A stretch of DNA of 62,341 nt, filler included, from Circinaria calcarea (taxonomy: Eukaryota): NCBI GenBank assembly GCA_051942165.1. It is 12 parts of 12 records of this genome, joined end to end, with 100 filler letters (N's around TTAATTAATTAA, not from the genome) between each part and the next. Parts side by side here need not be neighbours in the genome. Positions count along the whole stretch, not along the records: positions 57,249 to 62,341 come from JAVECS010002049.1; 11 more parts are not named here. The stretch is one strand, 5' to 3'. Below, one piece after another: positions 1 through 62,341 of this stretch. The first letter of the stretch is position 1. Every line of letters starts with the position of its first letter. The position numbers and the translations under genes were made by a program. The notes below the pieces were generated by a model. That model saw nothing but the letters and a program-made list of their open reading frames with translations. It searched no databases and had not been told where the DNA came from.

Positions 1-4
1 CTTT

Positions 5-1510
5 TCACCTCTTCGGCCCTTTACCCATCTGGGTCATGTGCCTTGCCTTCATCCTTCTGAAAGCGTCATCACCACTCGCTCCCAACGGCCTTGCATAAGC
101 ACCGCCCCCAACCTGGGAACTTCGCGGAACAATGGTGTAGCTCTTGACCTCGCTTTCGACTCTTGCCCTGTTGTGCTTGACTGGTGGTGCCAATGCCCTC
201 TCTCTAATCTGTGCAGCCGTTTCGGTGGCAGCCAAAGCTTGGGACGCAGGGAAACCGTTGACGTTGGTACCGGGTCGATGCGGGAGCTTGGTGGGATCGT
301 AGTCGGCTGACTCTAGTACTCGTTTACGGTAATCATCGCTGCGTTTGAGAATTGGTCGAGTCCACTCTCCTAGAAGACGCTCGGCTTGACGCTTGATGCC
401 GAGCTCAGGCTTCTTGCTCTTCGTATAGAATAGCACTACTTTGCCAATACCGCTCGAAACAAGTGCCTCTTTACCAATCGGTAGTTTTGCTAGACTAGCA
501 AACAACTCGCGCTGGATGTTGTAGGCGGGTAGAGAGCCATCATTCAAAGGCTCGAGGAAGAAGCGAACAGATTCCAAAAGGTTGTTTTCCGGATCGACAA
601 TAGCATTCTCAATCTCACGCCCATTTCGATTGAGGAGAGCAGTAACTTCGGGGAGGAGGCGGAGCTTGTGCATCGCTGGACGAGGTGGATCAGAGGAACG
701 AGCTTGAACGTCACGCTCAGCAGCGTCAGCCATGCGTTGTCGAAGAGAGGCAATCTCTTCATCGGCAGTACTGCTAAGATCCTGGAAGATGAGAATTAGA
801 TTATCGTCTTGAAATCGAGGCGTTTGTAGTAGCTTACTATGCCATCTGCCCTACGGCGACGCTTATTGGGATTCTTAAGTGCAGCATCCATTGCTCTATC
901 AAGAGCTCGTTTCCGACCTGCACCAGATTCAACACATTAGGCAAGCTGAGGGAGCAGGCATTCCCAAAGCTGTCCACTTACGTTCCTGGGGATCCAGCTC
1001 CTCTTCATTCTCTGGCGTCGCTTTCCTCTGTTTCGGCCTCTCCTTCTTCTCTCCGCCTTCAGTAATCGTCTTCTTCTTTCTGATTCTCTTCCCCTCCAAC
1101 TCCTCCCCTCCGCTGAAATTGTCATCTTCATCCCGCTTCTTCCTCGACTTCTTCGGCTTCTCCCGCTTCCCTTCCTTTTTCTTCTTCTTACCTCCATCCG
1201 CATCGTAGTCTTCATCCACATCTCTCTTCCGCTTGTGTCGCCCCAGCAGCTTCACATTGTCTTCATCCACTGCAATGGCTGGGCGTTCATCAATCGCAAC
1301 GTTGGCGGGATCGAAATCTTCAAATTGGGCTTCGTCAACGTCTGAAAGAACCGAGTCATTATCCGACAAGTCGTCCATATCAGCATGAGGGTCCGCGATT
1401 GGTGCAGATGGTGGGTCATGGTAGTCGTAAAGTGGCTGATTTGGGTCTCCAGGGTCAGCTCCTGCTTCGGGAAGGGGAGTGGCCGGTAGCGAATCTAGGT
1501 CTGAAGACAT
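5..1510 (-). CDS. IWS1: Transcription elongation factor Iws1/Spn1 (TFIIS N-terminal-like domain), 3 exons
   Basis: ORF 929..1510 (acidic/Lys-rich N-terminus) joins ORF 5..733 (PAMHKLRLLPEV...FFLEPLNDGSLPAYNIQRELF...SGIGKVVLFY...WTRPILKRSDDY) via two GT-AG introns (~919-981, ~782-837). Confidence 0.93.
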
Positions 1511-1997
1511 AGTGAAGTCTGTTTCATACGGCTTTCGAGACGTATCCTCTGGTAAGATCTAATTTCTGGTGTGAAGAGAGTGAAATGTTGTTCAATAAGA
1601 ATGATGAGCGCAGTCGGCAACAGAATGTAGGGGTCCACGGCTAATGTGTTAGCGTCAATAGCCAGCCATTCAGTACCGTTCTTTCCTATTTCGGGATATG
1701 ACCTCACTTTTAATTCACTGCTCTCTTCATCTTTTTGACCTGAATTATGCACATCCACTACTCAGGGTATGCGCCCATCTTGCCGAGTTCAGCACGAGAG
1801 CTGTTTTAACGGATTTAGAGGATCATATCCTAGAATGAGACTTTGCCGATATATTCTACCATAAAAGCATTCTCTAAATGATAATGGGCTTGCCTCCAAA
1901 AAGAATAGCCAGACTCCCAGCATGCTAAAGTCAGCCAAGAGACGCCGTTAGAACTCCCCCAAGAACAGCTCCACCGCGCTTATCGTGATCCCACCCT

Positions 1998-4369
1998 TCA
2001 GATCCGCATCAACCCTTCTCTCTCCTCGTCTACATTCTCCGTATCTCCACCAAGTAACCACCCTGCTTCCCTGCAATACCTTACCTCCCCGTTACGCACC
2101 TCACTTGCCCAACACACCACCACCGCATCAACCACCCCTGTAAGTACTCCCTCCATTGCGCCCAGTATTCCCCACCCAATAGCTCCTGCAATCAATCCGA
2201 TCACATATCCGTACAGGCTTCCTCGCACGGTAGAAGCTGCTATAGGATCCTTGAGGACTAGTGACTGCGCTGTACTAACCCACGCACCGAATCCAAAAGC
2301 CAAAGATGTTATGAGGCGCGTCGAGTGGAGTAGAAGAAGAGCAAGGTTGTAGGGGGCGATGGTTGATGTCTTGGGTATTGCGGGGTGCCGTTGCCTATAT
2401 GGAGCTGTTGGTGGGTTTGAGGGAGTCATAAATGACATTTGCGAGACGGCACGAGCAGAGGTGTTTAGTGGTTGGGAATGTATAGCACTGTAGGTAAGGG
2501 TGAGAGGGTGGGTGAGAATGGCAACCGAACTAGGTAGTATAGTATAGCTAAACAGTCCAAGGACGGCGATGAGGCGGCGAGGAAGGACAAGAAGTGGTAG
2601 GCGAATGACGAGAGTCAGGAGGGTGGACAGGCAGATAGTCCCGAAAAGCGTAGTCGTTGAATGACTTACCGCCGCTTGGACAACCTGGCTAGACGTCGGT
2701 GCAGGGACTGCGAGTCGGTGAAAGTACCATTGACTGACAGTAGCGGCAGTGGTAGCCCTTTGAATCCCAGAGCCGACGGCCAAAGTCCAAAGATAGACGA
2801 GAATGAAGAAGACACCTAGCCACCATGTGCTCATGTCGATGATGAACATGTTCTTGACGTTCAGATGTCCGCCCAGGAACACCCGGGTAAACATACCCAT
2901 CCAAAGCCAGGTCCACGCAGCGACACCGGTAAGGCTGGTGAATCCTACGATGAGAAGGGCAGGGTTCGCGGCTAGTATTCGGCAAGAGAATTCGAGAATA
3001 CCAATAGCTTTACCGAATGCATGACGCCCCTTGTATACGGCCACCACCCAGAGGAGCGCTAAAAAGCCAGGAATTGACGAAAGCCATCGCATTGCCTTAT
3101 CTTGAAGGTTGGTGCCGTGTAGCGGTCCTTTGAAGCTAGAGATGAGTGGATACAGGGAGAAAGCGAGCAAAACCACGGGGACCGCCACGAGGATGGTGTA
3201 AACAAGCTGTCGGACGTAGGATCGAAGGAGGGCAAGCCAGAATAGAGAAACAATAATCGCGACAAGGGTATCAACGGCGAGCAAGTAGAAGGACGCGTGC
3301 ATCGTGGTATACACCGTATCGCCCAAGGGTATTGACGGGGCGGATGTATGTAGGAACACTAGGAAAAAGCTTGCGAAGAGTGATGCAAGGGATATCAGGT
3401 AGAGGGTTCCCCAAAAAGCATCATGTCGAGGAGGTTCCGTAGTTGGATATGATACTGTGGGCGGCACGGACGATGTGTCAGAATCGGGAGGTGGAGGCCT
3501 CCCGTTTAATTCTTCATTTCGGGTCTCGTGAGGTATGAACGGAGAGAAAGTGTCTTTGGATACCGGGTGTTTCCGTAATTGTTGAACGGACGGAGCATTA
3601 TCATCACGGGGTACCTCGAGGGTCAAATCTTCCGGCGGCTCATCGCGTTCCACTGCTCCCATGCTACTTTTCATTGTGCTGCCCAGCCCAATGTCCACCA
3701 TCTTGCCCTTTCCGGTACTACTCCCATCGCTCTCCACTCTTTGCAAAAGATTTTCCTCGGCTTCTTCCAGCACTGTGGCAGCGTTCGATCGCCCTCTACT
3801 GCTTGCTTTTCCACCTCTCCATGAGCTTCTGATACCACCGCCCCGAGTGATTCCCCGTTCATCTATGTCTCTACCATCACCACTCTCCTCTAATCCACCA
3901 AGCTGATTATCTTCCTCGTCTACCTCCGAAGACTCGTCTAGGCGGACAAACTGCCGTCTCGAATGCTGCAGGGCGTATGTATCCCGTACCTCTCGCTCAT
4001 GCTCCGCTTCGTCATCCTCTTCCCGGAATTCATCGGTAGCACTATAGAACAGGGGCGCTGGGGCAGCCTGAGATCGGGATGCGAACGGGAACTGGGAGAA
4101 ATGTGAGGTAGTTGGCTGATAAGGATTGCCTATCGTCGGTCTCTGGAGATACGATCTCGAGGTGGGGAAACGTATTGATCCAGGATCTTGTCTTCCAGGT
4201 CTCCGCAGAGGACTTCTATTGGATTCTTCCGGTTGATGAAATGATATGCGACTTTGTGACTGGGCAAGGAAACGTGAGGCATCTAGCTTGGGCTATTAGT
4301 ATTTGGCGTTATTTTGAGGCATTCCTATTCTTCCGAAGCGCCAAAGAAATCCTTACATTCGGAGAACAT
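1998..4369 (-). CDS. Choline transporter-like (CTL/Pns1 family) multi-pass membrane protein
   Basis: Mini exon MFSE (ATG 4369) with GTAAGG donor, then YASRFLAQSQSR... continuous into ORF 1998..3773 with about 10 hydrophobic helices and the QRATTAATVSQWYF and FGTICLS motifs. Confidence 0.8.
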
Positions 4370-5043
4370 GTCAGAGATACATCAACGCCGTGCGCCCTCG
4401 AACAAGACGAGACGCGCTCTGCTTCAAGCTTCGAACCTCTCAAGATAAAGAAGCGGTGGGCCCTTTCGTAAAATAGTCGGTGTTGTTGAGAGGATGGTCA
4501 CTCGAATTCCTAGGTTCGGCGTATGATATGGTCCTTGTCGTAGGTTCAAAGGAAATAGTCCAGGTAGTCGAAAGAGGTCAGCTGAAAAAGAGTCAACGGT
4601 ATGATGACTGAATGCTCGGGTGCCTTCAAGGTCATCGAACAGTGAATCCCAGACCCGGCAGATCCTAGCGCCGGTATCCAACACGCCAAGTTACTTGTAC
4701 CTTTGGAGGATTTATTCATTCGATTCTTCTGAATTCAACAAAGAATCTTGCTACCACTTTGCAAGCATGATTGTGCTGGCCATGCTCTACTGATTCCGGA
4801 ACCTTTTCCTGGTCGAATGCTCGAGTCCGGCCGAGAACGTCTGATAACGAGATACTTCGTACCTTATCAAACATCAATGATTACGGCACTAAGACCTTTG
4901 ATGCGAATGACGTTGGTAATCTATATAGATCCGCAGCGCCAACTTCCCGCTCCGGCTGTATAAATACCGATGCTAGAAAAGCAGCCTCAATCATTAGCTC
5001 ATCACATATCTTAAACTCTTTCTCAGATACCGCAATTCATGAA

Positions 5044-5118
5044 ATGTCACAACCGTGGGACTACATCGCCAAGCTCGTCTGCATCGGCGACAGCGGCACC
5101 GGTAAATCCAGCGTACGC
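5044..5118 (+). CDS. Rab small GTPase (Rab2-like), 5' fragment cut by contig end
   Basis: MSQPWDYIAKLVCIGDSGTGKSS (P-loop GDSGTGKS) followed by a GTACGC donor. Confidence 0.85.
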
Positions 5119-5218
5119 NNNNNNNNNNNNNNNNNNNNNNNNNNNNNNNNNNNNNNNNNNNNTTAATTAATTAANNNNNNNNNNNNNNNNNNNNNNNNNN
5201 NNNNNNNNNNNNNNNNNN
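5119..5218. other. Artificial contig-joining spacer
   Basis: 44 N + TTAATTAATTAA (stops in all six frames) + 44 N. Confidence 0.98.
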
Positions 5219-8200
5219 CCCGGAATGCTTGGTGACCCCCCCTGAGACCCGGGGCGGGTAAGCATAGAAATCTTTCATTCGCCGGGAAGGAACGCTAAAA
5301 AATCCCCACCAAAATTGCTCCTAGTGATGTGTTTATCGTATTAGGTAGTTCGATGCCGCCTTCTCCAGGTACTTTTGCTGGATGACATGTGGAAGGAAGA
5401 CGGCTAGCTATATGCTTTAGCACAGCCACCACCATTTGGTGCTGTAAGAGCTCCATAGTGTTCAGCCGATATTAGGATCTTCGGCGATGGCGAAGGGACC
5501 GTTACAATCACGCAAAAGGCAAGAGGAGTGATATAAAAAGCCTTGGGAAGGACCATATCGGCACAGGCTCTTGCGATAGGCGGTAGTCTCCATCCCACGC
5601 GGCGCGGCGCCACTTGCACTTCACCTCGGAACGCCTTCAAACTTCAGCAAGTGTAAATAACAATTCCAATGGTACTTGATCAGCACCACTGTTGTGGTGG
5701 TGGGAGGAGTAGGAAACACGGGGCGGCGTAGGCTTCACAAAGACCGGGATTTCCCAGCGCAACGACAAAATATTTTTACACTCTCCAATTGGAGAGCCAG
5801 CGACCCATTGGTCTAAAAACGTAAAAAATTTTGCCAGTAGAGATTCTTAGAATTTAACATCTTCTTAGACGGCATGAAATTTGGTTAAAAGACAAAATTC
5901 TCGTTCGTGGACTAACCTATACAGAATTGATCAGAGTTATAAACTACAGCTAGTTAATTCTTTTCAAGCCTATATTTATAATAATCAAAACCGCGGACGC
6001 CTGAAGATTGTAAAAATATTGTCAGGATGTAAAGCCTGTTATTCGTATTCATTACTAAAAGTGTGTGTGTAAACGTGTGTTGAAGTTATTTATAGAGTGT
6101 GCAGGCCAAGAAGTAGGTCGCCGGAGCCTAGTAAGCCCGCTCCGGTCGCCTGGCAGCGTAGGGCTATGCCCGTTCCGTGACAAATATGTAAAATTTGTCT
6201 TAACCGAATACGCTCGATTGAATGGTGAATTGAAATCGAGATTTCTTATCCTAATTGGAGGACGCCAATTCCGTTTCTAAAGTCCTCGGGAGTGTCGTTC
6301 TAAACATTGCAAGTAACTTGGTCAGAACTTCATTGGCTTGGGTTCTTGTGACATCGATCGGTAACGCCCTTGAAATTTTCCCGGAATTGTGGAATTATGG
6401 TAAAGAAAGCCGGTAAACTGTGTGCCCCTGCAAATCAAATAGGCTGTGGAAGACTTCTACTCCTCCAGAATAATTTCTAATTTGCGCCCCGCGATCCTAT
6501 CAAATTCTAAAACATGCATAGTTCAATTTGCAAAAAGCCGGCAGATAAGCACCCGAGACTAGAGCTACCACGAGGTAGTCTCAGATGAGCCGAGAGTTTA
6601 GGAGATTTCCAAAAAAAAAAAAATATTTTGTGAAAGAAATAGGGTGCTCCGCTACGTCGCTAAGGTATAAGCAAAGACGCTGAGTAGAACGAGGCTTCGA
6701 GGTCCTAAATATAGAAGAATTGATTAGCTAATCCAGACGGAGATTTTGATCCCAATAAGAAATTACGATGGGCATTAAATAGATTTAACCATGTTGCCGC
6801 TTTTATCGTATCCAATGTCTGATGATCGTCCTTTATTGTTATATGACGGTAGTTACTAGCAGGCCCTCTGGCACTATAAGGTACCAATGGTGAGGAGATC
6901 CTAACTTCTCGTGCCTTACAAGGCTGCGAAACGAATCTAGAGTTTTTTTTGGCGACAGCCTGGGAAACCTTATTGTTCACATCCACCGAGTTATCCGTGG
7001 AATCACTACTCGTCGTCCGGTTAGGGCTATCGTGGTAGAAAAAACAAGTTGAATCACCAGATGTTGCCACTATCGGCCAAATTTTGTTATCTTGTGTTTG
7101 TTCACACACAGACCGTCACGTCCCTGGATTAGTATATCGACCTGACTTTGGAGTGACATAGTTCTTAGTGTGCCCACAAGATCTCTTGTATTCGGGAGCT
7201 TCATTATTTCGAATTAGCGGCAGTGGTGAAGTGGCCGGATGTTGGTAACACTGAATATATATCGCTCGCGGCACTTCAAAGTTTTGAGAATTATTATTCG
7301 CTTAAGGACGCCCATCATTCCGACTCTAGCACTTATTGGCTCCAAGTAAATCGAAAATCTGCGGCCGACCGGCAATGACGTTTTCTGGCACAATGGCCCA
7401 CATCTCCTAGATATGGACTACCATTTGAATCTGTATTTAGTGCGTTAGAGCCGGCCATGAAAGGGGAAGGATCTCGTAATTACCTAAGGTCCCAAAAAGT
7501 CTTGTTTTATGATTCGTTTCATGCGATTATTCTAGAATCACTTGAAAAGTGACCAGTCCCACAAGTCCATAATTTTGCTTTCTTCTGAAGCTCACCAATA
7601 GTTAAACTGCTATCAAACGGGTTTATCATTTGTGTAACATTCCATACGCTCCCTAACTTTTGTGGAATAGTCTCATAAAGTCTCTCTTCAAGTATTCTTA
7701 AAATACGACATGATTGAAGCTGTTTGTTGATAATTATATAATATAGTATTTGGCTGATATACAATTAGGTGTTTCTGTGATACCTTTAGCTGTATTGGTG
7801 GTGATAAGCGGATCAGATAGCTTTCTTTGACTTTCTGGCTTGAATTGTGAAGGAAGTGGTGCAGGACAGATACGCTCGTGCATCAGACAAGATTTCTGCT
7901 TTCCTGCAATCTCTTTGCATATAAGGCACACCGACAACATCTCGCTCTCTCTTTCCCCCGAAAAGGGGGATATTTTAATTCCTTTGACGTGAGGTTTGTA
8001 AAGTGCACTTGTACTGTGCGCTTCTTTAACTGCTCCAACAAGAGATCAATAGCATCAGGTACAGGGAGACCGGGAGACGTCGGAAAACGTATGTGATTTG
8101 CAGATGATCCCGCCCTTTCTATTCACATCGCTAGAAGGTATCAAACACACGGGATTTGGTATAAATGCTCCATCCCTGGCCCCACTGGATAGACATCAGC

Positions 8201-10093
8201 CTTGAAAGTAATCACCGCCGCTACCTCGCATGTGTTCGAGAAACTTCTGATTCTGTCGAATACTGTATCGGATTCTATGTTTTGCGTGGCGTGATAGTTT
8301 TGAGGATTATATAGCAACAGCTTGTATGGCTAGAACAAGAACTTGGTCTTCCCTTTTCGGCGCTCTGGAGTTCTCTTCTGCTTGCTGTGACGGCCATGTC
8401 TCGGGGTCCTTGGTCATGTGATGGAGCACTCTGTACATCTGCCAATTCAATAATTTATTGATATCCAAGGCCCTCTCCTTGTTCGCGTGCCATGCTTTAT
8501 GGCTATATCTTAATGAATTCTCGCGGTTAGCCATATATCTATTACCCCGGGAATCCATCTCAAAGTAGTGCAGTACCAACGAGCCTAATTACGGAAAGTC
8601 CGGTTGGTTTCTGGGGTACGTGAAGTGCGTTGTTCGACTCGCTGTATGCCCAACGTGGTATTTCCTTTAGATAGCATCCAGGGCCGCCATTCTACCAGAT
8701 CATTCTATCTTCAGCACCGATTTGAAGCGGGATTGCATTTTCTTCTTCGCTATTCCACGGCCTCCGACCGCTCTTAGACCCACCGTCAGTATACCCGCTC
8801 TAACGGTGGAACTAGAGCCTCGAACTAGGCTATCGCTAACGTCTTTAGAAGTATTAAATTATTACCTCTTTCAAAAACAGCAGTTTCCCATAGTAAACTT
8901 AACCGCTTAGACTGCTTCACATGTGTTGGCTTGTGAACACGAGGAATACGATATTTAGCTTGCGGGCACGTTTAACGGGTATTGGAGTAAGTCGCCGTTG
9001 AATGTAAGACACTTTGTACTCCTGCTATTGAACTAATCGTTAAGCTGACCCGTCGGTCCTTTCATGGAGGATATCTGGATATGCACGCTGTTGATATCTC
9101 GTGAATTAACACCGTTGCGAGAACCACTGGCATGGTTATTAGTAGCTAGAAGCTCCGGGTTTAGTTGCGCCGTCACAGCTTGGTAGGTTATTCGGCTCAG
9201 GGACATGGTCCAGAAGCGGATATCATAGTCATCAGAGAGGTTGTGGCGCTTTTGCTCATTGACTCGATTCCCACCAAGGTCTCACCGAGAAGTATTCTTA
9301 TCTTTGACAAGCGCAGGTTATCCTCGTCGGAGGAGCGATAGCACTTGGCTTATGCCTGCATTTCTGAGGATCTGGCTGAAGGGTCTCGACATGATCTAGA
9401 GTAACGTTAGGTTAAGATTCCTCAGTGTAAGGGTCAACCATACCTATGAATCTATCTGAAATAACGTTAATCTTTCTTGCCTACGCTTTTGTCTTCTGGC
9501 TATATCGATATAGTATACAACTCGGTACACTCCCGGACATACCCAACCACCAAGGGGTAAAAAGAGGCGCTTATATAGTTGGGTAGACGGTGCCACCAGA
9601 GATGGCCACGCGGAAGTTGGAGTAGGGCGTGGAGTCTGTTAACTTGGAGTAAGAGAAAACAGTACATACAGAGGGGCGGAGAAAACTCGGGACAGGGATA
9701 CGCTTTGACAGAGGGTGTGACTGAAGGTTAACTGGAGGATAAACACTGCCATAAGGCAATCATCACCATGGGAGAAATGTGATAGATACAAGCCCCCTTC
9801 TGCATATATTTCATAGGGTATTATAGATTCTGGATAGGTCCATCAAGCAGTCTCATATATATGGCCTAGCATACTTTACCGTGAGATAGCCTTCACGACG
9901 GGAAATTGCACGGACTTCAAGCAGTAGAGTAAGAAAGGACAAAAATAAATCGTTGAGAGTATAGAATATTCAAGTCTTATATGTATGGCAACGCAGCCAG
10001 CGGACTACAAGTTCCTAAAAAGTTTCCAACAGCTTTCACCACAAACTTGCTCGTATCCTACCTGCTCTGTGGACTCTCATATCAGCCCAGCAC

Positions 10094-10333
10094 TTACTTG
10101 GTATGAAAACACTCCTTCCTCGCATTGTGCACTGCCTCATCCTCTTCGTGATCCACCTCCCTCAACTTCCCTGTTGCAACATCGTAGACCATCCCCACGA
10201 CTTTCAAGCCTCTCTCCTCAGCAGCCTGGATCACATGCGGGTTGCCTCTCACAGTCTGCACCCCTTCACACACGTTCTCTTCGACTACCTTGCTAACCTT
10301 CTCTTTCGGATCCAGAGCTTCCCAATCCTTCCC
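10094..10333 (-). CDS. Beta-class carbonic anhydrase, 3' fragment (not in the ORF track)
   Basis: Manual translation: GKDWEALDPKEKVSKVVEENVCEGVQTVRGNPHVIQAAEERGLKVVGMVYDVATGKLREVD...HTK*; ENV and GxVYDVxTGKL are beta-CA C-terminal motifs. Confidence 0.8.
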   Translation of the reverse strand, partial: GKDWEALDPKEKVSKVVEENVCEGVQTVRGNPHVIQAAEERGLKVVGMVYDVATGKLREVDHEEDEAVHNARKECFHTK

Positions 10334-10433
10334 NNNNNNNNNNNNNNNNNNNNNNNNNNNNNNNNNNNNNNNNNNNNTTAATTAATTAANNNNNNNNNNN
10401 NNNNNNNNNNNNNNNNNNNNNNNNNNNNNNNNN
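10334..10433. other. Artificial contig-joining spacer
   Basis: 44 N + TTAATTAATTAA + 44 N. Confidence 0.98.
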
Positions 10434-10820
10434 GTATAGAATCTTTATATATATTTATAAAGTTTTTATTTTATATTAATAATTAAGCATTGCTTTTGCC
10501 TAAGAAGCCTAGGGACGTAATAATGGAGTGAAATGGTGGGAAAGTAAAAAAGAACGAGACGAAACGAGACGAGACGAAAGAAGTATGAAATGGAGTAAAA
10601 TAAAATAATAAAGGAAAAAAGAAAGAAAGGGGGGGGGGACGTTAAAGAGGGACGAGGAAAATACACAGCGAGGGAACAATTACGCAGCGAGGGAAAAATA
10701 TATAATATAAAAAAAATACGTAGTATAAATAAAATTATATAACGTGGGGAGAGTACGCAATATAGGAATAATACGTAGTATAGAAAAAGATATAAAATTT
10801 TCTTAACGGATTCGTTAAAA
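10434..10820. repeat. AT-rich, TpA-rich stretch (RIP-degraded repeat or low-quality contig end)
   Basis: Abundant TATA/TAA, few CpA, homopolymer runs at the contig edge. Confidence 0.5.
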
Positions 10821-11230
10821 AAAACGGCAGCAGTACACCCCGAAGGGTTCCACGGTCTTTTCTATATACCCACTTGCGTCCCCACCCACCTAGGGGTTAA
10901 CAAGCTTTTTGTATATAGAAAATGACCGGAGAATTACACTACCCGAAGGCAGCGGACAACCCTGCTCCTTAGAATGCCACCGGGCCCGAAGGATCAGTGT
11001 ATGGATGAATTCTAAGGCCCTCAATACTACGCCCGCATCGGTAGACCTTACCCAAGGGTAGGCGACTCCGAAGAATCGACCTGACCTCGGGGTTTGCCTG
11101 ACGATGAACACGTAGGTCAGCTATTTTCCATTGAACTAAAACGCCAATTATTGAGATTCCCAATCCAATTTCATAATATATTATCAACATGGCCCAATAT
11201 TAGCACCAGACCGTATGCTAATCTTCGCGT

Positions 11231-11283
11231 CGCAATGCTGGTCGGCGCATCGCAATGCTGGTCGGCGCATCACAATGCAGGTC
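11231..11283. repeat. 20-bp tandem repeat, two exact copies plus a partial third
   Basis: CGCAATGCTGGTCGGCGCAT x2, then CACAATGCAGGTC. Confidence 0.9.
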
Positions 11284-12395
11284 TCGTAAACCATTAGCCA
11301 TGAGCATACTGCATTATCGTAGCAATGAATGTGACCTTCAACAAGCCACGCACTTGAGGGAGTTGGGGATTGTGAAAGCTGCCACCGTAGATATTCCCCC
11401 CGACTGCTTCCCATTGTGACGGTATGCGACACTTTTCATAGGCTGACCATAGACCGTAGCATAGAGTCTCATTGACCACGGAACGAGTAGCAAGAGATGG
11501 GTAGGGTATGCCGCGTGCGACACGGAGGAAGCGCTGGTTACCGCCCAATGTGTATATTCCACGGCTGCAACCATGCGCATCGCAATCTGGAGGTAGCAGG
11601 GACACAAGGAGTAGACACCTGACATAGAGAGGGTTTCTGCAGGAGAGGGAAGCATCTGTAGGAGAGGGAAGCATGAGAAACATCCCCAAACCATATCGGC
11701 GAGGAACCAGGCAACATGCTAACTACGTGCAATCAACCATAGGAACCCATCACATCCCACACGCAGTGTGCGCCAAGAGCAGGGAAAGAGAAGGGGAGGA
11801 CCGCCATCCCAGGCTTGCGCGCCGCCCCAGACTGGACTGCGGCCATCTCCCCAAACGACAGCTTCAGCCTCCACCCTCATATCCATTCCTCACTCCTGAC
11901 TCCTCCCTCTCTGTGCCTCATTGGTGGGACCTGGCGAGCAAGGAGGAACTGAGGTTGGATGATGGCTAAGAGGTGGCTATGGGATAAAGTTGAGGACGTG
12001 ATTTGGGGACAGCTTCTCGGTGGCACCGGTACTCGTGTGGTCTGGCCATTCCTGAAAATGTCAGCAGAGGACAAGTGCGGAGAGGATCAAGACGTTATCC
12101 CATCGCAAACCGTCAGCAACCTCGACCTCCCGCCACCCGCTCCACCACAGAAAGTCCCCTACCATCTACAGCTTCTCCTGCTCCAGCGTTGATCCAGGGG
12201 GAACTAACACAACTAGCTTAGCAAAAGGGAGATCAAGCTCAGGATTACGAGATGTCGTTGAAGAAGCTTGTTACCGTAGCAACAGAGCCGGACTTTTGAA
12301 CCTATACAGGTAGCCTGCTGTTGTTATATCATAGCTAAAAATACACAAGATTCGATTGGCCAACATTTCAGGGTGCAAAACTTGCTAAATTACTG

Positions 12396-14664
12396 CTATT
12401 CTGAACCTTTCTCTGTAAATATCCACTTTTTGCCCTGAATCCCCTTGGAAAGCGCGACCTGCAAACACGGCTTTTCCATGCAATTCGTACAAGCTTCTTG
12501 CCCTTCCAACTGACAAGGCGTTTGCTTCAGCTGACAGAGCAAGCACGATCCGGTTTGACCGGCACATTTGGTTAGTATGGCACCCAGCTTAAGTTTTGGC
12601 TCCTTTGGCCTTTCCTGCAATATCTCAACCATTATCTCTTTGAGTTCATCGACTCGATCATCCTCCTCCCAATCTATATGTACTAGGTCCAGAATACTGG
12701 TGACCTTCTCCCGGATGTCGTTGATTGGCGCAGGTGTGGGGTTTGGCGCAGATGTGGATATTGGCGCAGGTTTGGGGATTGGCGCAGGTGTGGGGATTGG
12801 CGCAGGTGTGGGGATTGGTGCAGGTGTGGGGATTGGTGCAGATGTGACACTTGGGCCCTTCCCGGACAGCTTCTGCCTCTTTGTAGGTCTATGGGGTAAG
12901 GCAGAAAACTCTTCCCCTTGATCCGGTCGTTCCGAGAGCTTCTCCAATCTTCCCCTTGACTTCCTCCCAAATCTCTTCCTCCTGGTTCGGTCGTTCCGTG
13001 AGCTTGGCCAGGATAGCTTCAATGTTCCCCTTGATCTCCTTTCCAACCTCCCTGCTGGCCACGTCCTCTAGTACTGTCTCTAAAGTGGAGAAACCGTATC
13101 CCTCAATGGTATCCATGTGCTTCTGGAGATTGGTATCAATCTGGGAATTCTGCTTTTGGATGGCAATGATTTTGGTGTAAATTTTCTGCAATGCTTCCTT
13201 TTGCAACTTCTCTCTTTTGCTGGCTGCCTGTTGTGTGTTCTCGGCTGCTTGGTTGATAGCTGTTTCGAGTTTTGCCAGGGCTTCCCCATCGAGGGTCCGC
13301 GGTGTTTCCATGAGAGTTTGAAGGCTTGCTTGGCTTGCAGCGAGGTCCGTCTCTCGTTGCTTCAGCCCAAGGGTTTTCTCCTCCACCCCATCTTCTCTCC
13401 GTGTCACGCCCAACTCTCTTTCGTTCAAGCCGGCCTCCTTCTCCTCGTATATCTTCTTCATAGCAAAAAGCTCCTCCCTTTCGTTCTGGAATGTCCGTTG
13501 CGACTCTCGGAGGTCTGATTGCTCCTTGCTCACCTGAGATTGCAAGTCTTTCAACGATGATATTTCAGAGGCAATAGAGCGTCGAGTTTCTTCCCGTTCC
13601 TCCATGCGTGATTCGCGGCCTATGATTTCCTTTTCCCTCTCGTTCAATCTGGCCTCCTTCTCCTCATACACCTTTTTCATATTGAAAAGCTCCTCGTTTT
13701 CCCTTTGGAGCGTAGCCCGAGCCCCTGAAAGTTCAACTTGTTCCTTTTGAACTCGAAGTCTCAGCTCCTCTAGGGCGGCCTTTTGATTATTTAATAAGCG
13801 TTTATCGTTATTAAGATAGTCCGAAAAGGACTTTTAACTGGCTAGAAGCTGCTCTTCATATATAATTATTATATCCTCCCGTTCCTTAACCTGTGCTTCA
13901 CGGCCGGTTATACCCATCTCCCTTTCATTAACGCAGCCTCCTTTTGCTCGTATATTGTCTTTCTGGCCTCCAATTCCTCCTTGGTGTTACCGAGGGCTAA
14001 TTGGGCTCCTCTAAGTTCTACTCGCTCCTCTTCAACTCGTCGTTTTACTTCTTCCGAAGCGGCCTTTTGGCTATGCAAAGCACGTTCATCTTTTTCCATA
14101 CGGTCTAAAAAGGACTTCTTAGTAGCTTGGAGATTTTCCTCTCATGTCTTCAATATTTGCTCTTTACCCTCGGTGGTGACCTCCCGGCTTACAATGCCCA
14201 TTTCCCTTTGTTGTAATGCAGCTTTTTTCTCCTTAAAAACTAGCTTCCGGGCGTTATGGGCTTCCTTGTCATGCTGGAGTGCTGTCTTAGCGTTTTGGAG
14301 GTCCAACCGGTCCTCTTGAACAACGACTTTCTGCTCCTCTATCGATTTTTGCTGGGAGGCTACCGCACGTCTATCTTCTACCAGGGATTTGGTTCTCTCA
14401 TCATCGATGGCTCTGATATGGGCGGATACCGTGTTCATTTCCTCTATCAGTGGGGCCTAGGGTTTCACCGAACAGATCGTCAAGGTTTGTGCGTATCACG
14501 TTTGGCACCTCAAAGGTTAGATCTATTGTTTCTTGTACGAGTGCCCCGAGGAGCTCTGCTTCGGCAAGGTTAATTCCAAAGTGTTGAATATCGCCGTATA
14601 GACCTATTAGACCCGTTAATATCATTCATATATAAGTAGCGAGCCTCCAACATAGCAACTCCAT
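12396..14664 (-). pseudogene. Disrupted long coiled-coil repeat protein with Pro-rich linker and C-terminal Zn2Cys6-like motif
   Basis: ORFs 14401..14625, 14142..14438, 13908..14099, 12889..13680 and 12396..13046 chain into one protein through in-frame stops (~14142 TGA, ~13836 TAA) and frameshifts (~14455, ~13930, ~12945); four imperfect E-L-x3-K-x2-YEEKEA-x-LNERE-x-GI-x2-RE units. Confidence 0.75.
12724..12846 (-). repeat. 18-bp minisatellite, about 7 units, encoding (PTPAPI)n
   Basis: ATTGGCGCAGGTGTGGGG-like units on the + strand. Confidence 0.9.
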
Positions 14665-14943
14665 AGCCGTCTCACACGTTTAAAACGAATTTGGTTATCT
14701 TAACACTCAAAACTTATATCTCAACAGCAAACGACCGCACGACGCTCTTTCTCATAAAGGACACTAATACATTTGGGTTCACTATTTGGTGTATACATAG
14801 CAGACGTTAACAACACAGAAAACGTTAAGATTACAGTGTAAATATCAAGATTATAGTAATAACAGGAATAAAGCCCTCCAAGCGTATAGCCTAACAAGGG
14901 TTAAGGTTAGAATTAGCTGAATTATATTTATATCTATCTTATT

Positions 14944-15547
14944 CTATAATTTGCTTTTAAACGCCGCGCGATGATCTGCTTTGATCAAAACCTCCGAGTT
15001 AGGATACGGATCCACCGTCAGCGCGTTCAGCGGATTCAATTCGCTCGCGCGATGAAATAAATCCTCGTAAACCTTTCCATCATACCGTCCCAGACTACTG
15101 TCCAGCTGCCAATCGGGAAATTGCCATGCATCCACCAGTCGTACCGCATGGGGCCGAATTTCTTCCAGCAACCTCATGACAGTCTTTGTTCGAGCCAGCT
15201 GAATCTGCCTAACGGTGACAGCACTGGAGGAGAAGAACTCGGCAGCCTGTTGCTCGAGCGTGTTGAGGGCGTAGAGGCGGAAGAGCTTGTGCATCAACAC
15301 CCTGGTATCATCGTCAAGCTCAGAGGCCATCTCCTTGGAATTGATAGCTTCGTAAAAGTTTTTGACGACCAAGTACTGGGAATGCGCTGTGCTGAGCCGC
15401 CAAAAATCGACAAGGAGACTATTCCACGAGTTCTTATCTTCATCGCGATGTTTCAGGGCCTCAAAGGTAAGGAACGCTGTTCTCCAGGCAAAGGCCGCAA
15501 CGATATCCTCATCACGTCCCAGCACATCAAAGGCCGCTCCCATGTCT
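14944..15547 (-). CDS. POX1: Peroxisomal acyl-CoA oxidase, 3' fragment
   Basis: LFRLYAL...IRPHAVRLVDAWQFPDWQLDSSLGRYDGKVYE motif; C-terminal PTS1 -SKL. Confidence 0.9.
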
Positions 15548-15647
15548 NNNNNNNNNNNNNNNNNNNNNNNNNNNNNNNNNNNNNNNNNNNNTTAATTAAT
15601 TAANNNNNNNNNNNNNNNNNNNNNNNNNNNNNNNNNNNNNNNNNNNN
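15548..15647. other. Artificial contig-joining spacer
   Basis: 44 N + TTAATTAATTAA + 44 N. Confidence 0.98.
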
Positions 15648-16041
15648 ACCCAGCATAGTAAAACATTGAATCCCCCACATTGATTCAGATCATGGTTGAA
15701 TGTCAAGCTATCATGAATGATCGAGAAACTCGTCGTTTGCAATCCAAAGGTCACGCACATGTAGGGATTGGGACGAGCTAGGAGGGCGGTAGGGCGGAGC
15801 CGAAGGTCTAGGATGAAGGCACCGAGAGTAGGGGACCAAGGGTTGGATTTACTCTGTGGGAGAAATGTTCAATGCCTAGGAATAGCTAGCAAGGGGAATG
15901 CACACATTAATCGTTGTATACAGCAAATTTCTCATCTTGACCCCATACACCATCGCTTATTAAACGATTTCTCGAAACTTCATTTTAAACGCCAACCCAT
16001 AGATACCATTACTCGCCCCGGTTCCTTGGCCTAGACTGATC

Positions 16042-17043
16042 TTAAATCAACTCATCCCCTCCTACACTTACACTCTCCTCAATCGCCCTCCTAACCTCCC
16101 CTTCCCTAAATGCCGGCCCCGACCCATCGCACCTAGCACTTCCTTTCAGCCGCCTGATGACATCTCCCACATCTATCGTACCCTTCCGATACGCCTCGCT
16201 CGCCTGAATCAACTCCCAGGTAGCCCCAGCCGTCAGGAGACGCTCTCCCGTCTCTTCGGTGTGCTGTATCCGATGACTTATGACATGCTCTGTCGGATCG
16301 GCCCGGAAGTCCGTAGGAGAAAAAGTTTGAGGACCGGCAACAGGGGAAGGGGAACGCTGGGGCTGAGAAGAGGGATGGGGATGCGAAGAAGTGGTTGCAC
16401 GGAGGATTTCATTTTGGGTGGCGAGCTTGGCGAGCTCGCGCTTGAGACGCTCATTGTCTGTTAGGAGGGTGCTGGAGTGGGCTTCGAGACTATTGAGCTT
16501 GGCTTCGAGCTCTTTGACGTGCCGTTCTTTACGTTCCCGGAAGGCCCGCTGACTATCATTGTATGTAAGCGTGAGATCGAAGACTAAGGTGATGGTATCT
16601 TACGCGGTTCTATTTTGAGCCTTCCGTCGACTTTGAGCCGGTGTAAGGATTTCCTTTTCGTCATCGCTGCTGCGGTTGCCGTTTTGTTCATTCGCATCGT
16701 AGCTACCGCTACTGAGATTGATGTTGCCGGAGCTGCCACCTGTAGGCGCACTTGCCAAGGAGGTGCGCTGTGGAGGATGTGGTGGAGACTGTTGAGGATG
16801 TGGTACGAAAGCATTCTGGTCATAGCGGAAGGACGGGTTGAAGGACTGAAAGGAGGTCGGATCTTGATATGGTTCCTAACCTGAAACTTAGCCCTCTTTC
16901 TTTGACCTTTGGAAACCATTACGTACTGGTGCATCGCCAATGTGCTCATTAAGTACTTCGTATGAATGCGCCGATGTAGGGGGTAAGGGTTCCAGAAAGG
17001 GATATGCTGACTGATCAGGAGTAGAGAAATATGGGTAGTTCAT
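16042..17043 (-). CDS. Yap/AP-1-family bZIP transcription factor (Fcr3/Yap3-like), spliced; missed by the ORF track
   Basis: Manual splice: MNYPYFSTPDQ... LTPAQSRRKAQNRTA^QRAFRERKERHVKELEAKLNSLE...NERLKREL...; C-terminus LLTAGATWELIQ...CDGSGPAF...DELI*. Confidence 0.88.
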
Positions 17044-17104
17044 GACTGGGCCCGCGGAAAAGGACTGATGTTGTATACGCTGCGGAATGCGAGGTAGTAG
17101 CTTC

Positions 17105-17116
17105 TCAACTCGCCAT
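17105..17116 (-). promoter_or_regulatory. Putative 3-codon uORF (MAS*) upstream of the bZIP gene
   Basis: ATG GCG AGT TGA ending 61 nt before the bZIP ATG at 17043; transcription start unknown. Confidence 0.3.
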
Positions 17117-18093
17117 GCAATTACTCCTCCCGAGTGCTTTCAAGGTTGGACTGTTGGGGTAAATCCGTCGTAATTTAATGGGGAGGAAGGCGGGAATACC
17201 ACAAGATATTCAAACCCAAAGGATATTCAAGTATCACAAGGTCCTCACGGTGTTCCAGGACGTATCAATTGGTGAGCCGGATTACACACATCATTGATCC
17301 ATTGTTTACCTCGACGGTGCTGTCAGTCTAATAAATGTCAACTCCTCGGGAGGTCACAATTGTCGTCGTTAGCCAGCGATACTTCGCATTCTAGAGCTTG
17401 ACATTGTGGCCCAGAACTGTAGAACTCTACGGTGAATTAACCAGCGGCGAGGGCGGCAGGAACCGACAGGAGCAGCTGGCTGCAGCTACAGCATTGGCGA
17501 CGATGTTGCAGGTGGCGTCTGTAAGCGCCAGGTGAAGACCCCCGGTCCAGACTCGGATAGCGCCTTCCGCCTTACACAGATACATGTACATGCAGTAATC
17601 CTTAACAATTAATCGGCTGTCTCGATGCAACTGCTGGCAGGCTGTCCCAGCATGAGTTAGAGGCGACAGCAATAGAGTGGACTCGGGATATTTGTTGAGG
17701 ACCCTCTTGCGATGGCGTACATGACGGCTGCTTGCGATGACATCGGTAAAATACATAGATGCGACAGCCTAGTACAACCACTGCACCGAGCACATGCATT
17801 CGATAGTAGCAATCGGAAAGGATAGGGAAACAACCGCTGACTAGACCTCATGTTCAAACGCTCTACAAAACGTCTGAGAGCACCGCGGCCACCCTGGCTG
17901 TTTAGAGCTTGGAGGGTACAGGAAATACTCCTAGAGGAGCCATGAATTTCCGCCCAGCAACGACTGGTGAGCATCAACAGCTGCCAAGAGATAGATAACT
18001 TCCGATATGGTTCTGACGTCCGATCATAACTTCGCGATAGCATCTGCTTCTCACCTCAATCAACTCCATAAAGTAGCCCATGCCCCGAGTCCA

Positions 18094-18678
18094 ATGGCGT
18101 CTTCAAACCACTGCTCCCATCGTACCGCAGCTCCCACAATACCGCAGCTCCCACCGTGCCGCAGCTCCCACCGTGCCGCAGCTTCCACCATACCTCCTCT
18201 GGGCCTGTTCTTCCTCCTCCTATGGACTCTTCCTCTCGTCTCCGCTTACGGAATCAACTGCCGTGGCCCCTCGGAATGTCGTACCTTTGAATCCTTTCAC
18301 GACAAGGAGCTTAACATGATGTCCGTCTCCTACTACGCCCTAGCCTCCGGCAGATCCAAGCGAATGAAAGGCGGCCCCATTCCACGCAATTACATGGTGC
18401 AGCCGGGCGAACAGATAGCTTGCACGAGCAACGGCTTGTTTGGGGACATTTGCTCATTTCCAGAAGGGAACGTACCGGCGAAAGGTATTGCTGCGGCAAT
18501 TGTACTGAAGAGGCTCTATGACATGTTGGAGCATGGGTGCAAGACCTGTGGAAGTGTGCCGTTGAGTGGGGATAATGATCCGACTAGAATGGGGATTTTG
18601 ACGGCCAATTGTGGTTTCAATGGGTCGTGCCCGGGTGTTTGTGATTTCCATGGCGGAGGAATAGGTCGTGCAGCTTAG
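18094..18678 (+). CDS. KP4 killer toxin-like secreted Cys-rich protein
   Basis: Signal peptide core LGLFFLLLWTLPLVSA, then YGINCRG and HGCKTCGSVP...GILTAN, matching Ustilago KP4-family motifs (GINCRGS, HGCxxCGSVP, LTxN); alternative start at 18007. Confidence 0.88.
   Translation: MASSNHCSHRTAAPTIPQLPPCRSSHRAAASTIPPLGLFFLLLWTLPLVSAYGINCRGPSECRTFESFHDKELNMMSVSYYALASGRSKRMKGGPIPRNYMVQPGEQIACTSNGLFGDICSFPEGNVPAKGIAAAIVLKRLYDMLEHGCKTCGSVPLSGDNDPTRMGILTANCGFNGSCPGVCDFHGGGIGRAA
18124..18191 (+). repeat. 17-bp tandem repeat x4 inside the KP4-like leader
   Basis: ACCGCAGCTCCCACAAT / ACCGCAGCTCCCACCGT / GCCGCAGCTCCCACCGT / GCCGCAGCTTCCACCAT. Confidence 0.92.
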
Positions 18679-19128
18679 CTATCGAGTTGCAAGGCATGGA
18701 AGACGCGGAGATCCAATGGGTCATGAACAGTTTTTTTCCCCTGTACATAGAAAGTAGATACTCGTGCCGACGTCTTAGCACATAGAGCGAAGAGTTTTGA
18801 TAATTTTTAATCTATTGCAGTTGTGAAACGTTCTTAGCGTCTGGAAATTCATGTGCTTCCCAAGGAAGTGCAAGCGCTGGTGATTAGATTCTCAGATTTT
18901 TGATTGGCGCGGAGCTCTCGAGCTCTCAAACGAGGAGGATATCCTTCTCTTCTGTAGAGATTGCAGATTTCATAGAACTTCGAAAATTGCTATACACAAG
19001 ATCAGCCTTATGAGTACTTCGCCAAGGAAGCAACTAATTAGATGCTCCAAATCCTGTCCATGAAGGCTTACACTAATTCTTCTAATTTTCTTTCCTGCAA
19101 AGCCTTCTATCGTCGAGGTGAAATAGAC

Positions 19129-20038
19129 TCAATCGAGCATATCTCCTTCGGACTCGTCGTCTGAAGGCTCCATTATTCCTTGTCTTACGCTATCAGCCGA
19201 GTTGGTTGGCAATACGCGATGATCATTCTCAGCTACAGCACCGACACTGACAAGGAGGCCTTGGAGATCTAAGGAGAGTAATCAGTGGTTACGCTTGGAA
19301 CGGGCCAGCCTTGCTCGTTGCACTGTATACCTTGCATGCTAGTCGCTTCCCCCCTCAGCTCTCGTAGAGTAATTACTTGCCTCTTGATATCACCCTTACG
19401 GTAAACGAGAATGGTAGGTGTATTACGTTCCGGGTATCCCTCAACACATAAGTCGGCCCGCATCTCACAGAATTTTATGTCTCCAAATTTGCGCGCCATC
19501 TCCCGCCATAGCTCCGTCAATAGCTGAGACTCGATGTTCGTGCCGAGGGATGAGGTGAGGTGAACAAGAACGAAGGCTTTATGAGAAGCCTCCGTGACGT
19601 CTCGGGAGTAGTCGGGCTTTTGGATAGGATACACCTGGTTGTAAACGCTCGCCGCTAAGATGGTCGATAGCTCAGCACGTCGCTGGCTCCTATAAGGTGA
19701 GCCACTCAGTAATTTGCAGGAGCCACACGGCGGCTCGGGCCTACCGGTATTTCTCTAGAAAAGCTTCGTCTTCCTCATCCTCTAGTTCATCAAGCTCATC
19801 CAAGTCCTTTCCATCAAGTCGATTCTCATGGGCTCTCTTCACTGCTTCCTGTAAAGCTTCCTCAATTATCGGCGTTGGGGATGGGGGCTTTTCTGGAATG
19901 ACGCCGTGTTTTCTAAGTATGTCATTCCTGCGGGATAATGTTAGTGCGATTGAAAAACTGTGCTGTTGTAGGGCTGTGGGCATGCCATTCGGTATCAGCG
20001 TTTGGGTCGTCAACGGGGACATTGACTTGGTTATCCAT
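19129..20038 (-). CDS. PLP2: Phosducin-like protein (Plp2/PDCL3), 4 exons
   Basis: DPNADTEW^NDILRKHGVIPEKP...LDELEDEEDEAFLEKYR...VTEAS...KFCEMRADLCVEGYPERNTPTILVY. Confidence 0.9.
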
Positions 20039-20479
20039 GTTTCTGATTGGCAAATTACATTGGCGATTTGAAGGTAATACATACATCGGCATCAGGCTTG
20101 AAGAGGCGCCTGGTTGACATAGCGGGAAGTGTTTGCACTGTTTGTTCTTCATTTGGAGTAGCTGCACTTTTGGCGGTACCGCAACTTTAGGGAGACGTAG
20201 CGAATCCGCCTCGAAGGCCCCAAGAATAATCGTTCCATCTACTCCCTGCAATTGTGTCTCTCCGGTGATGATGATAGAGATACCTAAGCCCTTCTTGGAC
20301 CTCATGTACTTTACCTATACACACATAATGCTTTGAAGAGAAAAAAGCAGATTTCACGACCCTCACGCATAGGCTCAAAATCCGGGGCATTTGGTGGGCT
20401 GCAACGTGCTAGACTGGCATATCGCCCTTCGAATCTTCTTATGCTAAGAACATCCCGCCGAGAATAGGAAGAAGGCATC

Positions 20480-20755
20480 ATGAATTACGGCAAGAAGGAT
20501 GAAGATGCCGATCAGACGTTCCTGAAGGTAGATAGAACCTCTGTATTTCAGGAAGGTAAGCAGCGCGCGTAGCAGGTCGAAGAACGCAGCTAAAAGGGCA
20601 CCAGCACGACTATTCAATTCTTCTCCCATTTCACCGCGAAGATGCCGGACACTCCTCACCAAAGTTGCTCTTCTCCTCTTCACCGGCGAGAAGTTTCCCA
20701 CAAACGAAGCTACGACACTCTTTTTTGGAATTTCAAAATTATTCCAAAATAAGGA
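20480..20755 (+). CDS. SEC21: Coatomer gamma subunit, 5' fragment
   Basis: MNYGKKDEDADQTFLKVDRTSVFQE^ARLFNSSPISPRRCRTLLTKVALLLFTGEKFPTNEATTLFFGISKLFQNK. Confidence 0.93.
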
Positions 20756-20855
20756 NNNNNNNNNNNNNNNNNNNNNNNNNNNNNNNNNNNNNNNNNNNNT
20801 TAATTAATTAANNNNNNNNNNNNNNNNNNNNNNNNNNNNNNNNNNNNNNNNNNNN
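20756..20855. other. Artificial contig-joining spacer
   Basis: 44 N + TTAATTAATTAA + 44 N. Confidence 0.98.
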
Positions 20856-22477
20856 AAAAATCGATTGTGTCGTAGCAGTGATTGGATTTGGCCCTGCGTG
20901 GCTGTTGAGAATTTACTCTTCTGCATCAGAGCTCGTTCAAAATCCTTATTTGGATGCTGGAACATTTGATCCAGGTCGACTGGCTGACCTCCAATAGAGC
21001 TCGATTGAGCCATAATCTGGCAAAAGCGGTCAAGGCTGACGACTGCACCTCGTTTTCGGCCTTGATGGACTTGTCGTCTTAGCCTCGAAATCTCAGCATC
21101 TTTCTCTGCTGCAAGTCAGCGAAGGAGGTTCAGTGAGGCTTCGGCTTCCGGCATTTGTTTTCTACTTACTCTTTCTTTCCTCAAGAAGTAGCTCGAGAAC
21201 TTGGTTTTTGGTGCTAAGCTGGTTTTCCTGAAGTGCGTTATTCCGCGCGGCAATCTCGCCCATCCTATCGAATGCGCCGTCAATTCTGGCCGCGATCGAC
21301 TGATGGAATATCTCGTTTTTCTCGCTCGCTCTCTTCAGCAGCGTTCTGTTCTCATCAACTCCTTTCTTAACACAGGTTGAGTTATAGGTTAATTGCTCCA
21401 GGTTCGTACGCACGTTGATGATACTGCCATGGATCTCGCTGACCTCGCCACCAACGCTCTCGACCTTTTTGCCATACTTCTCTACATCGCAATGAATATA
21501 TTTAGCTTTGATGGCTGTATATTGTCCCACCATTTGCGTGTCCTCGATTGCCTGATCTCGAGCTATGCTAAGAACACGCTCGAATTCGTTAGTGGAATCT
21601 GTTACCCGTTGCAAAATTCCGTCAAGATCAGGAGGTGGTGGTTTATGTTTGAATTTCGGAATGAATTTTCGCCCTTGGTTTGAGGTCAATAAATATATTG
21701 TCACTTGCTGGCTATTCGGGTAGTTATTTACAACTTGTTTTGTCCTTGGATGTCACGAAGATTATATCCTCGATAGAATCCACAACCGCCTTATAAACCT
21801 GGTCCGCGCAGTCTGAGACCTTCTGGTTAGCTCGGAAGCTCCTTCCCGTTGGATTCGCTCGAGTGAGCGCATCTCGCAATCCCTTGAACGTGTCAAAGAT
21901 CTTCTGTCGCTTGGCTGCCGAGTTTCCTGCAAGCTGGTAGAACTGAGTCCTGAACTCCTCAAGAAGTGGAACAGTCGGACAACAAGGGGCATCGGAGACA
22001 AACCTTGAAGACCACGGCAAGACCTGCCTTCACAACAGCAAGTCCGTAGGCCTCTGGTATTATGGCGAGCCATGGATCCATTGCGTCTTTCGCGTCGCCT
22101 ATATTGTACCAAAGGCTGTGCCAGAATCCGTCTGTACTATCCTTGTATTTGGTTTGCGTCTGGCTGATCTTCTCAACGAGGTTGTCCCATGACTCTTGAG
22201 TATCGCCTTCGTATCTAATCCCGAGGGTCGTAGGTATATTAAATTTCAATGCTTGAGCTAATTGCCTAGTTGTCCAGGTTAGTCTGTGTTTTATAGGCTA
22301 CCTTTGCTTAGTTGAATGCGCTTACAGATAAGGCTGGAATGGTACAAATTTGCCAAGTTCTTGATTAAACTGTGATGAGCCTCCAATTCCATCGTGGAGT
22401 TTGTGAGCTTCGGACGTAATAAAAGCGACAGTCGTCGTGAGTTCTCGTGTGCCGGAGTTTGCCCAGCTCGAATCCAT
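20856..22477 (-). CDS. Multi-exon helical protein resembling the N-terminal region of fungal NACHT/NLR-like proteins; 3' truncated
   Basis: Exons MDSSWANSG..., ...MDPWLAIIPEAYGLAVVKAGLAVVFK^LAGNSAAKRQKIFDTF..., coiled coil, then QGQIQSLLRHNRF at the contig edge; GT-AG boundaries visible; no NTPase motif inside the window. Confidence 0.6.
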
Positions 22478-23350
22478 AGCAGGCGACAATAAATTGACTA
22501 AGACTGACCATATCCCTGGAGTCTTAAAAGTTTCCGACGCAATTCTAATCACCTTGAATATAAAGACAATAATGGTAGTCGCGCCGAGATTGAGAAGGCT
22601 GTGGACCTCAAGACCAGTGTCAACTTTGATTTGTGGCATGCATTTCCGAGGTGGCTTTTTATTACTTTTGCGAAGAACCACTTGCCGTCTCCGAGTTGTT
22701 GAGTGAGAATCCCCGCAAGAGATGTTTGCACTTGTGAGATCCAACCGCCGCACACCTTCACGAAACCCAGCCAGCGCCACGGCGGTAGCGCTGGGTTTTG
22801 CTTGGCCCCATATCTCTGTGCTGGCACACGGCACAGATCAATTGGTCTGAGAACACCCAATATGGGGATTTGTGGGACAATTAGCTGCAAGGCCGCGCAT
22901 TTAGATGGTACGGAGTCTCAGCTCCTGTCAGCACGATTGTGGTTGAATGAGCTCACCTGCCAATAGTAGCGGGAGCTGGTGCTATCAGCGCGGATGATGT
23001 TGCATTATGTTAAGATTGCTTCCTCCTAGCATTTTGTTCAGCCTTACGAGGATCCCATATTCTCGGTGGTTGGCCAGGCTTATAATAACAAAACCCAAAA
23101 GCTACAACGCAGCCTCGTTCACATCTTATCAAGTTGCTCGGCTGAATTGATAGAAGCTTCCCATCTGCTTTGTTCAGCTTTGGGCGATACAGATTGACCC
23201 ATTCTTTAGCTATTGAAGCATACTTTGGGATTTCATACTATTTCAGTACTTCGTTGGATCTCAGTAACTGCTGCTAGGCAACCAAAGCTAGTTCCGACTA
23301 CTATCGTACAATTCTGAAAATATCAGACCGTTCAGCTGTCGAACTGCGCC

Positions 23351-25963
23351 ATGGACAATCCGACCGACGTCGTCGATGGAGTGGCCAATAGCCCAGTACC
23401 AGTCCCAGTACTAACTTCAACAAAAGATCCCGACGAGGCTCCTGAAAGCCCTGTGGTTCCCACCGTCGACTCAACCAAGAACGACGCAGAGCCAAAATCC
23501 ACAGAGAATGAGGGCAAAAAGAGGGAGTTCAAAACCAAAAGCCAGCTATGGGAAGAAAAGCAACAGAAAATCCCTAAAGTCGTCGACGTCAAATGGCTCG
23601 ACTTCGAACACTTTAAGAACCGGTATCATCCAGACGAGGGACTGGAGATCATCGAAGTTCTGCGAGGCCACCAATACCTTCCCTACGAGATTACGAAGGA
23701 GCAGCACCGACGGAAATACTCGAAGAAGTGGGATACCAGGTCGATGAAATCCAGGGTCGGTTCTGATTCCACTTGGATCCAACGTGTGAGGATACAGTCG
23801 CCGCAGATTTTGCTTCTGCTGTCACGCCTAACTGGCCATGATGATACTTGGAGTTACAATAAACCCCGGGTATTTTTTCGGCCTTTCCGGACATTTTATT
23901 ACTTCCTTCCACAGGTGAAAAAATGCCTCAAACTCCTCGAGAAGAAGTGGGCAAAAGCTGAGGCACAGGAAGACGTTCATCCAACATCACCCGTTGAAAG
24001 GCCGCAAAACAAACCTTTCGCTGACGTCAAGACCGAGGGTGTGGACGAGGAGGAAAACAAACGTAATAATGCTGGGGACATCTCTGACGCTGAAAGCGAT
24101 GATGGGTATGCAAGGAGAGCAGATAGTGGATCCGTGGACCCAGAGGACGCCATCGCTGGAGATATTACAGACTCAGTGACAGGCCTGCGTCACATTAGAA
24201 AGTACGTTCAGTTCGTCGAAGAAAATATCATGCCGTTGTGGGAGAAAGCTGCAACTACTACCCACCGCAAGGTTCGCTTCCTGGATCTCTGGATGTATTT
24301 CATACCAGGCGAGCTCCTCTACGCCCCCCCAAAACCGGATTCCTCAGGGAGTATACGTGTCAAGATCTATCAGACGGCTTGGAGACTTTCTAGCAACGGA
24401 TTATACTCAGTACTGGACTATAATCCTGATGACTGGCAGTCGGTAACAGAACGCAAGTTAGAACTCTTTGCTTACTACATCGATTACAACGGATTCTCAT
24501 ATGGCCCGGTTGAATGGAAGTATTTGATCGACTATTATGAAGGCGAGAAGGATATCACCACACTAGAAATCTATCCAATGCGCTTTGTCAAGGACTCAGA
24601 GAAGATGAAAGCCAAGCTTCACGAACAGGGGAAAACATTCCAGAAGGTAATAACTGAAAAGCACCTCTATTATGATGGTTGGACGTTGACTCATGGGCCC
24701 GACGGGGACCCTGACTCGGAGAACTCGAAGTCAGATAATCGAAGGAATCCTGAGCACATCGATGGAGAGGTGATTATCGACTTTGTCGAAGGATACAAAG
24801 CAATGTCTTTCATTAAGGAGCCATCATTCTACGAGTATTCATTTGATGACAGCGACTGGCCGACGGGAGATGACGCACTTGTAATCCAATGCTGGGAAAA
24901 CGGACCTCGTTCCGAGCTACTTGAAGAGGTTAAAGAGATTATGCAATGCAACGAATATTTCGCCAATTACCTGAAAAGCCGCCACAAAAAACAGAGCAAG
25001 TTACTCCAGACATGGGAAACCACAAATATCACGCAAATCGAAGGCGACGATCTCGCTCTCTTGCCTCGTCGCGCCGTTGCGTACGCTTTTAGGGAGCGCA
25101 AGTTCGTCATGATCGATATTGAGTCATTGAAAAACGTTCCCCCTCCACAGAATGTCTTTGGAGATCTCAAGATTGATGACCAGCACAAGCGCATGGTAAA
25201 GTCGCTGGTGAAATCACACTTCCAAAAGCAAAAGCTCCAGAAACAGCACCCAAGTGCTGGCTTCAATCAGGATCTGATTCGAGGCAAGGGGTCAGGCTTG
25301 TTCGTTCTTCTTCACGGTGTCCCTGGCGTTGGCAAAACTGCCACTGCCGAAGCAGTTGCTCAAGCTAACAAGAAGCCACTGTTTGCCATCACGTGTGGCG
25401 ATCTTGGCATTTCTCCAAAAGAAGTAGATAATTCTCTCAGGGATATCTTCCGTCTCGCTCATCTCTGGGATTGTGTGCTGCTGCTCGATGAAGCCGATAT
25501 CTTCTTGACTAGGCGAGAACATAACGATTTGAAGCGAAATGCCCTCGTATCAGGTGAGTATCTAGTTTGGGCACCCCCTTGCCTGTTTCGGCTGAGCTGA
25601 CACCTTTCAAGTCTTTCTTCGAGTACTTGAGTTCTATAGTGGCATTCTCTTCCTCACCACGAATCGGGTCGGCATCTTAGACGAGGCTTTCAAATCTCGT
25701 ATTCATGTCAGCCTATACTATCCGCCTCTGAGTAAGAAGCAGACCCTGGCAATCTTCGGCGTCAACATCCGCAGGCTGCAAGCTATTGAAGAGGAGAAGC
25801 GGAAGCTTCAAACAGATGTAGCGCCGGAGGCTCCCAAACGACCCGCATTGATAATTGACGAACGCACCATCAAAGGCTACGCAGAATGGCACTACGACAA
25901 TTATGAACCTCATCAAAGATGGAACGGCAGACAGATCCGCAATGCTTTCCAAATTGCCTACTC
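23351..25963 (+). CDS. Large fungal AAA+ ATPase with extended N-terminus; 3' truncated
   Basis: DLIRGKGSGLFVLLHGVPGVGKTATAE (Walker A), LLLDEAD (Walker B), intron ~25554-25611, then FLRVLEFYSGILFLTTNRVGILDEAFKSRIH (sensor 1/Arg finger) and WNGRQIRNAFQ. Confidence 0.93.
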
Positions 25964-26063
25964 NNNNNNNNNNNNNNNNNNNNNNNNNNNNNNNNNNNNN
26001 NNNNNNNTTAATTAATTAANNNNNNNNNNNNNNNNNNNNNNNNNNNNNNNNNNNNNNNNNNNN
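25964..26063. other. Artificial contig-joining spacer
   Basis: 44 N + TTAATTAATTAA + 44 N. Confidence 0.98.
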
Positions 26064-26926
26064 TATCTTGGTGACAAACCGTGGCCGGTCGATTAAGCTT
26101 GCAGATTTTGGCCTAGCTACCCGGGATGAGATTACCTCCGACTTCGGTTGTGGATCCACCTTCTACATGTCTCCAGGTAAGATTTACCGTCTTTGACCGT
26201 CCAGCCCCATTCCACCTACTGACCTTCTATGCCCCAGAATGCCAGCAAACCGCTCCAAAGGCTTCTTCATGCTATGCTTCAGGCCCAAATGATGTATGGA
26301 GCCTTGGCGTGATCCTAGTGAACCTTACCTGCGGACGGAATCCGTGGAAACGTGCTTCTATTGAGGACGCCACTTTCAGGGCGTACCTTAAGAATCCTCG
26401 ATTCCTGAGCTCTATTCTTCCACTCTCCCCCGAGCTGGATGTTATCTTGAGACGGATCTTTGAGTGTGTGCCAGAGAGGCGAATTAGCATCACCGAACTT
26501 CGAGAGCTCATTCTGAGGTGTCCGAGGTTCACCGTCAGCCAGGGTCTGCCCCCGTCTCCACCGTGTTCTGTGGATTTCATCCCGCAAAACGCAGTTGGCT
26601 CCGTTCCGAGCTTTGTGAACCCCTTCCAGCCTTACCATGCTGCTCCATATACACCAGCCCCGTCTCCGCCAGCTCAGTCCGTTTCCGCTCAATCGCCGCA
26701 TCTGACCTCGGTCTCTACAGACTCCTCCCTTTCGGACGACGGCTCTGTATACTCATCCTCCTCTTCATCTTCATCAATGTCCGATTTCGAACCAAGCCCC
26801 GAAGCTAGCGATTATATGGTGTCTCAGCCAGCAGGTAATTTTTATGGTAACTTGTTTCCGTCAATGGACTGGGCTACGAAACACTTGGCTCAGCAACCTT
26901 TCGAACCTTCGATTCATACGTGTTAG
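26064..26926 (+). CDS. Ran1/Pat1-like (Sks1/Vhs1 group) Ser/Thr protein kinase, 3' part
   Basis: IKLADFGLAT...SDFGCGSTFYMSP^ECQQ...NDVWSLGVILVNLTCGRNPWKRAS; Ser/Pro-rich tail. Confidence 0.9.
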
Positions 26927-29049
26927 GGCATGCGCCCGGCGTCAGTCCGGCCGGCCTGGAAGTTTCCATGCCTCATGATGTGGTCACGATAATGACAGCG
27001 ATTTGTTCGATAATATTTCGTTTTATGAAAAGCAATAGATGGAGGTGGTCGTCTGATATGCATAGTTTCCTGCGGGTTAAGACAAGGTGGTGAGAGGATC
27101 GGAATATCCAAACGGGCCCTGGAGTTGCCTTGGACCGACATGGGAGGATCTCCGTGTTGAACCTGACAGTACACAATCATTCCTAGGCGGTGCCAGTTGC
27201 CAACGGGGGCTTTTCTGTGGTTTATCCATTCCAGCTTATAATATTGGTGTATCTTTATGGCGTTGATACTACGTATACCATGGGAGAGAGGCTATCTGCT
27301 TTACATGTTTGAGAAAGATTGAAAGGCCAATCCGAGGGACGAATGATATTCGATCATGCCAGATGTCGTGCAGTAATACCCTAGGGGGCGAACTCACATT
27401 CGTTTGCATGTATACTTAATTATCCAAAATACGTGGGCTTGGTCTTGACCGATGCTTCATCATGTACAATAGCTCGCCACAGTGTTGGCATCAAAGTCAG
27501 AGGCCCCGCATTAGAGCGGAGGTCACCAAGAATGACTTGGAAACCGTCTGACTTGGTTTTCATTCCATGTGTGGCTGGACGTGATTGCGTTGAAGGAAGA
27601 ATGATATCCCGCCATTCCTCTCTCCTGCCTTGACTGATGTGTGAGAATCCAAACCGGCTGATGACTATAAAACGTCTGTGATATCACGTGGCCGGTGTTG
27701 AATGACCTGTAGCCTTCGGATGTTACGTCGCACGGCAATCTTGCTCGCCTGAGGTCGTCGATGGTGATTGGTGGCCCTGCCATTTGCCATTTTCGAGATG
27801 GCCCTTTTGTGCGACCGTGGCAGCTTTCACGGCCATGAACAGCCTCGATCAATCGAAAGCTGTCACACCTGCATATTCGGATCCCTTACCACTGCCCTCG
27901 CGTATCAGCTGCTGGCCAGCCATCGACGACACCCACCGACCAGGCTTCCCGTCAGCCATGGTCCATGTCCGACAGCCTCATCCTGACAAACGTACAGGAA
28001 GCCTGATCTTAGCCCTGTTCACGCCCGACTAATGTTTTCACTCTCGCGTATTGGCGTTCTGCATGTCGCCCTTAGCTGTGCTACTGCCCTCCAATAATCC
28101 GCCACAACATCTACAGGTCATCATCCTTTCAGCTGATTGCGACAACTCCCACATCGCAAAACAAATCGCAAACCGCTCTAACAGCAGCTGATGTGGGGCT
28201 CATCCGGGCACCACAAAGCATCACAGCGTTGGACCACCTACTTTCGTATTCGTTTTCACCCGCGTATCGGGGCACTTGTTGATGCGTTCGACAGATGTAA
28301 CAGCAAGCGCATTATGTCGCAGTGTGGGGGATGCCCGCCATGGATCCCAGATTTATTCGTTCCCAACCAACGACCGACCGAAGACCGACGACCGACGACC
28401 AACCCTGCCGGCGAACCAAACCCAAGGGCTATCTATGGAAGTTTGATAGAACCAAACGGTCGTCCTTGCGCATAAGCTGCAACCACTGCAATCTGCACTC
28501 GAACTGTCCATCTATGTGAGAACAGCCTCCTCGGGGGATAGCGGATACGCACATCTTACTGATGCTTAGGCGCTCTGCAACATACAACATGCAACATGCA
28601 GCCAAGCGTTTTTGGTGTTGGGGAGGGATGACGAATCAAGGGAATTGTCATGTGTGTTACTTTTCGACTGTACAGAGCGGAGAGGGCGACAGGGTATCAC
28701 AACGCCAAGATCAGAAGCCGAAGCCGCAACCGTCAAACGGCCTTCATTCAGTGTGAGGGGTTATCACCCTCCCCTCTCACCATTATCCTACGGAGTCAGC
28801 CACCAAGTACTGTACCACAAGGAAATATCCTCGTTCCCGAGGTTTTACCTTCAACCACTTGCGCGAGAATGGTGATCTGCCAATCTCTGCGCGACAATAT
28901 CAAACACCAAAGATGACTGCATAACGGTAGCTTATCTTTTCCGATTTCAACCACTGTGAAAGCAGATACGGCCCCGATTTTCAGCCTTATTTTCAAAGGC
29001 ATCGATTAGGCTGTGTCGTAATTGCTTACTGTGGGGCTTCCCGCCGCTT

Positions 29050-30480
29050 CCCGCCTTCCAATGATGCCAGACAAAGTTTCGCATTGCTGCATAGGTGATC
29101 CGTATACCCGAGTCAGTCGTAACTGACCATTGCTTTGCGACCGAAATTGGCGTATGTGGTGTGCTGCGGGCTTCCAACGACAGCTGCAAGACGCTCAAAA
29201 CATACCGACACTTATGCAAGCCAGCCGGGCATCTCCAATAGGCTTGCAATTTGGGAAGTGCTGCTAGTTTACTGCGGTATTGGAGCTCGCAAGTGTTGCG
29301 GAGGAATAGTTTGCATAGCACCGAAGGACTGCATCGACGGTCGAAGCATTGTTCCCAATGACTCCACCAAAGAGTTCACCAAAGGACTCAAGCCCGGCTT
29401 GTGGTAGCGTAGAGCTGACTGCTAGGTGAATCTGCAGGAATGCGACCGGGTTGTGAGGAACACCCGGTAACCCGGATGGTGCGAGTAATCACTTGCGTGC
29501 TGCGATACGGAGCAGTGCATAAACACCGAAAGCTTGTTGGCCTTTTCACAGCCTATCTCCTCGACGACCACCTAGTAAAGGTTGTTTGACTATTGAATAG
29601 TCTTGCTTTTCTGACTGCGGACTTATGCTTTCCGAAGGCTAAACGAAAGTTGAGTAGGGTCTACGTTGACTACTGGGACCCATACAAAGCGAACAGTGTA
29701 GAAGGCATGGCGGTATTACTTCACGATTACCGATTACTATATCACAAAGAGCTTGGTATGGTGTACAGACACCCGGGGATCTCCGGACCTAATGGCCAAG
29801 TTCATGCGTTGGAAAGCATGTGTGGAGACTGAATGCGGCGAACTGCCCGTACGCTGTACGCTACGACAACGCCAAGAAGTTCGGCGTGTTGGAAAGAGCT
29901 TCGAAGCCATGGGGCGTGGTAGTCGTGGAATATATTGCGTACTACACGCCGAAGCGGACTGGTGTTGCGGAAGCGCCTGATTCGGATACTCGTTTCAATG
30001 GCACGGTGTATGCTATTGGATGCGGAGCTTTGATAAGAATTCTGGACGGAGGCCGTCATTACCGCCAATTGCCTGCGGAATTTGCTGCCGGTGGGCTCGA
30101 AGCGTGGCATAATGCCCGGGGAAGCATGGACTGGGTGGAAGCCGTCAGTCAACCATCCTGCAAGTCTTCGGCTGCGAACGCTGGGTGTATATACCGGTGG
30201 GAAACCCCCGGGTCGAAAATAGATTTTAGAAATCGAAGCTCGGAATTTAGCTAGGGGCTATATAGAAATAAATAGATATTACAGAATCAACCGGCCCGTA
30301 TACGAAAGGTGCGTGGAACGTGTAACGACTGTGATGTTTCGTTTTAAAAGCGTGCCGGGGAATACCCCCAAAGAATACGGGCACAAGAAGACGAATAAAA
30401 TGAACGACTCCGGAGTAGGTAACGAATCGATAGAGGACAGTGGGAGCGGTTTAGTCCGGCGCGCCAAAACATATTTATCA
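29050..30480 (+). mobile_element. Degenerate Ty1/copia LTR-retrotransposon pol remnant (integrase core and downstream SH3-like region)
   Basis: Across frames: RKLSRVYVDYWDPY, YYFTITDYY, VRYDNAKKF, YYTPKRTGVAE, MARCMLLDAEL**EFWTEAVITANCLRNLLP, EAWTGWKPSV..QVFGC, GYIEINRYYRI; many stops and frameshifts; boundaries approximate. Confidence 0.85.
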
Positions 30481-31168
30481 TGTCGCCGGTGGGAGCTCTA
30501 CAGGACGTTGCTCCCACCCCCGTGGATCCGATACAGATGTTTTTGGGAATTAGAGGAGGGGGGGTGGAAAGGAGGGGGAATTTACCCCAGCCGTGACTGG
30601 ATATTCCTAGAGAAATTCTACCTAAAATTTAAAGGTGATTTTCCACCTTCGCAGGGCGGGCGAGCGGCAAATTATTGAGGTTACCCTCTTTTCGTTACTG
30701 ATGAGCTTTTTCCGCGGGAAGGATAGGATGGCGGATAATTTGTGCGACTCCAGAGATGAAGATTTATTAGGTTAGAAAGTTAACGCTACCATCTAAAGCT
30801 GAACCATTGACGAATACATAAGAGCAGCGGATATGAAATTGGAACTTGTGCACCGTGCATATCTTGTCTTATCAGCTTTTTTGCCCTTTAACGGGGTTGT
30901 GATGATAACCGACGTCAGGTGATGAGCAGGTCGCATCTATACATTGTGTACCTCCATCTGCCAACGCCTTTCCTTTCCTTTTCGAATTCTCTGCAGAACT
31001 AATAGTACCCTTCATACCTGAACGCCCCATCTTTCCTGGGCTTAATTCTCCTAGCTAGTTCCTTTTAAAAAAAAACTTAGGGTAAAGACTCCATGTCGGG
31101 GCTTTTCGAGGCGCATTGTTTTTTTCTTTTTAATAACAAAGAGATATATACAATACCTGTAAATATAC

Positions 31169-31268
31169 NNNNNNNNNNNNNNNNNNNNNNNNNNNNNNNN
31201 NNNNNNNNNNNNTTAATTAATTAANNNNNNNNNNNNNNNNNNNNNNNNNNNNNNNNNNNNNNNNNNNN
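31169..31268. other. Artificial contig-joining spacer
   Basis: 44 N + TTAATTAATTAA + 44 N. Confidence 0.98.
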
Positions 31269-34200
31269 ATTTGAGTCCTGCAAGTCATAGTTCAAGACAA
31301 GGTTCTTGATACGTTGCTGCTCCGCTCGCTCGTTTTCTTTCTGATTCCTCATGGCAACAGCAAAGTGTGAGTCCGAAGGCAGCTCAATCGTCCGAGTCTA
31401 TGACCTGTCAGAAGTGCTTGTTCATGGTAGACTTGCCAGGGCGAGAAACTCACCTGTTGTCGATTACCCTTCTTGGTCATTAGAGAGAACGCCATTGTAG
31501 TTGGTGGAGTGGCTGTCCCTTCACCGGGACTATCTTCGGCGTTATTTGCCATATCGCGGGGCGCTCGTCGCATCGGTAGCGGAACATCAAAGAGTGGTTT
31601 GCGGTCGAATTTACGGGAATCTAGGCTTTCAGACATCATCTTGGCTAGTTCTCTGTCAAAGTCGGCTTCAGCCTCCGGGTCACGTTCTTCCTCTTGCCGG
31701 GTCACCACGATACTCTCCTCAAAGTCCGAATCGGCTTTCCTCTCTCCGTTGGTCAAAGCCTAAACCTTGGGTTAGACTTCCCGAAAATATCTGAACATTG
31801 GATAAAAATCACCTCTGATTCCAGTTCCTCGCTGGAAAAATGCGCCTCATCCAAGTCTGGTACACGAAGTTCATCCTCTTCAGGGCCTTCGCCGGGAGAA
31901 TCTTCCTCATCGGCGTCCTCGGGCTCAACCGTCCTTTCAACTCCTTGGGTCTTGTAATTCTGCGACACCGCTGCTGCAAAGGCGCGACCAGCTTCTTCAA
32001 GACTGTCTACAAGCTTCCAATGAGGTCTTGTAAGCGCGAAAGTATCTTGAATGACAAAGTCGATATCCATTGGCAACGTCTCCTTGGTGTGAATGTAGTA
32101 CTGTACGCTAGGTTAGCCGCGTGCGGCATTCAAGATAGCAAGCAGAAGCACCTGGAAGAAAGTCAAAAAGAAGTCCAGTTTCTTCTTTGCAGCACCGCGA
32201 TCAAAGCAGACTCCGCAAGTGTCAAGGATATTGCAAACCAGGCGGATTCGAAAGAAATCGTCTGGCATATCCAGCGGATTAAGTCGACCTGGTGTAGGCG
32301 TTCCATTTGCTGAAGAGGTATCAGCAGTGAGTTCAAACTGGGGGATGATGTTCTCACGGTGTCCAAAGGTTACGATGCGATACATCGTATCAAAGATCAC
32401 GGGTGAGTCGACCATCTTATAATTGTAGAGCTCGCCCAAGTACTTTACTTCAGCCAGCCGTCGCTGGTTAAACTTGAAGTCGTTCTGTTCTAGCCCAATA
32501 GTAATTTGCTCGAGTAAGGTATCAATTATGGATATTACGAAGTCTTGGTGGTAGCGGTACAAGGCTCCCACCAGGATAGCAAGGAGATGTATGCTACTAT
32601 ACTTGACTTTCCCGGGCTTGGAAAATATCTTGCTCAAAATATCGACAACCTAGCCGCGGAAACGCGTTAGAAGAGGCTGACAGGTGGAAACGGATATAAA
32701 TACCTCACGTTCCTCCCAATGTAGCTTGCGTATCGATTTAAGCACCTTTGTGTATGTATGCTTGTTCATGTCCAAGTACAACAGTTTGCGTACATAAAGA
32801 TCCACAGGAGTCCGCTCCTTCTGCTGTATGGCTGCTCTTTCTGGTGGATTTACATAGTACATTGCATTTTCGATCAGCATACGCTCTTGCTGCCCTAAAT
32901 GCTGGGCACCTTTCTTTCGCTGTAAGGTCTCGAGGAATGATCTCATTCTAGGGGCAGTATCTGGATTACGAAGTAGGTATCGTCCACAGTTCTCCAAAAG
33001 ATTGCCAATTATTTCGATATTCATCCTGGAGAAGTCATCCATGCTGACCTTGAGACAATGGAAAATAACATGCTCTGGGACAACGCCGAATTTGGTAAGC
33101 TCTGCGATATAGCGGATGTTACCAGTTCGAACTTGCCCTAGAAAGTCCTTCTGCTTGCGACGTTGCAAGCTCCTGAACTCTTCATCAAGATAGGACACCA
33201 CACTGCTGGAGATGTCCGGTAGATATTTGCCAAGCGTGGCGACAAGCCGAGAATATGAAGGGAGCAAGTCAGATCGATCCTTTGGTACTTCTTGGACAGC
33301 TTTGATGAGACGATTGCGCGAAGCTTTGGAATTGAGAAAGCAGAAATCTATCGCAGCCTGATCGATCGCTTCTTTACTTTGCAACTCTGGAAGGCGAGCC
33401 AGCAACGCATCGACTTGCGCACCCACGGTCTTGTTGGCGATTGCAGTGGACTGATCTTCCAAAGCATGATCAGCAGATGTCCTGTCCTGGCCATCTTTCA
33501 CCCCCGGTTCAGTCGCGGTATCGACCCTTTTTCCGACCTGTTCGTCCCCTTCCGCTCTATTCTTTTTCTTAACATCCTCTAGTAAGACCCCAGGTACTCG
33601 ATCCCTCAGATCGATAAGACTCTCATAGAAACGACGTTCTTCCTCATCCTCCCAAATACCAGCCCCATCGCCTTGTCCACGAAGATACTCTCCAGTCTTT
33701 ACTAAGCCAATTCCAGAGGTGCCAACAGCTTCCGTCACATCTTTCTCTTTCAAGTCTGGCATCTCTGAGCCCAACAAATCGCATAGAGCCTGCGTATTCG
33801 CAACTAGTTTTTCTTGCGATTTAAGTTGCTTTTCGTAATTTGCTTGACGGTCCTCGAATACTTCTCCGGATTTTACATACACTTCAGCGTTTCGCCGGGA
33901 TTGCAATGTGATGGCCTGTTGGGCCCTGATAACATGGGCCTTCACATCTTCAAGGTATCTATCCAATACATTTCTAAAGCGTTGCTGCAATTTCGGTGCT
34001 GTAAGGGGAGGATCATCGACGATATCGTTGATTGCAAGACCCTCGTCATCTGAACTCTGCTCCTGAGCACTGAGATCTGTCCTCGTAGATCCATCGGCTT
34101 CTACCGATTTGCGTTCGTCAATGGCTGTCGAATCAATCCCGAGAACATCCCACCCAAAGGTCTTGACGAATAGTACCACAAGTGGCAGGTTGACATGCTC

Positions 34201-34994
34201 CTTGTCGTATCCTAGTAGATCTTTCAGAACTTCGAGAGGAAAGGGCTCGGCGACCAAATTGTTGTCTATTTTAACGGCCTGGTTTCCAGTTTTCGTCTTA
34301 TTAAGCACCTCACTAATCTTGCTGTTTGCAGCGCCGGGCGTCTCCTTAATACGGGCTGTAGCATCCTCCGGTCTTTTTACATCTTCTAGACTCCTAAGCA
34401 AGCCCGCAAGCCATAACTCTGTCACAACCTTAAGTAGAACCCTTTGTCGCGCAAGTCTCTCCTTTTCTTCCTTCTCTTTCGCATCCTGTGCTAGCGATTT
34501 CAGCTGTGCTTTATCCGGAGTGCTCAATCCACGTCCCAACAGCCATCCCAAGTAGCAAGTGTATTCCCCAGGGCCAAAGCGTTGATGTAATGCACTGACA
34601 ATTTCCACCCCCGCAGCAATCTCCCCAGGAGTTTTGAGTCTACACAGCCCTTCGAAGCTTGCTGAAATTACTTCGGAAAGGTATTTATGTAAAGAAAGAG
34701 ACCGGATTTCATGTAGAAAAGTATTGACAGAGGAGGCGGTTATGGCTGTTCGAAGGCGCTTGATGAACGCGGTATTCTTCTTGAGAGAAGAGTCAAGGTT
34801 ACTATCCGTAGGGAAGACGCCTATGAACTAATCAATCTTTGTGGAGGTATACAGAACGTGAAGAGCATTACCATGTTCGCCGGCCCATGATCGGGAATTG
34901 AGAACACGCAGGACTCCTAAGTCAGATTTCAGTTCATATGGCACTAAAGCAGGCTAGATCTTCATAGATGCTCACGCTTTCTCTTCCGATCCAT
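31269..34994 (-). CDS. UPF2: Nonsense-mediated decay factor Upf2/Nmd2 (MIF4G domains), multi-exon, 3' truncated
   Basis: MDRKRK start exon; LDSSLKKNTAFIKRL; IWEDEEERRFYE; LLENCGRYLLRNP; KYLGELYNY; DDFFRIRLVC; FSLMTKKGNRQQ. Confidence 0.95.
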
Positions 34995-35418
34995 AGTTAT
35001 TAAAGGTTGTTTTTTGTACCCAATGGGTTGCGGAAATCGCTGCTAGGAGCAGCGGTTCGTGTGAGTCACGGCCCTTTCATGTGGGCAAACAGGTAGTACA
35101 CCTTGTGATGATATAAACGCTGCATGAGGATGACGAACAAGACGTAGGAAGGTCCGGTATTTCTCTCACATGCGGCGACATCTAGAGATGGTATGATATT
35201 GGCTGGAGATGGTGGCGCCCTGTGCCCTTGTAATTGGAGAGCGGCACCCATGGATAAGGTATCTTTTGATGGCGCTCTTTAAGCTCGGACCCCATGTGGC
35301 TGGCGGTTGATCTGCAGGTACGGATTTTACCCCGCTAGCACTCCCCTCGAATCAACAACGTCTCCACGCTACATGCTGACCAGCTTGGAAACAAACGGCC
35401 AACAACTCGAAATCCTCC

Positions 35419-36366
35419 ATGGCATCAGACACCGTGAATATTTGTCTATACGATACCGCATATGCGCTCCACCGTCTTTCACCTCTTCACTACGCTGAGT
35501 CGCCGACCCTTCTCTCTGATGCAAGTCTACAGATCCATGCGCGTCGATTCGCGGGGCGTCTAAAGGGCGATGTTTTACATGGCGTACATGTCGAACGTGA
35601 TATGCCGAACAGAACCACAAAAGCAGGCTCGTTGAAGCAATGTAGATGGATTATTCTGGGCAGAAAGGGAGACCAGCAAGAAAGCCAAGATACCACGTGG
35701 AATACTGCAGCCCAGGACGTGCTTGGCATACAAGTGGAGATCGAATATGAGAAGGGTACATATACAGCCCTCATGCTAGAGAATGGGATTTCAAGGCATG
35801 ATTCCATCAACAGGACAGTACATCTGCCTCTGCTCCTCACGCGTATGCCAAACACATTGCGAGAAGTGCTTTTGGATTACCTAGCAATCACCTTTGATAC
35901 CCGGGCGGAAGTTATGAGGCTTCCTAACGGATTCATTGGCGAAGCCTTAGATGATTATTTGCAGACCATCTCTCGCAATGGATCGAGACTTTTACTGAAT
36001 GTGGTAAAAGACTTGGATTTGACCATGGGCTTCAAAGCACCAATCGCACCATCTCTGAGGAGTTTAGACATTACGATAAAACGGGAGGATATTCTCCAAT
36101 TCCTAAGGCAAGGAGAGAAATCCAGAAAGATTAGAGTTCCCGGGTCAAAGGATGGAAGGAAGAGGAAGAGGGACAGCAGTATGGAAGGTCAGGGCCCTTT
36201 CATGACTGCCCTATACGTTTACTTGCGTGAACATCTAGCCATGGACATGAGCCATGACATTGTGTTCTTATCGAAAGTGTCGTGTGGAGCCTTCGTACTA
36301 GGAAAAGAAGGGAAAGCGAAGATACAGTCTCCCGTAGCTCCGTTTGACTCGGCAAACCAGAACGAT
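35419..36366 (+). CDS. Kinetochore Sim4-complex subunit Fta1/CENP-L-like, 3' truncated
   Basis: LHRLSPL...HARRF...GDVLHGV...IEYEK...LPLLLTRMP...LDYLAITFD pattern; divergent from UPF2 (424 bp). Confidence 0.7.
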
Positions 36367-36466
36367 NNNNNNNNNNNNNNNNNNNNNNNNNNNNNNNNNN
36401 NNNNNNNNNNTTAATTAATTAANNNNNNNNNNNNNNNNNNNNNNNNNNNNNNNNNNNNNNNNNNNN
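36367..36466. other. Artificial contig-joining spacer
   Basis: 44 N + TTAATTAATTAA + 44 N. Confidence 0.98.
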
Positions 36467-36920
36467 ATCCTGAAACCTCTTCAACGCAGCGTCATCCTGC
36501 TTAAAGACCCATGCCCAAGGTGGAAGGTCTGGAAGTTCTCTCCATAGTCGCTGTCATTATTTCAGACTGAAGACTACCGCCTGGCTTTCGCCCTTGCACT
36601 TGTCGGCCACGTAATCGGCGTCCATGAAATTTATTATGGTGGCGGCAATGTTCTGATCCGTCCCGCTGTAGTAGAAAGCATGGTTGAGTATGGCGAGGTG
36701 GCCTTGGTGAGGAGGGTTGAAGGAACCAGTGTATATCAGAATGCGATTTATGGTACCCATTTTAAAATTAGGTGGCGAAGGGTTGGTAGCTGTCGTAAGC
36801 TTGGGAGGGAAGGAAGTGGTAAGCAGGGTTTTGTCTTCCTCGGATGTGAAGGGTACAAAGTCTGTAATTATATCAGGAGATATATCTAATGGATAAGGAG
36901 TAAAGAGTGCTAACACAAGT
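36467..36920 (-). pseudogene. HxGH nucleotidyltransferase (cytidylyltransferase/NMNAT-like) pseudogene fragment
   Basis: NRILIYTGSFNPPHQGHLAIL motif; the frame reads ...VFSLK-TAA-TGA-QRLWRELPDLPPWAWVFK to the contig edge; 5' end uncertain. Confidence 0.7.
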
Positions 36921-39900
36921 GCCGTCTTCGAACATCCGATTGATCTTCTCTGTTTGTGGCATCCTGACCAAGTTGTTAGGCAGGCGTTATGCCTAGAGGC
37001 TTGAAACTTTAAATGTGCCACATACAAAGCAATGATAATCTGGCTCTTCACACGTTTTTCTTTAGGTAACATAAGGAGCTATATCAAGGCAAAGGAATAT
37101 GCAGATGAGGAATAAATATAACTCCAGTGATTAGCAACAAGATTTAGCTTAATGTTAGAAAAACGAAAGCCCACGGTAAATAATTTACACCTGTAGACCA
37201 TAATCACTAAATAAAATATGACATGACATCGTCCTTGAGCTTAAGTGTAAGTGTCGGAGACCTGCTAGCCCTCAATCTCAGCCAGCCCATATTGAAGTGT
37301 TGAAAGTTTCACACCCAGTCTATAATCACATGAATAGTCTTAGCCACCTTGTACAATCCATGTTCATAATTATACGCTGTCTTGTATTTTCTAACCGTGT
37401 ACTGCGAAATGAGGATCTCTCACCCACTACAGAGGTACATGGACAGTACTGCAAATCTATATCATATATATGGAGCTTAGCTGACCTCTCAACACTATTC
37501 TCAATCATTAATTGATGAGCCTTACGTCTTCCATGGCGGATGCTGGATGAATCATCGCTCACGCGGGACGGACATAGAAGAGATGACCTTTGTAGGTGCT
37601 GCGGATAGATGTCTTATCCGTGGACCTTAGCTGACTATCACTAACATTTCTCCCCTGACAACAGCCGTTTAAGTCGTATCATCCCCAGCAAGAGAGAACA
37701 TCCTTGTGGTAAGAAACATCTCAATTCGGAATGACCAGAGCTTCAAGTGGAACAAATGCGACGAGCCAGACGCGGAGAAGTATCAAATGTGAAGGCAAAA
37801 AGGCAACGAAGAAGGAGAGGCGCAAAATGCAAAGAGCATCAAGGGAGGGAAGGCACCAACGACAAAGGAGCACTAAGGGAGGAGAGGCACCCTCAGCAGA
37901 ACCATCAACACAATTCCAACGAGCGAGATAATGGATACAATCCAAGACCATCGAACCACCTGCATCATGTCAGCATTCTGAACTGTCCATCCACGAGCTT
38001 TGAATGGATTCTGACATTGAACATTGGTAAGGCGCAAAGGGTTGAATCTATACCAACACGGTTGCTCATGTGACCTTATCAGCCGTCTCTGCCCTATATC
38101 TAGAGTCGAGTACGATCTAGTTGTGTAAGACCTGAAGCCGACTGCTGTCAGGAAACGCTGGTTCAGATATCTCACCTCAGGATAGCGTTTCGCATCGGCA
38201 CATAAGCAGGCGGGAAATATGATCCTCGTTGCTCACCCGGCTCAGTAGTAGAGAAGGCATGGTCAAAGGAACAAGACACGAAGGATATCTGATAAGGTAT
38301 TTGAAGGAATAAGAGGAGAGCCACATATCCTTCTCATGAACGACAAAGAGTGGTTTGTATAGAACTTGACCAATGATTCTTCATATTAAGAAGGTCATCG
38401 CAAAGGCAGGAAGAAGCCAAATGGAGTCTCAAACGGTCACTCAACCATCTCTAATACAGAGAGATATGCATAGGCGTAAGTATGAACTCCTATGGGCTCT
38501 AACTATATCTTACGGGTCATATGTAATCTCATAAGACTTCTGTCTGTGTACGGCATCAGCCAGCTAGCTTGGGGACATAGCATCCAAAGGCCAGCCTAGA
38601 ACGAATCGACAGCAACGAGCGAGAGGTAGTGCAAGAGCGCGATTGTTGACCACCAGTCTAATGAGTCGGCTATGCAAGCTAATTGTACAGACTAGGCAGT
38701 ACAGCCGGTGCGGAGATTTAGCTGTCGAAGTTTGCGAACAAGTATTGAGTTGCTGCTCTGACAGGGGAGGGTTGTAGGTGGATGGTGTGAGAGCATACAG
38801 ATCTTCCCTCAAGTTCGGTTATAAGAAGATGGTTGATGAGTGATCATGATCACTGTTGAGTGGATGTGATGGTTGTTCGGCGGGAGTGGACGTTGACGCG
38901 AGGCTGAGACGTCGTCTCCTCTGACTAGCCCGTCGCCCTGTTAATTAATTCGACGTCATCCGCCTCGAGCTCGAAGGAAGTCGAGACCCGAAGAATCCTG
39001 TCCCGAGCGGCACCTTACTCTGGCTTCCTCTGTCAGACTCACCCTTCAGTCGGGATATGGGCATTAGTGCCAACGCAGTGATGGCGCATTCTTTGAAAAT
39101 CCGATGTAAACGGCCACACCACACGCAATCTCCCCAGCAAATTATTCTACGAGGCCAGCCTTGCATGACTGGGGTGTGTGTGACCCGACACTCCGCATCT
39201 CGTCAGGGTACCGGCGAAGCTTTACTACGGTGCCGTGGGTGCCAGGCGAGATAACTGTTACGGCGGTTCTCGACCACCCCCGTATACCTAACAACAATGG
39301 TAGAATTCCTGGTAAAAATGAAGGACTATGTCAAAGTGTACAATCGGGGCATTCCCCAGGTTTTTTTTTACAAAATTCAAACGATATTTGGGCATGGTAC
39401 GGAGTATAGTCAGTGGGAAAAGACCAAGTTAATAATTACTTTGACACCTGAGAGGAAGGCCCTGGGCCAGTTTGACACCGAGGCGTTGCCGATACATCCC
39501 CGTCAGCCATCTCCAGAACTCAACGGTACATGGAGACACGAAAGACGACACGCTATTCTTGCACTTTGTTCTACGGGAATCTCCTCGTCAGAGCTACAGG
39601 GTATGCATGCAATTGGGGGGGGGGAAGGAAAAGCATGTCAATGCAAGGGTGCAGGGTGTACCGAAGTTCAGATGCACACATCCACATAGAGGTAATCGAA
39701 GTGCTGATCAATTCGTTTACTGTGGTAGAGCCCCATCATGTCGGGGTGATCCTGCGACGACTTCTGCCTATTCGCCTGAGCACTTGCATAACACCCTTTT
39801 CGACTTCTCAGCCGATCTTTGAACAAGCAGCGAGCTGTTGCATGGGCATGATGCAGCTTCTCTGGTATGGTGGCTTTGTTTCAGGTGTCGTTTGAAGCTG

Positions 39901-41259
39901 GTGCTAATCTCGACATTTAACGTAAGATCATGCTATTGGTGCCAATTCGAGATGATTTCTAAATTTAGATGAGGTAATTACCATCAACTTTCTTTATCGC
40001 TGGATCAACGGTCAGAGATTACACCTCCGCGCTTAGTTGTTAGAACTACGTTTCAATACTTTTAAGATTATACTGCAATGCTTTCAGTATGTGTTTAGAG
40101 GTTTTTTTTTTTTTTTTTTTTTTGGCAAACAGAGTTAAATCCACATCAAGTAGACATGTTCATGTAGAGTAGATACATTGAACGTTATTAACACGACGGT
40201 AATTACAATATTGACCATGTTTGACTCGAGCAAACTCGGTACAATGCCATTGCCACTTGTCCCTTGGTAGCACAAAAAGGATTCCATCCTCAGCCTACTT
40301 TCTTTCGCTCTGCAGTCTCTAGTAGCCCATCCTGGCTTGCCACCCTCTCCCAGGCGTTTCTTTCAAACTGTTTGATCCCTTCTGCATCCCCATGCATCAC
40401 GATTAGGCTATTCCCACCATTGTAGCAAATGCAGACGTTACGTCCTCAGCTGCCGGTTCAGCAGTTGCTCAGGTTTGGGTAGATCCTGATTTGCTCGAAT
40501 CAAACTCGCCACACTACCCCCATTGATCTCCACTGTGCACCATTTCTGGTGGAGATTCCAAGTCACTTTGCTGTCAACATGCCCGCTTATGCCATGTCGC
40601 ATGGGAAACAAGCCATAGCTCGGCGCTAGTAGATCAATGCCTAGCTCAGTTAAGTCCGGAAAAACTTTATTATTTACTTCTAGTATATCGTATGCATACC
40701 ATTTTGAACCAATCAGAATAGGAAATGGAGCTAAAATACCTGAAAACTTCATTAGTCTAAGCAGGGATTTCAGTGATTTTTAGCGCCGAGCTTATGGCTG
40801 TGCCGCAGTGCCAAAGCTATCGTGCTTCCTGCAATCCTTCATGTAGGCACCCGCACGCGGCGGCTTGGTCCTGGCTTGGCACAGATATGGCTTCATGAAG
40901 GCTCACGCAATCCCGATTAAATCCTGCACCCGTTTAAGCCCCTACGATTGCCTTACAATTTGCCTTTCACGTTCCACAACAGAGTCACCACTTTAGTTTA
41001 CGTAGGACCGTTTCACCAAAAAGAGTCATGAGATTCCTTGTTCAAGGCCAATCGAGTCCCTCTGTCATCCTCAAGGCACTTGTGGGGAAATCGCCGGGGG
41101 GAAATCAGCCGGTTTTTAAAATAGAATTAACTCGGTAATGAAATTAAAAATAGAAATTATAATTTCATCCCTTACTTAATGTCTTATTTCAGGGGAGTAT
41201 CCTAAAGAACACATTATTATCAGAAGGGTGTTAGCTTAAAAGCCCTAGCCCGAGGCTAA

Positions 41260-41450
41260 ACTATCGCAATACCATTATCGTAATGCTAATAGCGGTAATA
41301 ACCCTTACGGCAGCGACCTCTGCGATAATAGCCTCTACAATAGGAATTATTACGGCAGCGACTTTTACGACAGTGGTCTCTGCGACAATAATCTCTATGA
41401 TAATAAAATAATAGGTCTTTACGATAACAAAAGCGACCTTCCACAATTAA
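41260..41450. repeat. Degenerate 15-bp periodic repeat
   Basis: Units such as CGGCAGCGACCTCTG, CGATAATAGCCTCTA, CGGCAGCGACTTTTA, CGACAGTGGTCTCTG, CGACAATAATCTCTA. Confidence 0.65.
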
Positions 41451-41562
41451 CCTTAATAATAACCACTTTCCACATATATAGAAGGTCAGTCACTAAGAAT
41501 AAAAGGTAAAATATAAGATTATAGATTTCCGTATTTTTTAACGCCACCAGGTAAATAATTCT

Positions 41563-41662
41563 NNNNNNNNNNNNNNNNNNNNNNNNNNNNNNNNNNNNNN
41601 NNNNNNTTAATTAATTAANNNNNNNNNNNNNNNNNNNNNNNNNNNNNNNNNNNNNNNNNNNN
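41563..41662. other. Artificial contig-joining spacer
   Basis: 44 N + TTAATTAATTAA + 44 N. Confidence 0.98.
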
Positions 41663-41797
41663 GATGAGGAGTACGAGAATATGTTGAGGGAGAGGCTGTT
41701 GCGAGTTGATGCGGAGATTGCGATCGTCGATGAGGATCTGGGGACGTTAAGAGAGCAAGAGAAGAATCGAAAGGGAGTGGACGGGTCTACGGCATGA
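41663..41797 (+). CDS. 3' end of an unidentified protein with a C-terminal coiled coil
   Basis: DEEYENMLRERLLRVDAEIAIVDEDLGTLREQEKNRKGVDGSTA*, open from the contig edge. Confidence 0.55.
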   Translation, partial: DEEYENMLRERLLRVDAEIAIVDEDLGTLREQEKNRKGVDGSTA

Positions 41798-41924
41798 AGA
41801 CCGCTGTCGTGGAAAAGCGAGTTGCGATTTGGGGGTATCTATGCTATGCAACAACATCGCTCGAACGCATGCAAAAATGCAAAGATGGATTTCAGCCAAG
41901 CCACAGCGGAGAGAAAACTGCATC

Positions 41925-44617
41925 TCAGTCATCCTCATCCCATTTATTCTGCCAATTTTCACCATCACCGTCTTGAACCTCGGCCCAACCGCACGACCAT
42001 CGTCTGCCTTCGCCCTCTCCCCCTGTCCTTAGGTCCCTTGCATCCGTTCCGTCTCCATCTCGCCAACATCTAGCCTGCCAATCATCGCTGACTGTGACCA
42101 AGTCTCCATCCTGTGTCCACGTTAGACCAGTTACTTCTCTGGTGTGGCCTTCAACGAGGGCTGAGCCGTGCAGGTAAATGGGGATCGCATCTTCAGGGCG
42201 ATTTAATTTGCTGACGCCAACTATTCTTCTTCTGCGAGAGCAAAAGGGACGGTCGGTGTTTGAAAAGATTGGTCTTTCGGGAATGGAATCCTTAAGGGGC
42301 GTGCTAATATGGTGCTGCATGTAACGCTCGTCAGTCGGAAAAACCACTGCGCATGAATCGCTGCTCCCAACCGCCAACAACTCAGTTTTATCATCTCTGG
42401 CCGGCCGAACAGCAAGCTTAACATAGAAAGTTGAACAGTGGAGTTTCGGATTTCGGAACCCGTACAAAGGTCCTAAGCCATCCTTCTCTGGGTTTCGAAG
42501 TACGTTGGCTCGATTGGAACCGGAAGAAAGTTCTGGAGCGTGGCCGAGAATCAGGTGCGACGTAGAATATGCATAGACAGTACTATCCCTGCAAAGGGTG
42601 TACAAACGACCACCATCGCCGCTCAGTCCCATAGAGGTCAACCCAAAATGGCGGTGCTTATTATGGCTATCCGGCGGTTGAGTGGTCGATGTTGGCGTTG
42701 CACATCCCCATCGGTGACTATATGTCATTCGTAGGTCCCATAGCTTTACCGTAGCGTCGCTGTCGGAGCCCGTAAGAAGAAGATGTTCGCGCCCTTGAGG
42801 TAAGAATGATAAAGCTGTTATGGATATATGGGCCTGTCTGGGCGTAGGTTTGGTCTTTGGGGAAGCGACCATGCCCAAGCAAGGTTGTTTAGACGTTGCC
42901 GATCCTTTTTGTTGTATCCTTGCTTTGGTCCATTCCGAGTCAGCCCAAGCTGGTTGAACCGGGTATATCCTGTTAATAGCATGAAGCCATTTCTCGTTCG
43001 GGTCGGTATTCCATCTTTCTTCTGCTTTCATTTTGGGATCTTCCAAAATGGCTTTCATTTCTTGAACAGGAAGTACGGAGCTTCTACATCTTAAGTCGTA
43101 GATGTTTACTATTCCATCTCGGCTTGATGTACCAATCACGTTATTTGATCCCGGCTGAAAGCGTATCTGTTTGATCGTGCATTGATGTTCGATAAGGGTA
43201 TAAATCGTGCGCTGCGTCTCCATATCAATAACCCCAGCACAAGCGTCTCCGGCTGCAGTGGCAAGTAATGTGTCATCAGAAGAGAACGTGATGTCAAGTA
43301 TTGCATTCTTGTGGGGCCGGAACGTAACGATGGCTTTTGAGAAACCGGGTTTACTCCCAGCTGCGGACTCTACCAGTCGAAGACCGCCCATTCCATCGCC
43401 AATAGCGACCAGAGAATTTGCTATAAAGATGGAAAGGTTAGAATTAAGAGCCAGCACTAACAGTGCGAACAACTTACTGTTACAAGGCGTTACACAGAAG
43501 GGAACAGGCTGTTTAGGTGGAGGTATTCCGAGATCCTTGCAGAGAAAGATGTCCTCTTCCCGGCTGTAGAAGTTACTTGTCTCGCACTGCCAATCTTTTA
43601 CAAGTCAGCCGGGTTGCTACATGGCGCAGAGAACCATTACTTACTGCTAATGCAATTGTATCTCAATTGTCTTGACACGAAAGGTACCGCGCCCTGTTCG
43701 CGACGTAAGATGGCTCCGCTACCTCCACGGTACTTTGAGCGAAAGAAAGGCTGCGGAAACTCGACACCAGGTTCTTCCTCTTCAGAGTCTTCATCATCGC
43801 TATCAGTGAAATACATTCCCCTATCATTGAAATCTTCATGGTCCAGCGCTTCTGTTGATTGTACACGAGTTCTTTTTATGGGCGATGATCTATCGGGCGT
43901 CGTCTCCGGAGTTTCCAACGCTTTCCGCTTTCCGTCTTTCTTATTGGTCTCCTTGCATTCGACCCAGTCACCGTTCCACATCTGTACCATGGGTTTCTTG
44001 GGCGAGCGTTTCCTCGAAACGATTGTTCGATTGGACGCTGAGGATGTGATATCCCTTAAGATTTGTCTCGAAGCACCAACTTTCGTGCCCAATCCTACCG
44101 ACGACCTGGGCGTGAAGAACCGTGTAAAGGTTCTTGGCGTGACGGTGGCTTTCTTCTTAAGTTTACCACTGCTGGTACCGTCTGGTTGGCTCGACGATGG
44201 AATGGGCGGCGATAGCATTGAGGACGGGTCTGGATCTGGGGTAGGACCTGCATTGCGGCTTGCCGATTGAGAAGAATACTCATGCGAAGGAGAAGAGTCC
44301 GGTAAAAGGGAAGAGCTCTTCAAGTAAGAAGAGCTTTCTAAAGGAGAAGAGCTCTCCTGCAGAAGAAAACTCCCCGGTAGGGAAGAAGGGCTATCTGGTA
44401 ATGTAGAGTTTTCTGGTGAGGGAGAACCCTCCAATGGATAAGTACGCCGTTTTAGAGGGGAACTCGCCATTGGGGGAGAAAGATCTAGTGTAGGAGAACG
44501 CTCTGTTACCGAAGAAGCATCTGGTGAATGAGAATTCTCCAAAGGGGAAGAATAATCTGGTGAAAGGGTTCTATCGGGTGTGACATATCTCCCTGCTGAG
44601 TGGTCCATTTTGAACAC
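41925..44617 (-). CDS. CDT2: Cdt2/DTL-like WD40 substrate receptor of CRL4, 3 exons
   Basis: Ser-rich N-terminus (43637..44617), middle exon DWQCETSNFYS...PFCVTPCN, then WD40 repeats HKNAILD, SRDG, KLWDLR, STFYVK, GHTREVT; the start could be a later ATG (~44470). Confidence 0.82.
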
Positions 44618-45144
44618 CGCACACCCACTGTGGGTGAGAAATCAAGCTATCGAGGTAAGTGGGAAACAATGCACGTTAATTGGCCTCGTAGTGAAGGAAG
44701 ACCCTCCCGAACGCGCAACACCAAAATTCGCGTTCAGCACAATCGGAATATTTAAAGTGGCCGCTAAGCTACTATTATGCTAGGCTGCTCGGATGTCGGC
44801 CGCCGGTCCATGGAGTCTAAGCGATATCAGATAAGACATGGGGCGCAGGGTGTTGGTCTTCGAGCATGGGGGATACGTAAGATCGAGCAACACATCTACA
44901 GTTGGCCACTCCCTTTCGCTGAACGGAATAGATCTATCTTGCAGGCAGGCGCATAAGATATCTTGGAAGCTCTTACACACAGAGCACTAGATTTTATCAG
45001 ATCAGAGGAGCACTACTGCATACAGCCCTAGGGAATTACGGAGTACCCATTCGATCTTTGTGCGACAAATCACATCTTTGACCTTTGTCGAACATCTGTA
45101 ACCGGCCATGTGAGAAATAGCAGAAAAAGAGGCTACAGGCTATA

Positions 45145-46758
45145 ATGGCGGCTTTAGCTCCTATCTCGCCGCCACCACCTCCTCATAAACGGCGAAGTAA
45201 AAGCTGGGCGCGCAATTGTGAGAAATGCTGCTGGACAGTCGTCACTTATCTGCCACTTTTCTTTGTATATGGCTTGACGACATGGGCACTCTGGGTGGAA
45301 TGCAGCATCGGGTCGTTATGGGCCTCGACTTCTCGAAAAGGTAGCATGGCTCCGAACTGAAAGGATACGGAGGTCTGGTCAACTTACTTTCATTTAGGAT
45401 ATATCTTCATATTTACCGGCGCCCTCTTCTACTTCCTACTCAATTGGTCATACACAACCGCCGTATTTACTGACCCTGGCTCACCCACGTCCGCTCCCGC
45501 AACCCGATCTGGGTATTCTCACCTTCCGACACATGAGCCAACCCCCAACGCAGACCTTCCATCCTTCACAGTCAAGTCGACAGGTGGGTCACGTTTCTGC
45601 AAGAAATGTCAGGCGCGGAAGCCAGACCGTGCCCACCATTGCTCGAGTTGCCGACGATGTGTTCTCAAGATGGATCATCACTGCCCTTGGCTTGCGACGT
45701 GCGTAGGACACAAGAACTACAAACCTTTCCTTTTATTTTGTGCGTACACGACGCTATTTTGCTGGTTATGCTTTGGGGTTTCAGCGTCATGGTTGTGGAC
45801 TGAGCTGTTCAACAGTTCAGATGAAGAAGAGGGCCTTTTGGCCATCAATATGGTGCTGCTGAGTGTTCTTTCCGGAATTTTAGGTTTAGTACTAGCCGCT
45901 TTTACCGGGTGGCATATAGGCTTGGCCTGGCGCGGACAGACCACGATCGAGTGTTTGGAAAAGACAAGATACCTGAGTCCGTTGAGGAAGTCAATGCAGA
46001 GGCAGCAATATGGTGTCAGTGACGAGTCTAGGAGTACCGTGCAGAGGTATGGTCAGCAATTAGCGGAGATACATGCGAATGCTATACCTGGCATTACGAG
46101 GATTGAAGAGGGGGAGGAGCGCGCATCACCGACTGGTGATTTAGAGCAGGGGATGGCGAGGAGAGATGCACCACATATGAGTTACAGCGATGTGGAAAGG
46201 TCGCGAGAGAGGCAAAGATATGAAGAGTATCTGGACGAGCAAGACTCGGAGAAGCTACCGAACGCATTTGATCTTGGATGGCGGAGGAATCTCTCGCACC
46301 TCTTCGGAGATACACCGCTGCTCTGGTTCTTCCCGATTTGTAACACCAAGGGAGACGGTTGGCGATGGGAGCCTAGTCCGAAGTGGCTTGAAGCGAGAGA
46401 GGAAATCCGACGCCAGAGAGAAGAGCAATGGAAGGAGCAAGAACAGAGGGAACAAGAAGCTGAATGGGGTCGCAGGCAGAATGGGTATGCGAGTCCGGTT
46501 CGACCAGGCGAGGACAATGATAGGCACTACCTTACTACATCCGCTGGGGTTGCGGCTGTATCTAAGACCGGCACGAGAACTCCCGGAAAAGCGGACCAGA
46601 TATTGGGAAGATCACCTAACCAGTTCGTGGATGGTGCCTTTTCAGTGGATGATCGACCTGGAAGTCGTTTGTCGATGAAGACCATCAGGCGGAAGAGTAG
46701 CTTTGATGGTCGAAGTGATGCCGGAGATGATCAGTATGAGGTTAGCAGTGATGAAGAA
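45145..46758 (+). CDS. PFA3: DHHC palmitoyltransferase, 3' truncated
   Basis: [65 protein letters not shown] and NAFDLG motifs. Confidence 0.9.
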
Positions 46759-46858
46759 NNNNNNNNNNNNNNNNNNNNNNNNNNNNNNNNNNNNNNNNNN
46801 NNTTAATTAATTAANNNNNNNNNNNNNNNNNNNNNNNNNNNNNNNNNNNNNNNNNNNN
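46759..46858. other. Artificial contig-joining spacer
   Basis: 44 N + TTAATTAATTAA + 44 N. Confidence 0.98.
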
Positions 46859-48888
46859 GGGTGGGTCGGGGAGCGGATGATGAAGACGGTGTTGAGGGCA
46901 GAGAGGATGGAGAGATCACGGGAGGTTGGGGAGATGGGTCGAGGGTCCGTAGGGGAGGGAAGGGTGAGTGACGAGGTTTGAAAAACTGTGAGAGCGGCAG
47001 AAAGGTCGCCGGTTCCTTGGGCGATGAGTCCTTCAAGGTAATGAATGAACAGCTCAAGCTCTTGCGCAGACTCGTTGGGAAGCTCCGTCACGATCTCTTT
47101 CAAGAGTGAGAGCTCCGACTTTGCTGCGGTCCATGAGGTACGAGCGCATAGGGCAAAGGTCATTTGCAGCCGAACCTGGCAAAGTAAAGTACGGCGCCAA
47201 AGTTGCCGAGAGGCTAATGCGCAGAGTGGTCCCGTCTGACTTTTACGGTTGCCTTTGGAATTTCGTCAACCCATGTTCCGAGTACAGCCAATGAGAACAT
47301 ACCTTCCAGCAGCCGTTGGGCCTCCTTCAGGTACTGCTCCGACTTCTGCCCATCCATAGCATTCCGATGTATAACTACCGCACCACTGAGTAGATAGCCA
47401 AGCGCATAAATGTCTTCTCTTGGCAGCCAATTGAGTACCAGAGCAGTGTTCTGGTCAGAATCAACCCGCACCACCCCAACGGGCGAACCGTTGCCCTGGA
47501 GAGTCATGGCCGATTCACGACTAATCGGAATGGAATAGAGACCATCATCATTCCACTGCTTATCGGATATTCTCTGATCAAGAGTCGCTTGCATTGCCTG
47601 CATCTTTGGTAGCGCTTGTAACGGGTCGTTTTTCTGCAAGCTGCAACATAAATCAACGAAATGCGTCATAGCTGCTAACTGCGGAACCTCCTGGGCAGCT
47701 GGGTTGAGCTGAGAGCTCCGGGCTGCTGCTAATGCATGTTGAGCCTGCTCGATGCTTTCGACGCTGTTGGATTGATGCAGGTGGATTAAGGCCTCTATAA
47801 TCCATGCGGTAACTGAGACAGCGAGATCTCCACGACCACCTGACAGAGTTGTAATGGCCTTGAGATGGCTCATGGCTATAAGCGTCTCTTGATGTAACGA
47901 CATCTGCAGCGAGAGGGAGGCTCTCAGGAACCGAAAAGCATAAACCCATGCCACATGCTGGTATCTTGTAATCTTTAGTCTTGTAGATTGATTGATTGGA
48001 GCTAACTGACGCTTCGACATCTCTAATGACGCCATCCAAGAACTTCACGGAGGCTCTTGGATTCGTAGCAAACATGACTCTGGCGAGAAGATGTTGCATG
48101 TTATACTTGAGGTCAAGTAGTCGATACTGCAGACATCAGGTTAAAGCCTAGAAGAAGTCGAGTTTGACACTGACTCTATCAGATAAAGCAATCTTGCAAA
48201 GGTTAGCAGTTGATGAGTTCAGACGGCCTAGAAGAAAATACCCCTTTACTTAATGCTTCTTCAGCCTCCATGAAATTCTCAGTCTCCTGAAAGAGTATTG
48301 AGGCATAGCGGAGTCGAGTCATGGCTTCCAAATTAGGTTGCATTCTGAAGTTCTAAATCTATTCAGCTTTTCTTCGTGGACTGAATGACCTAATATCCCG
48401 ACTACCTTCAGCACAGCCTCCAGGCATCCCAGACCGGTTGAAACAAGCTTGTAGTACTCGTCTAACTGGCCCTCCCGCTGGAGTAAAGCTACAATAGAGC
48501 CTCCGCCATGCGCTGCAGCTAGGTAATCTTCTGCCAAGGAGAGTAGCAGCAATTGATAGTCGATCGGTGGATATGTAATTTCAGGAGGTGTATGAGCCGT
48601 AGCATACGCGTGACCATTCGCTACAGCAGTATTTTGTGTATGAGGGAGGGTGCCCGTTTGCGTTTGATTTCGCGGTGGTTTTGAATAAGGTTCATCCTGC
48701 ATCATTCCATTTTGGCTCTGAGAAAAATGTCCCTGATTGTTTACTGAACCTCGGCTCTGGCAGAGAGTTTGGTTTTCTTGGATTCTAGGCACTTGTATTT
48801 GCACATTTGGTCTTTTGCCAACTGTATCTTGCTGGTCTTGGCGCTCTGGATTCGCATTAATATAATGTCTTGGGCTCTGAAACGCCAT
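46859..48888 (-). CDS. SCC4: Cohesin loader subunit Scc4/MAU2 (Ssl3-like), multi-exon, 3' truncated
   Basis: DYQLLLLSLAEDYL...YYKLVSTGLGCLEAVLK; LRYASILFQETENFMEAE; LDLKYNMQHLLAR; WVYAFRFLR; start uncertain. Confidence 0.8.
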
Positions 48889-49043
48889 CTTCTCTTCAGG
48901 TTACATTGGTAAGGAATTTTCAATGTCTATGGAAACGAGGCCGGAATGGAAGATATGTTACAAGTTGAGAGCCAATTATTACTGTTGCCATGTATTTCGA
49001 TAGATACTATGCCCTATTCTAGCGCTTTAACCGCCAGACCCGA

Positions 49044-49071
49044 GGCCGAGAAGCCGAGAAGCCGAGAAGCC
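49044..49071. repeat. 8-bp tandem repeat in a short divergent intergenic region
   Basis: GCCGAGAA x3 between the SCC4 and esterase starts. Confidence 0.8.
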
Positions 49072-49192
49072 CGATTTTATTGGAGAGCATCAACGGTTCT
49101 CAAACACGAGTGACGTAGACGTGGATAATCATACTCGTATCCACATCTTTGATCTATATCCTAGCAACATCTCATCAATACAACCCCCAGAA

Positions 49193-50770
49193 ATGGACCT
49201 CTCCTCCTTCCTCGGCCACGCCAAAACTAATTTCCACCACCACTCCACCCCAGTCTCCCTCACTCTTAAAGACGGCGGCCCCCCTCAATCCCTTTCTGAT
49301 ATCTGCAAAGCCGTGACTCCGCCCTGCCATCTCAATCCGCTCCTCTTCAATGGCCACCTGCAAACCTTTTGGACTGCCGTCAAGAGCCAAGATATCCTAG
49401 TCTACTACAAACGCCATCTATTCTCGGCAGAAGATCCTGCCTACAGAGGTACTTTTGCCGTGGACTTTGTCGTTCCTCCTTACAATGGCGCCGAGGAGGG
49501 TTTACCACCGCGAACTACTTCCTATAGCGCCGAAGATTTTGCAGATATTGGTTCGGAAGACAGCAAACCCATGCTGATTACTCTCCATGGCCTGAGCGGA
49601 GGATCCCACGAGATATATCTCCGACATGTCCTAGAGCCTATCTTTAATGCCGGTTGGGAAGCATGTGTAATCAACTCTCGTGGCTGTGCCATGAGTAAGA
49701 TCACCAGCTCCGTATTGTATAACGCGCGCGCCACATGGGATATGAGGCAAACAGTGAAATGGTTAAGGCAAAAGTTTCCCAATAGGCCGCTTTTCGCGAT
49801 TGGGTTTTCCTTGGGCGCGAATATTTTGACAAATGTACGTACTATTGTAGATGAGGTAGAAATGGAATATATTGTAATTGATACAAGGATCTGATTCGAA
49901 TTGTTTGATTGTGTAGTATCTCGGTGAGGAAGGGAACGAGTGCGTCTTGAAGGCTGCAGTATTATGCTCGAGCCCGTGGAATCTGGAAGTGAGCGCCAAA
50001 GCTTTGCAAAGAACGTGGCTAGGGCTGGAGGTATACTCGAGGACCATGGGGAGTAGCATGAGGGATTTGTTTGAAAGGTATGCAATGGGATGTAATACGC
50101 TGTTGTGCGTACTGACACTCCTTGGGGCAGTCATGTCGACGAGATTGCAAAGAATCCTCGAATTGACGTAGAGAAGGTTCGAAGAGTTAGATATCTGCAT
50201 GAATTTGACAGGTATGGCTCAGATTCAAGCTTGTGAAATGCATCTAACAGTAAATTAGAGATCTCCAAGGACCAACTTGGGGTTATCCCACTGAAGGAGC
50301 CTATTACCGAGACGCATCGTCCGTAGACGCTCTACTAGCCGTCAAGATTCCTCTATTCGCTCTGAATGCCGAAGACGACCCTGTGCGTAAAATAAGGTGT
50401 TCCAGTAGAACTTTAGCGACTGACATTGGTGCAATAGATTGCCGTAGGAGAAGCGATTCCGTATGAGGAGTTCAAGCAAACTCCACACGCAGTTTTGTGC
50501 ACCACTTCCCTTGGCGGCCATTTGTCGTGGTTTGAGGTTGGCGGAAGTCGATGGTTTGCCAAGCCGGTATGAGTTGCGCATACTGTTTAGCGGCCTTAAC
50601 ATACTGACGGTGTCTAGGCGACTCAGTTCTTGATGAAGATTGCGAATGAATTCGACTATTTGCAGAGTGGAAGTATTATCGACGGAGATAGCGAGATTGG
50701 TGTAGAGGCTTCCCCTTCTTTTGACCCTATGCGCCGCAAACTTTGGATGCCTCTTCAGTCAAAGATTTAA
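49193..50770 (+). CDS. AB-hydrolase-4 family acyltransferase/esterase (Eht1/Eeb1/Mgl2-like), multi-exon
   Basis: LFNGHLQT, LHGLSGGSHEIY, NSRGC, YNARATWD, GFSLGANIL nucleophile elbow, NAEDDP, GGHLSWFE; ends LQSKI*. Confidence 0.88.
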
Positions 50771-50831
50771 ATGACCATAGAGTACCATTCAATACCATGG
50801 ATCATGACCGCTTTTCTCTTCATCTTCACAG

Positions 50832-51531
50832 TTACCCGAAAGAAACCCTCTTCTTAGCTTTAGAGCTCTTCGTTGGCATCGAGCCATCGTTCGTTGAGGT
50901 AGGATCATCCCCTTCACTGAGTCTGCGCTTTCTCTTTTTCCGTATTGAATCTTTCTTTTCCTCCTGTCAATGTATTAGCACCACCCCTATAGTACAACCA
51001 CGATCCTCGAACCATTTTCGACTTCCTCTGTTCCTGCCTCGCCTCAGCTTCCTTCTTCCGAGCCTCCCGGATCTCCTCCAAGTGCCTACTTTTCATCATC
51101 TTACTCTCAATCTGCCCCTCTTTGTCCGCATTGACCATCGCAAGTATAGTCATCATGCTCTCCTAGACATGAGAAGTGAATCAGCCTCGATTCACTCTTT
51201 GTTCAGATTATGACTGCCAATTGAGTCCATTTACCTGATCATCAATAAATACTTTTCCCTTCTTCTTGCCCTTAGGTTTCTCCACACCAACTGGCGTAAT
51301 CATGTTGAGTTTCGGCAATCCCAGCTCTTTGTCTGTGTAAACCTTTCTCTTCTTCCTGATCGGACCCGAGCTCGATTTGGTCTTTTGCTGTTTTGGCGGC
51401 GGTGCTTTGGGACGTTTCGATATGCGGTTCTTGGTACTGGTGCCGAGTGCACCAGGCTTGCTAGAGCCCTTGCCCTTTACACTGCTTTTGCCTTTAGCAG
51501 TTTTACTGGGGGGTCCTCGATTGGGTGCCAT
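50832..51531 (-). CDS. LOC1: 60S ribosomal subunit assembly/export protein Loc1, 3 exons
   Basis: [28 protein letters not shown]^[33 protein letters not shown]...KKRVSFG*. Confidence 0.9.
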
Positions 51532-51842
51532 GTTTAGGTCAGGTAACAAGATGGAAAAGGGCGTGTATTGCCTTTCAGGTGGTTGCTACCAAAATAGTTC
51601 GCGAAAATACCTCTTGTGAAAATAGGCTAGTGGTTGTAGTGAATTATGGTGGAAGCGCTAAGATTGTTCGGCATCAGCTTATCGATTGGTCCGCATGTGC
51701 AGTGACGCAAAAATATATCAATCTACAGCGGCCATCAGAATTAATAATACAATGTCTACTATCCTTTGAACCTGCATCTTTAATACCTCCAGAATCCAAC
51801 ACACCATCCCTCTCACACACCCCGTATTCCTAATTACCCACA

Positions 51843-51953
51843 ATGAAAGCCTACTGGTACGACGACAAGCCGGTCCGCTACCCGCCTCACGCCCATCCAA
51901 ACTAACAGAAAAACCCCTATCTAACCACTTCCCCAGGGCGACCCCCGCCTCTG
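51843..51953 (+). CDS. ADI1: Acireductone dioxygenase, 5' fragment
   Basis: MKAYWYDDKP, then an intron with CTAAC branch, then GDPRL; typical fungal ARD N-terminus. Confidence 0.75.
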
Positions 51954-52053
51954 NNNNNNNNNNNNNNNNNNNNNNNNNNNNNNNNNNNNNNNNNNNNTTA
52001 ATTAATTAANNNNNNNNNNNNNNNNNNNNNNNNNNNNNNNNNNNNNNNNNNNN
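51954..52053. other. Artificial contig-joining spacer
   Basis: 44 N + TTAATTAATTAA + 44 N. Confidence 0.98.
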
Positions 52054-52115
52054 CTACAAGTGTACATACTTGAGAATACTTCTAGTCGACTATCAACTAC
52101 CAACGAAGAATCGTG

Positions 52116-53455
52116 ATGCCTCCGCAAAAGAGAAAGCGCGGTAGCATGTCAACCCCGATGGCTAAGGAATCGGACAAGGGTCGAGTGCCGAACACACCGC
52201 GGACCACAGAATCGCCTGCATCTTCCGAGGCCGTTGCAGAAAATGATAACGGTCACCCTCCTTTCGGCGTCGTCCTACTTAGAGATCTGAACTCAACCCC
52301 TAAGAAAGGTGGGAAAAAAGGAACCAAGGGCGCAGACCATACTGCGGCAAAGCAGGAGCCGTTGATTGATACAGATGACGATCCAGCTGTTTACGCTATT
52401 ACGCCCGGAACGAAATGGGAGTCTATGCGTAAATATAAGAACTTTGTTGGTATGAACGTCGTGCTCCTCTTAGCGACGTTCACATTGCTTACGGTCAAAT
52501 TAAGTTGAAAGAACCACGTTCGGCTCAAACGAGTACGTCTATATCAATAGTGGAGCCGGCAATGCGACCGAGGACGGATGGATTGCACGTGTTCTGGAAG
52601 TGCGCGCCAAGGATGAGAACCATGTTTACTTGAGGGTATTCTGGATGTACTCACCCGATGAGCTCCCTCAAGGACGTCAGCCATATCATGGCAAGACAGA
52701 GGTCATTGCCAGTAACCACATGGAGATCCTCGATGCGATGACGGTGTCAGACCGAGCTCCGGTCACACATTGGGAAGAAAAGGATGACGATCCACCCATG
52801 ACAGGGCCGTACTGGAGACAAAGATTCGATTACCTAACCAAGAAGCTTTCTGTTGGTGTTCCTATGGCGTCCTACATACAAGATGAGAAGATGTACTAAT
52901 TTCCGAAAATAGGAAATCCGTCGAGACTGCGTATGTAAAGGCTTTCATAATCCTGACAAGCTTCTCATTCGCTGTTCAAATTCTTCATGCTTGCTGTGGC
53001 TTCATGAAGATTGTATCGTCAAGGACGCCCTTCGAAGGTTCCTGTCCCGCGATAGTGGAGAAGGCACACAGAGGCCATCTGCTACGGGAGATGACTCGGA
53101 TGATGTGGATGAGGAGGCCAGTGGCACAATTCAAGTTGGAAATACCGTTGAGGGACACTCCAAATCATACAAGAAGTTAAGGGCTGCACAGCTCGCTTCC
53201 TCTGCCGAGGAACCAGATGAACAACCAAGTGCCAAGAGAAAGCGGCTTTCTTCCAAGCAAGCACCAAAGTCAGAAACTTGGGAGGAGAAAGTGGAAGGGA
53301 AGATCGAGATCAAACTCAAGGCAACGAAGAAAGGCGAGGAGATCGAGGAGATTACCGGAAAACTGATCGTCACTGATCTTCGCGGAGGTGAACCTCGCGT
53401 CTCGAAGCAAAACTTGAAATGTCCCAGCTGCCAGGAACTCCTCACGTCGTCTTAA
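52116..53455 (+). CDS. BAH-PHD chromatin reader (EBS/SHL-like; EPR-1/BP1-type), 3 exons
   Basis: BAH: WIARVLEVRAKDENHVYLRVFWMYSPDEL..GRQPYHG..EVIASNHMEILD..YWRQ; PHD: CVCKGFHNPDKLLIRCSNSSCLLWLHEDC. Confidence 0.85.
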
Positions 53456-55024
53456 GAGCCTGCCGGGAATTGTCCATTTCTCCTGAGCTTAGTCATTGAC
53501 TATATGTCAGTATCTTGGTCGTGTTCCCGGGAACCTTACGACATCCTGCTGCCGCCGGGCAAATTTACAATTTGCAGGGCATCTTGAGTTGGCTCTGCTA
53601 TTTTACAATATATATCAATCTACATGATCCGGATCGGGGTCGTATATGTCTTGGTTCGTATCAGTTCATGTTTGCAGAAGCTTCGTGTTTCACTTCCAAT
53701 CAGTTTTCTGTATGCCGCAACATGATACGAGATTTCTTTACCTGGAATGAGAGGCATGTGGCGGCGGTGTGTTTAGCTGTGGCATGAGCGATGGTGTTGG
53801 CCTACGGAGTGGCTTCCTTCCAATGATACTTACCTCATGACCGTCATTGCTGCGATCATCCGGAGCAAGCCCTTGGACCCGGCTGTCTCGAGACCGACAA
53901 TCTTGCAGAATTTTCATGTCTTGTCTATTTTCTTGGAAATTCCTCTAAGCGAGATCCTAAGCAAAGCGAGCATTCATGTCGAGCCATCGAGCACGGTTCA
54001 GCATTTGTACATAGTTGACAATACGTAGCTGAACAACAGCTCCAGGGCACGATCTCTCTGCTGCGCAGGTACTGCGATTACGTCTCCATTTTCCATTGTG
54101 ATTTCTGATGATGACTATCGTCGAGCGCCACTAAAGCCACGAGGGGTTCTGCTGGGGCATGATGGTGTAAGGAACCCTGTGTGGGAGTGGGGGAAGTGGG
54201 AACGGACGAGGGTTGCGATGGGTGATCTCGATTGATATTTGCTTGTAAATCCTTGGGTCCCACCCCAGGCTTCTTACCACATCCAGCCGTCGTAATATAC
54301 TTGACGCATCTAATCCGTGATGTCTGAGATGCTCCCGGCCGTCTGACGCATCATATGACGCCGTCTACGTATACGAGCTGGGGTACCCAGAGTGCCAGAG
54401 CATCGTAGAGTCGTAGGACCTTCTGTCGCAATTCCTACAATCAGCCACCATTGTTACGCTGGGGTCGAGGAGGACTGGGAATGGCACATTACTCTGGACG
54501 TGCCTACTTTACCTGCGACGAATGAGATGAGCTACCCCTTTTAGCCCTGTACATTCTATCCCCATGATCGCGTGGTGCCGTTGGCTCTTTAACGGCGGGT
54601 TCCTGCAACTGCTCCCCTGCCGCCCATGGTTGCCTGTACCTTAAATTGCCCGCCTGCTAAACCCGATTAAATCAACGGACGGTCAATCTGCATCTGCATG
54701 GCGACGGCCCAGTGGGGAATTGAAGGCTGCACAATGGGGGTTTTCGTCGATTGAGGACCTCCCTATTGGCGGAATGTTTATAACACGGCCACACGGACCC
54801 CCTCCCCTTCCACTATCCGGGCTTCCTCGTCCGGATCACACGACTGATGGATATGCAATACATTTCGGGTTCAACGCTCATGCAGATGAGCGTGGCTTTC
54901 CCAATGGTCGATGCATGGAACCACGCGAGGACGATGATCTGCCTCGATAAGAGTTGACCTATACCTTCTCAATCCTCCTGCACCAGGCTTCTGACCGTTC
55001 GGACGTAACATATTGAACGCAACC

Positions 55025-56405
55025 ATGTCCGATTTCACTGCACACTCCAGTGCAGCGACTTCAGCTTCAACCTCGTCTTCAAGTAGTGAGAAACCAGCCG
55101 TATTGATTGTTGGAGGGCTAGGTCGGTTTTCCCCATCTCCCACAACCCGATCCGTTGATTCTTTTTTAGCATTGCTCTAACACCACTTAACAAGGCTACA
55201 TCGGCCGTTTTCTAGCCCTCTACATCCACCAGAACAACCTCGCCTCCGAGGTCCGCCTCGTCGATAAGGTCCTGCCCCAGCTTGCCTGGCTTGCCCCAGA
55301 GTTCTCTGAAGCTTGCTTTGCCGACAAATTCATGCAAGCAGATGCTAGCCGAGAACGTAATCCTCCCTCATCCCTCTCCCTACCGCTCAGCTACTGATAG
55401 AATCTTCTTGTAGAATCCCTTTCCAAAATCTTCACCCTCCCTTCCGGCCGTTCCTTCACCTATGTCTTCAATTGCGGCGGCGAGACTCGCTACTCCCAAG
55501 AAGACTCCGTGTACTCCGCGCGCTCCCTCTCCCTAACCACAACCCTAGCTCGTGAATGCGCCCGTCGTCAGATTCCGGCCTACATAGAGTTCAGCACGGG
55601 CATGGTATACAAGTCTCCTTCATCTAGTACAATTGCAGCAGGCGGCTGCACGGAAACCGCGCCTACCAAACCTTGGCTCAAACTCGCAAAATACAAACTC
55701 TTCGCCGAAGAAGCACTGGAGAAAATTCGCGCGGAAGGTGAAAAAGTAAGAGAGGGCTCCGGACTCCGCTATGCTATACTCCGGCTCGCTCATGTGTACG
55801 GCGAATATGATGTTGGGTTCCTTGCTCGGGGCCTGTGCCTTGCCCGCGTCTATCAATCGAAAGGCGAAGAGATGAAATGGCTCTATGGAAAAGATCTTCG
55901 GATCGCTACTGTTCACGTCCAGGATGTCTGTACCGCGGCCTGGCTCGCGGCTCAATGGGCCGCTTTCCCTTCCTCCTTCCCAAAATCCCCTCCCCCGTCT
56001 CATATCACCCACAACGCCCGCATCTTCAACATCTCATCCCCCGAAACCCCCACCCAAGCCACCCTCGCCACCATCATCTCCGCCATCTTCAACATCTCCA
56101 CCGGCTTCCACAATACCCTCGTCAGTACCTTTGCGCGCTTCAACCTCGAATCCGTCGTCGACGATGTCAACGAGGATGTCCTGCAGCCGTGGGCGGATCT
56201 GGTAAAGAAAAAGGGTATCACGAGACAAGGGCCGATCAGTCCGTTTATGGAAAAGGAGCTGCTGAAGGACTACGAGTTTTATATTGATAGCAGGAGGGCG
56301 AGGGAGGTACTGGGATGGAGGGTCGGAAAGGGAAGGGAAGGGTTGAGCGAGGAGGGGGTGAGGAGGGTAGTGGAGAGTTGGGAGAGGATGGGCTGGTGGC
56401 CTTGA
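55025..56405 (+). CDS. NAD-dependent epimerase/dehydratase (extended SDR), 3 exons
   Basis: KPAVLIVGGL^GYIGRFLA Rossmann motif; VRLVDKVLPQLAWL; YVFNCGGETRYSQ; LRLAHVYG. Confidence 0.88.
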
Positions 56406-57148
56406 GGTGGATCAAGTAGGGGGGTTTTGGCGAATAGCAGTGGAGCTCCCCAGGTTCTTTTCTGAAACTCTTTCTTTGGATTGGATTTTCTCATTCTTCC
56501 CACTTTGATTTTTCAAACCCATACCCCTAAGCGGATCCCTTTTTCTTTTCCTCAACAGCCCACAGCTATAATTCAAACTGTAAGAGCACCAGTTAGTTTA
56601 GAAAAACGGTTCGATAGATGTCTACTTTTTTTTTAATATTTAATTTAAACCCAAAGTCCAAATCCAAATCCAAGTCCAAAGTCCAAGTGCCCAAACTTTT
56701 TTTTGGATTTTTGGTTTTCACCCTTCCAATGGTCCCTCTTATCCGATCTGATTTAATCCTTGATGCCGTTGGGAACCATATTGTTTTCCCTTTCCCTTTG
56801 CTTTTATTACTTATACTTTCTCCTTCGGGTCTGTCTCCCTTTTTTTTCTTTTTTTTTGGGTGGAAATATCCTAAAAAGGGAAGGGGAGGGGTTGGGAAAG
56901 GATTTCTAGTAGATTGGATTAGATCCCCCCTCCCCCCAACCCAACAACGTGACAGTCCGCGAAGTTATGACTTACCGCCCACATTTACTCGCCGCGCATT
57001 CGTATCAAGGAAAGGACACTATTCGTGGCTTTTGGGCTTTTTCCTTTTTTCCTTTTTTCCCGCATCTGAGAAAACGGGGGGGAATCGTCATCGCTAATCC
57101 TAAAGTTCGCTGGGGGGGTGGGGGTTGATATATGCATATTGTGAAAGT

Positions 57149-57248
57149 NNNNNNNNNNNNNNNNNNNNNNNNNNNNNNNNNNNNNNNNNNNNTTAATTAA
57201 TTAANNNNNNNNNNNNNNNNNNNNNNNNNNNNNNNNNNNNNNNNNNNN
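57149..57248. other. Artificial contig-joining spacer
   Basis: 44 N + TTAATTAATTAA + 44 N. Confidence 0.98.
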
Positions 57249-57523
57249 TATTTTATTTTTTATTTTTATTTTTAGTTTTTTTATTTATTTTTGAAATTTT
57301 ATTATATTAATTAAAAAGCCGAAAAAAAAATATAAGAATTCCCAAAAAATGAAATATCGCGGTAAAAGTGGAAAAAAAGAAAAGAAAAATATAGCTGCTC
57401 GTGTGAGCCCTAGGAAAAAATTCGTAAAGAAGAAAATTTCATTATAGGAACGGTAAGAGGGGAAAAATAAAAAATAACTGTGAGAAATGAAAAATAAGAG
57501 GGTTATGGACGGGGTTGGAAATT

Positions 57524-57553
57524 GGGGTTAGGGTCCGGGTTAGGGTTAGGGTT
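57524..57553 (+). repeat. Short interstitial telomere-like TTAGGG tract
   Basis: GGGGTTAGGGTCCGGGTTAGGGTTAGGGTT near an AT-rich contig end. Confidence 0.45.
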
Positions 57554-58036
57554 TTGGGAGAAGAAAGGATACGAGAGGATAGGATAGGAGGAAAAGGAGG
57601 AAAAGGAGGGAGGGTGTGTGGCTATTAACGATAATGACTTATTTGCTGGGGGCGTCGATGGGGGAAATATTTGAATGAATAGTTAGTTGAAAGTGGGGAG
57701 AGGTTATTATTCTAGTGGGTAGATTGGTTCTTGGCTTTATTGAGTAATATAATATATGATAACTATTCTAGGGTCTAAGGTCTATTCTATATGCTGGGTT
57801 GGGTATAAGGTAGCTATCATTATTCATCATTCACTATAGTACCATAATATCCCATTTCTAATCCCTAGCAGGGTATCATTCATGTTGCGCCACCAGTTCG
57901 CCGGAAGAAGCCGACTCCAACCCTCCTCCCACTCCCGACTCTCGGATTTCCGAGAGTACCAAAACCAAAACCCGACTCCGCTTCCGAGCACGCCTGATCA
58001 AGTCCACAGTTCCTCGCAAAGGCTTGGTTCGAATTC

Positions 58037-59039
58037 TCACTCCCTCTTCGCCTGCTCGATCCTCTCAAACGTCAGCGGAACAGGGAATCCAACACGAGTC
58101 GCCAGCGCGATGATGAGATCCGCCATGCCCATGGGGAGGACATGTTTCAGCAGCATCGGCGCGGAGTCCGGGACTATAAAATTCTGCTTCGCAGCAATTA
58201 TACCGTCTAATTCCTCCACTAACAAAGCGCAGTTCTCGAAAACCACTCTGGCTTCGTCGATGATGTCTTCTCTTTCCTCAAGAGAGAGCTGGGTTTCGAG
58301 ACTCTGGAGCTGAGATTTGAAGTGATCTTTGATATCTTCGCCGTTGTGGGGGCCGGGGAAGTGCCAGAATGAGAGGGCTTGTTCGGGAGTGTGGTCGGGG
58401 GTAGAAGAGGTGGTCTTGGGGGTGGAGAGTGTCCAGGACGAATCTCGGGCGGAGGTGAGCTGGGACCTGATCCAGCGGCCACCGTTGAAGAGGGCCATGT
58501 ACAGGACCCATGCGTAGGCGATTATAACGTGAGGTTTCTGGGCCGTCGTGAGGTTGATGTGAGCGGTGAAGGCGCTGAGATGGGGGAAGGTTTGCGCATT
58601 GGTTAATTGGTCATCCACTTCGTGGGGAGAAACGTTTAATAGGGTTGCTAGGTCTTCCTTCAATCTCGTTGTTCGTAGGAGTGGTGGGATGAAGAGTTGT
58701 TCTAGGATTGGTGAGATGCGCTCGGGCGGTCTTTCTAGTGCTCTAATCCATGCCGACTCAAAGGCAATATATATATTGGCAAAGTGGAGGAGACCGGTAG
58801 TATAGAAGATAGGGTCATTTGTATTTGGTGGAAGAGCAAGAGGAAGCCGGTTCAGGACAAGGCGGTTCAAGTGGGTGTGGACTTGTCTGGTAGAGTTGTG
58901 TAAGCAATAGCTCTCCTATTCCCGTCATCGTTGATAGTAAGATATACCTAGTCGCAGCATTTATCTCCTTGGAAAATGCTCCGTTAAGGTTCCCACCCCT
59001 TTGGCGGTTTGGTGGCGCATCCTGTACTGGTACGAGCAT
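58037..59039 (-). CDS. Heme oxygenase-like protein (Hmx1-like), 2 exons
   Basis: EINAATR^QVHTHLNRL (proximal His helix); LLRTTRLKEDL; AYAWVLYMALFNGGRWIR; IIDEARVVFE. Confidence 0.85.
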
Positions 59040-59482
59040 TGCGACTGGAATGAAATAGAGGTATTAAGGGAGTCTTAGGTAACTGTATAGAAGATGAAGA
59101 TGCCATGGTGAGTACCCAAATAAAATACAAAGCACTCAGAGCGTTGAATCCGGCGTCTTGGTCATTTATTGTGTTGAAGGCAGCAAGCTCGGTGAGCGAA
59201 TGATGGAATCCGGACATTGAATCACATGTCTGTCAAGTCACGAAGCTCCCTCATGATTTTCAAACTCCAACAAACACACAACTGCTACCACATGGCATTT
59301 GTTGTTCTTCAACTTGAAACTGTGTTACATTACAGCTGCTTCAGCTATCCTTAAAGATATTCCACTGCTCCATATGGTTAGGACTATAGAATTCAGTTGA
59401 TCTTGTCATGACATATGCGCTCCATGCCTCGGGGGTCATCCTCCATATACGAAATAACCAAAGATACAAAAGTCACTTGAGC

Positions 59483-61021
59483 TCATACCAGCACTTGCGC
59501 TTTTGAGATAGTACGACCACTGTCATGACCAGCTCTCAAGTCATCTTCCCACTTCACCACGGCCGGGAAAACCACTATCTGAATAGGCCGACCTTGCAGA
59601 TTCTCTCCTTTATTGTCTTGTAACGCATCTTCCATGCTTGATGCATCAAAGGTTTTTATGCCTGGTCTTTCCATGATAATCTTGAACAAGGCTCGCTGCT
59701 TCCCGAGATCAAGAGCCAGATTTGCGGCAGAATCGACGACTTGGCGAAGTTGTTTGAGTCTTGCTTCCGAGGGACCTAATCCAGCCAGGTTGGAAGTCAT
59801 ACTGTCAATCTTTTTGCTGATTTCCTCCACCGAGGACTTTCGCTCTTTTCGGTAATCCGAAGTTTTCTCGAGTAATGTCATTGTCTGCGCTCTCCATTCA
59901 TTCGCTTCCGCAGTTGATGCTGTTAAAATACGTTAGAAGGCACTTCATTGTAAAGCTCATGACTATTTCTGGATACTTACCTGCTGTGGTAATTGCTTGC
60001 TTGAGCTCCGAGAACGCAGGAATACCCAAAAGCTCTTCGGTCGTAAATGCTTGTACGATAACCTCAGCGACCAAGGATCTGATCACGAGGTACTTTGTAC
60101 GAGGTTCCCTGAGTAGAGCGGCATGATTCGGCTGGCTTCTCTGCAAAATGGCTAATACCTCCTGAACCGGCGAGTTACCTGGACGCATAGCCTTGAAGTT
60201 GCTTATGACCCAATCATTGATGCTCTTCGAGAGCCTCAGAAATCGCTCATTCACTTGTTTATCGTCGAGGCCTGATACGCCGGCCCCACGGCTTCGTTGG
60301 AAAAGGGCAGCCTGGCTATCTCGTAGCTGGGCATCTCGCTCATGAAGTTGGGTTTCGAGGCTATTGATTTGACTTTCAAGACTTGTTGCTGGGGAATTGT
60401 GCGCGGCCTTTAGTTCGTATGTTGGAGCATACTGCCCTCGCCGATCTTTTGAACCTGAACTCACCCTGTTAAATGGTCTTACCTATGCTGGAATTAACTG
60501 AACTCACGTCGTTTTCGCAAAAGAAGAAAGGCCAAAATCCCAAGAGTTATAGCTAACAGTGCTCCCAGTACAGCAACACCTGCTATAAGACCAGTGTTTG
60601 AGGTCTTCGGTGCGACAACTGGGGCAGTTGAGGGTTCAGATGCCGAGGATGACGCAGTAGAGGACGGTGCGTTGGAACTTTGCGTTTGAGCAATTGAAGC
60701 GGGGCCGTTGGAGGAAGAAATACTAGAAGTTGCAGATGCACTAGAAGACGTGGGTATAGGAGGCGCCGCGATGGCACTCTGGGAGGTGGCACCAATCGAT
60801 GCAGATGGTGTAGCGTTGGTTGTTTGTGCCGATATGGGCAAGGTTGACACACCAGGCGAGCCGTTGATATTGGGTGATATAATCACTGCTACTAACAGAG
60901 AACCGTTTGCCTCTGTGCTTGTGATAGTTGATCCTGAAGGGATTGGAAGTGTTGTGGCTATACCATTGAGCCCGGTGCTTACATACGCTCCGAAAGGGAC
61001 TGATACATTGGGTGCCGCCAT
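59483..61021 (-). CDS. Single-pass membrane protein: Ser/Thr-rich N-terminal region, TM helix, coiled coil and GrpE-like C-terminal domain; 3 exons
   Basis: ORF 60494..61021 (S/T-rich, TGLIAGVAVLGALLAITLGILAFLLL-RKRR), ORF 59898..60464 (coiled coil) and ORF 59483..59881 joined by GT-AG introns; ANEWRAQTMTLL; C-terminus FDASSMEDA...IQIVVFPAVVK...TISKAQVLV*. Confidence 0.72.
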
Positions 61022-61850
61022 TTCTCGGTCTTGACGATTATTAGTCTGTTAATATACAACCGACGCCACCTTTTCACCGAAGTCGAAAAGCGTCAGAAGT
61101 ACAATTCAACGAGAGGGAGGTTGTAAGGGAAATCGCACGAGAAGGCTGGCTCATATACCAACATTGCTGCGGCGCTGCACCGAGGTTCCGTACGGAGTCC
61201 TCCCCACAATCACATAGTATACACCCCCACGAGAGCACAGCACCAATGAGGGTGGACCAGAGATCCTTAGCGTCGCACGAGGCTGAGAATCCTCCCATGC
61301 AGCAGGGGTCCGGCACGGGGCAGTGTACAGAAAGCGTGACGCTAGTTCGGAGGCTAGAGCGTTAGAGCCCGCCGCCTGCTATTTCAAGCTTCATCGGGTA
61401 CGAGTAAGACGCCGGCGGCTTAGTGTTTCAGCAGCCTCGTCTGCGATCCATGCGGGTCGAGTCACAAGTTGTCTCGAAAGAAGGCAAAGTCACGCCTACT
61501 TGTTCTTTTCGGTGCCGGATGAACGCCGAAAAGCTCGGACGAATCAGATAAGTTGAATTTTTGATTTGAGATTGATGATTTCAGAGATGATGAGTTCCAC
61601 TGGGGGGTGGCACAGGTGGTAATTGAATTGGGGTCCGAAAGTACCGAGTACGGAGTAGCCTTGCCCTTGCGGTGCCAGAAGCCCCTGTTTCTCGCCATGT
61701 TGCTGCGCGTATCATAATGGTGTGGAAGTTGAAGATTGACCGTAGATCGATATGAACTTGGCCTTCCCATTGATCTCATTTGTTCCACATTCGCCATCAG
61801 CTCGAGTATTGCATCTCTGATGATGTTTGGCGCGCCTTTTACCCTGCGAA

Positions 61851-62341
61851 ATGGCTAATCTGCACAGAATCGTGGTCGGGCTGGATTTTGGCACAACCTA
61901 CTCGGCTGCGGCCTGGGCGGAAACCTCCAATCCGACGCAGATTGAAATCATCAAGAATTGGCCAACGTCCGGACAGCTCGTCGGCGCCCAAGCTCCCACT
62001 GAGATTGCCTATCCAGAAGGCGATACGGGCAATTTCTCATGGGGTTATGACATCAGCCCGAGGGCTCGCAAGGTACGCCGGAAGATTGCCGCGCAAAACA
62101 GACATGTATTGATCGATTGCAATCGCAGGTCAAATGGTTCAAACTCGGGTTGGAGACGGACAATGAGGTCCTCACTCTCCCTGCCGGCTTGACAGCAGCG
62201 GATGTGGTGCGGGACTACCTCTCGGCCATCTACAAACATGTCATGATGACCCTTTACCGACGCTTCGATCGAGGGGTAATGCAAATGACCAAGGTCGACT
62301 TTGTCCTCACCGTCCCTGCCATCTGGTCCGATGCGGCAAAA
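61851..62341 (+). CDS. Atypical Hsp70 (HSPA12-like actin-fold ATPase), 5' fragment
   Basis: IVVGLDFGTTYS phosphate-1 motif, IKNWP, PTEIAY, WGY, intron 62073-62128, VKWFKLGL, DYLSAIYKH, FVLTVPAIWSDAAK. Confidence 0.9.

Follow-up and report, generated by a model that had tools for sequence, protein, structure and literature searches.

The divergent gene pair and its surroundings

The window, that is, the whole stretch of DNA that was analysed (62,341 nucleotides, filler included, from the genome of Circinaria calcarea, a lichen-forming member of the Lecanoromycetes), ends with two genes that diverge from a common spacer (Table 1). The window is a chain of ~5.1-kb contigs and not one molecule, because paired 44-N runs around TTAATTAATTAA (N44-TTAATTAATTAA-N44 linkers) recur about every 5.2 kb along it. 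Sequence to the left of position 57249 belongs to a different contig, joined via an artificial linker, and the original placement of the two genes within one contig is true for the last contig of the window only, which holds the pair entirely.

Table 1. Features of the divergent gene pair (positions along the window)
Feature	Position	Strand	Content
Contig bearing the gene pair	57249..62341	.	5,093 bp; N runs and TTAATTAATTAA linker at left
Partner gene, exon 3 including stop	59483..59919	-	three predicted helices and C-terminal beta subdomain
Partner gene, intron 2	59920..59980	-	61 nt, GTAAGT..ACAG, phase 1
Partner gene, exon 2	59981..60454	-	juxtamembrane helix and first half of conserved domain
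Partner gene, intron 1	60455..60507	-	53 nt, GTGAGT..CAG, phase 1; junction as in P0001
Partner gene, exon 1	60508..61021	-	N-terminal segment rich in Ser/Thr (aa 1-143), TM helix, start of RKRR
Divergent spacer	61022..61850	.	829 bp between ATGs 61021 (minus) and 61851 (plus)
ATPase gene, exon 1	61851..62072	+	74 aa; DFGTTYS, NWP
ATPase gene, intron	62073..62128	+	56 nt, GTACGC..CAG; orthologs uninterrupted across junction
ATPase gene, exon 2	62129..62341	+	71 aa; KWFKL, LTVPAIW; truncated by contig end

The left gene, denoted the partner gene below, consists of three exons on the minus strand and encodes a product of 474 aa. Its splicing was modelled on canonical splice sites and homolog continuity: in P0002, a homolog, an intron at the site matching intron 2 is read through, and the junctions in the NCBI protein P0001 (hypothetical protein Q9187_006945, C. 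calcarea), between RKRR and SKD and between ITTA and AST, are identical to those of our model. The N-terminal region (143 aa, 36% Ser+Thr, four N-x-S/T sites) is followed by a TM helix (aa 144-168, nt 60518-60592), the RKRR motif, a helical stretch and a conserved domain of ~240 aa that extends from aa 234 (nt 60269) to the C-terminal end and is matched by the HMM of the domain at 9.6e-50. Positive charges typically lie on the cytosolic side of a TM helix, and by this positive-inside rule the conserved domain and the tail as a whole would be cytosolic. The protein terminates in a beta subdomain (nt 59486-59689) with the motifs FD..MED, VVFPAVVK and KAQVLV, the tail reading ..GIKTFDASSMEDA..PIQIVVFPAVVKW..TISKAQVLV up to the stop codon. 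In the window's partner protein, no signal peptide or N-terminal hydrophobic segment is seen, and the ectodomain encoded by exon 1 shows neither a Pfam match nor a recognisable ligand-binding domain.

The annotated protein P0001 is longer (780 aa) and includes a splice from a GTATGA donor, located across the final codon and stop of the partner gene, into a downstream heme-oxygenase-like gene (PF01126, E 3.6e-15). We consider this fusion an annotation artefact, given the C-terminus shared by the homologs and the implied intron of ~460 nt, compared to 53-61 nt for the neighbouring introns. The stop at 59483-59485 appears to be real because the same ..KAxVLV strand ends all homologs checked (17/17) and the single-ORF metagenomic homologs stop 3-8 residues past the end of the domain.

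The right gene encodes an Hsp70-like ATPase of which the window holds the first 145 aa only (orthologs, 553-566 aa); its splice junction, between PRARK and VKWFKL, agrees with the orthologs. The motifs DFGTTYS, NWP, KWFKL and LTVPAIW are all present; the original prediction had assigned them to the non-canonical HSPA12-like Hsp70 clade. "HSPA12-like" is a provisional label that derives from these motifs, and the protein is described here as atypical Hsp70-like. Two further motifs, CDAGGGTVD and LVGGFGESE, are invariant among the orthologs. The phosphate-1, phosphate-2 and adenosine motifs that characterize the nucleotide-binding domain (NBD) of the Hsp70/actin fold are found as DFGTTYS in the window and, for the others, in the orthologs; the nucleotide-binding motifs of the ATPase are intact. 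The Hsp70 profile PF00012 matches the orthologs at 45-47 bits (cut-off 20.6) over profile positions ~133-377 of 599; for the 73-aa piece from the window by itself, the score is 9.8 bits. HscA/DnaK models, similarly, match only the NBD. An Hsp70-like NBD, a weak PF00012 match and an apparently non-canonical C-terminal part are shared with HSPA12A/HSPA12B; a difference is that the consulted parts of a 2026 review (PMC13580251), which gives the function of HspA12 as unknown and the family as expanded in bivalves, mention no HSPA12 partner gene.

The spacer between the two genes is presumed to be a shared promoter. It contains no heat-shock element between 61022 and 61850, and two STRE-like pentamers, which corresponds to the background rate. 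The gene structures thus bear out most of what the original prediction had read from the sequence, namely two genes diverging from ATGs 61021 and 61851, the Ser/Thr-rich region, single TM helix and RKRR motif of the left gene, its tail motifs, and the four motifs of the right gene.

Conservation and co-divergence of the pair

Many lichen-forming fungi and their relatives possess close orthologs of the ATPase (64-84% identity over the 70 aa tested). The ATPase and partner genes are consecutive in all seven further species with tags or accessions for both (Table 2), on contigs of equal size; these species represent Lecanoromycetes, Candelariomycetes, Coniocybomycetes and two unplaced leotiomyceta lineages. 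Chaenotheca gracillima, left out of this count, encodes both genes, again on contigs of equal size, and also outside it are X. trunciseda, X. bjoerkii, Trapelia, Agyrium and Dactylellina, in which a partner was identified and which entered the analysis without an ATPase tag.

Table 2. Consecutive ATPase and partner genes in seven further species
Species	ATPase	Partner
Xylographa soralifera	MCJ1376934	MCJ1376935
X. pallens	MMC27_000684	MMC27_000683
Candelina mexicana	M1836_007522	M1836_007523
Pycnora praestabilis	M1827_002542	M1827_002541
Sclerophora amabilis	M1837_007009	M1837_007010
Trizodia sp.	M1829_005491	M1829_005492
Vezdaea aestivalis	M1814_001460	M1814_001459

A one-directional metagenome survey, seeded with the ATPase alignment only, yielded 80 loci, nearly all of which encode paralogs (27-46% identical to the ATPase). 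At these loci, the partner was sought upstream and on the opposite strand with a domain-only HMM. Upstream sequence of 3 kb or more is available for 32 loci; a partner gene lies divergently upstream in 17 of them and was not found in 15; merging of near-identical loci (L007/8/9/11, L056/58, L013/14) leaves 13 of 27 paired. Two loci with shorter flanks, L041 and L051, also carry a divergent partner gene, and an iterated HMM produced weak matches (E 5e-4 to 0.02), in the same place and orientation, at L053 and at four of the 15 loci first scored as unpaired, with no partner match of any kind in the remaining 11. In L003, L035 and L044, a partner gene is located 4-8 kb downstream of the unpaired ATPase, its own upstream region being cut at the end of the locus. 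Throughout the 631 kb of loci, every partner gene with readable upstream DNA adjoins an Hsp70-like gene. The nine partners that are encoded in a single ORF start ~585-1100 nt from the ATPase start, a range that includes the spacer of the window.

In a quick IQ-TREE tree, in which several long branches were flagged, paired loci fall into at least six clades; the orthologous clade of the window is paired throughout (6/6), and the unpaired loci form a few subclades. The identity matrices of ATPase and partner are correlated (r=0.776 for 22 pairs, a value inflated by near-duplicates), and none of 2000 permutations reached this r. Within the orthologous clade, divergence is much more rapid in the partner (33-49% identity) than in the ATPase (63-81%). 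The two genes are a conserved, divergently transcribed and co-diverging pair, matching the linkage and co-phylogeny that the original prediction had proposed to look for at fungal HSPA12-like loci.

Such an arrangement could in principle reflect nothing but a bidirectional promoter or inherited synteny, with no contact between the products, and head-to-head pairs are indeed reported to be common and often conserved in eukaryotes (PMC1487180, PMC3024869). However, the pairing reaches across fungal classes and outlasts several rounds of duplication, and the adjacency to an Hsp70-like gene extends to all partner genes with readable upstream sequence. Inherited synteny by itself would not be expected to yield a pairing that survives duplications into at least six paralogous clades, and we regard this as the least probable of the explanations considered here.

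Beyond fungi, the partner HMM (A7) matched one of 401 Pseudomonadota genomes, at a chance-level E of 0.002, and the ATPase HMM (A4) none of the 401 at E<=1e-25; at E<=1e-8, A4 gave 34-44-bit matches in 30 of 251 genomes, all to proteins of ordinary Hsp70 size. Both fungal models are narrow and are the wrong probe for bacterial relatives. A search of the CC-licensed literature returned no description of this pairing.

The partner domain and its weak resemblance to GrpE

No family in Pfam, NCBIfam or PADLOC covers the partner domain. Screening 1.84 billion representatives with a profile retrieved 373 proteins (E<=1e-3), a number that falls to 143 with a threshold of E<=1e-10; judged by this similarity, the family marked by the domain is large, belongs to the ascomycetes and comprises 373 representative clusters. 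It is C-terminal in every member, and the N-termini preceding it are of two main kinds, either Ser/Thr-rich with one TM helix, as in the window, or a soluble coiled coil, as in most relatives including Neurospora crassa NCU01491; Lys-rich giants of 1,384 and 2,209 aa also belong to the family. Most members have no TM segment, and a signal peptide is evident in the homolog P0087 and not seen in most others. A fused Hsp70 domain was found in none of the 29 longer members scanned.

The AlphaFold2 model of the homolog P0062 (237 aa, 58% identical to the domain of the window; pLDDT 93.6, pTM 0.91) comprises eight helices (residues 3-169) and a subsequent beta subdomain (174-236), and the helices are predicted to pack against each other within the molecule. 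For exon 3 of the window (144 aa), the model (pLDDT 90.6) shows three helices and six short strands.

GrpE is the nucleotide-exchange factor of Hsp70/DnaK, and its beta-head follows a long coiled coil. The DnaK-GrpE and mitochondrial Hsp70-Mge1/GrpEL1 systems (PF00012 + PF01025; 1DKG, 4ANI, 9BLS) combine an Hsp70-fold ATPase with a genetically coupled partner, and such coupling to an Hsp70-family gene is what the 7/7 species and 17/32 metagenomic loci display. In its predicted succession of helices and a small C-terminal beta domain, and in a collinear order of motifs (helix, beta, FD..(M/H)E., hairpin, ..A.V.V), the partner resembles GrpE. Judged by eye, the domain of the partner also follows a helix or coiled coil. 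In contrast to the dimeric four-helix bundle of GrpE, however, the predicted helices of the partner form an intramolecular eight-helix bundle; furthermore, the partner is anchored by a TM helix or has long coiled coils, and the ATPase of the window, unlike DnaK, is not a canonical Hsp70. A J-protein was not seen on the 5-kb contig.

The original prediction had suggested, by eye, that the tail is GrpE-like. When the model of the window tail was compared with 350,542 PDB chains using Foldseek, GrpE occupied ranks 1, 2, 3, 5, 12 and 22 (E. coli, Geobacillus, human GrpEL1 and Thermus; 147-151 columns, 13-18% identity), with E values of 0.1-2.2 (0.1-0.3 for the best three) and a TM score of ~0.3, and was the only family seen with an alignment that reaches the end of the beta part. 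Comparison of the family with a GrpE profile by hhalign (32 sequences, proteobacterial only) gave a probability of 1.5-2.9% and P of 0.016-0.035 over 16-23 columns on the FDP..H.A motif; the single best alignment places f.v..p..FD..tMEDv on hGV.rI..gqpFDPnlHQAv, and a collinear extension appears at low stringency. With PF01025, no match reached the gathering score of 25.8 bits, and there was no GrpE match in any exon of the window (E<=1) or, for exon 3, at E<=10; weak matches were obtained in 5 of 63 family members, the best in any homolog being P0066 (12.3 bits, E 0.14), in the collinear region. An HMM of the GrpE C-terminal part scored family members at no higher than 4.9 bits, the Foldseek search with the full-domain model returned nothing at E<=0.001, with GrpE absent among the matches listed, and the PDB profile search with alignment A1 contained no GrpE at E<=10. 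The corresponding search with A5 did retrieve the GrpE chain 4ani_A (E 0.073); this match was rejected, as it sits in the coiled coil and the other matches are mostly coiled-coil proteins. The proposed likeness is suggestive, given the top Foldseek ranks and the alignment of FD..MED with FDP..H.A, but every score lies below significance and the window has no Pfam match to GrpE.

These results bear on an alternative in which the module is real but the fold of the partner domain is novel and has no relation to GrpE; instead of exchanging nucleotides, the domain would act as an anchor, an adaptor or a regulated client of the ATPase, tying it to a membrane or a coiled-coil scaffold. The conserved synteny and the co-divergence fit this possibility equally well; no method yielded a significant match to GrpE, and in the VIA comparison the Z values of GrpE are inside the range of the helical noise (5.0-8.2), the best matches being generic helical bundles. 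Variable N-termini, comprising TM, coiled-coil and Lys-rich giant forms, are likewise expected for targeting modules. In addition, the nearest named ESM Atlas clusters are not GrpE: for two distant members, which share 24% identity, they are PF24994 (GIL1_IRKI_C) and PF16026 (MIEAP), with scores of 0.78-0.83 that shuffled proteins often reach. This language-model likeness to MIEAP and to the C-terminal domains of plant GIL1/IRKI is a lead only, and HMMs of PF16026 and PF24994 match no partner members. Against an unrelated fold, the PDB family that ranks first with the window tail is GrpE, with an alignment that extends to the end of the beta part, and the best profile-profile alignment falls, collinearly, on the GrpE signature. 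We view an unrelated fold as a serious but rather unlikely alternative. A GrpE-like origin of the tail is plausible, with the balance roughly even, because the leading Foldseek ranks concur with a hypothesis formed beforehand and with the Hsp70 gene next door as independent context.

Possible roles of the pair

The account that we consider moderately likely is that of a two-gene module in which the C-terminal domain of the partner serves as a dedicated cofactor of its own ATPase, most readily as a divergent GrpE-like exchange factor. The fungal module consists of an atypical Hsp70-superfamily ATPase and a divergently encoded partner, separated by a spacer of ~0.6-1.1 kb. The constant C-terminal domain of the partner would bind the NBD of the cognate ATPase and regulate it or, most probably, promote its nucleotide exchange, as a GrpE-like factor that has diverged very far. 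Where the ATPase works would depend on the variable N-terminus; for the gene of C. calcarea, the place would be a membrane, and the tail would be cytosolic.

The original interpretation went further and saw in the pair a surface sensor for cell-wall, stress or non-self signals, in which the state of the ectodomain is transmitted by a GrpE-like tail that switches on the ATPase. The architecture of the window's protein fits this scheme, with its Ser/Thr-rich region and N-x-S/T sites, a TM helix flanked C-terminally by positive charges, and a presumably cytosolic domain, as do the evident signal peptide of P0087 and the much faster evolution of the partner relative to the ATPase. On the other hand, no signal peptide is seen in the window's protein or in the majority of homologs, and the ectodomain contains no recognisable ligand-binding domain. 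In the Mid2/Wsc sensors of fungal cell-wall stress, a single TM helix joins a Ser/Thr-rich N-terminal region to a cytosolic tail. The partner of the window has only this general architecture in common with them; no WSC domain or sequence relation was found, and its cytosolic tail is large, predicted to be folded and linked to an Hsp70. Given that most members of the partner family have no TM segment, surface sensing is not the general mechanism of the module, and we regard the sensor scheme as very unlikely. The original interpretation is partly supported: the conserved, co-diverging pair is retained, the GrpE scores are insignificant and surface sensing is not general to the family.

Returning to the dedicated cofactor, the partner is most likely a cofactor or anchor devoted to an orphan branch of Hsp70, and possibly a GrpE-like exchange factor. 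In eukaryotes, GrpE-type factors are not known outside organelles; if the tail is GrpE-derived, it would represent a cytosolic, membrane-anchored GrpE relative in eukaryotes. A broader scenario, which we consider improbable, is that HSPA12-type Hsp70 ATPases across fungi each keep a fast-evolving, GrpE-derived partner, in a family that might even extend to MIEAP and GIL1/IRKI; the variable N-terminus would address the exchange factor/ATPase machine to different cellular sites, and the membrane form would be a surface-coupled switch. The partner probably serves this orphan chaperone branch as its own cofactor, and its coupling to the ATPase through many duplications offers a concrete handle on the function of HspA12-type Hsp70s.

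Make-up of the window and the NCBI gene model

The window consists of approximately 12 contigs of about 5.1 kb each, chained by N44-TTAATTAATTAA-N44 linkers, with 22 runs of N across positions 5119-57248; there is no physical linkage between the gene pair on the last contig and the genes to the left of 57249. The start of this contig (57249-57800) is AT-rich and of low complexity, with Lys/Phe/Pro-rich repeats in open frames of several reading frames and no evident gene. In the NCBI model (P0001), the partner gene is joined to the heme-oxygenase-like gene, the intervening stop codon being removed by an intron of ~460 nt. In all 17 homologs checked (17/17), the unfused C-terminus is the end of the protein.

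Coordinates of the neighbouring, partner-family and Hsp70-like genes
Feature	Location	Strand	Evidence or position
Heme-oxygenase-like gene	window 58037-59039	-	PF01126, E 3.6e-15; downstream of partner gene
Partner-family gene	L003 9435-10106	-	4-8 kb downstream of seed Hsp70-like gene, locus end
Partner-family gene	L035 7513-9111	-	4-8 kb downstream of seed Hsp70-like gene, locus end
Partner-family gene	L044 20094-21647	-	4-8 kb downstream of seed Hsp70-like gene, locus end
Adjacent Hsp70-like open frames	G144:C11 81065-83433		fungal ATPase model
Adjacent Hsp70-like open frames	G156:C1 1330125-1332361		fungal ATPase model
Adjacent Hsp70-like open frames	G076:C26 26181-28492		fungal ATPase model

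Architectures and look-alikes of the partner family

An AKAP7 2'5' RNA ligase-like domain (PF10469) is found at the N-terminus of two soluble family members, P0126 (E 1e-18) and P0174 (E 8e-25); this reflects either a genuine fusion or the merging of neighbouring genes. The giants P0173 (1384 aa; named 'involucrin repeat protein' in UniRef) and P0201 (2209 aa) contain many KKKGKKGKK-type repeats, with the partner domain at the end. The distant members P0062 and P0156 share their nearest named ESM Atlas clusters, which are those of GIL1_IRKI_C from plants (PF24994) and MIEAP (PF16026), with scores of 0.78-0.83; we treat this likeness as a lead only. MIEAP is commonest in molluscs, and a review records an expansion of HSPA12 genes in bivalve molluscs (PMC13580251).

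Other arrangements of Hsp70-like and partner genes

Probing of bacterial genomes with the fungal ATPase model revealed three proteobacterial genomes in which an Hsp70-like open frame of 644-677 aa lies next to a second one of 949-1479 aa. The metagenomic loci L003, L035 and L044 belong to one ATPase subclade in which the seed (the matched Hsp70-like gene) lacks an upstream partner, and a partner-family gene instead sits downstream, at the locus end. This layout suggests clusters containing a second, unseen ATPase gene.
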